Source: Paramoeba atlantica (taxonomy: Eukaryota; Protista; Discosea). From it: a stretch of 64,000 bases of DNA. The notes under the pieces are model-generated. The model worked only from the letters and a program-made list of their open reading frames with translations. It was not told the origin of the DNA and did no database searches. Of this stretch, positions 1 through 64,000 are shown piece by piece. The number at the start of each line of letters is the position of its first letter. Position 1 is the stretch's first letter. The DNA lies in assembly GCA_977017575.1 (NCBI GenBank), contig CDRNVI010000088.1, positions 84,728-148,727 on the forward strand, in the 5' to 3' direction. Position numbers and translations under genes: made by a program.

Positions 1-854
1 GGTTCAATAAGCCTCATAAAGCTGAGCTCCGAATCAGATCTTGGATCCAAGGGTTGATATATCTTTTTGTACTCCTTTGTTCGCCGCTCCAGTTCATTAG
101 CAATATCATCCAGCTCATTAGTAGAATAAGTTTCCAAGTCAACGTTGCGTAGAAGATTCTGACGTTGCTCAAATAAGCTTTCAGTCACACATTCAATAAA
201 AACAATGCACTCCTTCGGGTAGTCATGAAACACATTCATTATAGCTTCACGTCTTTCGCTCGTCACGTTCGCTGAATCAATGATTGCAACCCCCGATGGC
301 ATACCTTCTATCCATTTTAAGGCGCATTCTGCTGCTATGAGGGCTACGCGATCTCGGTCTCGCTTCTGCTTTGCGTCCCCGATTCTGAACTCATCGTAGA
401 GTTCACCAAACAAGTCGCGTCTGATCTGTGACGTGCTAAAAATCTTTGCTGGTATACCCTTCCAACACAGCCACCGGGCAATGCGGCGGCAGGTAAAAGA
501 TTTTCCCTGAGCAGGAAGTCCAACCATTACGATGATTAAAAAGTTTTCCTCGGTAATACACAGTGCATTGTCCGTCAAAAGCCGTTCAGATGAGGAAGAT
601 ATCGGCTTCTCCGTTCCTTTTAGTTGCGCTCTTTCTTGAGCTTCGGAGATCCCAGGAAAAGAGGATCCATTTTTACCCATCTTCACCGATCTATGAGACT
701 TGCCAAGTCGCGGGTCGCGTGCTTCATCAGAAAAAACAGAAACATCGTACTCTTCACCCCATTCACAATCAAGACTAATCTTGCGCCGGGGTGTCCACGG
801 GGCATTTTCGTCGTAGTCATCTCCTTTACATGCTTCACAATTATTTTCCGTCAT
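1..854 (-). CDS. PFKFB: 6-phosphofructo-2-kinase/fructose-2,6-bisphosphatase, N-terminal part (runs off the left edge; absent from the ORF track)
   Basis: Manual translation from the ATG at 854: MTENNCEACK...FLIIVMVGLPAQGKSFTCRRIARWLCWKG (PFK2 Walker A), open to position 1 (...DPRSDSELSFMRLIE). Confidence 0.88.
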   Translation of the reverse strand, partial: MTENNCEACKGDDYDENAPWTPRRKISLDCEWGEEYDVSVFSDEARDPRLGKSHRSVKMGKNGSSFPGISEAQERAQLKGTEKPISSSSERLLTDNALCITEENFLIIVMVGLPAQGKSFTCRRIARWLCWKGIPAKIFSTSQIRRDLFGELYDEFRIGDAKQKRDRDRVALIAAECALKWIEGMPSGVAIIDSANVTSERREAIMNVFHDYPKECIVFIECVTESLFEQRQNLLRNVDLETYSTNELDDIANELERRTKEYKKIYQPLDPRSDSELSFMRLIE

Positions 855-1217
855 AGTGACTTCACGACACTGAGATCCTTAATAATGAGATAAGCGCAAA
901 GTAACCGTAAAAGTTAATAAATACAGACAATGAATTTTTGTAGATTTCCCGTCCCACGGAATAGAGAGATAATTGATCCACCATGTAGTTTTTAAGTAAA
1001 ATTGCTGAAAAATAAAAAGGAGAGCACGATATACGAAGTGAAAAATCAAAACTTTGTGAAATAATATGAAATATCATTGCCGCACGGAGCAACAGCACTT
1101 TTTGCTCGTAGTGAAATAATTAGGTCGTTTCAAATGACGCTACAAAGCTAATCTCACTTTACAAAAGCGTAGAGAACTTTGCAAACATGATTTTGAACGG
1201 GCTCAACTCGGAGTTGC

Positions 1218-2672
1218 CTATTTTACTAGATTCCTTCTTTTAGCCCCACTCTTGTTTGACTTCCTCAGTTGCTTTTTCTCCGATGAACTCATTTCATTCA
1301 GAGATATTCCGAGGTGACGAGATGGTTTCGGCTGGTAGAGATCCTGAGGGAGAGCTTCACTCGGAAGAGTAGATCGCCCTTCGATGCTTACTGCCCCTGT
1401 TCCCTTCACCGCCCGAATTCGTGCATCGTGAGCCTCATCCAAGACAGGTTTCGGAGTGAAATAGAAATTTGAGAGAGCATCCAGATGTCCAGAAACATCT
1501 TTCCATAGTTCGATCGCTTTGAGTTCATCTTTTTCTTGCTGAGAAAGTTCATGCGCCGTTTCGGTAGAATTTTGTTGCATAGTTGCCTGTAGCTTTTCCA
1601 TATACTCTTTTTCATAAAGATCAACAAGACTAAATTTACTTCGCTCCCCAATGGCTTCCTCTCTTGAATTAGTAGGCTGTAGATCAGAGGCTTTACTAAA
1701 TATCTCACGACGTTGCACATCGTCAAAATTTTGATTCTTAACTCTATTTTTTATGCGCTCTTCTAAGTTAAACACCATTTCTGTCGTAATCCGAGGAGCC
1801 TCCTTCAATGCATAATCGATTTCCAGATGTTCGTGAAGAAGCGCATCTTTCGGTCGTTGTGCAACAGTTACCTCTCCTTGTAAACGCCAAGGTCTCTTTT
1901 CCAGTAACGTTTTTTCACCTTCTTTTACGTCGTTTTCTAATGAACGTTGTATTTCTTGGTATTTCGTTAAAACCTTATCCACGTCCTTGGCCACATCAGC
2001 AATATCACCCAAGACATCCAAATCTCCCACTTCGCCATCCGCATCGTCATCTGTTCCGTAGAATGCGTGTCGAGCTTCTTCCAGGTCATCGGAGTCGTGT
2101 GCGGATCCTCCACTTAAGCTCTTAGATGTCCCGCTGGATTCCTCTGAGTCATCTGAGTGAAAATCATTTTCGCTCGCATATTTTGACTTTTGGTTGTCGC
2201 GTAAGATAACGGAGTCTCTTTGTTCGTCTTTATCGCTACCTTTATTTTTAGTTTTGGAGAATTTTTGCAGCAATTTTTCCATTTCTATTGATTCCTTGTT
2301 GATTTGTTTATTTTTATCCTTGCTTAATTCAATATTTTTCACTTCCGGATACGCGCTTTGTTCATCTTGCTCTTTAAGGTTTTCGTCAGGGTCAATATGT
2401 CGCTCTGTTTTGCTATTTTGAGTACAAACATTTTCTGACTCTTTAAGCTGCGCCCAGATTTCATCAAGGTCGCAATCAGCATCTATAATGAGCTGTGATG
2501 TTTTTCGGGAAACTTCGTAACGGTTGAGTGCATTGAATATTTCGGATACTGATTCCCGAAAAACGGAGGAAACTTTACGTGGTATGGTTTCCTCTATACG
2601 TTGAACTTCTAGATCAAGAATTGCTGCAGGTGATGCAAGGGGCAAGTTCCTTACATTACGTAGAGGAATCAT
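1218..2672 (-). CDS. MPP10: U3 snoRNP protein Mpp10
   Basis: LLEKRPWRLQGEVTVAQRPKDALLHEHLEID, APRITTEMVFNLEERIKNRVKNQNFDDV, LDALSNFYFTPKP; acidic middle. First ATG at 2672 (the track start is non-ATG). Confidence 0.9.
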   Translation of the reverse strand: MIPLRNVRNLPLASPAAILDLEVQRIEETIPRKVSSVFRESVSEIFNALNRYEVSRKTSQLIIDADCDLDEIWAQLKESENVCTQNSKTERHIDPDENLKEQDEQSAYPEVKNIELSKDKNKQINKESIEMEKLLQKFSKTKNKGSDKDEQRDSVILRDNQKSKYASENDFHSDDSEESSGTSKSLSGGSAHDSDDLEEARHAFYGTDDDADGEVGDLDVLGDIADVAKDVDKVLTKYQEIQRSLENDVKEGEKTLLEKRPWRLQGEVTVAQRPKDALLHEHLEIDYALKEAPRITTEMVFNLEERIKNRVKNQNFDDVQRREIFSKASDLQPTNSREEAIGERSKFSLVDLYEKEYMEKLQATMQQNSTETAHELSQQEKDELKAIELWKDVSGHLDALSNFYFTPKPVLDEAHDARIRAVKGTGAVSIEGRSTLPSEALPQDLYQPKPSRHLGISLNEMSSSEKKQLRKSNKSGAKRRNLVK

Positions 2673-2848
2673 TAATACTGTTTTTAAAACAGAAATAAAA
2701 TATTTATTGAAGACGATATTTTCGAGGTAGAACAAGTTAACGTACAGACTAACTGCTCCAGCTTACCCTGGATACAAATGTCCGCTTGCATCCACTTGGA
2801 GAGTTATCGTAGAATAATATCTGCATCTTACTTCATGAGCGGAAATCT

Positions 2849-4231
2849 CTAGTTATATCGTAGTGAAGTGTATGATAGCCAACGTGCCAAAACCCGTTCA
2901 CTTGTTTCTTTTTGAAGAATTCGTTTAACGATCTCATCCTCAAAAAGTTTGCTTTCGTCGGTTTCTCCATCAAAGTGAATCACCATTTTATCGCAATTGT
3001 TTCCTTCAAGTTTTATTCTCTCCAATTTTGAGTTGTATCTGTCGAAACTTAAGGATCTTAGGAATAAGCCGTTTGCGGGAAGCATCGGAATGTCATGCGC
3101 AAAGTCTTTCCGCAAGAGTGTTGACAGGTATTCCTCGTTCAGATCTTCGTTTATTATGCAAAGCACAGCAGATACCATCTTTCGAATCTGATTTAACATA
3201 AAACTTTGGCCGGAAATTCGAACGAGGAGACATTCATGCGATTTGCCCTCACCAAGTGAGACTCGAGAAATTGTACTCTCAGAAATATATCGCATACAAC
3301 TTGGATCATCGCTTGCTTTTTTCGGAGTAAAATTGTGAAAAGAGTTAGTTCCCAAAAATACACCTAGAAGACGTTGAGCCTTGCTAAGCAATGCCCTAAA
3401 CTCACTAGACTCTCTCTCCTGGTCTATTATCTCTTCTATTGGCATGTTGAATAACTCTTCTATGTGGTCAAAATGCTTTGGCTGCAGCCGCAATATGCGT
3501 TTAATATACATGTGTGCTTCTGCATTTCTCGAGCAAGAAGATGTGCTACTTTTCTGTACTTCTGTTTGTCCTTCACCCTTCGGCTTATCAACAATGTTTT
3601 TCTTAATACAAACTTCGGTTTCAATATTTTCGGAAGGAGAATCTATAGCTTCATGATCTGCTGTGCTACAAAGAGCTATTATTCTTTTGGAGAAATCCTT
3701 TTTACGATGCTTACCCAACAGAGCGTACGTAGGTAGAATGTAACAATAGGTACGAGAAGTACAATCCTCGTAACTGTTGAAAGAATTTGTTACAGGAATA
3801 GATGAAAATACACGAATGTCGGGTGGGAGGTGAGGTGCCAGAAAAGTAGGAATGCTTTCGATATTACTCTCGGTGGGTAGTTGTACCTTTAAGCTTATGA
3901 CATTTTGAAGGGCATGTACCCCTTTGTCGGTTCGTGACGCACGCTTCCATGAGTTCTTGTTTTGCCAGTCTCCGTTTTGATTCTCTAGGGAAAACAGACG
4001 AGCTTTACACAGGGACTGAAATAACGTATCCTCAACGGTGGGGAAGAGTTTATTACACATGGCCGCGGAACCATGATAAGCATCGCCACAATATCCGAAA
4101 TGAAGAGCAATCTTATGCTTACGTAGCTTTTGCTTGAACTCCAATATTTCCGCACTCGATTGATGCGTATCTTGGAGTTCTTCTGACGTTCCTTCCACCA
4201 GTTCATTTCGTTCTATCATTTCGTTCAACAA
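2849..4231 (-). CDS. PUS1: tRNA pseudouridine synthase, TruA/Pus1 family
   Basis: KIALHFGYCG, RASRTDKGVHA (catalytic Asp), SRTYCYILP, GTNSFHNFT, GQSFMLNQIRKMV. Confidence 0.93.
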   Translation of the reverse strand: MLNEMIERNELVEGTSEELQDTHQSSAEILEFKQKLRKHKIALHFGYCGDAYHGSAAMCNKLFPTVEDTLFQSLCKARLFSLENQNGDWQNKNSWKRASRTDKGVHALQNVISLKVQLPTESNIESIPTFLAPHLPPDIRVFSSIPVTNSFNSYEDCTSRTYCYILPTYALLGKHRKKDFSKRIIALCSTADHEAIDSPSENIETEVCIKKNIVDKPKGEGQTEVQKSSTSSCSRNAEAHMYIKRILRLQPKHFDHIEELFNMPIEEIIDQERESSEFRALLSKAQRLLGVFLGTNSFHNFTPKKASDDPSCMRYISESTISRVSLGEGKSHECLLVRISGQSFMLNQIRKMVSAVLCIINEDLNEEYLSTLLRKDFAHDIPMLPANGLFLRSLSFDRYNSKLERIKLEGNNCDKMVIHFDGETDESKLFEDEIVKRILQKETSERVLARWLSYTSLRYN

Positions 4232-4527
4232 GCACAGGGTTTACGCCAGGGAAAGAAAAAATACATTAACCTGAAAAGGAATTTAAATCCAACTATAAAA
4301 AAAGTTCCCTCGACCTTACAATTTCTATCACTTGTGCGAGCTTGGAAATTCACACTTCAATTCATTTCACTTCCTTCAAAATCATGCACACTAACACTTT
4401 AATAATGTCATATACAATGTAACGCTTTGACATTTTCGTACATCCCCCCACAACGGCCCGCCTTTTATCTTTTTTCCGTTCGAGTAAGAAACTTCAAGAG
4501 AGAAATAACGGAAGAATAATATTTCGT

Positions 4528-4626
4528 GAAGAATTGTAAAGCTACGCTTGACCAGGAAAACTTTCCCCATATTTGGAGGAAGAATTGTAAAGCTACGCTT
4601 GACCAGGAAAACTTTCCCCATATTTG
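4528..4626. repeat. Two identical 48-bp direct repeats, 51-bp period
   Basis: gaagaattgtaaagctacgcttgaccaggaaaactttccccatatttg at 4528-4575 and 4579-4626. Confidence 0.95.
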
Positions 4627-4649
4627 CCCCAAACGAAAGCGCAAAGCCC

Positions 4650-6272
4650 CTATTCGACCTTTCCAAGAAAATACAAACTACCGCCCATCACTGCCACAGC
4701 AGCAAGACTCTTACGAAAATACAAACACTCGGAAAGAACCCTCACAAACCACGAACACGGCGGCGGTTTCCCTTCCTTTTCAAAAGGAATTGGCACATGC
4801 AGCCCCTCGAGCACGTCCAGGGCGCTGGTGACGGCTTGCTCCAGCAGCGTGGCGCCCCCGGGCACCGCGTAGCTCCCGCAGAACCACAACCCGTGCCTTC
4901 CCTGGACCCGAGGCAACACGTCCCGCAGCACACTCTCGGAGTGCAACGACACCAGCGCACGCGTGAAACGGATGTCGGCTAAAACCGTATGGGAGGGGAG
5001 CGCAGAACCGCAAAATTTGGATTCTAATGTCTTCTGTTGTTCACGGCTGGTTTCGCTCTCTACAGTGTGAAATAAATCACCTGGGGAAGGGGGGGAATTT
5101 AACGCGTTGCTGCTTTCGTCAAAAGGAAGTGGGTTCCAGGTTTGATAGCACGATAATGTGCCGGGAGGGGGGTGGAGGATTTTATCGCATCGAATGGTAC
5201 ACTCACTGGTGGAGCGAGCTGTTCGAGATTTCGGCAGACGAATCCGCACGTTGGTGTCAAAATTTGTTGCGTGCTCTACGGTACTGTCCGCAGAATGGAT
5301 ACAACCATTGGAAGAAAACGTTCGGAAAGCTAAGAAAGGGTCATAAACGGTTGGAAAAGAGCGACACAGGAGTTTATGTGCCGTAGTCCCATCGGTTGCC
5401 AAAACTACAGCATCGAATGACTTCGTGGATCCACTGCCCAGTCGAATGCCCAGTCTCCTGCAAATATTATCGGATGAATTGGGTTTGCCGTCTTCATTTA
5501 CGAAGATTTCCATAATTTCTTGTCCTAAATGAACTTGAGAATCAGGAACTCGTTCCATCAGTCTTTCTCTTACGTAGCGCATCCCATGCTTAGCTCGTTT
5601 CCAGGAGGTGAAGACCGCAGTACTTCCACTGAGCATGTAGTGTGCAATATTTTCTGCTGGGTAAGCTCTTACAGCATCAAATGAACATGACAAAACAACA
5701 GAAAGAGCGCCCAGTAAAAATTTCTCATAGAATACGTATGAGAATCCTCTGGATCTCATATCTGTTTCAAGGGAAATATGCTTCAATCTACCACGACGCA
5801 ACAGAGCAGGGGTGAGTGTCAAGTAACGTGTAAGATCCCAGGTAATTTGCCATCCTGCAGCTGTAGAAAGAGATTTCAATCCCAATGGAGCTGAAAAGAA
5901 ATTTGAGTATTCCCAAAGCGCGGTTTCGTCATCTTCCTCGTAAAGAGAAAACGAATAATCTACGTCTCGCAACTCAATGCCCAAATGTTTGTACATGGAG
6001 AGAAGATTATTGTAGTAGTGAGAGGACACTGCACGAAGTGGAGTATCAATGTTTGTTTTATCGGTGGAAGGCTTTATAGAGCTCGTGTCCTTTGTCGGAT
6101 ACGGAATACAATGTTGATCAAGCCCAATAGCCTCCGAACTTTCAAACAGATGAGCCTCGTGAGAACCCTGATTGAGAAAATGCATTACTGTGAGCCCCGC
6201 AAGCCCACTACCTATCACAGCAATGCGAGAATTAGAAGGGAGTTTGGGCTGAGGCGTATCCGGAAGCACCAT
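4650..6272 (-). CDS. FAD/NAD-binding oxidoreductase (amine-oxidase-like, COG2907 type)
   Basis: RIAVIGSGLAGL Rossmann motif; IDTPLRAV...YNNLLSMYKHLGIELRDVDYSFS and GLWFCGSY match the family. Likely ATG at 6272. Confidence 0.8.
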   Translation of the reverse strand: MVLPDTPQPKLPSNSRIAVIGSGLAGLTVMHFLNQGSHEAHLFESSEAIGLDQHCIPYPTKDTSSIKPSTDKTNIDTPLRAVSSHYYNNLLSMYKHLGIELRDVDYSFSLYEEDDETALWEYSNFFSAPLGLKSLSTAAGWQITWDLTRYLTLTPALLRRGRLKHISLETDMRSRGFSYVFYEKFLLGALSVVLSCSFDAVRAYPAENIAHYMLSGSTAVFTSWKRAKHGMRYVRERLMERVPDSQVHLGQEIMEIFVNEDGKPNSSDNICRRLGIRLGSGSTKSFDAVVLATDGTTAHKLLCRSFPTVYDPFLAFRTFSSNGCIHSADSTVEHATNFDTNVRIRLPKSRTARSTSECTIRCDKILHPPPGTLSCYQTWNPLPFDESSNALNSPPSPGDLFHTVESETSREQQKTLESKFCGSALPSHTVLADIRFTRALVSLHSESVLRDVLPRVQGRHGLWFCGSYAVPGGATLLEQAVTSALDVLEGLHVPIPFEKEGKPPPCSWFVRVLSECLYFRKSLAAVAVMGGSLYFLGKVE

Positions 6273-6676
6273 AAAAGAAATATTAGGACAGTACCCGAAA
6301 CCTGATACGCGAAAATAGAATTTGTAAATAGAATGTAAATCGATACACCGCACAATGTACATCGCTATGGAACTCTACGTACTTCTTAATGGCTGGCATT
6401 AAATTGAAAAAAAAATCATGGTGACCGGGAAAATGGGCTTGATGTAAAACTCATTGGAATTCAAAGCAAGTAATTTTTGAGAGATACGTTGGATATGAAG
6501 AAGTACAATGTGAAAACGAGTAAACTAAACATCTACTGGATATTAATAGCGAAAAAGTAAAGTCCAAAAATAATCTATGCTTCTCGCGTCTGCCGCAAGA
6601 AACGTTTATAAACGCTTATGAAACTAAAGTAGGTATTAGCAGTGAACATGTACACGAGACTATCAAAAGAACGGCG

Positions 6677-8869
6677 CTATGCCTGGATAGGACAACAAAC
6701 GGGAAATGTATTTGAATTGCTGCTTTCGCTGTCAGTTAGTGTTTCAGATAAAAATACTGAACTCACCTCACGGGTGGCGCCAGGCGTCGGCAGCGCCTTC
6801 TCCGATTCGTCTCGCGCCACTACTTGCGGATAGTCCTTCATAACTTTCTCAGAATTCCGCAGCACTTCGTCGCATCTGTGTAGAATAGAAGCAACTGTGG
6901 GACGTGGACACCGGATACTCGAACTTGTCGGCTTGTTGGTTGAATATGTTGCGGAAACTGTTGAAGGAAGCGTATCTGTAGAACCGGAAACTTGTGGGGA
7001 GCGTTCTTTGCTTTGAGAAGACGCTTCCACTACGGATGGAGCCTTACTTAGGACAGGAAGTAGTCGTTCCCGGAGCTCTCGCCTCTTTGTCTCTAATAAA
7101 AGGAACTCAATCTCACTAACAGTTTGAAGGAAGGAGAGTTGTGAGAGAGATGTGTCTCCGGTCATTTGCCGGCGGTCGCTCCCCTGGGCAAGCAGGTCAG
7201 ATCTGCGTTTCGGAAAAATTTCCCGACACATGAGCTCCTGGGCTGTTGGTCTTTTTGTTGGATCTGGATGAATCAAACTAAAAATGAGGACGACGAGATC
7301 GACAGAATATTTTTTTGTTGCAGCTAGCGTTCGTTTTACTAAGTCGGTGGTACGCAGTGCAGTATGCTCTTCTCCATTCTTGGGTAGAAGTGTGCCACTC
7401 ATTAATTCATACATACACATGCCAAGCGCAAAAATATCACCACTCATGTAGAACATGCGCTCATTGAGCATATCGAGGGCAATGTATCGTGCGTCGCCGT
7501 CTTCCTGAGAAAAGAATGCCTCTGTATTTTCGCGCGAAGACCATATGTGCTGATGATTGTGAGAGAGTTCGTACTGCCTATACGATATCGGATGACCCGT
7601 GGTGGCGTCTAAAAATACGGCATGACCGAAGTCACCCAATTTAAGTCGCCCAGCTTCATCGTACAACACGTTTTCAAGCTTCAAGTCACCATGGGCAATC
7701 TGCTGCGAGTGGCATGTGTGGAGTGCAAGGGTAAGCTGACCCAGAATATCCAGTGCCTCGATTTCATCGGGAGGGGTCCGTGTGCGAGCTCGTCTTCCCA
7801 AACTTCCCCCGGGGCACAGCTCCATGAGGATGTACATCGTCTGCTGCGAGGGGTCGCCCTCCGCCCAGGTGTGGTGGAGTCGGACCACGTGAGGCCCACG
7901 ACAGGCGATTCCCATGGCGCGTACCTCCATAAGTTTGCGTGTTCGGTCACTTGAACCACAGAGAGCCTCACAGACTTGTTTCACAGCAAAGCGCTGGGCA
8001 TCGAATTTGCGCTCCACGATATACACCTTACCAAAGGAACCGGAACCAACCATTTCGATTTCATGAAAATCGGCATGATACCCATGGTAGAGCGCTGAAC
8101 CGAATTGGGTTTGAGAGAACCCCTGGGAGAATCCCTCATTTTGCGAGGGCAGGATTCCTTGGCTTAACGCCGCAGGGGGGAGCGGGAGCGACTCCTGAGA
8201 TCCCTCATCCATTTGGAGTCCTTGTATTCGGTGAAAAGCTAACTTATTTTCGCTTCTCGTGCGTTTGCTTTTGAAAGGATCAAAGGACGGGGGTTTATTC
8301 GGTTTTCTAGGCACTGCGGAAGCCGGGAAAGACTTTCGCGGTGTGGGGGGAAGTGCGATGGTATCGCGATGTGGCGTTTGCCATGCAATCGAGGTCGGGG
8401 CCCCAAAGGTCGGACGCGGCCCTACAGGTGTGACGGGCGCAGGAAGGGCGTAGGAGTCCAATGAGGCTTCAAAATCTCCCATATCAAGCGCCCCGGAGGT
8501 TCTCCCTCTCGAGGAACGGAATTGAGAGAGCAGGGGGCGGGACATACTATCTTGAGTGGAGAACCCCTTTGGACGACCTGTGAATCGTGAGGATTGTGAC
8601 CGCGAAAAGGGGAAGGAGGCTGAGGTCTCCGCGTAGGTAAAATGTGGCGTGTGAGGTGGAGAACAGGACTCGCCTCGGTCTTGTGGTGATCCGCTGATGT
8701 CTTGGGAGGAGTGCGTACGGCGTAGTGTGTGCTCTCGCTGAGAACCTACGTGAACTATTGAAAAGTCTTGCGAAAGCGGAGTGCCATTGCCTGATTTACG
8801 AACCACTTGATGTGCAGTAACTGGAGGAGACAAGGGAGCAGCGTTTGCTGAATTTTCGGCGTGGAGCAT
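6677..8869 (-). CDS. WEE1: Wee1/Myt1-like protein kinase
   Basis: GSGSFGKV, FAVK, HGDLKLENVL, LGDFG, EDGDARYIA (Wee1-type activation segment), long disordered N-terminus. First ATG at 8869. Confidence 0.85.
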   Translation of the reverse strand: MLHAENSANAAPLSPPVTAHQVVRKSGNGTPLSQDFSIVHVGSQREHTLRRTHSSQDISGSPQDRGESCSPPHTPHFTYAETSASFPFSRSQSSRFTGRPKGFSTQDSMSRPLLSQFRSSRGRTSGALDMGDFEASLDSYALPAPVTPVGPRPTFGAPTSIAWQTPHRDTIALPPTPRKSFPASAVPRKPNKPPSFDPFKSKRTRSENKLAFHRIQGLQMDEGSQESLPLPPAALSQGILPSQNEGFSQGFSQTQFGSALYHGYHADFHEIEMVGSGSFGKVYIVERKFDAQRFAVKQVCEALCGSSDRTRKLMEVRAMGIACRGPHVVRLHHTWAEGDPSQQTMYILMELCPGGSLGRRARTRTPPDEIEALDILGQLTLALHTCHSQQIAHGDLKLENVLYDEAGRLKLGDFGHAVFLDATTGHPISYRQYELSHNHQHIWSSRENTEAFFSQEDGDARYIALDMLNERMFYMSGDIFALGMCMYELMSGTLLPKNGEEHTALRTTDLVKRTLAATKKYSVDLVVLIFSLIHPDPTKRPTAQELMCREIFPKRRSDLLAQGSDRRQMTGDTSLSQLSFLQTVSEIEFLLLETKRRELRERLLPVLSKAPSVVEASSQSKERSPQVSGSTDTLPSTVSATYSTNKPTSSSIRCPRPTVASILHRCDEVLRNSEKVMKDYPQVVARDESEKALPTPGATREVSSVFLSETLTDSESSNSNTFPVCCPIQA

Positions 8870-9194
8870 AATAACAAGTAACAAAAAAGATTGAAAACGC
8901 TGGGCTAGGAAAAACAGACAATATTATGCAGAGTGTGCGTACAAGTACACGTAGGTAAACCAATTTTAGGAGATGTCAATATAGTGATTCCCTTACTGCA
9001 TGAACCCACGTTAGCGTGAACCAAAATCCGTTTCTGCTCATATTAACGCTGTCTGCTAATTAATCTCATATTAGTACTATACTCATGGTGTACTACACAT
9101 AAAATATTTCATGACCTAGTATGTACACACTGTAAGTATTGATATCATTCACAATGCTTCCTACGGTAATCGCAAACGTAATCATAAAAGTGTT

Positions 9195-9422
9195 TTATTT
9201 CTTCTCAGGTTTCACAGAAGCGTGAACAATTTTGAGTCTACTTCTGTCAGCTCGTGGAATTTTTCCTGCCAAGTCACTCTCTACCGCAGACCGCATTGTT
9301 CGCTGCAGCTTACCTCTTAGCGTAGTTTTTGAACTTACCCTCTTTTTAGCACCGGCATGCGTACTTTTTTTCTTTGCAGACTTTTCAGGCTTCCGACGAA
9401 GCTTATGATTTCCTTGAGACAT
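9195..9422 (-). CDS. Small basic protein, UPF0390/C19orf53-like
   Basis: MSQGNHKLRRKP start, Lys/Arg-rich, KLQRTMRSAVESDLAGK resembles the UPF0390 pattern (MAQG...IEHDVVMKA). Confidence 0.65.
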   Translation of the reverse strand: MSQGNHKLRRKPEKSAKKKSTHAGAKKRVSSKTTLRGKLQRTMRSAVESDLAGKIPRADRSRLKIVHASVKPEKK

Positions 9423-9799
9423 GTTTTAGTAGTGAGAAATACTTTAAAATGAAGTACAAAGCGTTGATTCTATGAAAATCAAACCTCGAGCTAAGTGAGT
9501 TCTAAAGTTTTGGGTTCCGCATAACCTGATGCGCGAGAAAGAGTCTTGGTCAGTTTACTTGTGCAGGAAGTAGCTGGTAAGAACACGAAATGCACCAATA
9601 CTCTTTTCTGTCCGTAAACAATAAAATCATTTAAAAGCGCTCCTTCTACAATAAAAAAACCGTAAAAAGGAGTGAATTACGAACTGAACTATGAACCGAA
9701 AAACAATGTTCATTTTCTGTCTTGAGACTATAAACTGAAAAACACTTTCTAACCTTTTTTCTCTACCAAAATGAGATGTCTGTTTGAATCAGAAATTCA

Positions 9800-11305
9800 C
9801 TATCTGGAATTTCCGGGAATGGCTGGCACTCGGGAGTAGGATGAGACACCACCTTGGCCCGAACCATGGGAGGAATACACAACAGAAGATTTGCTTGTCA
9901 CTGAACCGTGAGATACCCACTGAGCGTGTGATACGGAGGAGAGTGACATCTTACCTGAGAGGGAAGTGTCCACTGTGGTGCAACCGTGCTGTGCAGTTGT
10001 CGTTCCGGAAACGCCATGTTTACTCTCCTGCACAGTACACTGGGCTTGTGTGTCACTAGCCCGGACCACCGTTTCTAACTGAGTCCGAGCGTGCGCAAAC
10101 CGCTGCGCCGCTTCTGCCAGAAATGGATGACGCAACGCCTCGGTGGGAGTAATGCGCCGTGCGGGGTCGTACATCATGCAACGGCGAATGAGATCAAACA
10201 AGACGGCAGAATTGGGTACGCGTGTGTAGAGCATGTCACATAAAGGACGCTGACGAGCAACACGCTCAAGTGACCTTTCGTATTCCCTTCGTTCCGTGGG
10301 GGAGGCACGCGAGCTGAGTGTGGGAGGCCAAACTAGTTTCCCTTTGCCCGTGAACCAGTGGTAATGCTCGTCTCGAAAAAGTTTTTCCCATTTGTGAAAC
10401 GGGAAATTTTCACATCCTAGCTGTGCTTGCATCATGGCAAGATGCTCACGATTTTCGTGGGTGTCATACAGCAGACGTCCGGTGACTAACTCATATAAAA
10501 TACAACCCACACTCCATATGTCCGACGGACACCTCCATCCAGTTTCAAGGATGACTTCTGGAGCGCGATAATGTCTTGTTTGGATGGTAGAGTGCCTTCC
10601 CTCTGGCTTGTTGTCATCCTGGCAACCACCGAAGTCACAGACACGAATCAGAAATAATCCAGACTGATCAATACGGTTACCCAACCCGTTCCGACTCTCT
10701 CGTGCGGCCTCTTGTGCAGTTGTCTTGTCTTCATACCGGTCCATCAAAACGTTTTCTGGTTTTAAATCGGTGTGAACGACATGAGCTTTGGTGTGAAGGA
10801 ATTCCAAATGTTCGAAAAGCTGAAAAGCAACTTCGGCACACGTGCTTATCGAAAGTGGCTTTTCTTGTATCATCTCAAGAAGGCTGGGCCCATGGCGAGT
10901 CATCACCATGCAGACGTGTCCCGCTCGATTTTGAAATGAGGAAAGTAAACGCACCATGTGATATCGGTCATACGGATCGTTTCGGATGAGTCGTTTCATA
11001 TAAGTAATTTCATACCCCGCGTCATTGGCATATCTTTCAAGATTGCGCACAATCTTCATTGCACTGAATCGTCGAAGAGTGCGATCCCATGCGAGGATGA
11101 CTTTACCAAAAGTGCCTTCTCCGAGATAAGATATAATTTTGTACCTCCCGTGATCGTCCGCATCTAGGCCCAGTACCACGTGATAGTGGCCCTCTTCCGC
11201 GGATTGCTGTGGAACTTCATACGTTACTTTAGCTTTCTTTGAGTCGCTTGATTCATCGTCTCGATACCGCTTTTTGTGAACCAGGTAGTCCGTCCCGGAA
11301 GACAT
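9800..11305 (-). CDS. CLK1: CLK/LAMMER dual-specificity kinase (kinetoplastid CLK1/KKT10-like)
   Basis: LGEGTFGKV, HTDLKPEN, VCDFG, IQTRHYRAPE, EHLAMM signature. First ATG at 11305. Confidence 0.9.
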   Translation of the reverse strand: MSSGTDYLVHKKRYRDDESSDSKKAKVTYEVPQQSAEEGHYHVVLGLDADDHGRYKIISYLGEGTFGKVILAWDRTLRRFSAMKIVRNLERYANDAGYEITYMKRLIRNDPYDRYHMVRLLSSFQNRAGHVCMVMTRHGPSLLEMIQEKPLSISTCAEVAFQLFEHLEFLHTKAHVVHTDLKPENVLMDRYEDKTTAQEAARESRNGLGNRIDQSGLFLIRVCDFGGCQDDNKPEGRHSTIQTRHYRAPEVILETGWRCPSDIWSVGCILYELVTGRLLYDTHENREHLAMMQAQLGCENFPFHKWEKLFRDEHYHWFTGKGKLVWPPTLSSRASPTERREYERSLERVARQRPLCDMLYTRVPNSAVLFDLIRRCMMYDPARRITPTEALRHPFLAEAAQRFAHARTQLETVVRASDTQAQCTVQESKHGVSGTTTAQHGCTTVDTSLSGKMSLSSVSHAQWVSHGSVTSKSSVVYSSHGSGQGGVSSYSRVPAIPGNSR

Positions 11306-11557
11306 TACCAACGCTTACAACGCACTTCGAATCGTATTAAAAAGAAAGAAATGATTAATGTAAAATTTAGAAGCATCTACAAACGTGTTCTAGGGGCCAA
11401 GCTGCTTCGAAGGGTCTTTGGATTAATATATTGCGCCAAACACAGAACGAAAGATTAATAGGCCTGGGTATGATAGGTGAGCTAGAGTAATTAAACTAAG
11501 TGTGAAGATGTCCGGGAATAGGATTCCCGGACTTTGAACATACTCCTCTAAATATTT

Positions 11558-12019
11558 TTACCATTTTCTCTTTACCAGACGGTTGATGCATTCTTTAAAG
11601 TATATTACGTAATTCTTTTTAACTAATTCCCATGTTGAAGTCGACCCAAAAAAGTTGTCTGGATGCTTCTGCTGCGGAAAACGACGCAGCGCACAATCCT
11701 GACTGAGCTCTCGCAGCATGGTTAGTGAGCGCTCAGCTTCGTGAAGAAGAACCTGAATCCTGTCCGGATCTTTTATCTCCATGCCTTCCCGAAATCTTTG
11801 CCTAATAATAACCAGTGCTCTTTCATTCATTTGGGTGTGTTCGTTAACATCCACTAAATTGCTGTGAGGAAACAATAAAGCAAGCTTAAGCCACTGACGA
11901 TAAAGGCGAACGACACGATGTGCATGCGGGAGGACGGGTAGTGCAGTGCTACTGGAGTGCACTAGCAAATCACGGGCCGTTTCTGGCACGGCTATGTGTA
12001 GGCGTCTTGATATTCTCAT
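11558..12019 (-). CDS. Mitochondrial LYR-motif protein
   Basis: RVVRLYRQWLKLA...IRQRFREGMEIKDPDRIQVLLHEAE (LYR + RxxF pattern); presequence-like N-terminus. Confidence 0.8.
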   Translation of the reverse strand: MRISRRLHIAVPETARDLLVHSSSTALPVLPHAHRVVRLYRQWLKLALLFPHSNLVDVNEHTQMNERALVIIRQRFREGMEIKDPDRIQVLLHEAERSLTMLRELSQDCALRRFPQQKHPDNFFGSTSTWELVKKNYVIYFKECINRLVKRKW

Positions 12020-12218
12020 TCTTAAAGTAAAAAGTAGTACGAAAGAAAGAGCCGCGGAGCAAAATTACAAATAAAATACTATGAAAGACATTATGAAACA
12101 GCACTCGTGATGAAAAGAATGCGGAAAACTAGATTAACTGAAAGCTTGCTTGTCGATATTATCCAAAAACAGTAGAAAAACCGACATGAAAGTTTCGTAC
12201 TGATTAAGAGCATCCTTC

Positions 12219-12848
12219 TTACACCATCGGTTTTTTGGGTTTAAAATCTTCAACCATGCTTCGGGTACGTGTCGGTGAGCGTGGCAACATCGATTCACGT
12301 GTCAAATACTGCTTTCGGCGATCCAAGGAAAAAGGCATTGGTTTCATTCGTAAGTCGTTCACCTCATCCATGTCAATTGCTACGGCTTTAGCAGGAGGCG
12401 CTGCACCGGATTCGTCCTCATCCTCCAAAAAGAGTGGAATCTGTGGATCCCAATCCCGACTAGTTTCGGTTCCCGGAATTTTCGGCATGCGATCCTCAGC
12501 AAGCCTTTGCTCCACAGCTGCTCCGGATCGTATAATTTGAAATAGTAATTTATTTTTAAAGTAGCGAAAGTGATAATTTGCTATTGTAGTCGTTCCCGGA
12601 CAGCCATCCGCGTAGTCCCAGTCCGGAATTTCATGCAATAACCCTTGAATGAGACGAGAGTTTCCGAACCCATGAAAGCGTTCCCACTCCCGCCGTGTTT
12701 TTCGCATGCGCTCATTAACTCTTCTAAGAGGATGTCCAGGATGTACAGTGGGGTAAGTGGGAATCTTCTTCGACCAGAAGGTACTCCAGTGTGGCCGATT
12801 CCCAATAGGATACGCCTCCGATGTCTGAAGAAAGCGTGTAGCGCGCAT
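12219..12848 (-). CDS. Mitochondrial ribosomal protein mL52-like
   Basis: LHEIPDWDYADGCPG matches the mL52 motif (LPDWSYADGRP); presequence-like N-terminus. Confidence 0.7.
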   Translation of the reverse strand: MRATRFLQTSEAYPIGNRPHWSTFWSKKIPTYPTVHPGHPLRRVNERMRKTRREWERFHGFGNSRLIQGLLHEIPDWDYADGCPGTTTIANYHFRYFKNKLLFQIIRSGAAVEQRLAEDRMPKIPGTETSRDWDPQIPLFLEDEDESGAAPPAKAVAIDMDEVNDLRMKPMPFSLDRRKQYLTRESMLPRSPTRTRSMVEDFKPKKPMV

Positions 12849-12993
12849 TTCGAAGTCAAATTTAAATGTAAGGTAGTGACGTTAATCTTATAAGACTAGC
12901 TTTTGTTTCGAAAACTGAAGAAATACTACTGGTTTTGGAGTTTTGTTTGTACTGTATTTGCAATTCGTGAAAGACTAAAAATTCCTCTCATTA

Positions 12994-13500
12994 TAGACTT
13001 CAGAACATTTTAGACTCTGGTAGTTATTCATGTACGCTCATCCACCTTAAGTGCTTAAGGTTGAGCGTTTTTGAACCAAAAGTTGCTCATTTTAGAGTGA
13101 AAAAAATGAGGTTTCGGGAGTGTGCAGACGCTTGGTAATATTTGCACGTCCCTAGGGTTGAACTAGTAAAATATTTTGTGTGCACCGCCCCTCATTGGTC
13201 TTAATGATTTCCTAGGGCTAAATCAGTTAAATATTTTGTCATTAAGGATCAATAGCATTCTCTGTGAGAGAAAAACTGTTGATCTCAGGTGGCATTTTGG
13301 AAAGCATCATGCATAAAAGAATGGAGTTTACAAATATTTAAATTGTATTACATTTGTACTCTATTGAGCTGGTAGGTCTTTCGTTTTTCGAATATCTTGA
13401 ATAAAGATTTGATAGAAAGAGCGAAATCGTCAATTTTACCCTCAAAATGATTGTCCGTAAACCAAATATCCGTAAAGTTATTTATTGCTGTAAATAAACC
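12994..13500. repeat. Dispersed direct repeat, copy 1 (probable DNA-transposon end)
   Basis: About 330 bp near-identical to 14244 onwards (offset 1250), then about 170 bp of diverged homology. Confidence 0.9.
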
Positions 13501-13577
13501 GTTACTTTATGTGTTGTGGTCAAGGCGTCCCAACTTCGCTGTTTCCAGTCTAAGTACCTGCTCAGCGAACCGCTTGA

Positions 13578-13735
13578 AATGAAGTGCTCTTGGCCGATCT
13601 AGGGTACATACAGTACCTAGGTTGTGCGCACTGCCTCGTACCCTATAAAAAATGGTCATGATCTCACTGCAGATGAAAAGCGATTGAATGAAAGGATTTC
13701 CTTGATCTCGCTCTCGAATTCAGTGACATTTCCTG
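13578..13735 (+). pseudogene. PIF/Harbinger-IS5 family DDE transposase relic
   Basis: NEVLLADLGYIQYLGCAHCLVPYK, then after a +1 shift NGHDLTADEKRLNERIS. This matches the ADxGY...PYK...LTxxEKxxNxRIS segment of this family. Stops upstream. Confidence 0.7.
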
Positions 13736-14243
13736 AGACCGCGCCGAATCCCCACCCGCAGCCCTTCAAATAATGAAATCGAAAATTGTGGCGACGCCTC
13801 GAGCCTACTTTGCCATTTTGGGGTTTTTATGTTTTGCTTTTGCTATCAATGATTCGGACAAGGCTTCGCTAGTTAGAGGTTCGAAATTTCAAGGCAAGTT
13901 GGGTCTCATTTTAGATTGGGACGAAGAGTACGCCTAATTTGCGCCGCAAAATGATTTTCTATCAGGCCTGATCAAATGTGTGGTCGCATCAAATGTGCCC
14001 GGAATCATCCCAAAAAGTACGTAAGACTACTTGGGGAGAAAGTGGTGGAAATAACCGTCGACGTCAGGCCTCTTCGATGGGCTCTTCGGGGTTTAAAGGA
14101 TTTTGAAATATTTGGGCGTTCGGTGACTTTTCAGACAAAGTCACCGTGAGGAATGATGCATCATTCGGAGCACGGAGTATTGATATCGCTTTGGATGAAA
14201 TTATTGTGTTTGAGAGGGCGATATTAGTTGTTTCGAGCTATTG

Positions 14244-14774
14244 TAGACTTCAGAACATTTTAGACTCTGGTAGTTATTCATGTACGCTCATCCACCTTAA
14301 GTGCTTAAGGTTGAGCGTTTTTGAACCAAAAGTTGCTCATTTTAGAGTGAAAAAAATGAGGTTTCGGGAGTGTGCAGACGCTTGGTAATATTTGCACGTC
14401 CCTAGGGTTGAACTAGTAAAATATTTTGTGTGCACTGCCCCTCATTGGTCTTAATGATTTCCTAGGGCTAAATCAGTTAAATATTTTGTCATTAAGGATC
14501 AATAGCATTCTCTGTGAGAGAAAAACTGTTGATCTCAGGTGGCATTTTGGAAAGCATCATGCATAAAAGAATGGAATTCACCAATATTTTACGTTGTACA
14601 TGTGTTACATTTGTACTCCATTGAGCTAGCAGGTATTCCGTTTTTCGAATATCTTTAACAAAGTTTTAATATAAAGAGTGAAATCGTCAATTTTACGCTC
14701 AACCTTCGGTCCGTAAATCAAATATCCGTATAAACGAAATATCCGTAAATTGATTTATTGCCGTAAACAGACCC
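14244..14774. repeat. Dispersed direct repeat, copy 2, ending in a PIF/Tourist-like terminus
   Basis: Second copy of 12994-13500. Reiterated tccgtaaa motifs lead to ...ccgtaaacagaccc (reverse complement GGGTCTGTTTACGG). Confidence 0.8.
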
Positions 14775-15119
14775 TTGCTTCATCAGGGTATTATATCCTG
14801 ATATAAGATATATCAGATATAGAGAGCATTTCTATATCATATAGAGAGCAAGGGGATGTCAAAAAGTTGTATTATGTGAGATGTCCGCACAGCTTTTTCT
14901 TGGTGTATGGGACATAATTTTTAGTTTTTTCCGCATGACCACCGGAGCATCAGGGGGTCGCTATGAACGATAGACGGCAACAAAAACTCTTCGTTAGGGA
15001 AACGAGATCTCACTAATCCTGCCAAAAAAGTCAGAAACGGATAAAAATAATTGTTGGGGATTCTTCTGAGATGGTTTGTGTGGTGTTGAAAGAATTATCG
15101 AAGCATCCTCGAATATTGT

Positions 15120-15851
15120 TCATACTTGAGAGGGTACGCGGCAACCCGGGTGTAATGATTCAGAGATAGGAAAAGTGGGCAAATGTGCTCCTAAGAAATA
15201 TTCAATAATCACGATTTGCGGTGGGTCGGTACAGTGTGAAAATTCTTGATTAGGTACTTGTGTACGTGTCTCCGCCATACTGCCTGTAGCAGTATCACGT
15301 ACTCGTTGCCTAGGGGAAATCTGTTCTTCTTGCATTGACAATTCTTCGAAGTAATTTAGATGAAACTCTCGCCTACGAAGTATCGAGTCACAAGATAGAC
15401 AAGCGTATTTTGTGCTCAACAAGTTAGATTTTGGACTCCCATCAGGATGAGTGCCGTATAAAATAGTTTGACCAATAGGTCGTGATCCCAATGTACGTAG
15501 TAAGCTGCCTTTGTAACTGTCGTAAAAGGAGCGAGGTACAACTACCCACCCGGGAACGACGTCTTGGAATGTATCATTCCCCTGGTTGTTTTTCCTTCTT
15601 GTGTGAGATATGTGGCGAATAAAAAACTCAGAAGTTAAAATTTCGTGTCGTAGTACAAAGTGGTAGCAAGATGACCCCATTGATTGCTCAAGAAGGGCAG
15701 TTAAATTTCCGTCGTATTTAGCCCAGCAGAATAAATTGTCCATTGCTTTAACATTCCACGAATGTAGGATGCAATCTTCTAGAGATACATACCACGGACT
15801 TACATCGTATGCCATTGTACTTATTTCTTCATCTGTGAATTTATTAAGCAT
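15120..15851 (-). CDS. Chorismate pyruvate-lyase (UbiC)-like protein
   Basis: Six colinear blocks match UbiC: CWAKYDGNLTALLEQ, FIRHI, GWVVVPRS, LRTLGSRPIGQTILY, LRRREFHL, IVIIEYFLGA. Confidence 0.65.
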   Translation of the reverse strand: MLNKFTDEEISTMAYDVSPWYVSLEDCILHSWNVKAMDNLFCWAKYDGNLTALLEQSMGSSCYHFVLRHEILTSEFFIRHISHTRRKNNQGNDTFQDVVPGWVVVPRSFYDSYKGSLLRTLGSRPIGQTILYGTHPDGSPKSNLLSTKYACLSCDSILRRREFHLNYFEELSMQEEQISPRQRVRDTATGSMAETRTQVPNQEFSHCTDPPQIVIIEYFLGAHLPTFPISESLHPGCRVPSQV

Positions 15852-16143
15852 TTCGAGGGCTTCTTACTCACACCAATAAGGGATAACACGCTTTTGCGTC
15901 ACGCAACCCAATCAAAGGTTAAGTTCTGAAACACATAATGAATTGCACATATTTACGATAAAATGTCTTCTTATACAGTAATTGTGACATGAGCAAAGAG
16001 ACTTGCACAGATACGCAAAAGAAAAGACCATACAAAATAGGATGAATGATCTAAGGTACGACGAAAAGTACAACGTGTTTTTCGCGGAAGTTTTGTTGAT
16101 CCGTCATTCCACACAATACCTCACCCTAACCCTAAAAACAAGA

Positions 16144-16911
16144 TCAGACAATTTTTTGTAATTCATGAGCAACTTTAAGATAGTCCCGCCCCATTTGCAC
16201 AAAATTAATCTCTCCGCTCAACACTTTCTTTGGCAAGCTCTCCCCGTTTTCTTGCGCCTCCGCGGACACCCCCTCCTTATCCGTACCCGACGCCGGGAGC
16301 CCATCCCCCTTGCATCCCCCTCTCCACGCCTCTCGAAGATACCCCTCCACCTCCCGAGCCGCGGCCTCACACAACATGTGCAGGAAGGGCTCATAATCGG
16401 AGGTCGGCACGACGTGCTGGGCGAGCCGCAGCTTATTGTAGCTCCCCTCCGCAAGGAAACGCTCGAGCTCGATAATCGGCTGCACGTACGGGGTGGCCAA
16501 CCCCGCGCGAGGGAGAGACTCCAGCGCGGTGTGAAACGCCACCGCGTCCCGACCCACCAGCAGCGCCGTGAGATAGAGCCCATGGAGGAGATGCTCCCGG
16601 GCGGAGGGGTAGGCGGCGGTCCCCGGAAAATCCGTATAGTACGAGGTGAGCTGCAGGTAGCCCTGTGTAAACCCCTGGACGTCCCCCGTGCGTGCGTGAC
16701 ACAGGCAGACGTACTCCATGGCCTCGCGGACCAGGAGGGTTTCCTGCAACGCGGTGTCGTGTGTGGCGTCGGGGGAAAAGTAGGAAGGAAAGGTGAGGAA
16801 CTCTACCCGGGCGTGCTGAAGGTGTTGCAGACTCTCGGGGTAGAGTTGGGTATCGTATGCGGTTTTGGCGGATTGTAGGCTCTGGTAGGCTTTGTGGAAG
16901 GCCTCGGTCAT
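16144..16911 (-). CDS. RPN12: 26S proteasome lid subunit Rpn12/PSMD8
   Basis: LQLTSYYTDF, LLHGLYLTALL, AFHTALESLP, IELERFLAEGSYNKL. Confidence 0.88.
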   Translation of the reverse strand: MTEAFHKAYQSLQSAKTAYDTQLYPESLQHLQHARVEFLTFPSYFSPDATHDTALQETLLVREAMEYVCLCHARTGDVQGFTQGYLQLTSYYTDFPGTAAYPSAREHLLHGLYLTALLVGRDAVAFHTALESLPRAGLATPYVQPIIELERFLAEGSYNKLRLAQHVVPTSDYEPFLHMLCEAAAREVEGYLREAWRGGCKGDGLPASGTDKEGVSAEAQENGESLPKKVLSGEINFVQMGRDYLKVAHELQKIV

Positions 16912-17069
16912 GGGGAATGGAGTTAATGAAGCAAAAAAAGGAAAGGGGAAGTGTATTAAAGTGCAAAAAAGTTGTAGGTTTTAGTGAGGTAACAAAGTTG
17001 TGAGAAACTCGGCTAAAGTATATCGTCGAACATGTATTAGAATCGCGAAAAAAATTAAGATAACTAAAA

Positions 17070-18821
17070 TTATCCCCTTTTCACAAGTTTCTTTTTCGAA
17101 TGCCTCGTACGCTTTGTCAAGTTTGTTCTCCTTTCTTTGGATTTAGTTTTCCTTTTTACGTTTTTTTCTGTCTTCAATTCGGACGAAAGTAAAGCCGTTG
17201 GGCAGTCCAGCTTGGAACCAAGACTAAGATTCTTGGTCTCATCGTTGTACCCTAAGAGACCAGCAAGAGAAACATGCGTCTTAAACCTCTTACGCTGCTC
17301 ACGAGGCAGCATTTGGTTAATCGTGGGATAAAACGAGGCGGGGAGAAACAATGTGGAGGGTCCCGCACCCAGCATCTTCGCCCTCAAATTCCGCAACGCC
17401 ATCGCACTATCACGCATCCTCACCGACCACCACGACAGCAACTCTGGATTCTTCCGCGTAAGATTCCCCAGGCTCCGCAACCGACATATAATCGCCGTTA
17501 AATGAAACGGCGCCTCCGGACCCAACCAGTGCGACTGCACCGCCTCCAGGGGGGTATAATGCGGAAACCTCCGACCCTCCGCCCCCAACCACCCCCGCAC
17601 CGCGTGGGAGAGCCCCACATCCTCCCCTTCCGAGACCACCGCGTTGGCGGTCACCCGGCTGGGGCGGTAGAACTCGCCCAGCGGTCGCACCAGGAGACGT
17701 TCGAGGGCGCGGTTCACGACGCAGCACAGGGCGTGGGAGGAGAGCGTGAGGTGGTACGTCCCCGGGGGGTCGGGGGGGTCGCGGTACTCCGGGTCCATCA
17801 GAGCGGGGTGGAAGCCCCAGACCATGGCGTCTCCGAACACGCCGGGGGGGCGTGCGGGGGGGACGGGGGGCTCCGTTGTACCGCAGGGGTCGTGCCGGTG
17901 GTGAGTGGGGGTGGGGGATGGAGGGGAGGGGGGAGACGGGGAAGAAGAGGAGTCCCGGAGTGGGGTTGAGGATGGGGTGGCGGGGGGTGATAGTGCGGGA
18001 GGAGTGTTTGGGAGAGGGGGTTGTTGTGAGGCTCCACTCCATGGTTCTCGTCGGCTGGCGGTAATTTGCTGAGCGATGACTTGGGCCTCGAGTGCTCGCT
18101 GTGCTCGTTCATACATGTTGTATCGCACCTCCGGACGGAATGCCAGGGTCACGTCTGAGGTGTATCGAGAGGTTTTGCGGAGGTTCAGTTCGCGGTACTC
18201 CCCTTTTCCGTTGTCAAAGCGAATGGTGCGGTGAACTTCCGGGCGGCTCAGACAGGTCCCAATCGCGGCAAGCAAGTCCGTGAGACCTTCGCTCTCGGAG
18301 GCGTCGTTATCCGCATGGAAGATCAGAGTGCGCGTACGTTGCCGACGATTTAGATACCAAAACGAGACTCGGTAGATTTCCTCCGGGCGGTGCTTGTCAA
18401 GATCTATTTTCATCTCCAAGCATTCGACCTCATGACCAAGTTGCGCCCACGTAAGGTGTCGAGGGGTCTTCGTGAACTCGTATTTAAACATGAGCTTGTT
18501 GCGCCAGGATTCCTCGTCCTCAACATCCAACAGAGCATCCTGATCCGTGTTCATCTTTTCGATTGAAGTAATGTCATCGAGCTTCGCAAAGGAGGCATTG
18601 GTAGTCCCAGTGGTATATATCTCAGAAGTTAAAGAACTCTCGTATTCCCGAACTTGATCGCAGTCTGAATGAGAACTTTGAAGCTGTTTTGAGCCCAGGC
18701 ATACCGTGGAGAATCGAAAACAAGTAGCGAAACACTTAATTGCAGACCAATGAAGATTTAATGGTTTTCGATTGGCAGGTCTTCCCAAGCTAAAAGATAC
18801 CCATTTTTTACGGAGGAACAT
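17070..18821 (-). CDS. Hypothetical protein with a probable mitochondrial presequence and a central Pro-rich linker
   Basis: 583-codon ORF on the cluster strand; Arg/Phe/Ser-rich N-terminus; two globular-looking regions either side of a PPxP-rich stretch; basic tail. Confidence 0.7.
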   Translation of the reverse strand: MFLRKKWVSFSLGRPANRKPLNLHWSAIKCFATCFRFSTVCLGSKQLQSSHSDCDQVREYESSLTSEIYTTGTTNASFAKLDDITSIEKMNTDQDALLDVEDEESWRNKLMFKYEFTKTPRHLTWAQLGHEVECLEMKIDLDKHRPEEIYRVSFWYLNRRQRTRTLIFHADNDASESEGLTDLLAAIGTCLSRPEVHRTIRFDNGKGEYRELNLRKTSRYTSDVTLAFRPEVRYNMYERAQRALEAQVIAQQITASRREPWSGASQQPPLPNTPPALSPPATPSSTPLRDSSSSPSPPSPPSPTPTHHRHDPCGTTEPPVPPARPPGVFGDAMVWGFHPALMDPEYRDPPDPPGTYHLTLSSHALCCVVNRALERLLVRPLGEFYRPSRVTANAVVSEGEDVGLSHAVRGWLGAEGRRFPHYTPLEAVQSHWLGPEAPFHLTAIICRLRSLGNLTRKNPELLSWWSVRMRDSAMALRNLRAKMLGAGPSTLFLPASFYPTINQMLPREQRKRFKTHVSLAGLLGYNDETKNLSLGSKLDCPTALLSSELKTEKNVKRKTKSKERRTNLTKRTRHSKKKLVKRG

Positions 18822-19763
18822 TAGAGAGACGATTCATTTGACGGCATTAAGGTCGGTAAAAATAGAGATCATCATATTCTCAAGCCTCATCTTAATAGCG
18901 ATGAATCCCCAAGAAATAATCAAAATACGTGAACGAAATCAAGGTCAGATTGAACGAAGTTTGCACACTTTTCAAACGGGGGCACTACCACTGACCATTC
19001 TGAGCAACACATGTCGTTCATGAGTGGCCTTTCTCACACTCCACAAGTTGGGCTACAAAGTAGTAACAATTTTGGCTACATAGTAGTTGTTCAAAATATA
19101 CAATGTATTGTAAATATATAATGTATTGTTTAGATTGCGGAGGTAAACGGAGTTCAACGCCGAGGTAGTTTTCAACGCGAATGCGCAGCAGCAGTACGTC
19201 AAAAACAGCCCCCGCGTTTAACAAAGCGACTCAAAAAGGAAAACAATATCTAGGCAATTTCAATAGTTTAAAGGGTCTCAAATGACTTAATAATTTGAGA
19301 TAAATAATTACTGTACCAACTCTACTTAAGAGTCCGCCGTTTTTGGGCATTTGTACTCTTAAGTGGGGGGGTCAGAATTTTCCGGACTCTGAAGTGGAGG
19401 GGGTACAGCAAGTTAAAGAGCGATAAAAATTCAAATATTTTATTCACAAAAGAGGTAACAAAGTTGTATGCATACAACTTGTATGGGTTTGCTTGTTTGT
19501 ACAAGTCGGAATCAGAGAGCTGAAAATATGGAAAGCACTCCTGAAGGAAAGTATTCTATTATTGAAGATCACAAAAGCATCCCTAATCTGGACCCACCTA
19601 CAAGGCCTCTTTATCTATGTTGCGAAAGTTCGAAAATTCTTTGAAAGCGTTTATTGAATTCACTATTCGTTTTTTTAATGATTTTGAATATCCTTTGAAT
19701 ATTAAGCTCTCTCACTCAACTCACACTGTACATTAAATTTCAAAATCTCAGAAAGAAACTGGC

Positions 19764-20342
19764 TTAGGAACTATGCGCCGAATCCTTCGGGGGCAAATAT
19801 TTTTCAATAATAGCACCAATTTCTTCAGCATTCTGGGTAAACGGTGTGAATCGAGCAACTACTCGTCCGTTGCGATCGCACAGAAATTTTGCAAAGTTCC
19901 ATCCCACAAAACCCTCGAACTCCGGGTTTGATGTAGTAAGAAAACGATATAATGGGTGTTGCTTAGAGCCTTTGACGTCTAGCTTCTCCAGCATGGGAAA
20001 AGTAACTTTGTAATTGTCCTTTGCCCAGTCACGAATTGTACAAGAGTCTCCGGGCTCTTGCCAAGCGAATTGATTGCACGGAGCCCCGATCACTGTGAAA
20101 CCTCTAGCATGATACTTATCCTGCAGTTCTTGCAGAATGGGGTAGGTTCCCTTTGTGAGGCCACACCGTGAGGCAACGTTTACAATTAATGTGACTTGAC
20201 CACGAAATTGAGAAAAGGGAAATGTCTTTCCCGCGTAATCGGTAGCAACGATATCAAAGAGACAATTTGCAATGGCTGACATATAACTTGCAGCAAATAA
20301 GAGAAGTAATCGGTAAAACGCGCTAAATAAAAATACATGCAC
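19764..20342 (-). CDS. GPX: Non-selenium glutathione peroxidase-type (tryparedoxin peroxidase II-like) enzyme
   Basis: VNVASRCGLT, GAPCNQFAWQEPG, GWNFAKFL. The true start may be MSAIANC at 20282. Confidence 0.93.
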   Translation of the reverse strand: MHVFLFSAFYRLLLLFAASYMSAIANCLFDIVATDYAGKTFPFSQFRGQVTLIVNVASRCGLTKGTYPILQELQDKYHARGFTVIGAPCNQFAWQEPGDSCTIRDWAKDNYKVTFPMLEKLDVKGSKQHPLYRFLTTSNPEFEGFVGWNFAKFLCDRNGRVVARFTPFTQNAEEIGAIIEKYLPPKDSAHSS

Positions 20343-20756
20343 GGTATATTATTTTGTATAGCTCCACTTATTAGAAATCGTAATACAGACCTTTCACACT
20401 CTTTAGGGACCATTCGGTTAGTTATATTTTGGAATATGAAAATTTAAAAAGTTTACCTCATTCGAGGTAGCAAGTTTAAAAGTAGCTTTTAGCACCTAAC
20501 GGATCTAAATACATCTGAATGAAATACCATCACATGTACAAGATTGTATCAGATTCGGCAAGGTAACAGCCTACAGGCTGCTAAAAAACTAAGTGAAATA
20601 GAAGAGTGAGACTGAGAATCTTCTGACCCCTTCCTTCAAGAAAAGCGACTACGTGCGATCCGTAGATCTACGCTTCGGATTTCCCACTCGTGTGAAAAAG
20701 TAATGCCAGACTCGGATTGATTTCTAAGGGGATGAAAATGACCCTTGAACTTAAAA

Positions 20757-21905
20757 TCACTCAGAAATTTTGGGCACGCGCTCAATTTGTTTCCTCAGAG
20801 CCTCAAGCGCGTGGCTTCTGGAGTCCTGGATAAGACCCAGGCCCTCATCGAGCAACAGTCTCGCGGCATCCGGTTTTTGCAGGTGCACTAATGCGGTGGC
20901 ACCTTGCAAATATGCTTGAGAATTGTAACCCCGACTAGCCGAGACGGCACTTCGAGCACTTTCCTCTGCTTCACGATACCGACGCATACGATTTAACACC
21001 CCGGCCTCAAGGGCGTAAATCCCACCGAGCCGCGTAGGGTTTCGCGTGCATGACCGCGCGACTTTACAGCACCCCAGTGCCGGGAAGTGTAGTCCTTCGT
21101 GATTCGCTGAAATGGCCATAGCGCATAGTATTTTACTAAGGTACACATCCCGAGGTGCGTCTTCGTCGGTATCCTCACCTGAAAGAGTGGAGACCGGAGC
21201 CTTTGGTTCCAGGATTGGATCCTCCTGCTCCAGGACGTGTATAAAATCCTTTAGATTGGAAGGGAACTCTTCAATGAGGTGATTCGGAGCCTCACCGGGT
21301 CCCGAAAGCCCAGGATGTATCAGGTAGGCTAGACTTTTCTCTGGGAGGAGATCCTCTGTAATTCGTAGCGAGGATAGAAACCGATCCATCACTCGGCGGA
21401 TCTCCTGCACTTCGCCTCTTGTTTCAATCAACGCGAGAACTCGTCGTCCTAACGCGAGGGTGGTCTCTCTTGCGAGGTGTTCTCCATTCTTCGCGGTTTC
21501 TCCCGCTTCGTGCTCATCTGGGACATATTCTGAAAGCTGCTTTTCATTCTCACGCTTTGGATCACCCCCAAAAATATGCTTATATGCGCGATCAAATATT
21601 CTTCCTTGTTTCTTATCGGGCTGACCAAACGTTCCGCCTATTATATTACTCCGTCGTGAAATGTGCCAGAGGTTTACTCTTTTGTTATCTAGAAAAAATA
21701 TACGCAAAGTGCTTTGTTGGAAGGGTGTGTTATGCCTCGAAATAGAGAAAGTCGAAGTAGAGCCAAGGCGAAAAATTGCGTGATCATGTTGAGAAACAGG
21801 GACGGATCGCTTAAAATCATCGGAATAGTACCCCTTGGTGTCGGGTCTAAAGCACATTGGCTTGTCGGGAAAAGAATCTCTTAGCATAAGTGAGGCGAAC
21901 TTCAT
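20757..21905 (-). CDS. Hypothetical protein with C-terminal TPR-like repeats
   Basis: YALEAGVLNRMRRYREAEESARSAV and AYLQGATALVHLQKPDAARLLLDEGL fit the TPR helix pattern. Confidence 0.65.
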   Translation of the reverse strand: MKFASLMLRDSFPDKPMCFRPDTKGYYSDDFKRSVPVSQHDHAIFRLGSTSTFSISRHNTPFQQSTLRIFFLDNKRVNLWHISRRSNIIGGTFGQPDKKQGRIFDRAYKHIFGGDPKRENEKQLSEYVPDEHEAGETAKNGEHLARETTLALGRRVLALIETRGEVQEIRRVMDRFLSSLRITEDLLPEKSLAYLIHPGLSGPGEAPNHLIEEFPSNLKDFIHVLEQEDPILEPKAPVSTLSGEDTDEDAPRDVYLSKILCAMAISANHEGLHFPALGCCKVARSCTRNPTRLGGIYALEAGVLNRMRRYREAEESARSAVSASRGYNSQAYLQGATALVHLQKPDAARLLLDEGLGLIQDSRSHALEALRKQIERVPKISE

Positions 21906-22562
21906 TGAATCACAGAACTTTTGTGTGTAGCATTCCGGTAATTCATTTTACTTGTTCTTCCCAAATGCTACTAGCCGAAAGGTTTCCAAACATGGGAGGG
22001 TACTTGGATTTTAATTGATCGAATGATATTTTTTAATTTTTCCTTCTAAATCAAAGTGAAAAAAAATGGGATTTGTTTTACAGAAACGTTTCCCCCCTTT
22101 TTTTAGAACAATAAATATTGTCGAATGCTCACCTCCCGCCACTGGTGGACACTTGATGACGGAATCGCCGTATTGCCCTTTTGAATGACAGCCACGATCG
22201 TCGACCCGATTTCAATTTTTAGAGAGTTTTAGAAAATCTCTGAAAAGTTGTAGGAGAAATCGACACTCTAGTATAAGTAGACGCACGGGGCCTTACTCGA
22301 ATACAGCCGGGGCGAAGCAACATGTGGTATTCGTGGCCCATGCCGTCAACGGGCATCGCGTCGTGATCGTGAAGACAATTCGACAGATTAATTGCTCCCA
22401 AATTCGAGATCATGTTTTCGAGTGATAATTGCTCTCAAATTCGAATTAACAAGCAAGCTGAATAAATTTTTCTTAGTACGAACTTTCGTACTTAGTACGA
22501 ATAGTACGGCACTAAGTACGGTACTGTCGTACTAAGGAGATGTACAGTGTTATAAAGATGTA

Positions 22563-23248
22563 CAGTGTTTATTTAATTACGGTATTATTTAATTACGCTT
22601 TTAAGGTTATTTTTGGCTAAAATTAATCTTAATTAAATTAACCATAATATACCGGTGAAACGGTCATTAAGGATAAAAGTAATTAAGGCAGAACGGATTT
22701 AAGAATTGTCGTTTGTAGCATAAATATCGCATTTCTGCTAAACGTGCTGAGTTTCTGATCATTTTTCATGTTTTTCGAACTTTTCTAGACGAGCTTCGCC
22801 TGTTTCGCCTACCTTTACGGTCTAGTTCAACGTGTGAGAGAAAAGCTAAAACGATCATTGAAAGGAGAAGTCTGAGACGGAATCATGAAATTAAGTTTTC
22901 CCAATTTTTCCCTCAAAACGGCAAAAAATTAACTCCCGTCTTAATTAAAGCTGCCTTAATTAAAGTTGCCTTAATTTTAATTACCCTTAATTGAAGTTTC
23001 TACGGTAATCCACTCGTAAATTAAGAATTTTTCAACACACTTTTTGAGTAACTTTTAAGCGCCCAAGCCATTGGATTCGTCTGTGATCATTTTATAAAGG
23101 TTTCAGTTTCGTATGAAAGTGAGGTCGACGGTGACAGACATGAAAAAAAGTATTTTTTTTTCGGGGCTAAAAATAATCTTAATTAAAAATAACCATAATT
23201 AAAAATAACCGTAATATAATAATCCACTCGTATTTGAATACTTCACTG
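22563..23248. mobile_element. Degenerate non-autonomous Tc1-like element
   Basis: TA|CAGTG at 22561-22567 and CACTG|TA at 23244-23250; imperfect AT-rich inverted ends; internal reiterated motifs (ggctaaaawtaatcttaattaaa x2, gccttaatt, aatccactcgta x2); no ORF. Confidence 0.5.
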
Positions 23249-23305
23249 TATGTCATTATCTTTATTTCATTATCTTTATTTTTCCAAGGAACTGTCTGGT
23301 ATATA

Positions 23306-24638
23306 AACCCTTGGCCACCAATAAGGCACCCCCCTTATTTTTTGCATGATGGGTATGGTAGGGTTATCATACCATGTTTTCGTTCAAAATTTTGAGATGT
23401 GTACGTTCCCGCTGTTTTTAGCTCATGAAAAATAAAAAAATAAAAAAATATTTTACCACTTTAACATTAGGGTCGATTTATGAAAAAATCGCAGGCCTCC
23501 GAAAGGTGGCCTCAGCCCCCTGGGGAAGGAACTCATGCTTTTAAGGTTTCAAGATGGCATCCCAAAGAAACGAATAGCACGTGAATTGAATGTAAGCGTG
23601 AAATACATTCGAAAATACCTCCGTGATCACCCCAAAATTGAGACGAAAAAAAGCCTAAAGAAATCCCCACAGAAAAAAGAAATAAAGTCTCGTAAAAAAA
23701 GGATTGAAACCATTATTTCTAAGAAAGATGCGGCAGGGGTGCCAAAGTACAACAGTTCAAAGCGTATTTCTGTTGTTTTGTACAGAAAGGGTGTTACTGC
23801 AAGCCCTCGAACTGTTCGTCGAGATTTGAGGCAAGCAGGGCATCAATATAGGCCACGCCCAATTTCACAAGGGCTCACCGCTGTACAAAAAGAAAAACGC
23901 GTACAGTTTTCTTTAAATTACAAAGAGGACACATCGAAATTGATATTCTCAGATGAGAAGGTGTTTGATACAAACGATAATCGAATGAAAATGTGGGTAA
24001 AAAAAGGAGAGACCCCTGCAAAGAGACTAAAGGTGCGCTGGGCGCCTAAGTGTCAGGTGTGGGGAGCTATAGGAATTAACTGGAGATGCTTAAAAATTTT
24101 ATCTAGCAGGACCTCTATTACCCACGAAACACACATAGACACACTAAAACATGTTTATTTCCCCCGCAAAAGAATATTTCAACAAGATGGTGCCACCGCT
24201 CATACGGCCAAGGCCACCATAAATTACCTGAACAAACGAAAAATTAATCTACTAAAAAATTGGCCCCCAAATTCTCCCGATCTTTCTCCCATTGAAAACA
24301 TATGGTCAATGGTACAACAAGACGTAAATGAAAAGCTACCATCTACAGTTTCCGAACTGCAAAGGTGTATTCTAAACACATGGAGTTCTTTACCGACTGA
24401 GATGATAAATGATACCATCTTAAGTTTCGATCGTAGACTGAAGGCCTGCGTCGAACTAGGTGGCGAAAAGGTAAAAAAGTGGTAAATAGTTTCCACTTTA
24501 TAAATAGCTATAGGACTAGTGACCAAGTGTGGGAGGACATAAATCCCGAACTGAGATCTGCAAAATGCCATTGAAATTAGCTCAAACAAACAAAGCATCG
24601 AATTTTTAGAGGGGGGTGCCTTATTTTGGCCAGGGGTT
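23306..24638 (+). mobile_element. Tc1/mariner (IS630-Tc1) DNA transposon, about 1.33 kb
   Basis: TIRs aacccttggccaccaataaggcacccccct and aggggggtgccttattttggccaggggtt (about 30 bp, 3 differences), TA on both flanks, a single transposase ORF inside. Confidence 0.93.
23535..24485 (+). CDS. Tc1-family DDE transposase (DD35E)
   Basis: N-terminal HTH (KRIARELNVSVKYIRKYL), second HTH (ASPRTVRRDLRQAG), IFSDEK, FQQDGATAH, WPPNSPDLSPIENIW; 35 residues between the second D and E. Confidence 0.95.
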   Translation: MLLRFQDGIPKKRIARELNVSVKYIRKYLRDHPKIETKKSLKKSPQKKEIKSRKKRIETIISKKDAAGVPKYNSSKRISVVLYRKGVTASPRTVRRDLRQAGHQYRPRPISQGLTAVQKEKRVQFSLNYKEDTSKLIFSDEKVFDTNDNRMKMWVKKGETPAKRLKVRWAPKCQVWGAIGINWRCLKILSSRTSITHETHIDTLKHVYFPRKRIFQQDGATAHTAKATINYLNKRKINLLKNWPPNSPDLSPIENIWSMVQQDVNEKLPSTVSELQRCILNTWSSLPTEMINDTILSFDRRLKACVELGGEKVKKW

Positions 24639-24811
24639 TATAATAAGGAATTATATATATACAGGTGGTATATATAATAAGGAACTATATATATAATAAG
24701 GAACTGTCTGGTAGCACGAAGGTACTATCACTCAATAACTCGACAAGGTATCGTGACAGTTTCACCACACACTGGAAATCGAATGCTTCGTCTTCAGCAA
24801 ATGGCGACATG

Positions 24812-24884
24812 CAGGGGGTGGCAAGAAAATATGGGGGTGGGTCAAAATTCGTTTTAGACACCCATATATTCTTGCCACCCCCTG
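24812..24884. mobile_element. 73-bp hairpin/MITE-like element
   Basis: CAGGGGGTGGCAAGAA...TTCTTGCCACCCCCTG perfect 16-bp inverted ends that extend imperfectly inward; flanks TG and TA. Confidence 0.7.
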
Positions 24885-25024
24885 TATGTAACGTACTAAT
24901 GACGCCTGTGCCTGAAGTATGCTACGTCGCGATGGCGGGGGGATCATCACATTTCCTACATTGGCAACCTTTTGCCTGAGCAAATCATTTTATTCCCTTT
25001 TGAGCAATAAGATGACATCTGCTT

Positions 25025-26011
25025 TTATAGACGGCATGTACTGTGGTTTTTTAAGAACCACTTTACAGAATTATCAATTCCTTGCTGCAGTGCGGTAAAA
25101 GAAAAATGTGGACAAAGGCTGCGGAATACCTTGTTTGTTACGGTTTTTCGAAGTATTCCGTCACTATGAGAAGTACTAAAAGTAATATTGCCTTTGAACT
25201 CGAAAGAGTTTGCAATGCACTGCGCTGCACACGAAATAGTAAGCTCATTATGCTCACTGTTGCAGGTAATAAGGGGCTCTTTGCTCTCATAATTTTGAAG
25301 AGCCCAAATCAATAATTTTGCGAAGTCTTTCGCGTATAGAAATTGTCGTAGTGGCCTTCCGGATCCACAAACGTTAAAATCGGTTCCTGATTTCAGTGCT
25401 AAGAAACATTTATGAATCAGTGCAGGAATAACGTGCGCCTCCTCTAGATTGTAGTTGTCATTTTCTCCGTAAAGATTCGAAGGAATCACGCACACAATGT
25501 TAGTGCCATACTCTGCACGATAACTCCGACACAGTACCTCTAGACCTCTTTTCGCGTAAGCGTAACTTTCGTTTGAAGGATGCGGGGCACCGCAATGAAG
25601 GGATGACTCATCCATTGGAAAATCAGCAGGTTCAGCAGGAAAAATACATGTGCTGAGACAGCAAACTGTTTTCTTTACTTGAAAACGGCGGACACATCGT
25701 AAAACGTTTATGTTAATAAGACAGTTGTCCTCATACATAGATACTGGGTGTTCCAAATTGCTGTATAGTCCACCAACACGTGCAGCGAGATGTATTACGA
25801 ATGTTGGGCGATGCAAACAAAACATCTTTTCGGTTGCCTGGGCACAACGCAGATCAGCATCCGAACTGCAAGAAAAGACCCAGCGAAATCCCAGACTCGA
25901 TCGGTCAATATCTCGTAAAGCCGTGCCTACAAGCCCCGTTCCCCCTGTAACTAAAACGAGAGGAGCAGTTTCGCACATTTTTTCTTTGAAAAATATATTT
26001 CTTGAGTTCAT
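25025..26011 (-). CDS. fcl: GDP-L-fucose synthase (GDP-4-keto-6-deoxymannose epimerase/reductase)
   Basis: LVTGGTGLVG, HLAARVGGLY, LSTCIFP, YAYAKR, PSNLYGENDNY, HVIPALIHK, GSGRPLRQFLY, DGILRKT. The start may be the ATG at 25978. Confidence 0.95.
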   Translation of the reverse strand: MNSRNIFFKEKMCETAPLVLVTGGTGLVGTALRDIDRSSLGFRWVFSCSSDADLRCAQATEKMFCLHRPTFVIHLAARVGGLYSNLEHPVSMYEDNCLININVLRCVRRFQVKKTVCCLSTCIFPAEPADFPMDESSLHCGAPHPSNESYAYAKRGLEVLCRSYRAEYGTNIVCVIPSNLYGENDNYNLEEAHVIPALIHKCFLALKSGTDFNVCGSGRPLRQFLYAKDFAKLLIWALQNYESKEPLITCNSEHNELTISCAAQCIANSFEFKGNITFSTSHSDGILRKTVTNKVFRSLCPHFSFTALQQGIDNSVKWFLKNHSTCRL

Positions 26012-26419
26012 AAGCTACTAGATACATGTTTGCAGACTTTTGTATGTATGCATATTTTTAGAAAATGATTTCCTTTGCAATAGTTGTCCTAATACATTTT
26101 ACTTAACTGTAGTGACTAATTGATCAACGCTCTTAAATGCATCTGTAACAAGAACATGCCATACAGACATACACGTTCGCACCCCTTGTACGTGTATTGA
26201 GATGAACATTTTTTGTCGAGAAATCTTTTTTTAAAACCTGAAAAATCTTTTTTTAAACGCTGAAAAACTTTTTTTGGAATACCTTAAGATTGCAAATAAT
26301 AAGTTACGCCACATATACTCCGTGACTAGCGTAATGTACCTTCGTCTTTTTTTAATCTGCATAATCTATTTTTGAGTAGGCTACTCTCTCGCATGATCCT
26401 ATTTTCAAGTTCTTCGTTC

Positions 26420-26629
26420 CTACGCTCCCATAATCACGTTGTTTATAGGAATAAATACTATTTTTATGAAATACCCAACTGCTCCAAGGATGCCAAAGCC
26501 GACGAGTGTGGATAGACCAGTCTTCGTAAATTCCTTGTAATTAGGTTTAGTGCATTTTTGAACTAGCATTTTAGAGTTTTTCGCAAACGTCGTTAGCGGA
26601 GCAATCGCTATTTCATCTAATAAATCCAT
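26420..26629 (-). CDS. SEC61G: Protein transport protein Sec61 gamma subunit
   Basis: FAKNSKMLVQKCTKPNYKEF, GFGILGAVGYFIKIVFIPINNVIMG. Confidence 0.95.
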   Translation of the reverse strand: MDLLDEIAIAPLTTFAKNSKMLVQKCTKPNYKEFTKTGLSTLVGFGILGAVGYFIKIVFIPINNVIMGA

Positions 26630-27142
26630 TTTTGAAAGGAATTATGTTTATCGTGTCTATTGGGATCTCTGTACATTTCAAGAAATACGTATTTCTAATT
26701 TATTTTAAAAGAAAATTGAATAACATTCTGAGCAAATCAATTATCGTGATTTTAAATCGCTGGTGGTTCAGTGGGTTCGCTACTACTATAACATTGCACT
26801 GCAGATAGAGAGAATCTTTTTTAATAACACTTAGAAAAAACACTGCCCAAAAACATGAAAAGAAGACTCTTAGGGAACCTGTCACAACTAAAATAAACGC
26901 AGTTTCAGAGGGCCTCAGATAACTAGAGGTTATGAGATCCTTTTCAACGAATAGTAAACTTCTGGTACCTCACACTAGAAGAGCCATGTACTATGCATAG
27001 AATAGAGTTCTATGCAGAATCAGAGTATTTCTGGTTTCGGTCTCTTGCTCACTCTTCGCAGTGATTGCGCAAGTCCACGATATTGAATGTCTGCCAAGAG
27101 TACCAAAGAAAAGTAGGTAACGTTCCTGAAGATACCCGATTG

Positions 27143-27382
27143 CTAATTAGCGTGGTTGGTTCCCCTCTCGATTGAAACATCTTTAAGTACATCTAAGGCC
27201 CTATCCTCATTGATGCCTTCAAGGGTTTTACTCTTCCGCAAATTTTCTTTCTGGACACGGAAAAGGAACGCAATTTTTGAGTACGGTTTCAATGGCTTTT
27301 CTTTCAGCAGATCGATCACAACTTGATCTAGTATTTCAGGAATTCGGTACTGTGTAAAATATTCTTGAGCTTCATTCTGCAT
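27143..27382 (-). CDS. Small protein with an RIIa/Dpy-30-like dimerisation-docking domain
   Basis: AQEYFTQYRIPEILDQVVIDLLKEKPLKPYSKIA fits the D/D consensus (YLxxxxIxxLLxxLxxxLLxEKPxxP). Confidence 0.65.
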   Translation of the reverse strand: MQNEAQEYFTQYRIPEILDQVVIDLLKEKPLKPYSKIAFLFRVQKENLRKSKTLEGINEDRALDVLKDVSIERGTNHAN

Positions 27383-27457
27383 AAGAACAAAAAAGTGAAA
27401 ACCAATACTAAAATCGTTCTATTCCTTGCATTTCGAATAAGTAATAAAATAATTCTA

Positions 27458-27806
27458 AACCCTGTTCCGGGTTATTGTGCACCCCCTGCACAATAACTGG
27501 CTCTAGGCACAATAACTAAATATTGGAAAACCAAAAAAAGGGTTAAAAGATATATTTGGCGCCGCTTCGCGGCGACTTTTTTATGGACAAACACGTTCAT
27601 GTGCAGAAAACATTCTATTTAAGGGATGTGTTGTTGAACAAACTACGTTATTTTCGAGAAAATGGGAATAAAAAACCAAAAAATTACGGCGCCGCCTGGC
27701 GGCGCCATATTTTGAAGGGGGGGGCACAATAATAGTGGTTGTTTCCACTTATTGTGCCCCCCCTGCACAATAAGTAGCTCTAGGCACAATAACCCGGAAC
27801 AGGGTT
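27458..27806. mobile_element. 349-bp MITE with perfect TIRs and a TA duplication
   Basis: TA|AACCCTGTTCCGGGTTATTGTGC ... GCACAATAACCCGGAACAGGGTT|TA (23/23 inverted match); repeated gcacaataa/ttattgtgc subterminal motifs. Confidence 0.9.
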
Positions 27807-28579
27807 TACCAATAAACGAGCGTATAATTTGCACTCAATAATAGAAATATCAAAAATGAGGAACACGCCAGATTTTATTCACTTTAACCGACACTTCTTT
27901 CTCAAGTATACACAATGCACCCACACTACAGAATGTACATACTGAAAGTACAGACATAAAGTTCAGAGTGGTACCCCCCTACTTATTACGTAGGAAATTA
28001 CGTCACCTTGCACACCAAACAAAGCACGGTATGTCACAAAGCATGTTGTGTCACTACATGAAGTGCACACGTGTTCTCTCCAGGCTTGCTGCGGACATGA
28101 GGTGAAATTAAAGCAAAATTACCTTTTTTTTACTTACGACAAACGTGAAAGCAAACTCACTTCATGAATCACATTTTTTTGAAATATCTTGCTTTGCTTC
28201 AGCATTTTATAGTGCCCTGTGTGGCGCGTGCTCGATTTTCCTGTCAAAAAAAGCTCACTTTGAAGAAGGTTTCTCTGTGGGCCGAGGAGGGTTGTGTGCA
28301 GTGACTAAAAAAATACAAATATCCATTGAAATCTTTGCCGATCTAACTTCCACTGCATTGCTCCAAAAGTTAATGAAGCAGTAGCTATTAAAACCGCAAG
28401 GATTAAAGAGAAAGAATTTCGGAAAGAATGCTATAAAAAGTCATTGTTTTGGGGGAAATTGAAAAAAAGACTAAATTTGCTAGAAATTAACCGGACATGA
28501 CATGCGTACAATGAAGTATGATGATTGAGGAGCGTCAAAGTCTCTCTTTGAACATTTTTATATTATCTTTGTCGTGTAG

Positions 28580-28870
28580 CGGGGAGAGAGAGTGGGGTTG
28601 AAGGTTACTGTTGTGTGGATTGGTGAGAGAGCAGGGTTGAAGGTTACTGTCGTGTGGATTGGAGAGAGAGAGCAGGGTTGAAGGTTACTGTCGTGTGGAG
28701 GAGAGAGAGAGTGGGGTTGAAGGTTACTGCCGTGTGGAGGGGAGAGAGAGAGCAGGGTTGAAGGTTACTGTCGTGTGGAGGAGAGAGAGAGAGTGGGGTT
28801 GAAGGTTACTGCCGTGTGGAGGGGAGAGAGCGGGGTTGAAGGTTACTGTGATGTAGAGGGGAGAGAGAGC
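28580..28870. repeat. Minisatellite, 7 units of about 38-42 bp
   Basis: The core gggttgaaggttactg occurs 7 times, each followed by (t/c)cgtgtgga-like sequence and a variable (GA)n run. Confidence 0.95.
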
Positions 28871-29304
28871 CTGCCCGTAATCTGCTTCTGCCTCGGAGAA
28901 CCATGAGGCGGGATAATCTAAAAATAGTAAAAACGGAACTAAACGTAACGAAATAGTTTTTAAATCTAAATTGCGTGCAATGAGGTTTTAGAGTTAAGGA
29001 GTAATTTTAATCTAAATAGTGTGTAATTGGACAATAATATTTGTTTTCGACACAAATCGGATTTTGATAAAAAAAAATATGTAGGGGGAGGAATTCACTA
29101 TCTTTTCCCAGAAATGACAATTAAGTAGGAGGATGGGGGGGTGACAATTATGTAGCGGGGTATAGTACTAATAAACCTGGTAATTTAGTACGTAATACTT
29201 ACGTTCCATAGGTAACTAACGAGAATATATGAAAGGAAAAAAACTGAGCGCGTCGAGTAATGAAGTTTCCTTTTCTTAATTCTCCATTACCAGATGAAGT
29301 TCGC

Positions 29305-29883
29305 CTAACATTTTTCGCGTAGCCATGGATAATTGTCATAAAGTTTTTTTTCGCACTCTGGGGTTACAGGTTCTTTTATTTGAAAGAAACTAAGAATTTC
29401 TGTTTCTGACTTTCCCATAATAGAAGCAGCAACTGCGGCACAGCACAGATCTCGTAAAGGTAGCAATATGAGAAAGTTTGCGGCTTTCAGAACTTTAAAT
29501 AACTGTGAGTTTTTAGATTCGTCTCCATTTTCTAATAAACGAGTTTTATAAAATTCGTAGTCCCATTCGCTGAGTACGTCTTGCAGTTTAGCCCGAAGAG
29601 GTTTTTCGATCTCCTTCAAAGGATTCGCCTCGTGATAAGTTTGAAAATCGAAAACACATTGCAATGTGCGGGATTCCATGTCTGGAAGCGGTATTTCAAG
29701 TCCGTCATTTTCCATTTCCATGAGTATATTTCGAATTACGGGGCTTTGCTCTAGCAATCGCTTATGGACCAAATATTTTCTATTTTCCTTCGTAATCACA
29801 ACTGCGTGATCAATACATTCAAGATCTGTTGGGAGATCCTTAATCTCAGTCATTGCTGAGAATACTTTTTCGGCGGATTCCAT
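29305..29883 (-). CDS. SKP1: SKP1-family protein
   Basis: LLEQSPVIRNIL, IPLPDMESRTLQCV, LFKVLKAANFL, LRDLCCAAVAASIMGKS, YPWL. Confidence 0.92.
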   Translation of the reverse strand: MESAEKVFSAMTEIKDLPTDLECIDHAVVITKENRKYLVHKRLLEQSPVIRNILMEMENDGLEIPLPDMESRTLQCVFDFQTYHEANPLKEIEKPLRAKLQDVLSEWDYEFYKTRLLENGDESKNSQLFKVLKAANFLILLPLRDLCCAAVAASIMGKSETEILSFFQIKEPVTPECEKKLYDNYPWLREKC

Positions 29884-30070
29884 ATAAAAGAAATGAAAAT
29901 GTTACGAGCTTTCTAGCTGCAGAAAATTGATAAAAAATATAATGGCACAGAAACAAACGTTCTTATATTTTTTATCTGTAAAAGTAAGGAGACCACTGAT
30001 AGCACTCTATCAATTGGAATAATACTGAGAGGAAGTCAGAAAATTATAAGTCGGTTATTTTCTGTTTAAG

Positions 30071-32008
30071 TTAAATGATCCACCTCGTCCCCGAGCAAAA
30101 CATAAGAAAATGACTCACGAAATACAACATCAGAATAAAAAACTGCTCTACATCATTATCTCTTTCTAGTCTCGTTCTAAATAATAGAGCACAGCGGAAC
30201 ACGGGAGAATATTTCAATGATTTTATCTGAAACGCTCCTTCAGATCTGTTTTGTAGATGGTATCCACGCGCGGAGTAATACGTGCGCACCCCGACGCCGC
30301 TGATCACTGCAATAGAAGAAAAACAGAAATCCCGTGCAATGGCTTCTGCCGCCGCAAGGAGTCCTTTTCCAAAACCCGTGTGTTGGGGGAGTGAAGCGTG
30401 CTTGGCATATGTCTTCACAAGACGACCATAGACATGGAGTTCACGGATCAACGCACACCCACGCAACTCAGGAAAGGCATCTTCACCGGCAGTGCGTGTC
30501 AAACGGAGACGGAGAAAGCCATAGAGCGTATCGGTCTCAGGCAACTCATAGGAGAGAAACACCTCCAATCCTTGTTGGGCAATGTAATCCCGTCGTACCA
30601 ACACGGCCTCGTGTCGTTTGCTAAGTGCCTGGGCGTCGGTACCCACCTCACGACAGCGAATACAGCGGCAGTGACGACCGGCCGCGTGCAATCGACTCTC
30701 CAACGACTGCCGAAGATTCCCACAACAAGTGCCTCCCAGGACATACTCGGCGGGAATGTCTCGAATCACACGATTCAGCCGAATCCACGGGTGAACACGC
30801 TGCTTGGCATAACAAATAACGTCAATCAGGTTCTCCAGGCCGTAGGGACGGTACTTGCCCTGCTCAAACCACTGCTGGATAAGCGTCCAGGGAGTGATTT
30901 GACATGGGTAAATCTTCCACTGGTCCGCCTGTAAGTCGCTGTTGTACAAGAAGTCGTCAAACATAGCCTTATCCCCCTCCGGGGTGGCCCCGGGGAGATC
31001 CGGCATAATATGAATGTCAATCTTGAAACAAGCGTCTTTTAATAAACGAAGCGCTCGAACGGCGTCTGCCCTGGTGCTTCCTCGATTCACGGCTTGCAGG
31101 ATATTATCATCGGAGTGCTGCACACCAAGTTGAATACGCGTGCACCCGAGCTGCCGCAGCCGACGCACCATCTCTGGGTTGATTGTGTCAGGACGTGTCT
31201 CAAGTGTTATGCCAATGACACGAACACTCTCGGTTTCATTGAATCGTTTCTCGGCCTCAAGTGACTCACGCCGTCGTGTTGGTTTTGCATAGGTGTTTGC
31301 AGCAAAGAGCACATCGCGAATAAAAGTCTCTTGATATTCCATAGGATAGCTCTCCCAGGTACCGCCCAAAACAAGGACCTCCACCTTGTCAGGGGTATGG
31401 CCTATTTCAGTCAAGGTGCGGACCCTTTCTTGGAACTGTACGATGGGGTCAAAATCCAGACGATTCGCCCGCCGAACTCCTGGTTCATTTAATAAATAGC
31501 TGCGGGGTTGCCCGGGCTCATTAGGACAATAATGACAATTCCATTGGCATGAAAATCGTTGTTTCACCCCGTTAACCTCAGGATACGGTGAGGTAAACAC
31601 AGTCACGACCAAAACTCCGCTGCTGCTTCGTGTAGATTTCTTGATAAGATAGTCGTCCAAAATCTCGTGATGAGAAATGCTCCCTTTTTGAAGTAACGCT
31701 TGATATGTAGCCAGAAGATTCGCCTTGCTGCAAGCCTTTTTGTATTGCTTCCGAAGACGCGGGATTTCACGATCAATTGCCTTTTTAGAAGTTGGATTTC
31801 GAGATATGAGCTCCGTAACAATAGTTTGGTATATTTCGACGTCTTCTTCGGGAACTGAGGCTTGATAAGGAGCCTCCTCCTCTAAAAGTTGTTGCAAATT
31901 TGGAAGTTTCTGTATTTTAGATGTAACGATAGCTTCTTCATATTCATCAAGATACATGTGAGGAGCCTCATTGTGACCCCTTGAAGCTAAATCTTCAATG
32001 TCAGCCAT
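30071..32008 (-). CDS. ELP3: Elongator ELP3 (radical SAM + GNAT acetyltransferase)
   Basis: CQWNCHYC, LGGTW, GITLETRPD, QLGVQH, HIMPDLPG, KIYPC, CRCIRCRE, IRELHVYG, QHTGFGKGLL, VISGVGVRTYY. Confidence 0.96.
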   Translation of the reverse strand: MADIEDLASRGHNEAPHMYLDEYEEAIVTSKIQKLPNLQQLLEEEAPYQASVPEEDVEIYQTIVTELISRNPTSKKAIDREIPRLRKQYKKACSKANLLATYQALLQKGSISHHEILDDYLIKKSTRSSSGVLVVTVFTSPYPEVNGVKQRFSCQWNCHYCPNEPGQPRSYLLNEPGVRRANRLDFDPIVQFQERVRTLTEIGHTPDKVEVLVLGGTWESYPMEYQETFIRDVLFAANTYAKPTRRRESLEAEKRFNETESVRVIGITLETRPDTINPEMVRRLRQLGCTRIQLGVQHSDDNILQAVNRGSTRADAVRALRLLKDACFKIDIHIMPDLPGATPEGDKAMFDDFLYNSDLQADQWKIYPCQITPWTLIQQWFEQGKYRPYGLENLIDVICYAKQRVHPWIRLNRVIRDIPAEYVLGGTCCGNLRQSLESRLHAAGRHCRCIRCREVGTDAQALSKRHEAVLVRRDYIAQQGLEVFLSYELPETDTLYGFLRLRLTRTAGEDAFPELRGCALIRELHVYGRLVKTYAKHASLPQHTGFGKGLLAAAEAIARDFCFSSIAVISGVGVRTYYSARGYHLQNRSEGAFQIKSLKYSPVFRCALLFRTRLERDNDVEQFFILMLYFVSHFLMFCSGTRWII

Positions 32009-32631
32009 TTATAGGTATCGAAGAATATAACGAAAAAATACCAATAGTGTTTTCCAATAGTGCATTAGAAGACGTACATTCTAGTTGTCGTAATCCTAAG
32101 AATGCTAAAATAGTAAATCCAATGGTAGAACTGAGGTATTTCTGTGCCACTTAAATATACAATAAAGGTTATCAGCACACATTCAGCTGATAAAAAATCA
32201 ACGCATGCATACCAATTCAGTGGCACAGCGAAGTGAGCTGACTCCGGAGCGCACAGATGCTTGAATCCGTATTCGTATCAAAAAATCGTATAGTCAAAAT
32301 AATATTGTCATCAATGCAGCCCAAATCTAGCAAAACACTTTACTTACTTTAAAACGTTATACGGTCTTATCAACAATAGTACTCAAAAATTTCATCAATA
32401 TGGAAAAATCCCGAGCTTCTACTACTCAATCGACAGCCCATGTTAAACGCGTACTCTGTTGAAAGAATAAATTGTTGAAAGATAACCGCCTAAATAACCG
32501 CGCTCCATGTATAGAAACGCTCTTCCATAGTGATAAACTACATAATATTTTATTTAGATATCGTTCCTTTTTGTTTTTGATCTGAATGCCGAACGTATGA
32601 ACGTTCGTTCAATATGATATATGAAAACGGT

Positions 32632-34254
32632 CTACAACTTAGCGTTGACTTGGTAATCTTGAGGATTCACTGATCGAAGCGCCGGATCCGCCTTGGCCTC
32701 GTACTTCTTAAAATTCTCACGGAACATACGAGCCAGTTTGTTGACCTGTTGCACATACGCCTTCTTATTCTTCCATGCGTTGTACGGGTTCAAGATTTCA
32801 TTCGGCACGCCTGGGCACGATTTGGGAATACGGAAGCCCCATCCCGGCATCACCTCGTACCGTGCCTTGACGAGACTACCGTCATGAATCGCATCCAAAA
32901 TCTTCCGCGTCCAGCGAAGCTTGATGCGAGGGGCTTGCCCGGCGGGACCCTGCACCCAGCCCGTGTTCACCAACCAGCAAGGGACATTGTACTTTTGCAG
33001 ACGCTCAGCAAGCTGTTTAGCGTACACCGTGGGGTGCCACACAAGAAACGGTCCTCCGAAGCACGCACTGAAGGTGGGGGTGGGTTCGACAATCCCCATC
33101 TCCGTACCCGGTACCTTTGCGGTGTACCCACTGATGAATTGGTACATCGCCTGGGGCTCCGTAAGCTTGCTGACGGGAGGGAGGCATCCAAAGGCGTCGT
33201 TCGTCAGAAGGATGATATTCTTTGGGTGACCCCCGACGGCGGGAAGCTTTACATTGTCGATGTGGTGCAGCGGGTAGGAGCAGCGCGTGTTTTCTGTGAT
33301 ACTCACATCGTTGTACTGCACCACCCGGCCGTCATTCAGCACAACATTCTCCACAACACAGCCGAACCGAATCGCGTTGAAGATGTCGGGCTCATTGTCC
33401 TTGGAGAGCCCAATCGCCTTGGCGTAGCACCCCCCTTCGACGTTAAAGATCCCGTGATCGGTCCACACGTGCTCGTCGTCCCCGATGAGCTTACGATGGG
33501 GATCGGCAGAGAGCGTAGTCTTTCCCGTCCCGCTGAGTCCAAAAAACACGGAGACATCACCTGAGACGCCCTCGTTGGCACTGGCATGCATGGTGAGCTG
33601 CCCCGCCTTTGGCAGGGTGTACATCATCAGAGTCAGCACCCCTTTCTTCATCTCCCCGGCGTACTCGGTACCCATAATCACCATCTCGTTACGGCGAAAC
33701 GAAAGCCCGACCATGGTCTGGGACGTGACGCCACGTTCCAACTTGGACTGCGTCCACTGGCCGGCGTTGTAAATCACAAAGTCCGGCTTGCCGAAATTCG
33801 CCAACTCCGCGGGGGTGGGTTCGATGAGCATGTTCTTCATAAACAGCGCGTGGTAGGCCCGGGTCGTGATGATACGCACTTTCATACGGTAGAGCGGATC
33901 CCAGCCGGTGTAGCAGTCGGTGACAAACAGGTGATCCCGGGTGTTTAGAAAATCCACCGCGCGCTGGACGCTGGTCGCGAAGTTTTCGGGCTCGATCGGG
34001 ACATTGACTTCACCCCACCACACGTCCTTCTCGTAGTCCTCGTCGCGACACACACGCTTGTCTTTGGGGGAACGTCCGGTCTTGACGCCGGAGAGTACGC
34101 TAAGGGCTCCAGTGCTGGTGACTTTCGAACTCGGGGTGGTGCGGACTTCGTACTCATAGAGTGTTGCGGTGGGAGCGTTGTGAACCAGCTTCATCCCGTA
34201 GCGAATACCCAAGTCGTGGATGTAGTCGAGCGTGTGGCGTGGTTTTTTCGACAT
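32632..34254 (-). CDS. PEPCK: ATP-dependent phosphoenolpyruvate carboxykinase with PTS1 (glycosomal type)
   Basis: KTGRSPKDKR, GTEYAGEMKKG, MHASAN, FFGLSGTGKTTLS, LIGDDEH, EGGCYAK, TENTR; C-terminal AKL. Confidence 0.97.
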   Translation of the reverse strand: MSKKPRHTLDYIHDLGIRYGMKLVHNAPTATLYEYEVRTTPSSKVTSTGALSVLSGVKTGRSPKDKRVCRDEDYEKDVWWGEVNVPIEPENFATSVQRAVDFLNTRDHLFVTDCYTGWDPLYRMKVRIITTRAYHALFMKNMLIEPTPAELANFGKPDFVIYNAGQWTQSKLERGVTSQTMVGLSFRRNEMVIMGTEYAGEMKKGVLTLMMYTLPKAGQLTMHASANEGVSGDVSVFFGLSGTGKTTLSADPHRKLIGDDEHVWTDHGIFNVEGGCYAKAIGLSKDNEPDIFNAIRFGCVVENVVLNDGRVVQYNDVSITENTRCSYPLHHIDNVKLPAVGGHPKNIILLTNDAFGCLPPVSKLTEPQAMYQFISGYTAKVPGTEMGIVEPTPTFSACFGGPFLVWHPTVYAKQLAERLQKYNVPCWLVNTGWVQGPAGQAPRIKLRWTRKILDAIHDGSLVKARYEVMPGWGFRIPKSCPGVPNEILNPYNAWKNKKAYVQQVNKLARMFRENFKKYEAKADPALRSVNPQDYQVNAKL

Positions 34255-34541
34255 TTTTGAAGTGTGGGGTTGTAGTTACAAGTGTAAAGGGTTTAGTAGT
34301 GTTGCGGAGGTTAAGTGAACTGTTTGAGTGCAACGTTTTATAAACACTGTCATACACTGCAGGCTACTGTATACTTCGTATGATTTGTGTAAGAGTAAAA
34401 TGTAGAGCTAAATGTAAAATCAATAAAAACAGCAAAACAGGTGTAAGCAACTCTTTTGCGACAAAAAATGGAGTCCAGTTCGAGTGTGCTTTTGCTCAAT
34501 AGTCGCCCAAGACTTTAGCATGTTAAATAATCACTCGATCC

Positions 34542-37526
34542 TCAAACTTCGGCTAATTCCGCTTGTTGTAAATCTTCAACACAGAGAAGAGCTTCTCGTA
34601 GTTCTGCCGCGAACAGAGATAGCGAATAAATGACGGCATGAACTCCCTCCGCTTCTTCACTTCGGATAGGCATTGGCTGATGCTTAGGATAAGGAGTCGA
34701 AAACTGAGTCGACTCACAAAGATCATCGTCATCTGGCTTCATGCTAATACTCTGATGTCCAAGAAATTCGGTACATGATAGAAACGGTTTCGAGGATTCA
34801 ATCTCATCCTTCACACTTCCTTGAGAATGTAGATCTTCCACACTCGATAGCTTCGTGGAGCTGCCTGCTTCTTCTGCCACATTTTCAAGCGCATGTTGTA
34901 TCATGCCACGTAATTCTCTGTCACGGTAGTGACGTAGAACATTGATCAGTTCCGTAAGCTTTGTAGAATGCGAAACAATTTCCGAAGCCAATGCCGAATG
35001 TTTCTTAAGAAGGGATATTATGAGCATGCATACTATGGACTTGCAGTGCTCCCCGATTTCATTCCCAACAGGTTCCAAGGTGGAAAGTATCGAAATCGCA
35101 GCTTCAGAAAGATGATGTTTTTCATGACATTTTCCGTTGATTATTCCCTTTTGGATTGCTGCGTAGTTTGGTCGGAGTACAGAATTTCGTCGCAATACTA
35201 TTTTGTCTTGACTAGGGGATCGGTACTGCATTTTTTCGGATGATTGTACTTCTTGTACAGAGGGAACGCTAAACATAAGTTTCCATGCTGCACTGCTCGT
35301 TTCCAAGATTGCATGCATGTTTAGAAACACACGGTGCAGCTTGCCACTTGAGTACACAGGGTACGGTGTGCGTCGCATATCTGGTTCATCTTCTGCCAGA
35401 GAAAGCCATGTGCTCTCCAGCGCCAACGATTTTTTCATAGCAGACAGAGACGTTTCCAAGTCGCAAATGGAGCTTAGACGCTTGCCAAAGACCGCCAAAC
35501 AAGAAGACAGAGATGCTGCTAAGTGCTTCATTGTAATCGTTCTTTGAGCAATAAGTTCAGCCCTGGCAGAAGTGGGGAAGAGGAGTAGAGAAATAACAAT
35601 GTATATCATGACAGAAAACGTGTTTTGCATGATACGTACAATAGCCTCATCTGTGTCTATGCCCGGTGTTAGCATCCCAACAAGAACAAAGCAACCGTAA
35701 AAAGCAGCAGTTCCGTAAGCCTTCCCAGTTCGTGCCAAATTAAATGCGAACAATGTAACACAAGATGCAATAACTAGCCCAGTCGTTGAGTGCACAAGGG
35801 AACCGGCTGAGAAACCTATAACTGCACCCATCAGTGTGCCAAAAAGACGTTGAGCTGCTCCTACAACAGCGGACCCAGGATCATCAGAAGCAACGAAACA
35901 TACGATGGTAGGCCCCGTGAGCCACGCATAACGCGGACTATGCATGGCAAAAAAGGCGACAGAAAGCGTTAGCGCTAGACTCGTCTTAAAAGACTCTTTC
36001 AGACGACGAAGGTCGTGATTCGAATATTGGAATGTAACATAGCGAAAGATTCTATCGATCAAATCCTTGGGACCCTTCAGAAGATAGGTTTTCCAAAGCG
36101 GTAGGCATTTAGGACGTTCCTGCTTCGACGAACGTATAGCGAGTAATACAGTGCAGAATGTCCGTACATGAAAGTTGAAAAAGTTAATAAGCGCATTATT
36201 TTCAACTTCTTGAGGAGTAGGTGGCCTTCCCAAACCGTAATTAATTCTTCGGCGCCCATCCAGAATTTTATCTTCGAATCGATCGAGACAAGTCTCCAGC
36301 GAGGAAAGCTTCAGGTCAGCATCTTTTAAGGACCCTGTTTCACCAAGCCCAAAGCAAATAGCCTCAGCGTCACGGACAAGGTCTTTCAGCGGAATGGAAA
36401 GCGTATTTGCCCAGGCCTCCATTCGCCGAGAGTTTAACACTGCATCCGACACTTGCGACAGATTCTCCACAACTCGTAGCATAGAGAGCAATATCTCGTT
36501 TAGTTGTTCGAAAACATACCTCTTGGATTCGCGTTCTCTGGTTGTATGCAGCAGTTCAGGCTCCGTCATGGAGTCTTTGCTACTCTCCTGCAACTCGTGA
36601 AAATTTTGCTCGAGCGCCCTCTTTGCAAATCGAAAGCGCACGAGATTTACGTTTCGATCCATATTTTTTCCACACCAAAATGAATCGCAAAGCCCAGCAA
36701 AGCACAAACTAATATCTCTTGAGATGGCATGAAGTGTTGTATCAACTTCCTGGGTCGCCCGGCGCGGATAGGGAAAAAATTGAGCAAACACTCCGAAGCC
36801 GACTCCAAGGAAGAACTCGCTTACCAATCGGGAAGTTAACCAAACATCTTCCACGCCGGCCTCCATTGTTCTGTAGTGTCCAACGCATGAGACAGTCAGT
36901 AACAACAAGCTAATTCTCTTACAACGATCGTCTATGCACAATGCACCGAAAATGAACGTCAATAATGCATAGGCCACACCCCATAGTAGTCCGTTTTGAT
37001 GCAGATTGAGAAGCGACACAGCTGTTCCCACGGGAAGAACAAACACGGCACCGCTTAGAGTGTGAAACAAGAAACTTACGGTCTCACCAACCGTTGCCCG
37101 ATATCCCAAAATAGAGCCCATAGTCATGATTGGCGTAGAAGTAAAACAATGTTTTGTCGCTTCTAAATTAAGCAGCAGTGAAGTCGGTAATATGCATAAA
37201 AGAGCCACCCGCAGAGCAAAGTCTATTTTGCCCCAGAAAAATCGATTGCTCAGAAACCCAAAGATTGGAGTGCTGTCAGCAGAACCAACGGCACGCAAAT
37301 CCCACGGAACGCTGTGCTCAACGGAATTATCTAGAATAGGTGAATTCTTCTGCGAATTTGCTGCATGATGAGGCGAATCTGGAGACAAATTCCCTTGTAT
37401 ACTGTCACATGCCTTGAGAGCAGATACGTTGTGTATTGGAATCACAGTTTCGGAGTCGAGACTACGGACTTCACCACTTTCTCGAGGTTGTGTCTCGAGG
37501 ATGGTTTCTTTTTTACGGGTTTCCAT
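34542..37526 (-). CDS. FUSC/ALMT (aromatic acid exporter superfamily) membrane transporter
   Basis: Two multi-TM blocks, each followed by a helical domain; FKTSLALTL...GPTIVCFV...GSAVVGAAQRLFGTLMGAVIG. First ATG at 37526. Confidence 0.8.
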   Translation of the reverse strand: METRKKETILETQPRESGEVRSLDSETVIPIHNVSALKACDSIQGNLSPDSPHHAANSQKNSPILDNSVEHSVPWDLRAVGSADSTPIFGFLSNRFFWGKIDFALRVALLCILPTSLLLNLEATKHCFTSTPIMTMGSILGYRATVGETVSFLFHTLSGAVFVLPVGTAVSLLNLHQNGLLWGVAYALLTFIFGALCIDDRCKRISLLLLTVSCVGHYRTMEAGVEDVWLTSRLVSEFFLGVGFGVFAQFFPYPRRATQEVDTTLHAISRDISLCFAGLCDSFWCGKNMDRNVNLVRFRFAKRALEQNFHELQESSKDSMTEPELLHTTRERESKRYVFEQLNEILLSMLRVVENLSQVSDAVLNSRRMEAWANTLSIPLKDLVRDAEAICFGLGETGSLKDADLKLSSLETCLDRFEDKILDGRRRINYGLGRPPTPQEVENNALINFFNFHVRTFCTVLLAIRSSKQERPKCLPLWKTYLLKGPKDLIDRIFRYVTFQYSNHDLRRLKESFKTSLALTLSVAFFAMHSPRYAWLTGPTIVCFVASDDPGSAVVGAAQRLFGTLMGAVIGFSAGSLVHSTTGLVIASCVTLFAFNLARTGKAYGTAAFYGCFVLVGMLTPGIDTDEAIVRIMQNTFSVMIYIVISLLLFPTSARAELIAQRTITMKHLAASLSSCLAVFGKRLSSICDLETSLSAMKKSLALESTWLSLAEDEPDMRRTPYPVYSSGKLHRVFLNMHAILETSSAAWKLMFSVPSVQEVQSSEKMQYRSPSQDKIVLRRNSVLRPNYAAIQKGIINGKCHEKHHLSEAAISILSTLEPVGNEIGEHCKSIVCMLIISLLKKHSALASEIVSHSTKLTELINVLRHYRDRELRGMIQHALENVAEEAGSSTKLSSVEDLHSQGSVKDEIESSKPFLSCTEFLGHQSISMKPDDDDLCESTQFSTPYPKHQPMPIRSEEAEGVHAVIYSLSLFAAELREALLCVEDLQQAELAEV

Positions 37527-37907
37527 AGACACCGTGAATAATGAGTAATTTATCTCTCACTCTAAGAGATGAAAAATTTGAGTGACTAAAAGCAACATAA
37601 AAATTGACGATCCGTATCCCAAGTAATCAAGATTAAAATTAACATGCGTGCCTATGTACAATGAAAGTATCGAAAAAAATTACAGAAACCGTAGCTTCAA
37701 TGCTAGTTGAGAGTGGCTAAGCAAAGAAAAAAGATTTAATGTATGTACGCACCTATCGCTGCTAAAATTATCAGTGAGTAAAAATAACAGAATATCTCCT
37801 TCACATAATGTTATTAGCTATAAAGGAGTTCTATATAAGGAGTTCTATACTAGGCCAAGTAGAACCATTATGCAGTATTGGCCTCGAATCAAGATAGCTT
37901 TCGTTCT

Positions 37908-38738
37908 TTAAGGTTTGTAGACGCCAGCCACAAGTGCATGACCTCGTTCAAAAGGTTCCAACGTCACTTGCTCTTTCGGTCGCAGTTTCTCCTTTTTTAA
38001 TTTTGCAACCTCAGAGGCAAAGACCACTTCTGGCTCTGCGGTGCTATCGACGCAGTTCGCCTTGATTGAAATAGCAAAGCCTCCCCCACTTTTCAGAAAA
38101 TGTTTAGCATTCAAAGCAATGATTCGAGCCTGATCAGGTTGTGCTACGTCCATAAAGATAGCATCTACAAGTCCGGGGATCAGCATTCGATATTTCCACG
38201 GGTGACGCGCGTCTTCAACTATGGGCACAATATTCGGTCGATGCTTTGACATTTCCTCTAGATCCCTTCCGCATCTTAATGAGAACTCGACGGCATACAC
38301 TACTCCTTCCGAGCCGACGACATCACTGACGTGCGAAACAGTGGTTCCGCTGGCAGCTCCCAGATAGAGCACCTTCTCTCCCGGAGCGACGTACATTTTT
38401 TCTATGCCGTTGTAAATACCCGCCGCGAGCTTTGACCGGTACGGATTCCACACGCGAAATTCCGTGTTAGCCTCATCCTCCTCCTGTAACTTTACATTTA
38501 TTTTCTTCTCTCCGTATACATTTACCCCGGGGACCTGACTCTGAGTGCACAGTGCCTTACCCCCGGAAACGAACACCCCGGGAAAGCGATGGTGAGCACT
38601 GATTTCCGCACTTTTAGGTTTCCCCATGGAACCTCCGCGACCGCGACCTGAACCCCTACCACGTCCTCCACCAATCCCGCCTCGGGCACGACCCCCTCGC
38701 ATAGGTCCACCTCCTCGGCCCATAGGTCCTCCTCTCAT
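37908..38738 (-). CDS. NOP1: Fibrillarin (rRNA 2'-O-methyltransferase)
   Basis: RGG-rich GAR domain, [53 protein letters not shown]. Confidence 0.97.
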
Positions 38739-39006
38739 GAAAATCTCGTGCTAAGAATGCAAAGGTGAAATACTAAGGTACAGTTTTAATGGAAAGACAC
38801 GGAACAAGAAGAGTGTACGTGTACGTTATGATAAGGTGCAAGGATAAAGACTAGACACAGCAAAAAGAGCAGAAAATAGTTCTTTCGGTGGGAATAGTAA
38901 TTCTTTTAATTAACACAATTTAATTGAGATACACGGCATGATAAAAGACCGATACTGTATGTGGATAACGTATAAATGCATATTTCTGCGAGAGAAAATT
39001 TGCGTT

Positions 39007-40647
39007 TCACTCCTGAAGATCATCGGAATCCTCTATTTCGTCGTCGTTGTTACTGACGCAAGTGTCGCCAGACACAGAATGATTATCTGCTGACACAACG
39101 TCGTAATATTCTTCTCGTAAATGTTTTTTCCACCCTTCAGGATCAGCAGCATTATACGATGACCAAAGCGAAGCTACGAAATGCTTCGGTAGACTTCGCT
39201 TTTTTCTTTCATATTTCGCTTCAATAGAAGGAGCTGAGGTTCTTGCTATTTTCTTACTTAAAGGAAGGATTCTATTTCCGTCTACTGCCAATTTAGACCT
39301 CCAGTTTCTTGAACCACTATGAATATTTTTTGTTTCAAGAATTGTTGGGAGGGAGTCACTCTTTTTCGATTCTTTGGTAGGTGGGAGTGCATCAGGAAGA
39401 AGTAGTTCATCACAAAAAAGAATAGAGTGCAATAAACAATCATCTTCATCCTGACGCCATTTCGTGTAAGAAACAGAACATTTCGGCATAAAGGGAGGAG
39501 CTGTGCACGGTTGCCATTTTTTAGCAACATTTGGATTAGCGTTGAAAGTACGATATGCACAGATGACACATTCCAAAGGAAGTATTTCTCGCACAAAGAA
39601 GTTTGAGGATGATGTTGGAATGATTTCGTCCGCACACGCTATGTCCAAATAGACAGCGGCTGCGCCTTCTATGTTTTCTGCATCAAAAAATTGAAGCATG
39701 TTATGATGAAAAAAAGAAAGCAAACGCATTCCTGACACTTCTGGCAAACTGTATAATATTTCTTGCACAGTATAAGGTCTTCCGTAGAGAAAACGTGCCG
39801 TTGCATGACCTATATTCAGATAAGCATCTCTATTCTGCGGGTTCGGAATTACACTGGTTTGCTTTACTGGTTCTTTATCGATGTCGATAACGTCGACACC
39901 TTTCTTTGGCAAGAGTATACCAGTTTGCTGGTGCGACGGTTCGGCTTTCGTAGTCTTACGTGAAGATCGGTACTTTAGAAGAACCCACTGCAGTTGCACG
40001 GTAGCAGCACGAATATCACCTGCATCCTCCGCTATGCCCGAAATTGTGTCTCTGATCCCAATTTCGGAAGAAAAATGGCAAAGGTTCGTTATGTGTTCCA
40101 GGCAACGCTTGATAGAAGCTGTCGTAACTGGTGGGACACGTATGAATTCCACATTCGAGGATACCAAAAACTGTTCCGAAAACCACTCTCGCAGTGCGGT
40201 TCGTTCGCTGTAGACGTCTGAGGTGGTGCACATAAAAATCGCTTTGATTCGTGCCTCACGTACTTGAGCAAGAAATCGGTCGGTTAATCTGTCTCGAAAC
40301 GCCCTCTGCAATGGACATGTACTTTGAGGAATAACATTTTCGAATACCGTCACGTAGGATCTATTGTCTAGAGAGCTATTCAGCAGAAGCGCAAGCTCAC
40401 GAATAGTCCACTCCTCATTAAACACTCTTCTACAAGAAATCTGTCTTTCTGCAATCATTAAGTCCATCGAAGTGCGCTTGCCGCATCCTGGAGGACCGTG
40501 TACAACAAGAACTAACCCGTTCGAAGAATTCATCATCCTGTCGACAGCATTATTAATTTCTTTATTTTTTTGGTGAGATAGTGTACTGCGAGCAATAGGA
40601 ACTGCCTTATGTTTTATATTACAAAAGAGACATGACGCACCAACCAT
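39007..40647 (-). CDS. RAD17: RAD17/Rad24-like checkpoint clamp loader (AAA+)
   Basis: VVHGPPGCGK, GDIRAATVQLQW, RDAYLNIGHATARFLYG, FFHHNMLQFF, acidic DDEIEDSD tail; divergent. Confidence 0.72.
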   Translation of the reverse strand: MVGASCLFCNIKHKAVPIARSTLSHQKNKEINNAVDRMMNSSNGLVLVVHGPPGCGKRTSMDLMIAERQISCRRVFNEEWTIRELALLLNSSLDNRSYVTVFENVIPQSTCPLQRAFRDRLTDRFLAQVREARIKAIFMCTTSDVYSERTALREWFSEQFLVSSNVEFIRVPPVTTASIKRCLEHITNLCHFSSEIGIRDTISGIAEDAGDIRAATVQLQWVLLKYRSSRKTTKAEPSHQQTGILLPKKGVDVIDIDKEPVKQTSVIPNPQNRDAYLNIGHATARFLYGRPYTVQEILYSLPEVSGMRLLSFFHHNMLQFFDAENIEGAAAVYLDIACADEIIPTSSSNFFVREILPLECVICAYRTFNANPNVAKKWQPCTAPPFMPKCSVSYTKWRQDEDDCLLHSILFCDELLLPDALPPTKESKKSDSLPTILETKNIHSGSRNWRSKLAVDGNRILPLSKKIARTSAPSIEAKYERKKRSLPKHFVASLWSSYNAADPEGWKKHLREEYYDVVSADNHSVSGDTCVSNNDDEIEDSDDLQE

Positions 40648-41222
40648 CGCGTATTGCGTCTTGTACTGAAAATGTTTTCCACCTCCTTTTCACGGTGATA
40701 TTCCCGATTTACGTTGAGTCAAACTGCTCAATAAGCAAATCCATAACACTTCGACGATACGGCATGTTCACAGCATAGTTCGTTCTGTATTTTCTGTAGA
40801 TAGAACAAAATGTATTACATGCATAATAGATAATTTCGCATGAGCTCTACTTGAACAGTCTATATCAAAGTATGATGTGCACTAAATCAAAAGTTTAAAG
40901 CAGTCATAACAGGAATGTTGTACATGAAGGCCCAAATATACGAATTCCTGGTGACAACCATCACTCAAGAAGATGATACCAGCCACAATATCAAAAATTG
41001 TAGTGAAATAGATATGCGTATAAACAGGTCGTCTAGGACTAACGCATAAATCGAGGTGCATAGTACATAGAAATTTGATGTCCAACTTAAGTTAAGCATT
41101 TGCCAAATGACCAGTTTCTATTTATCACTGGCCCTTCTGAGTTAGACTGCGTGTCTTGTGAGATATTTTTTTGGTCTTGTGAGATATTACTACCCATGGT
41201 TAAAAAGTCTTCGAACAAAATT

Positions 41223-41531
41223 TTAAGCAAAATTAGACACGCGCTGGAATAAAAATTCTGCGACGTCATCAATTCTTTTGTTAGTTCTTTCGTTGATTCG
41301 ACTTGCACTTGAAAGTATGGGGACTTCTTCGTAGACTAAATCACATGCCGATTTCTTGTACTCTTCAAGCTCATTATTTCTCTCAGCTTGAAAGGCAATA
41401 ATCTCTGTTTCAGCATCTTTGCGTGCCTGACGCAATCTTTGCTGTTTATTCTTTTTGGCCTCTTGAACTATTTCGTTTCGTCGTTTCTCTGCCACCAAAA
41501 TGCGTTGAACGAATTCTGTTTGACGAGACAT
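41223..41531 (-). CDS. VMA10: V-type ATPase subunit G
   Basis: VQRILVAEKRRNEIVQEAKKNKQQRLRQARKDAETEI. Likely start MSRQT at 41531. Confidence 0.88.
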   Translation of the reverse strand: MSRQTEFVQRILVAEKRRNEIVQEAKKNKQQRLRQARKDAETEIIAFQAERNNELEEYKKSACDLVYEEVPILSSASRINERTNKRIDDVAEFLFQRVSNFA

Positions 41532-41870
41532 GATATGAGTTAATGAAGGAAAATGCGTAAGATGAGTATAAATACTGCATACCTGCGACAACGAGCCATA
41601 TAATTAATATTGCTTTACTTAATAATTACTTATTTGTTGTAATAATTAAGAAATTTGTTTTAATTGTAGCCGTTATTTATTCAAAAAGGTCAGCAAGGCC
41701 TTGACAGACACAATTCTCTTCTATAAAAGAGAATAAAGATAGCGAGACTTTTACAAAGTACTGGAATGATCGCTGAGGAAGCACAGTGTACACAAAATTG
41801 GGACACATAAACTGGCTTAATAGCACAGAATGTGACATTCTGTGTTGCAAATGAAATTCCTTCCTTAAAA

Positions 41871-44855
41871 CTATTCAACGTGAAGAAAGGGGTGACTAAG
41901 CAAGTTAGACAGACTTGGCCTCGTCATAGGATGACAAGTAAGAGCAAGTGAGCAGAATGACTCTGCAAGGTATCTCTCTTGCTCATCCCCCACTGTTCTC
42001 GTCAGTTGTTTTTCCCATTCACGTTCCTGAAAGAACTTGCCAGTCAGCATGACAGTGACCATACAACCAATAGCCCGAACGTATGTGAAAGGATCTCGAG
42101 AGTGTGCATTGTGCGCATGGTAGCGATAGACTTCTGGGACGTCTGAGAAACTGCATTTATCTGCACTCGTATCAAGTGGGAGACAGAAGCCACTTACCCG
42201 ACATCTACTCCCAATAAGAATAATGTTTTTCAAACATATATTACCATGAGAATGTCCACTGCGTTGCAAGAATGCGGCATCGAGACATATATCTCGTGCA
42301 TATTTTCGAACCAACAGCATAGGCAGATTCCCAAAACAATCTAAGACATAGGAAAGGCTATTTCCATACGTGTAATCTTGGACAGCTGTGATACTATCTT
42401 CTCGGACAACGTATCTTAAATATGGTGTAAGATTATTGTGTCGAAGAAAACGAATTTGGTGCAGAATAAAAAGCTTTTCCGTGAGTGGCAAATTATTGAC
42501 ATGAAAAAAGGATGTTCCTGACAGCAGTTTCGGAGAAACAAGCTTGATAACTGAACCGTAGTTGTCCAGACCACTGTCCCCAGATGGTAGTAGAACACAT
42601 TGACTTTCACTGCCTTGATATTCAGAAGTTTTACTCCTTGAAATAGTGCGAGGAACATTTTCAAAATCGCTTGCGTTGGGTGGTGACGAGATAGGAGAAA
42701 TCGTATAACATTTGCTACTCGGTGAGTAAAAAGATTGAACGGAATTTAAAATTATTGGTATTTTTGAGGCTTCGTTAAAAATATGGCAGTGCGTTGTTCT
42801 CAGAACGGTCCTCTTAAAATACTGACAATACCACAGGCACGAATTCCTTGCAAAAATTTCTTTGATGACGAAACCCTGCCCCTTTACGGAACCAGAAGTT
42901 TCTGCGACTTTTTTCAACGTGTCGTAAATTCGACGCATAGACTTGGAAAGGGAATGTGACAAGGAACAACCATAAATTATATCTTTATCGGGTTTTTGAC
43001 TTGCTATTCCTTCTGCTAGCTCGCACGCAACCATGCGCTGCTTTACAAGGAGTCGGTTTTTTTTGTAGTGATCTGTAACTTTCCATACAATAGGAAAAGA
43101 GAGCATAAGCATGAGAACTATAATCGTGCTAAGTATTAGAGCAGTAATGATTGCTTCCGAAAGAGGAAATTTTACGGAGACTGGTATACAAAACTCTTGT
43201 CCTCTAATAGGCTGATAGGTCCCCACAGGGCATGGCTCACACTCCCCACATGATTCTAACCACCGCGTGTTGAATTGGCATTCGTCACGTAACAAAGGAG
43301 GTAGAAGAAAAGGAGTTCGATTTCCCGAATGACGATAATCACCTCGAATACGGTACCCTTGGTGTAGACTACGTTTATTGATTTGATACATCCACTGTAT
43401 GCAGAACGTCTGTAGCGAAGTCCGCGTAGAGAAATGCAAAAACTTGTAAATTAAATCAGAACCAGATAACAGATTGACCTCGTATTTCGTCACATTCTCT
43501 AAAAGGACCACCTCATAAAGAATATTTCTCTTTAGAGAGTTCCACCTACTCTCGCTACGATTGTATACTTCGACATTCAATAATCGTGTACTATTAACTG
43601 AGCTATGTTCTACAGCGTCGTATTCCATGCGTAGGCCGCTCATTTGAAGTGGCATCCGGGGTAAGCTCCATATGCTACTATTCAACAACAACCAGATTTG
43701 AGACCCGTATAAATAATGCTTAGAGACATGTATATAATCAGGCATATAAGTCCAGACTTGTGACGGAGCAGCATCCTGAACCCCGTTAACTTCTTGAGCA
43801 AGTCTGGAGGGTATCAGGACAATATCTGGCGAGAAGAGAGGATTCCCGGCGTATACAGCATCTGCAAGAAAATTTCCAGCACTACATTCTTGCTGCAAAC
43901 ATATGGTTCTCGGCTGACGATCAGCGCTAATAACCTTTCCGAGAACTGTATCAATTTCTCGCTGCAATGTTTTAGAGTCGTTTGCAAACTGGTGTGGGTA
44001 TCTAACATTAACTGTGCTGGCGTCATTCACAGTCAGTAAAGAAACGGAATGTATATTTCTTTGAGAGAAATCCCAGTCCAAACAGAAAAGGGATACTATC
44101 TCTGCATTGACTGTAACATGATGTGTAAACTTTCTTTTAGAGTGTTCGTAAGTTGCGTTCGGTCTCAAAAACAATAACACATCAACATATGGACTGTCGA
44201 TGAAACGCAGTTTTGTGGCACTTATGATTGAGCGGACAAGGAGAATTGTTAAATCAGGCAGATAAGTATTATGCAGAGCACGAATCATCGGCTCTAGGTC
44301 CTTGAAGTACGCTTCTCCAGGATCGAATAAACTAATGAAAAGCACCTCATGGGAACCTATTCGCTTTAACGTAGCAGGATGTAAAATTGTTGCGAGCAGT
44401 GGATTAATTTCTTCTTGAACCAAAAGCGTGATAGCGGGTGGGATTTTTCTTTTTTTCACTGCAAACCATGAATTTACGCGATCGTCATTGGTGTTTAGCA
44501 TAATGGCAGAGCGCAACACGTAAGCATCAATGGTCACGTCACTTTCTAGTTTGTGGTTTAAACCAAACAATAAGCAATGTGAACTCACAAGGGCTGATTC
44601 GTCGTCCACTGTCACCATTGTGAACGTTCTATCAGAACCCCCAGGGGCATCCTTCTGGGCGCTACGTATTGCAGCGTTGCGATTAGCCCACCCCGACACG
44701 CAGGGGTACGCATCGGAAACACCACATGGATTCCCAGAAAGCTCATTGTACGGAAGCAATGAGTGCGAGATAGAAAAAATGCAGCGAACGGAATCTTCGT
44801 TTGAAAATATGCACGTGCACAGCAACAGCTGTGCCAACAAATGCGAAAATATCAT
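41871..44855 (-). CDS. Single-pass receptor-like pseudokinase: 5'-nucleotidase-like ectodomain + Cys-rich GCC/ephrin-like repeat + TM + STE11-like kinase fold
   Basis: Signal peptide; ECSAGNFLADAV and LQMSGLRMEYD...LLNVEV (5'-NT C-domain); CEPCPVGTYQPIRGQEFC; TM AIITALILSTIIVLMLMLSFPIV; DYTYGNSLSYVLDCFGNLP...HGNICLKNIIL...SGFC. Confidence 0.75.
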   Translation of the reverse strand: MIFSHLLAQLLLCTCIFSNEDSVRCIFSISHSLLPYNELSGNPCGVSDAYPCVSGWANRNAAIRSAQKDAPGGSDRTFTMVTVDDESALVSSHCLLFGLNHKLESDVTIDAYVLRSAIMLNTNDDRVNSWFAVKKRKIPPAITLLVQEEINPLLATILHPATLKRIGSHEVLFISLFDPGEAYFKDLEPMIRALHNTYLPDLTILLVRSIISATKLRFIDSPYVDVLLFLRPNATYEHSKRKFTHHVTVNAEIVSLFCLDWDFSQRNIHSVSLLTVNDASTVNVRYPHQFANDSKTLQREIDTVLGKVISADRQPRTICLQQECSAGNFLADAVYAGNPLFSPDIVLIPSRLAQEVNGVQDAAPSQVWTYMPDYIHVSKHYLYGSQIWLLLNSSIWSLPRMPLQMSGLRMEYDAVEHSSVNSTRLLNVEVYNRSESRWNSLKRNILYEVVLLENVTKYEVNLLSGSDLIYKFLHFSTRTSLQTFCIQWMYQINKRSLHQGYRIRGDYRHSGNRTPFLLPPLLRDECQFNTRWLESCGECEPCPVGTYQPIRGQEFCIPVSVKFPLSEAIITALILSTIIVLMLMLSFPIVWKVTDHYKKNRLLVKQRMVACELAEGIASQKPDKDIIYGCSLSHSLSKSMRRIYDTLKKVAETSGSVKGQGFVIKEIFARNSCLWYCQYFKRTVLRTTHCHIFNEASKIPIILNSVQSFYSPSSKCYTISPISSPPNASDFENVPRTISRSKTSEYQGSESQCVLLPSGDSGLDNYGSVIKLVSPKLLSGTSFFHVNNLPLTEKLFILHQIRFLRHNNLTPYLRYVVREDSITAVQDYTYGNSLSYVLDCFGNLPMLLVRKYARDICLDAAFLQRSGHSHGNICLKNIILIGSRCRVSGFCLPLDTSADKCSFSDVPEVYRYHAHNAHSRDPFTYVRAIGCMVTVMLTGKFFQEREWEKQLTRTVGDEQERYLAESFCSLALTCHPMTRPSLSNLLSHPFLHVE

Positions 44856-45805
44856 TGTCTTTGAAGAAATCCAGACTATTACAAACTTCCAAGCTGTACC
44901 ATTGGCCCAGAGACACAGAAAAACGTAGGCAAACGCAAGGCTAAATCATGAACGGTTGCTCAGAAAAAAGCGAGCAGTGGTAGTTCTCTTCAAGCGTCAA
45001 AAGTCTGTACAATGCGCAAATAAATGAGAACAATGTACATACAGCTTTAGTTAAGAGTGTTCTGCCAAAACTACACCGGAACGCCACTCATTTCATAATC
45101 CGCAATAATTCCATGTGAAGATCAAAAGTAGTGAAGACTGTGAAATAGGGGAAAATAGAAAAGAACGAATAACTTTAATTTGAATTCACATTAAACGGTG
45201 AACAGTAGAAAAACAAGTGGAGGTATCGTATAAATCACAAAGAGAAAGAATAATAAAAATCCAATTTTCGGAAATTCACTTTCGCTTACAAATCATTTTT
45301 ATAAGCATCCCTAAAAGATAGATTTATAAGCCTTGAACTTCATACACGAGTAATACCGCAAAGGAATACCAAAAGATGGTCATACCAAAGCTTTTTCCAT
45401 AAACCGTAGCGCCTTGACATAAAGTCCACCTTTAATAATAACATAATTTCGAAATATGTGAGTACAAAGGGAGAGTACTAAAAATAGAATGCAGGATATT
45501 CATACACCATCAAGGAGCTCTTTAAAATTGCATGAAGAATGTTCTTCGGCATGTTTGTTTAATTGCGTGAAAAGGTTTCCTACTTGAAACTAATATAACG
45601 TCGTGAACTGCTATATGCAAATAATTGCTTGAATTCGCACAAAACAAAAGATATTGCAGGAGCAAAGTGTCATATCTTGCTCAACCTGGCGATTATCTTG
45701 CATTTCAGCGTTCCTTGAACTTAATTCGTAAAAAGCAAAAAGACCAAATTTAGCAATTGATTTCCTTCCCCGAATGTGATCTCATAGGATCAGCCGATAA
45801 GCGAC

Positions 45806-47923
45806 TTAATCGACCTCCTGCATACGTCCTTCGCCCTCCGCAAGATCGTCAGCATCCATTTCCGAGCTGGCCGCCACGGGGGCAGGGGGAAGCTCGTCGT
45901 CATCGATGGAGAGGCCGAGTTTCACCATGCGGTGGATGCGTTCGCCGTAGGAGGAAGGATCTTCAAGGTTAAACCCTGAGGTCAACAACGCGGTATCGAA
46001 GAGGAGCATGACGAGATCCTTCACGGTCTTGTCGTTCTGATCAGTATCCGCTTTACGTCGGAGCTCCTTAATAATGCTGTGGTGCGGATTGATCTCCATT
46101 GTCTTCTTTGACACCATGTACGAGGACATGGAAGCGTCTCGCAGGGCTTGGTGCTTCATGATCTGTTCCATGTGTGCACTCCACCCGTGTTCAGAGGTAA
46201 CCAGGATACAGGGGGAGGTCGCCAAGCGCTCGGTGAGCACAACCTTGTCCACCTTCTCACCAAGAATCTCTTTGATCGTCGTGCAAAGCTTCTCGAAGGA
46301 CGCTTCGTTCTCCTCCCGTGCCTTCTTCTCCTCCTCCGTTTCTTCAAACTTGACGCCCTCCTTGGTGAGACACACGAATTTCTTATCCTCAAAGTCCTTG
46401 AGCTGCTGCATGACGTATTCATCAATGGGATCCACCATGAACAGGACTTCCATATCACGCCGCTTGGCTTCTTCGAGGAAGGGGGATGTCTCAAGCTTCT
46501 TGCGACTGTCTCCCGTGATGTAGTAGATGCTCTTCTGGCCCTCCTTCATGCGGGTGACGTAGTCCTTCAAGCTCGTAGCATCTTCGCCGCTCTTCGTGCT
46601 GTTGTAGCGTAGCAGTTCGCAAAGTTTGGTTCGGTTCGTCGCATCCTCATGAATGCCAAGCTTGATGTTCTTCCCGAAGTGCTCATAGAACCTCTTGTAA
46701 CTGTCCTTATCCGCAGCAAGCTCTTCGAACAACTCCACCGCCTTCTTCACGACGTTCTTCCGGATCACCTTCAGGATTTTGTTCTGCTGCAGGTTCTCAC
46801 GGGAGATGTTCAACGGAAGGTCTTCGCTGTCGACGACGCCTCGAATGAACGCCAGCCACTCCGGACAGATCTCCTCACAGTTGTCCATAATGAAGACACG
46901 ACGCACGTACAGCTTAATGTTGTTTCGCTTGCGATTGGGCTCGAACATGTCGAATGGAGCACGCTTCGGGACGAACAGTACTGCGCGGAATTCCAGCTGC
47001 CCTTCCACGCTAAAGTGTTTGACGGAGAGATGCTCCTCCCAGTCGTTGCTGATGGTCTTGTAGAAGGCGGCGTATTCCTCCTGTGACACCTCCTTCGGGT
47101 CCTTTGTCCACAGAGGCTTGTTCTTGTTCAGCACCTCATACTCCACGGAGACGTCCTTCACCTTCTTTGTCTTCTTCTTCACCTGCTGGGGTTCCTCCGC
47201 CTCCTCTACCTTGGGCTCGTCCTCCCCTCCCTCCGGTTTCACTTCCTCCGCCTTTTCCTCCTCCGCCTCGTCGTCCGTAACTTCCTTCTCCGTGGTGCGC
47301 TCCACTTGTAGCTCGATGTCGTAGCCGATGAACTCGGAGTGCTTCTTCACGAGGTCCTTCAGTCGTCGCTCTTCCAGGTACTCCTGTTGGTCCTCCTTCA
47401 GGTGCAGCGTGATCATTGTCCCCCGCTTCACTGGGGCCGAGGGGCAGGGAGCCACGGTGAAGGTGCCACCCGCGGAGGATTCCCAAACATGCGCCTCGTC
47501 GTCATTGTGCTTCGAGACGACAGTGACTTTGTCCGCGACCAGGTAGGCCGAGTAGAACCCGACACCGAATTGTCCGATCATACTGAGGTCCGCACCCGAT
47601 TCCAGGGCCTCCATGAACGCCTTGGTGCCGGATCGAGCAATCGTGCCGAGGTTATTCACCAAGTCCGCTTTCGTCATACCCACCCCGGAGTCAATAATCG
47701 ACAACGTCTTGTTCGCCTTGTCCGCGACCAATTGAATGTGCAACTTCTCATCCGCAGAAAGAACTTCAGGGTTCGTAAGGCTTTGATACCGAATCTTATC
47801 CAGGGCGTCGGAAGAGTTGCTGATCAGCTCGCGTAAGAAAATCTCCTTATTGCTGTAAAAGGTGTTGATGATGAGAGACATCAGCTGATTGATCTCCGCT
47901 TGGAACGCAAATGTTTCCGACAT
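45806..47923 (-). CDS. HSP83: Cytosolic Hsp90 (HSP83), copy 1
   Basis: [32 protein letters not shown]...MQEVD, 705 aa from the ATG at 47923. Confidence 0.98.
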
Positions 47924-48392
47924 TGTGGAATGCAGTGGAAAGAGAGGAAAATGAAAAAGAAGGCTAGTATTTCTGTGTGAAATCGGTGAATATGGCTGCA
48001 AGAACAGTTCGAATAAGGTCTAGCAAAGTATACAAGCAAGGAAGAAGAGGTTCCAATATAAATCCCGAATATTGCCAACATTAACTTTAAAAAGGAGTAC
48101 TTATCATATGAGTATATCATAGTTTATACCATCACCCAGTCGCCTAAAGTTGCGTGAATAACTTTACTGTTTGAAACTAGCATAAGATGAACAATTGTCA
48201 TGCGTAACGAACTGCTTTGATTCGCACAAAACAAAAGATATTGCAGGAGCAAAGTGTCATATCTTGCTCAACCTGGCGATTATCTTGCAGTTCAGCGTTC
48301 CTTGAACTTAATTCGTAAAAAGCAAAAAGATCAAATTTAGCAATTGATTTCCTTCCCCGAATGTGATCTCATAGGATCAACCGATAAGCGAC

Positions 48393-50510
48393 TTAATCGA
48401 CCTCCTGCATACGTCCTTCGCCCTCCGCAAGATCGTCAGCATCCATTTCCGAGCTGGCCGCCACGGGGGCAGGGGGAAGCTCGTCGTCATCGATGGAGAG
48501 GCCGAGTTTCACCATGCGGTGGATGCGTTCGCCGTAGGAGGAAGGATCTTCAAGGTTAAACCCTGAGGTCAACAACGCGGTATCGAAGAGGAGCATGACG
48601 AGATCCTTCACGGTCTTGTCGTTCTGATCAGTATCCGCTTTACGTCGGAGCTCCTTAATAATGCTGTGGTGCGGATTGATCTCCATTGTCTTCTTTGACA
48701 CCATGTACGAGGACATGGAAGCGTCTCGCAGGGCTTGGTGCTTCATGATCTGTTCCATGTGTGCACTCCACCCGTGTTCAGAGGTAACCAGGATACAGGG
48801 GGAGGTCGCCAAGCGCTCGGTGAGCACAACCTTGTCCACCTTCTCACCAAGAATCTCTTTGATCGTCGTGCAAAGCTTCTCGAAGGATGCTTTGTTCTCC
48901 TCCCGTGCCTTCTTCTCCTCCTCCGTTTCTTCAAACTTGACGCCCTCCTTGGTGAGACACACGAATTTCTTATCCTCAAAGTCCTTGAGCTGCTGCATGA
49001 CGTATTCATCAATGGGATCCACCATGAACAGGACTTCCATATCACGCCGCTTGGCTTCTTCGAGGAAGGGGGATGTCTCAAGCTTCTTGCGACTGTCTCC
49101 CGTGATGTAGTAGATGCTCTTCTGGCCCTCCTTCATGCGGGTGACGTAGTCCTTCAAGCTCGTAGCATCTTCGCCGCTCTTCGTGCTGTTGTAGCGTAGC
49201 AGTTCGCAAAGTTTGGTTCGGTTCGTCGCATCCTCATGAATGCCAAGCTTGATGTTCTTCCCGAAGTGCTCATAGAACCTCTTGTAACTGTCCTTATCCG
49301 CAGCAAGCTCTTCGAACAGCTCCACCGCCTTCTTCACGACGTTCTTCCGGATCACCTTCAGGATTTTGTTCTGCTGCAGGTTCTCACGGGAGATGTTCAA
49401 CGGAAGGTCTTCGCTGTCGACGACGCCTCGAATGAACGCCAGCCACTCCGGACAGATCTCCTCACAGTTGTCCATAATGAAGACACGACGCACGTACAGC
49501 TTAATGTTGTTTCGCTTGCGATTGGGCTCGAACATGTCGAATGGAGCACGCTTCGGGACGAACAGTACTGCGCGGAATTCCAGCTGCCCTTCCACGCTAA
49601 AGTGTTTGACGGAGAGATGCTCCTCCCAGTCGTTGCTGATGGTCTTGTAGAAGGCGGCGTATTCCTCCTGTGACACCTCCTTCGGGTCCTTTGTCCACAG
49701 AGGCTTGTTCTTGTTCAGCACCTCATACTCCACGGAGACGTCCTTCACCTTCTTTGTCTTCTTCTTCACCTGCTGGGGTTCCTCCGCCTCCTCTACCTTG
49801 GGCTCGTCCTCCCCTCCCTCCGGTTTCACTTCCTCCGCCTTTTCCTCCTCCGCCTCGTCGTCCGTAACTTCCTTCTCCGTGGTGCGCTCCACTTGTAGCT
49901 CGATGTCGTAGCCGATGAACTCGGAGTGCTTCTTCACGAGGTCCTTCAGTCGTCGCTCTTCCAGGTACTCCTGTTGGTCCTCCTTCAGGTGCAGCGTGAT
50001 CATTGTCCCCGGCTTCACTGGGGCCGAGGGGCAGGGAGCCACGGTGAAGGTGCCACCCGCGGAGGATTCCCAAACATGCGCCTCGTCGTCATTGTGCTTC
50101 GAGACGACAGTGACTTTGTCCGCGACCAGGTAGGCCGAGTAGAACCCGACACCGAATTGTCCGATCATACTGAGGTCCGCACCCGATTCCAGGGCCTCCA
50201 TGAACGCCTTGGTGCCGGATCGAGCAATCGTGCCGAGGTTATTCACCAAGTCCGCTTTCGTCATACCCACCCCGGAGTCAATAATCGACAACGTCTTGTT
50301 CGCCTTGTCCGCGACCAATTGAATGTGCAACTTCTCATCCGCAGAAAGAACTTCAGGGTTCGTAAGGCTTTGATACCGAATCTTATCCAGGGCGTCGGAA
50401 GAATTGCTGATCAGCTCGCGTAAGAAAATCTCCTTATTGCTGTAAAAGGTGTTGATGATGAGAGACATCAGCTGATTGATCTCCGCTTGGAACGCAAATG
50501 TTTCCGACAT
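48393..50510 (-). CDS. HSP83: Cytosolic Hsp90 (HSP83), copy 2
   Basis: As copy 1; private substitution VKPGT. Confidence 0.98.
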
Positions 50511-50979
50511 TGTGGAATGCAGTGGAAAGAGAGGAAAATGAAAAAGAAGGCTAGTATTTCTGTGTGAAATCGGTGAATATGGCTGCAAGAACAGTTCGAA
50601 TAAGGTCTAGCAAAGTATACAAGCAAGGAAGAAGAGGTTCCAATATAAATCCCGAATATTGCCAACATTAACTTTAAAAAGGAGTACTTATCATATGAGT
50701 ATATCATAGTTTATACCATCACCCAGTCGCCTAAAGTTGCGTGAATAACTTTACTGTTTGAAACTAGCATAAGATGAACAATTGTCATGCGTAACGAACT
50801 GCTTTGATTCGCACAAAACAAAAGATATTGCAGGAGCAAAGTGTCATATCTTGCTCAACCTGGCGATTATCTTGCAGTTCAGCGTTCCTTGAACTTAATT
50901 CGTAAAAAGCAAAAAGATCAAATTTAGCAATTGATTTCCTTCCCCGAATGTGATCTCATAGGATCAACCGATAAGCGAC

Positions 50980-53097
50980 TTAATCGACCTCCTGCATACG
51001 TCCTTCGCCCTCCGCAAGATCGTCAGCATCCATTTCCGAGCTGGCCGCCACGGGGGCAGGGGGAAGCTCGTCGTCATCGATGGAGAGGCCGAGTTTCACC
51101 ATGCGGTGGATGCGTTCGCCGTAGGAGGAAGGATCTTCAAGGTTAAACCCTGAGGTCAACAACGCGGTATCGAAGAGGAGCATGACGAGATCCTTCACGG
51201 TCTTGTCGTTCTGATCAGTATCCGCTTTACGTCGGAGCTCCTTAATAATGCTGTGGTGCGGATTGATCTCCATTGTCTTCTTTGACACCATGTACGAGGA
51301 CATGGAAGCGTCTCGCAGGGCTTGGTGCTTCATGATCTGTTCCATGTGTGCACTCCACCCGTGTTCAGAGGTAACCAGGATACAGGGGGAGGTCGCCAAG
51401 CGCTCGGTGAGCACAACCTTGTCCACCTTCTCACCAAGAATCTCTTTGATCGTCGTGCAAAGCTTCTCGAAGGATGCTTTGTTCTCCTCCCGTGCCTTCT
51501 TCTCCTCCTCCGTTTCTTCAAACTTGACGCCCTCCTTGGTGAGACACACGAATTTCTTATCCTCAAAGTCCTTGAGCTGCTGCATGACGTATTCATCAAT
51601 GGGATCCACCATGAACAGGACTTCCATATCACGCCGCTTGGCTTCTTCGAGGAAGGGGGATGTCTCAAGCTTCTTGCGACTGTCTCCCGTGATGTAGTAG
51701 ATGCTCTTCTGGCCCTCCTTCATGCGGGTGACGTAGTCCTTCAAGCTCGTAGCATCTTCGCCGCTCTTCGTGCTGTTGTAGCGTAGCAGTTCGCAAAGTT
51801 TGGTTCGGTTCGTCGCATCCTCATGAATGCCAAGCTTGATGTTCTTCCCGAAGTGCTCATAGAACTTCTTGTAACTGTCCTTATCCGCAGCAAGCTCTTC
51901 GAACAACTCCACCGCCTTCTTCACGACGTTCTTCCGGATCACCTTCAGGATTTTGTTCTGCTGCAGGTTCTCACGGGAGATGTTCAACGGAAGGTCTTCG
52001 CTGTCGACGACGCCTCGAATGAACGCCAGCCACTCCGGACAGATCTCCTCACAGTTGTCCATAATGAAGACACGACGCACGTACAGCTTAATGTTGTTTC
52101 GCTTGCGATTGGGCTCGAACATGTCGAATGGAGCACGCTTCGGGACGAACAGTACTGCGCGGAATTCCAGCTGCCCTTCCACGCTAAAGTGTTTGACGGA
52201 GAGATGCTCCTCCCAGTCGTTGCTGATGGTCTTGTAGAAGGCGGCGTATTCCTCCTGTGACACCTCCTTCGGGTCCTTTGTCCACAGAGGCTTGTTCTTG
52301 TTCAGCACCTCATACTCCACGGAGACGTCCTTCACCTTCTTTGTCTTCTTCTTCACCTCCTGGGGTTCCTCCGCCTCCTCTACCTTGGGCTCGTCCTCCC
52401 CTCCCTCCGGTTTCACTTCCTCCGCCTTTTCCTCCTCCGCCTCGTCGTCCGTAACTTCCTTCTCCGTGGTGCGCTCCACTTGTAGCTCGATGTCGTAGCC
52501 GATGAACTCGGAGTGCTTCTTCACGAGGTCCTTCAGTCGTCGCTCTTCCAGGTACTCCTGTTGGTCCTCCTTCAGGTGCAGCGTGATCATCGTCCCCCGC
52601 TTCACTGGGGCCGAGGGGCAGGGAGCCACGGTGAAGGTGCCACCCGCGGAGGATTCCCAAACATGCGCCTCGTAGTCATTGTGCTTCGAGACGACAGTGA
52701 CTTTGTCCGCGACCAGGTAGGCCGAGTAGAACCCGACACCGAATTGTCCGATCATACTGAGGTCCGCACCCGATTCCAGGGCCTCCATGAACGCCTTGGT
52801 GCCGGATCGAGCAATCGTGCCGAGGTTATTCACCAAGTCCGCTTTCGTCATACCCACCCCGGAGTCAATAATCGACAACGTCTTGTTCGCCTTGTCCGCG
52901 ACCAATTGAATGTGCAACTTCTCATCCGCAGAAAGAACTTCAGGGTTCGTAAGGCTTTGATACCGAATCTTATCCAGGGCGTCGGAAGAGTTGCTGATCA
53001 GCTCGCGTAAGAAAATCTCCTTATTGCTGTAAAAGGTGTTGATGATGAGAGACATCAGCTGATTGATCTCCGCTTGGAACGCAAATGTTTCCGACAT
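50980..53097 (-). CDS. HSP83: Cytosolic Hsp90 (HSP83), copy 3
   Basis: As copy 1; private substitution HNDYE. Confidence 0.98.
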
Positions 53098-53566
53098 TGT
53101 GGAATGCAGTGGAAAGAGAGGAAAATGAAAAAGAAGGCTAGTATTTCTGTGTGAAATCGGTGAATATGGCTGCAAGAACAGTTCGAATAAGGTCTAGCAA
53201 AGTATACAAGCAAGGAAGAAGAGGTTCCAATATAAATCCCGAATATTGCCAACATTAACTTTAAAAAGGAATACTTATCATATGAGTATATCATAGTTTA
53301 TACCATCACCCAGTCGCCTAAAGTTGCGTGAATAACTTTACTGTTTGAAACTAGCATAAGATGAACAATTGTCATGCGTAACGAACTGCTTTGATTCGCA
53401 CAAAACAAAAGATATTGCAGGAGCAAAGTGTCATATCTTGCTCAACCTGGCGATTATCTTGCAGTTCAGCGTTCCTTGAACTTAATTCGTAAAAAGCAAA
53501 AAGATCAAATTTAGCAATTGATTTCCTTCCCCGAATGTGATCTCATAGGATCAACCGATAAGCGAC

Positions 53567-55684
53567 TTAATCGACCTCCTGCATACGTCCTTCGCCCTCC
53601 GCAAGATCGTCAGCATCCATTTCCGAGCTGGCCGCCACGGGGGCAGGGGGAAGCTCGTCGTCATCGATGGAGAGGCCGAGTTTCACCATGCGGTGGATGC
53701 GTTCGCCGTAGGAGGAAGGATCTTCAAGGTTAAACCCTGAGGTCAACAACGCGGTATCGAAGAGGAGCATGACGAGATCCTTCACGGTCTTGTCGTTCTG
53801 ATCAGTATCCGCTTTACGTCGGAGCTCCTTAATAATGCTGTGGTGCGGATTGATCTCCATTGTCTTCTTTGACACCATGTACGAGGACATGGAAGCGTCT
53901 CGCAGGGCTTGGTGCTTCATGATCTGTTCCATGTGTGCACTCCACCCGTGTTCAGAGGTAACCAGGATACAGGGGGAGGTCGCCAAGCGCTCGGTGAGCA
54001 CAACCTTGTCCACCTTCTCACCAAGAATCTCTTTGATCGTCGTGCAAAGCTTCTCGAAGGATGCTTTGTTCTCCTCCCGTGCCTTCTTCTCCTCCTCCGT
54101 TTCTTCAAACTTGACGCCCTCCTTGGTGAGACACACGAATTTCTTATCCTCAAAGTCCTTGAGCTGCTGCATGACGTATTCATCAATGGGATCCACCATG
54201 AACAGGACTTCCATATCACGCCGCTTGGCTTCTTCGAGGAAGGGGGATGTCTCAAGCTTCTTGCGACTGTCTCCCGTGATGTAGTAGATGCTCTTCTGGC
54301 CCTCCTTCATGCGGGTGACGTAGTCCTTCAAGCTCGTAGCATCTTCGCCGCTCTTCGTGCTGTTGTAGCGTAGCAGTTCGCAAAGTTTGGTTCGGTTCGT
54401 CGCATCCTCATGAATGCCAAGCTTGATGTTCTTCCCGAAGTGCTCATAGAACTTCTTGTAACTGTCCTTATCCGCAGCAAGCTCTTCGAACAACTCCACC
54501 GCCTTCTTCACGACGTTCTTCCGGATCACCTTCAGGATTTTGTTCTGCTGCAGGTTCTCACGGGAGATGTTCAACGGAAGGTCTTCGCTGTCGACGACGC
54601 CTCGAATGAACGCCAGCCACTCCGGACAGATCTCCTCACAGTTGTCCATAATGAAGACACGACGCACGTACAGCTTAATGTTGTTTCGCTTGCGATTGGG
54701 CTCGAACATGTCGAATGGAGCACGCTTCGGGACGAACAGTACTGCGCGGAATTCCAGCTGCCCTTCCACGCTAAAGTGTTTGACGGAGAGATGCTCCTCC
54801 CAGTCGTTGCTGATGGTCTTGTAGAAGGCGGCGTATTCCTCCTGTGACACCTCCTTCGGGTCCTTTGTCCACAGAGGCTTGTTCTTGTTCAGCACCTCAT
54901 ACTCCACGGAGACGTCCTTCACCTTCTTTGTCTTCTTCTTCACCTCCTGGGGTTCCTCCGCCTCCTCTACCTTGGGCTCGTCCTCCCCTCCCTCCGGTTT
55001 CACTTCCTCCGCCTTTTCCTCCTCCGCCTCGTCGTCCGTAACTTCCTTCTCCGTGGTGCGCTCCACTTGTAGCTCGATGTCGTAGCCGATGAACTCGGAG
55101 TGCTTCTTCACGAGGTCCTTCAGTCGTCGCTCTTCCAGGTACTCCTGTTGGTCCTCCTTCAGGTGCAGCGTGATCATTGTCCCCCGCTTCACTGGGGCCG
55201 AGGGGCAGGGAGCCACGGTGAAGGTGCCACCCGCGGAGGATTCCCAAACGTGCGCCTCGTCGTCATTGTGCTTCGAGACGACAGTGACTTTGTCCGCGAC
55301 CAGGTAGGCCGAGTAGAACCCGACACCGAATTGTCCGATCATACTGAGGTCCGCACCCGATTCCAGGGCCTCCATGAACGCCTTGGTGCCGGATCGAGCA
55401 ATCGTGCCGAGGTTATTCACCAAGTCCGCTTTCGTCATACCCACCCCGGAGTCAATAATCGACAACGTCTTGTTCGCCTTGTCCGCGACCAATTGAATGT
55501 GCAACTTCTCATCCGCAGAAAGAACTTCAGGGTTCGTAAGGCTTTGATACCGAATCTTATCCAGGGCGTCGGAAGAGTTGCTGATCAGCTCGCGTAAGAA
55601 AATCTCCTTATTGCTGTAAAAGGTGTTGATGATGAGAGACATCAGCTGATTGATCTCCGCTTGGAACGCAAATGTTTCCGACAT
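53567..55684 (-). CDS. HSP83: Cytosolic Hsp90 (HSP83), copy 4
   Basis: Complete ORF; protein same as copies 5-7. Confidence 0.98.
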
Positions 55685-56153
55685 TGTGGAATGCAGTGGA
55701 AAGAGAGGAAAATGAAAAAGAAGGCTAGTATTTCTGTGTGAAATCGGAGAATATGGCTGCAAGAACAGTTCGAATAAGGTCTAGCAAAGTATACAAGCAG
55801 GGAAGAAGAGATTCCAATATAAATCCCGAATATTGCCAACATTAACTTTAAAAAGGAGTACTTATCATATGAGTATATCATAGTTTATACCATCACCCAG
55901 TCGCCTAAAGTTGCGTGAATAACTTTACTGTTTGAAACTAGCATAAGATGAACAATTGTCATGCGTAACGAACTGCTTTGATTCGCACAAAACAAAAGAT
56001 ATTGCAGGAGCAAAGTGTCATATCTTGCTCAACCTGGCGATTATCTTGCAGTTCAGCGTTCCTTGAACTTAATTCGTAAAAAGCAAAAAGATCAAATTTA
56101 GCAATTGATTTCCTTCCCCGAATGTGATCTCATAGGATCAACCGATAAGCGAC

Positions 56154-58271
56154 TTAATCGACCTCCTGCATACGTCCTTCGCCCTCCGCAAGATCGTCAG
56201 CATCCATTTCCGAGCTGGCCGCCACGGGGGCAGGGGGAAGCTCGTCGTCATCGATGGAGAGGCCGAGTTTCACCATGCGGTGGATGCGTTCGCCGTAGGA
56301 GGAAGGATCTTCAAGGTTAAACCCTGAGGTCAACAACGCGGTATCGAAGAGGAGCATGACGAGATCCTTCACGGTCTTGTCGTTCTGATCAGTATCCGCT
56401 TTACGTCGGAGCTCCTTAATAATGCTGTGGTGCGGATTGATCTCCATTGTCTTCTTTGACACCATGTACGAGGACATGGAAGCGTCTCGCAGGGCTTGGT
56501 GCTTCATGATCTGTTCCATGTGTGCACTCCACCCGTGTTCAGAGGTAACCAGGATACAGGGGGAGGTCGCCAAGCGCTCGGTGAGCACAACCTTGTCCAC
56601 CTTCTCACCAAGAATCTCTTTGATCGTCGTGCAAAGCTTCTCGAAGGATGCTTTGTTCTCCTCCCGTGCCTTCTTCTCCTCCTCCGTTTCTTCAAACTTG
56701 ACGCCCTCCTTGGTGAGACACACGAATTTCTTATCCTCAAAGTCCTTGAGCTGCTGCATGACGTATTCATCAATGGGATCCACCATGAACAGGACTTCCA
56801 TATCACGCCGCTTGGCTTCTTCGAGGAAGGGGGATGTCTCAAGCTTCTTGCGACTGTCTCCCGTGATGTAGTAGATGCTCTTCTGGCCCTCCTTCATGCG
56901 GGTGACGTAGTCCTTCAAGCTCGTAGCATCTTCGCCGCTCTTCGTGCTGTTGTAGCGTAGCAGTTCGCAAAGTTTGGTTCGGTTCGTCGCATCCTCATGA
57001 ATGCCAAGCTTGATGTTCTTCCCGAAGTGCTCATAGAACTTCTTGTAACTGTCCTTATCCGCAGCAAGCTCTTCGAACAACTCCACCGCCTTCTTCACGA
57101 CGTTCTTCCGGATCACCTTCAGGATTTTGTTCTGCTGCAGGTTCTCACGGGAGATGTTCAACGGAAGGTCTTCGCTGTCGACGACGCCTCGAATGAACGC
57201 CAGCCACTCCGGACAGATCTCCTCACAGTTGTCCATAATGAAGACACGACGCACGTACAGCTTAATGTTGTTTCGCTTGCGATTGGGCTCGAACATGTCG
57301 AATGGAGCACGCTTCGGGACGAACAGTACTGCGCGGAATTCCAGCTGCCCTTCCACGCTAAAGTGTTTGACGGAGAGATGCTCCTCCCAGTCGTTGCTGA
57401 TGGTCTTGTAGAAGGCGGCGTATTCCTCCTGTGACACCTCCTTCGGGTCCTTTGTCCACAGAGGCTTGTTCTTGTTCAGCACCTCATACTCCACGGAGAC
57501 GTCCTTCACCTTCTTTGTCTTCTTCTTCACCTCCTGGGGTTCCTCCGCCTCCTCTACCTTGGGCTCGTCCTCCCCTCCCTCCGGTTTCACTTCCTCCGCC
57601 TTTTCCTCCTCCGCCTCGTCGTCCGTAACTTCCTTCTCCGTGGTGCGCTCCACTTGTAGCTCGATGTCGTAGCCGATGAACTCGGAGTGCTTCTTCACGA
57701 GGTCCTTCAGTCGTCGCTCTTCCAGGTACTCCTGTTGGTCCTCCTTCAGGTGCAGCGTGATCATTGTCCCCCGCTTCACTGGGGCCGAGGGGCAGGGAGC
57801 CACGGTGAAGGTGCCACCCGCGGAGGATTCCCAAACGTGCGCCTCGTCGTCATTGTGCTTCGAGACGACAGTGACTTTGTCCGCGACCAGGTAGGCCGAG
57901 TAGAACCCGACACCGAATTGTCCGATCATACTGAGGTCCGCACCCGATTCCAGGGCCTCCATGAACGCCTTGGTGCCGGATCGAGCAATCGTGCCGAGGT
58001 TATTCACCAAGTCCGCTTTCGTCATACCCACCCCGGAGTCAATAATCGACAACGTCTTGTTCGCCTTGTCCGCGACCAATTGAATGTGCAACTTCTCATC
58101 CGCAGAAAGAACTTCAGGGTTCGTAAGGCTTTGATACCGAATCTTATCCAGGGCGTCGGAAGAGTTGCTGATCAGCTCGCGTAAGAAAATCTCCTTATTG
58201 CTGTAAAAGGTGTTGATGATGAGAGACATCAGCTGATTGATCTCCGCTTGGAACGCAAATGTTTCCGACAT
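56154..58271 (-). CDS. HSP83: Cytosolic Hsp90 (HSP83), copy 5
   Basis: Complete ORF. Confidence 0.98.
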
Positions 58272-58740
58272 TGTGGAATGCAGTGGAAAGAGAGGAAAAT
58301 GAAAAAGAAGGCTAGTATTTCTGTGTGAAATCGGAGAATATGGCTGCAAGAACAGTTCGAATAAGGTCTAGCAAAGTATACAAGCAGGGAAGAAGAGATT
58401 CCAATATAAATCCCGAATATTGCCAACATTAACTTTAAAAAGGAGTACTTATCATATGAGTATATCATAGTTTATACCATCACCCAGTCGCCTAAAGTTG
58501 CGTGAATAACTTTACTGTTTGAAACTAGCATAAGATGAACAATTGTCATGCGTAACGAACTGCTTTGATTCGCACAAAACAAAAGATATTGCAGGAGCAA
58601 AGTGTCATATCTTGCTCAACCTGGCGATTATCTTGCAGTTCAGCGTTCCTTGAACTTAATTCGTAAAAAGCAAAAAGATCAAATTTAGCAATTGATTTCC
58701 TTCCCCGAATGTGATCTCATAGGATCAACCGATAAGCGAC

Positions 58741-60858
58741 TTAATCGACCTCCTGCATACGTCCTTCGCCCTCCGCAAGATCGTCAGCATCCATTTCCGA
58801 GCTGGCCGCCACGGGGGCAGGGGGAAGCTCGTCGTCATCGATGGAGAGGCCGAGTTTCACCATGCGGTGGATGCGTTCGCCGTAGGAGGAAGGATCTTCA
58901 AGGTTAAACCCTGAGGTCAACAACGCGGTATCGAAGAGGAGCATGACGAGATCCTTCACGGTCTTGTCGTTCTGATCAGTATCCGCTTTACGTCGGAGCT
59001 CCTTAATAATGCTGTGGTGCGGATTGATCTCCATTGTCTTCTTTGACACCATGTACGAGGACATGGAAGCGTCTCGCAGGGCTTGGTGCTTCATGATCTG
59101 TTCCATGTGTGCACTCCACCCGTGTTCAGAGGTAACCAGGATACAGGGGGAGGTCGCCAAGCGCTCGGTGAGCACAACCTTGTCCACCTTCTCACCAAGA
59201 ATCTCTTTGATCGTCGTGCAAAGCTTCTCGAAGGATGCTTTGTTCTCCTCCCGTGCCTTCTTCTCCTCCTCCGTTTCTTCAAACTTGACGCCCTCCTTGG
59301 TGAGACACACGAATTTCTTATCCTCAAAGTCCTTGAGCTGCTGCATGACGTATTCATCAATGGGATCCACCATGAACAGGACTTCCATATCACGCCGCTT
59401 GGCTTCTTCGAGGAAGGGGGATGTCTCAAGCTTCTTGCGACTGTCTCCCGTGATGTAGTAGATGCTCTTCTGGCCCTCCTTCATGCGGGTGACGTAGTCC
59501 TTCAAGCTCGTAGCATCTTCGCCGCTCTTCGTGCTGTTGTAGCGTAGCAGTTCGCAAAGTTTGGTTCGGTTCGTCGCATCCTCATGAATGCCAAGCTTGA
59601 TGTTCTTCCCGAAGTGCTCATAGAACTTCTTGTAACTGTCCTTATCCGCAGCAAGCTCTTCGAACAACTCCACCGCCTTCTTCACGACGTTCTTCCGGAT
59701 CACCTTCAGGATTTTGTTCTGCTGCAGGTTCTCACGGGAGATGTTCAACGGAAGGTCTTCGCTGTCGACGACGCCTCGAATGAACGCCAGCCACTCCGGA
59801 CAGATCTCCTCACAGTTGTCCATAATGAAGACACGACGCACGTACAGCTTAATGTTGTTTCGCTTGCGATTGGGCTCGAACATGTCGAATGGAGCACGCT
59901 TCGGGACGAACAGTACTGCGCGGAATTCCAGCTGCCCTTCCACGCTAAAGTGTTTGACGGAGAGATGCTCCTCCCAGTCGTTGCTGATGGTCTTGTAGAA
60001 GGCGGCGTATTCCTCCTGTGACACCTCCTTCGGGTCCTTTGTCCACAGAGGCTTGTTCTTGTTCAGCACCTCATACTCCACGGAGACGTCCTTCACCTTC
60101 TTTGTCTTCTTCTTCACCTCCTGGGGTTCCTCCGCCTCCTCTACCTTGGGCTCGTCCTCCCCTCCCTCCGGTTTCACTTCCTCCGCCTTTTCCTCCTCCG
60201 CCTCGTCGTCCGTAACTTCCTTCTCCGTGGTGCGCTCCACTTGTAGCTCGATGTCGTAGCCGATGAACTCGGAGTGCTTCTTCACGAGGTCCTTCAGTCG
60301 TCGCTCTTCCAGGTACTCCTGTTGGTCCTCCTTCAGGTGCAGCGTGATCATTGTCCCCCGCTTCACTGGGGCCGAGGGGCAGGGAGCCACGGTGAAGGTG
60401 CCACCCGCGGAGGATTCCCAAACGTGCGCCTCGTCGTCATTGTGCTTCGAGACGACAGTGACTTTGTCCGCGACCAGGTAGGCCGAGTAGAACCCGACAC
60501 CGAATTGTCCGATCATACTGAGGTCCGCACCCGATTCCAGGGCCTCCATGAACGCCTTGGTGCCGGATCGAGCAATCGTGCCGAGGTTATTCACCAAGTC
60601 CGCTTTCGTCATACCCACCCCGGAGTCAATAATCGACAACGTCTTGTTCGCCTTGTCCGCGACCAATTGAATGTGCAACTTCTCATCCGCAGAAAGAACT
60701 TCAGGGTTCGTAAGGCTTTGATACCGAATCTTATCCAGGGCGTCGGAAGAGTTGCTGATCAGCTCGCGTAAGAAAATCTCCTTATTGCTGTAAAAGGTGT
60801 TGATGATGAGAGACATCAGCTGATTGATCTCCGCTTGGAACGCAAATGTTTCCGACAT
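58741..60858 (-). CDS. HSP83: Cytosolic Hsp90 (HSP83), copy 6
   Basis: Complete ORF. Confidence 0.98.
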
Positions 60859-61327
60859 TGTGGAATGCAGTGGAAAGAGAGGAAAATGAAAAAGAAGGCT
60901 AGTATTTCTGTGTGAAATCGGAGAATATGGCTGCAAGAACAGTTCGAATAAGGTCTAGCAAAGTATACAAGCAGGGAAGAAGAGATTCCAATATAAATCC
61001 CGAATATTGCCAACATTAACTTTAAAAAGGAGTACTTATCATATGAGTATATCATAGTTTATACCATCACCCAGTCGCCTAAAGTTGCGTGAATAACTTT
61101 ACTGTTTGAAACTAGCATAAGATGAACAATTGTCATGCGTAACGAACTGCTTTGATTCGCACAAAACAAAAGATATTGCAGGAGCAAAGTGTCATATCTT
61201 GCTCAACCTGGCGATTATCTTGCAGTTCAGCGTTCCTTGAACTTAATTCGTAAAAAGCAAAAAGATCAAATTTAGCAATTGATTTCCTTCCCCGAATGTG
61301 ATCTCATAGGATCAACCGATAAGCGAC

Positions 61328-63445
61328 TTAATCGACCTCCTGCATACGTCCTTCGCCCTCCGCAAGATCGTCAGCATCCATTTCCGAGCTGGCCGCCACG
61401 GGGGCAGGGGGAAGCTCGTCGTCATCGATGGAGAGGCCGAGTTTCACCATGCGGTGGATGCGTTCGCCGTAGGAGGAAGGATCTTCAAGGTTAAACCCTG
61501 AGGTCAACAACGCGGTATCGAAGAGGAGCATGACGAGATCCTTCACGGTCTTGTCGTTCTGATCAGTATCCGCTTTACGTCGGAGCTCCTTAATAATGCT
61601 GTGGTGCGGATTGATCTCCATTGTCTTCTTTGACACCATGTACGAGGACATGGAAGCGTCTCGCAGGGCTTGGTGCTTCATGATCTGTTCCATGTGTGCA
61701 CTCCACCCGTGTTCAGAGGTAACCAGGATACAGGGGGAGGTCGCCAAGCGCTCGGTGAGCACAACCTTGTCCACCTTCTCACCAAGAATCTCTTTGATCG
61801 TCGTGCAAAGCTTCTCGAAGGATGCTTTGTTCTCCTCCCGTGCCTTCTTCTCCTCCTCCGTTTCTTCAAACTTGACGCCCTCCTTGGTGAGACACACGAA
61901 TTTCTTATCCTCAAAGTCCTTGAGCTGCTGCATGACGTATTCATCAATGGGATCCACCATGAACAGGACTTCCATATCACGCCGCTTGGCTTCTTCGAGG
62001 AAGGGGGATGTCTCAAGCTTCTTGCGACTGTCTCCCGTGATGTAGTAGATGCTCTTCTGGCCCTCCTTCATGCGGGTGACGTAGTCCTTCAAGCTCGTAG
62101 CATCTTCGCCGCTCTTCGTGCTGTTGTAGCGTAGCAGTTCGCAAAGTTTGGTTCGGTTCGTCGCATCCTCATGAATGCCAAGCTTGATGTTCTTCCCGAA
62201 GTGCTCATAGAACTTCTTGTAACTGTCCTTATCCGCAGCAAGCTCTTCGAACAACTCCACCGCCTTCTTCACGACGTTCTTCCGGATCACCTTCAGGATT
62301 TTGTTCTGCTGCAGGTTCTCACGGGAGATGTTCAACGGAAGGTCTTCGCTGTCGACGACGCCTCGAATGAACGCCAGCCACTCCGGACAGATCTCCTCAC
62401 AGTTGTCCATAATGAAGACACGACGCACGTACAGCTTAATGTTGTTTCGCTTGCGATTGGGCTCGAACATGTCGAATGGAGCACGCTTCGGGACGAACAG
62501 TACTGCGCGGAATTCCAGCTGCCCTTCCACGCTAAAGTGTTTGACGGAGAGATGCTCCTCCCAGTCGTTGCTGATGGTCTTGTAGAAGGCGGCGTATTCC
62601 TCCTGTGACACCTCCTTCGGGTCCTTTGTCCACAGAGGCTTGTTCTTGTTCAGCACCTCATACTCCACGGAGACGTCCTTCACCTTCTTTGTCTTCTTCT
62701 TCACCTCCTGGGGTTCCTCCGCCTCCTCTACCTTGGGCTCGTCCTCCCCTCCCTCCGGTTTCACTTCCTCCGCCTTTTCCTCCTCCGCCTCGTCGTCCGT
62801 AACTTCCTTCTCCGTGGTGCGCTCCACTTGTAGCTCGATGTCGTAGCCGATGAACTCGGAGTGCTTCTTCACGAGGTCCTTCAGTCGTCGCTCTTCCAGG
62901 TACTCCTGTTGGTCCTCCTTCAGGTGCAGCGTGATCATTGTCCCCCGCTTCACTGGGGCCGAGGGGCAGGGAGCCACGGTGAAGGTGCCACCCGCGGAGG
63001 ATTCCCAAACGTGCGCCTCGTCGTCATTGTGCTTCGAGACGACAGTGACTTTGTCCGCGACCAGGTAGGCCGAGTAGAACCCGACACCGAATTGTCCGAT
63101 CATACTGAGGTCCGCACCCGATTCCAGGGCCTCCATGAACGCCTTGGTGCCGGATCGAGCAATCGTGCCGAGGTTATTCACCAAGTCCGCTTTCGTCATA
63201 CCCACCCCGGAGTCAATAATCGACAACGTCTTGTTCGCCTTGTCCGCGACCAATTGAATGTGCAACTTCTCATCCGCAGAAAGAACTTCAGGGTTCGTAA
63301 GGCTTTGATACCGAATCTTATCCAGGGCGTCGGAAGAGTTGCTGATCAGCTCGCGTAAGAAAATCTCCTTATTGCTGTAAAAGGTGTTGATGATGAGAGA
63401 CATCAGCTGATTGATCTCCGCTTGGAACGCAAATGTTTCCGACAT
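61328..63445 (-). CDS. HSP83: Cytosolic Hsp90 (HSP83), copy 7
   Basis: Complete ORF. Confidence 0.98.
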
Positions 63446-63914
63446 TGTGGAATGCAGTGGAAAGAGAGGAAAATGAAAAAGAAGGCTAGTATTTCTGTGT
63501 GAAATCGGAGAATATGGCTGCAAGAACAGTTCGAATAAGGTCTAGCAAAGTATACAAGCAGGGAAGAAGAGATTCCAATATAAATCCCGAATATTGCCAA
63601 CATTAACTTTAAAAAGGAGTACTTATCATATGAGTATATCATAGTTTATACCATCACCCAGTCGCCTAAAGTTGCGTGAATAACTTTACTGTTTGAAACT
63701 AGCATAAGATGAACAATTGTCATGCGTAACGAACTGCTTTGATTCGCACAAAACAAAAGATATTGCAGGAGCAAAGTGTCATATCTTGCTCAACCTGGCG
63801 ATTATCTTGCAGTTCAGCGTTCCTTGAACTTAATTCGTAAAAAGCAAAAAGATCAAATTTAGCAATTGATTTCCTTCCCCGAATGTGATCTCATAGGATC
63901 AACCGATAAGCGAC

Positions 63915-64000
63915 TTAATCGACCTCCTGCATACGTCCTTCGCCCTCCGCAAGATCGTCAGCATCCATTTCCGAGCTGGCCGCCACGGGGGCAGGGGGAA
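63915..64000 (-). CDS. HSP83: HSP83 copy 8, 3' end only (truncated by the window edge)
   Basis: ttaatcgacctcctgcatacg... is identical to the other copies' stop/MQEVD region. Confidence 0.95.
   Translation of the reverse strand, partial: PPAPVAASSEMDADDLAEGEGRMQEVD

Follow-up and report, generated by a model that had tools for sequence, protein, structure and literature searches.

A divergent and very probable homologue of UbiC-type chorismate lyases in a kinetoplastid-type protist

We describe an intact 243-codon gene of a kinetoplastid-type protist (Table 1) whose product is very probably a divergent homologue of the UbiC-type chorismate lyases. On the profile evidence given below, the first two thirds of the protein, including the invariant arginine of the family, are homologous to these enzymes, and a divergent gene of UbiC type also occurs in at least one further deep-branching, free-living kinetoplastid. 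UbiC converts chorismate to the ring precursor of ubiquinone, a precursor that most eukaryotes obtain from tyrosine. To our knowledge, direct chorismate lyases in eukaryotes are known mainly from recent bacterial transfers, for example in Strigomonas. Judging from its sequence, the chances seem evenly balanced that the present protein is a very divergent UbiC-type chorismate pyruvate-lyase making 4-hydroxybenzoate for ubiquinone. Throughout, the window means the whole stretch of DNA that was analysed (64,000 nucleotides).

Table 1. Features of the chorismate-lyase-like gene, with coordinates as positions in the window
Feature	Residues	Coordinates	Strand	Remarks
Chorismate-lyase-like ORF (protein P0001)	1-243	15120..15851	-	Complete, ATG to TGA, 243 aa plus stop
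Part with supported homology, matching UbiC 23-133	38-153	15393..15740	-	hhalign Prob 88.4%, P 2.8e-6
Block 1, WAKYDGNLTALLEQ	43-56	15684..15725	-	W43 and D-G-N-L-T match the family helix start W-L-x(3)-G-S-[LM]-T
Strand F-I-R-H-I-S-H, including block 2, FIRHI (77-81)	77-83	15603..15623	-	hhalign, alignment
Block 3, GWVVVPRS, central beta strand	101-108	15528..15551	-	Top PSSM site, 13.0 bits; next site 4.1
Block 4, LRTLGSRPIGQTILY, loop L-G-x-x-P-[IL]-G-x-x-[IL]-[FY]	118-132	15456..15500	-	Top PSSM site, 14.7 bits
Block 5, LRRREFHL, candidate counterpart of the W-G-R-R-S-R strand	158-165	15357..15380	-	Best site only 6.4 bits
Polar 47-aa stretch	166-212	15216..15356	-	Rich in E, Q, S, T, R
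Block 6, IVIIEYFLGA, candidate last strand	213-222	15186..15215	-	HMMER, low-threshold hhalign

An exhaustive search of 1.84 billion proteins returned one true relative, the 141-aa product of a transcript from Apiculatamorpha spiralis, a free-living prokinetoplastid among the deep-branching kinetoplastids. It is 35% identical to the ORF protein (E = 8.8e-5 against the 1.84 billion proteins and 8e-14 in pairwise comparison). Two further hits of this search, P0003 and P0004, were repeat-protein artefacts and were dropped as low-complexity matches. Aligned by hhalign with a profile of 11 diverse bacterial chorismate lyases, the pair formed by the ORF protein and its relative gave Prob 88.4% and P = 2.8e-6. 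The Apiculatamorpha protein alone gave Prob 92.6% (P = 4.4e-7) and the ORF protein alone only P = 1-2e-3; much of the signal is owed to the relative. The match became stronger as the bacterial profile became more diverse, from P = 0.014 to 1.3e-5 and then 3e-6; the first of these profiles, from a word search and a contig scan with E. coli UbiC, contained Enterobacteriaceae only, at identities of at least 82%, and was too uniform. With a 10-sequence profile the hhalign score was 39.4, compared with 13.0 ± 2.4 (maximum 22.4) in 400 column shuffles, none of which matched the observed value. A colinear PSSM chain of the six blocks scored 54.6 bits against 16 ± 5 bits (maximum 39) in 3000 shuffles, and an HMMER profile of the 11 lyases, which found the same register, gave scores of 14.6 bits (P = 9e-7) and 8.3 bits (P = 8e-5) that none of 3000 sequence shuffles reached. 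Among 52 ORFs of the window the present one scored highest against the lyase profile. MAFFT, run unforced, arrived at the hhalign register over residues 38-153. In ESM-Atlas feature comparisons nearly all of the listed best matches of the orthologue (0.92-0.93, with 194-209 of 256 features shared) were clusters of PF04345 or PF01947, and the ten best matches with a family assignment all belonged to one clan; the features of the 243-aa protein itself gave no usable match there. The UbiC-type relationship claimed by an earlier, sequence-only reading of this DNA is supported by hhalign, the HMMER profile, the shuffle controls and the language-model features of the orthologue, which all agree.

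The protein shares with UbiC (PF04345; E. coli structures 1FW9, 1G1B and 1JD3) the order of motifs that runs, in the supported part, from W-L-x(3)-G-S-[LM]-T through the W-x-R-E strand and a hydrophobic strand to L-G-x-x-P-[LI]-G-x-x-L-[FY], followed outside that part by candidates for the basic R-R and E-x-F-L. The positions matched are the most conserved of the family. In the in-register alignment D-G-N-L-T (residues 47-51) brings L50 opposite E. coli M34, the backbone amide of which binds the product. R79 corresponds to the invariant product-binding arginine of the W-x-R-E strand (E. coli R76; R77 counting Met), a residue common to all 11 bacterial sequences and both kinetoplastid ones. H80 stands in place of the usual glutamate (E. 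coli Glu78), a position that is His or Gln in the kinetoplastid pair, and H83 replaces an invariant leucine (E. coli L81) and is His in both proteins. L-G-S-R-P-I-G (residues 121-127) aligns I126 with E. coli L114, a backbone contact to the product, and block 4 carries a one-residue insertion, as does the Chondrinema enzyme. Both kinetoplastid proteins have W43, T51, R79 and L121-G122-x-x-P125-I126-G127. The flap formed by residues 55-72 in E. coli is absent here. The enzymes of Vibrio and Neisseria lack it too, and both also share the 15-column deletion seen against the E. coli sequence. R68 (V-L-R-H-E) was considered as an alternative counterpart of R76 and rejected, since the orthologue does not keep it in register and it fits instead the first strand of UbiC (I-R-E-G).

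The protein differs from UbiC in its length (243 aa against 165-190), with about 20 more residues at the N-terminus and a polar insert of 47 residues within the last hairpin. The match of this C-terminal hairpin (RRR, the insert and E217-Y-F-L) is weakly supported, at P of 0.02-0.06. MAFFT sets block 5 at residues 158-165, whereas hhalign at low threshold favours 179-185. The candidate I-L-R-R-R-E-F keeps the arginines, but the invariant serine of R-R-S (E. coli R141 and S143, counting Met) has no match, with Glu or Arg instead, and the site at 179-185 likewise lacks it. If the candidate last strand is aligned with that of UbiC, E217 would stand at the position of the catalytic E155, F219 at that of F158 and L220 at that of L159 (Met counted). 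A local HMMER search picks residues 217-220 (P about 0.06, not significant alone) and hhalign aligns E217-Y-F-L at a mact of 0.01, while the ungapped PSSM places block 6 at 226-235 and not at 213-222; the two-block chain of blocks 5 and 6 has P of about 0.02. MAFFT does not put the UbiC last strand at E217. When it was left to place this strand freely, short pieces of split UbiC rows ended up at a wrong strand and truncated rows became spread over the insert. The sequence T-E-Y-F-L-P of the Neisseria enzyme contains the same E-Y-F-L as the candidate strand. Blocks 5 and 6 are separated by 47 residues, compared with a hairpin turn of 4-6 residues in bacteria, and this spacer counts as an insertion only if both blocks are correctly assigned. 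Residues 166-212, which have no counterpart in the bacterial enzymes, are probably a disordered loop, their pLDDT being about 30 in both AlphaFold runs.

The sequence-only reading had proposed six colinear blocks that mirror E. coli UbiC. All six are present in the ORF and the E. coli strings that it quoted are all correct in the K-12 protein; the mirroring, however, is far beyond chance for blocks 1-4 and marginal for blocks 5-6. Similarly, where two arginines and a glutamate of the active site had been described as retained, R79 lies in the statistically supported part but the second arginine and the glutamate lie outside it. An insertion of about 45 residues before the last strand had also been noted, and it is found as the 47-residue spacer, on the condition just stated.

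The fold of the protein is inferred, as are its substrate, the part played by E217 and the connection with ubiquinone. The gene product would be soluble, with a mass of about 27 kDa. It would take up chorismate in a closed pocket and remove pyruvate from it, leaving 4-hydroxybenzoate. The ring carboxylate would be bound by R79, further contacts to the ligand would come from the backbone amides of L50 (in G-N-L-T) and I126 (in the P-I-G loop), and the catalytic carboxylate would be E217 in the last strand. Prenylation of the 4-hydroxybenzoate by COQ2 would lead on to ubiquinone, and the chorismate would be supplied by the cell's own AROM and chorismate synthase pathway, not by a host. That the protein really has lyase activity we would put at an even chance or a shade below it.

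The main rival is a protein of chorismate lyase ancestry and fold that has lost the lyase role. It might now bind a ligand or be otherwise repurposed, convert some related compound, or persist in a few lineages as a decaying relic. We regard this as unlikely, though deserving of serious consideration. Such a loss would agree with the altered family-invariant positions (the missing serine of R-R-S, His for L81 and His or Gln for E78), with a terminal hairpin broken by the 47-aa insert, with the lack of a significant C-terminal match and with the Apiculatamorpha ORFs, which end at 141 aa, ahead of the hairpin. It would also agree with the GC3 of the ORF (0.35), which equals the intergenic GC and so suggests weak codon selection. 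Against it, the ligand-contacting arginine, G-x-L-T and P-[IL]-G are retained in both species, the E-Y-F-L of the Neisseria enzyme recurs at the place expected of the last strand, and a frame open over 243 codons in DNA of 42% GC is unlikely without selection. Furthermore, the lineage of the relative is reported to make chorismate (PMC7052976).

A more radical possibility, that the likeness to UbiC reflects chance or convergence and that we are dealing with a kinetoplastid protein that is lineage-specific and unrelated in fold, is quite improbable. No curated family model finds the protein: in Pfam searches at E up to 10, neither the whole protein, nor four fragments of it, nor the orthologue matched PF04345, and the protein does not reach the curated gathering threshold of that family (23.6 bits; E. 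coli UbiC, as positive control, scored 107 bits). NCBIfam and PDB sequence searches with the whole protein, the fragments, the orthologue and a two-sequence profile gave no match either, and BLASTP against E. coli UbiC returned E = 1. AlphaFold2 produced no UbiC fold even with UbiC rows in the alignment (pLDDT 35.1 with two sequences and 40.6 with UbiC rows added). A Foldseek search of the PDB with the low-confidence model found nothing at E ≤ 0.001 and had 1JD3 at rank 7 (E = 0.64), an outcome that the low confidence makes meaningless, and a fold match from the second alignment would in any case be circular because of its UbiC rows. In the two low-confidence predictions residues 48-119 form a helix, three long strands and then helices, which would match the order in UbiC. 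It must also be considered that the hypothesis came out of a reading that ranged over many protein families, and that correction of the hhalign P-values for about 25,000 families leaves an E-value of only about 0.01-0.1. On the other hand, hhalign, the HMMER profile and the ESM features agree on family and register, two sequences that are only 35% identical match the family independently, the score rises with template diversity, the matched positions are those most conserved in the family, and the shuffle controls were clean.

We also took related families into account. The Rv2949c-like proteins (DUF98, PF01947) belong to the same clan as PF04345 and catalyze the same reaction as UbiC; the ESM-Atlas neighbours of the orthologue include clusters of PF01947, among them one that has green-algal members, our lyase profiles were built from UbiC-type enzymes, and Pfam gave no PF01947 match for the protein, its fragments or the orthologue. 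The UTRA domain (PF07702), the effector domain of GntR/HutC regulators, shares the chorismate lyase fold at the clan level. With a UTRA profile built from PhnF, MngR, FrlR and YidP of E. coli, hhalign gave P = 0.41 and 0.13, and UbiC itself gave P = 0.002. UTRA regulators carry an N-terminal winged-helix DNA-binding domain, whereas the 243-aa protein has none (no Pfam match to GntR or UTRA). The alternative of a repurposed UTRA domain, which the sequence-only reading had left standing, finds no support in the P-values against the UTRA profile.

The gene had further been read as bacterial-type and horizontally acquired, perhaps acting on host-derived chorismate, and none of these three descriptions is supported. 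A recently acquired bacterial ubiC that draws on host or prey chorismate in an organism devoid of the shikimate pathway is very improbable. There is a precedent in the symbiont-harbouring trypanosomatids of the genus Strigomonas, which have a canonical UbiC of gammaproteobacterial type (PMC3833962), and the ORF has the lowest GC3 of its gene cluster. Nevertheless, clearly native neighbours range in GC3 from 0.35 to 0.74, and the protein is only about 20-24% identical to bacterial UbiC, no bacterial protein being closer than about 24%. No bacterial protein was among the matches in the 1.84 billion representatives, a metagenome scan from the alignment found nothing, and nothing came from tblastn of the orthologue against PLSDB or from a DNA search with a degenerate version of L-R-T-L-G-x-x-P-I-G-x-T-x-L-Y-G. 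Word-index searches, whether queried with the protein or the pair, returned only the queries themselves. Since the sole relative is from a deep-branching kinetoplastid, old vertical inheritance fits at least as well as transfer. The premise of host-derived chorismate is at odds with the complete shikimate pathway reported for free-living prokinetoplastids including Apiculatamorpha (PMC7052976). The Strigomonas enzyme resembles the present one in that its gene, of chorismate lyase type, lies in the nuclear genome of a kinetoplastid, and it was proposed to supply ubiquinone (PMC3833962). However, it is canonical and groups with Pseudomonas, which indicates recent transfer (PMC3833962), whereas the present gene lacks near bacterial kin, and it was not among the relatives found in the 1.84-billion-protein search. 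The present gene appears to be a separate and much older lineage. We put forward, tentatively and with more doubt than confidence, that the gene represents a chorismate lyase lineage native to the Euglenozoa and inherited vertically, which lies beyond the reach of the family models and was lost together with the shikimate pathway toward the bodonids and trypanosomatids.

The gene is intact and conserved. It lies in a run of genes on one strand, is nuclear, within a eukaryotic polycistron, with no adjoining ubiA, and encodes a protein identical to the product of a 243-aa ORF called on the ENA contig ERZ24900291:ctg3748l. That the ORF is no gene at all, and instead a chance open frame or pseudogene, is extremely improbable: a look-up of sequencing runs found no RNA run with the locus (contigs there cannot show expression), coverage was patchy and the composition resembles intergenic DNA, but the frame is open over 243 codons, its orientation agrees with the polycistronic cluster and the A. 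spiralis homologue is transcribed. In one run, a contig had a foreign end inside the ORF.

Chorismate is named as a precursor of ubiquinone in the main comparative study on the metabolism of euglenozoans, which, in its searchable text and supplements, gives no enzyme for this step (PMC7052976). The gene described here may be that missing step in chorismate-making, free-living kinetoplastids. Even if inactive, the protein would exemplify a chorismate lyase scaffold that has been strongly remodelled, bearing the 47-aa insert and altered residues in its pocket. If active, it would put a name to a step that the published euglenozoan pathway maps, as far as their searchable text and supplements go, leave blank, would date the loss of this step to that of the shikimate pathway in kinetoplastid evolution, and would provide a seed sequence for a family now invisible to Pfam and NCBIfam. 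Should such a native lyase lineage indeed exist, free-living kinetoplastids would be able to pass directly from chorismate to 4-hydroxybenzoate with a nuclear-encoded enzyme, and this enzyme would belong to a very small number of eukaryotic chorismate lyases that were not acquired recently from bacteria.

Searches of the Pfam, NCBIfam and PDB sequence libraries with the whole 243-aa product of the UbiC-like ORF (the window protein), four fragments of it and a profile returned no chorismate-lyase, DUF98 or UTRA match, and BLASTP against E. coli UbiC gave E = 1. The sole match in a word-index search was the window protein itself, in ENA assembly ERZ24900291. Exhaustive phmmer analysis of 1.84 billion cluster representatives revealed one true relative, P0002; two further matches were discarded as repeat-protein artefacts. 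Neither two metagenome scans nor tblastn analysis of PLSDB added members, and judged from these searches the family is very small. P0002 (141 aa) is represented by three Trinity isoforms in EukProt transcriptome data for the free-living prokinetoplastid Apiculatamorpha spiralis (strain PhF-6). In the N-terminal part (query residues 20-133; 116 aligned positions) it shares 35% identity with the window protein, with an E-value of 8.8e-5 against the whole 1.84-billion library and 8e-14 pairwise. Since P0002 comes from a transcriptome, the gene is real and is transcribed in a relative. The isoforms (P0002, P0005 and P0006) are a few substitutions apart, end at 129 or 141 aa and stop directly past S-T-R-S-P-F-E-F, the counterpart of T-R-D-F-I-E in UbiC; these short ORFs may reflect a truncated assembly or a shortened protein in that species.

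Searches seeded with E. coli UbiC recovered only Enterobacteriaceae, at identities of at least 82%, and hhalign against this narrow profile gave P 0.014, yet the register proposed in the sequence-only reading was present already. Diverse chorismate lyases were gathered by iterated tblastn in PLSDB, giving a profile of 11 sequences (E. coli, Klebsiella, Serratia, Proteus, Pseudomonas, Acinetobacter, Aeromonas, Vibrio, Paraburkholderia, Neisseria and the Bacteroidota member Chondrinema) whose members show 21-78% identity to E. coli UbiC. For four of the profile genes, taken from annotated records, ubiA lies directly downstream. The most divergent bacterial members found (21-24% identity to E. 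coli UbiC) were unannotated chorismate-lyase-like ORFs on large secondary replicons, Paraburkholderia hospita plasmid pmHSR1_P and Vibrio aquimaris pTHAF100_a.

When the window protein and P0002 were compared jointly with the 11-sequence profile, hhalign gave a probability of 88.4% (P 2.8e-6, score 44.2) over query residues 38-153 and UbiC residues 23-133. P0002 alone gave 92.6% (P 4.4e-7); the window protein alone reached only P 1-2e-3, in an unchanged register. The score increased with each gain in the diversity of the bacterial profile, the behaviour expected for true homology, and shuffling the columns of the query pair 400 times gave scores of 13.0 +/- 2.4 (maximum 22.4) compared with 39.4 observed (10-sequence profile). 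With a HMMER profile of the 11 sequences, P0002 scored 14.6 bits and the window protein 8.3 bits, values that none of 3000 shuffles of either equalled, and the UbiC-like ORF was the top scorer against the profile among 52 window ORFs. All six peptide blocks that the sequence-only reading had matched to E. coli UbiC were found (residues 43-56, 77-81, 101-108, 118-132, 158-165 and 213-222, numbered 1-6), and the UbiC strings it had quoted agree in full with E. coli K-12 ubiC from RefSeq. As a colinear PSSM chain the six blocks scored 54.6 bits versus 16 +/- 5 (maximum 39) for 3000 shuffles, and unforced MAFFT gave blocks 1-5 in the same register. ESM-Atlas features, an independent method, agree with the profile results: among the best matches listed for P0002 (scores 0.92-0.93, 194-209 of 256 features in common) nearly all were Chor_lyase (PF04345) or Rv2949c-like (PF01947) clusters, and its 10 best family-bearing matches all fell in one clan. 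No usable ESM-Atlas match was obtained with the window protein itself.

UbiC and UTRA are linked at clan level. Since this link was detectable with equally small profiles (P 0.002) while a profile built from four UTRA regulators of E. coli showed no similarity to the queries (P 0.41 and 0.13), the window protein belongs with the enzyme branch, and the earlier suggestion of a UTRA fold is not supported. We consider it very probable that the window protein is homologous to UbiC-type lyases, with the reservations that over ~25,000 families the E-value amounts to ~0.01-0.1 and that the orthologue P0002 supplies much of the signal. By the alignments and shuffles, the proposed likeness is supported for the N-terminal two thirds of the protein; residues 135-243 on their own gave no hhalign match.

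The 11 bacterial enzymes are invariant (E. coli numbering with Met) at L29, R77, L81, R141, S143, E156 and F158, and nearly invariant at W28, S34, T36, E78, P87, L110, P114, L115, G116, L119, F120 and R127. Product binding in UbiC structures involves R76 and E155 together with the main-chain amides of M34 and L114 (mature numbering). The window protein matches UbiC at W43, T51, R79, L121, G122, P125, I126, G127, L131 and Y132, all of which are identical in P0002. Of the active-site Arg, Arg and Glu said to be retained, R79 is aligned, and E217 falls at a site with a P of only ~0.06 in HMMER local search. Unlike the bacterial enzymes, the window protein has A44 in place of L29, H80 at the E78 position (Gln in P0002 and the Chondrinema enzyme) and H83 at the invariant L81 position (His in both kinetoplastid proteins); H83 is on R79's side of the strand and so may be a lineage-specific pocket residue. 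A 15-column deletion relative to E. coli, shared with the Vibrio and Neisseria enzymes, and an insertion of one residue following the P-I-G loop, shared with the Chondrinema enzyme, are natural within-family variation.

The C-terminal third is the weak point of the UbiC assignment. For the R-R-S strand the best site is 156-165, corresponding to block 5, with the invariant Ser unmatched. Both HMMER local search and low-threshold hhalign placed the last strand at E217-Y-F-L, where the Neisseria enzyme has T-E-Y-F-L-P; an ungapped PSSM favours 226-235, and MAFFT did not find E217-Y-F-L. If the block assignment is correct, residues 166-212 would form a 47-aa polar insertion in the hairpin turn between blocks 5 and 6, which has 4-6 residues in bacterial enzymes. 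The A. spiralis ORFs (129-141 aa) stop before this third and hence have no bearing on the hairpin. AlphaFold2 gave a mean pLDDT of 35 with the two-sequence alignment and 40.6 after the circular addition of 12 enterobacterial UbiC rows, reaching 54-68 at residues 64-121 only. The low-confidence elements (helix 48-58; strands 63-72, 76-89 and 92-106; short helices to 119) come in an order that we take to follow UbiC structures, which at the confidence reached is no evidence. A Foldseek comparison of this model with the PDB gave nothing significant, UbiC entry 1JD3 ranking 7 (E 0.64).

The UbiC-like gene runs for 243 codons from ATG to TGA and is one of a series of nine ORFs on one strand (6.7-21.9 kb), which fits a kinetoplastid-style polycistronic cluster. 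The solved relatives of the glutathione-peroxidase-type protein agree with a euglenozoan host genome.

Features in and around the cluster that contains the UbiC-like gene
Feature	Position in window	Strand	Remarks
Two protein-kinase genes and a Complex1_LYR-family gene	6677-8884, 9800-11311, 11558-12019	-	Cluster members
ORFs without Pfam family	12219-12848, 17070-18821, 20757-21905		Cluster members
Gap without genes	12849-15119		2.3 kb, 39% GC; downstream of UbiC-like gene
Short inverted A/T-rich repeats	~14800-14880		In the gap
UbiC-like ORF	15120-15851	-
CSN8/PSMD8/eIF3K-family protein	16144-16911	-	Pfam E 1e-8; upstream neighbour of UbiC-like gene
Glutathione-peroxidase-type protein	19764-20342	-	Best solved relatives include enzymes of T. 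cruzi and T. brucei (3E0U, 2VUP, 3DWV)

Codon composition is markedly uneven inside this single polycistronic cluster, GC3 in the CSN8/PSMD8/eIF3K-family gene (0.74) being twice that of the adjoining UbiC-like gene. A sequencing-run look-up found no RNA run containing the UbiC-like locus. Two runs of unknown kind span the ORF completely and show no change within it; the assembly may derive from them. Run X4, also of unknown kind, covers the ORF patchily; one of its contigs has 25 foreign letters, absent elsewhere in the window, adjoining 15483 inside the ORF, and stops at 15850, one base before the A of the start codon. A chimeric unitig, a structural variant from another isolate or an RNA junction could each explain the foreign letters.

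The most likely function, to which we give just short of an even chance, is that of a chorismate pyruvate-lyase which would supply ubiquinone synthesis from chorismate made by the cell's own shikimate pathway. The main rival is a protein of the same fold that is a remodelled or inactive derivative; we regard this as rather unlikely. The sequence-only reading had proposed horizontal acquisition, and a recent bacterial origin is unsupported, with nothing in its favour. GC3 of the gene (0.35) is the cluster minimum, but its native neighbours have 0.40-0.74. Strigomonas carries a canonical, Pseudomonas-like UbiC (PMC3833962), which was acquired separately and recently; the searches with the window protein did not recover it. 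As for the proposed use of host-derived chorismate, PMC7052976 reports that all shikimate-pathway genes are retained in free-living prokinetoplastids, including PhF-6, the source of P0002, that steps 2-6 form an AROM fusion, and that the pathway is lost in other kinetoplastids; no chorismate lyase is named in its searchable text and supplements. Given the retention reported there, the premise of a cell lacking chorismate is probably wrong and a host supply unnecessary. The window protein is a new, very divergent representative of an already known enzyme kind, of moderate relevance to kinetoplastid metabolic evolution and annotation.
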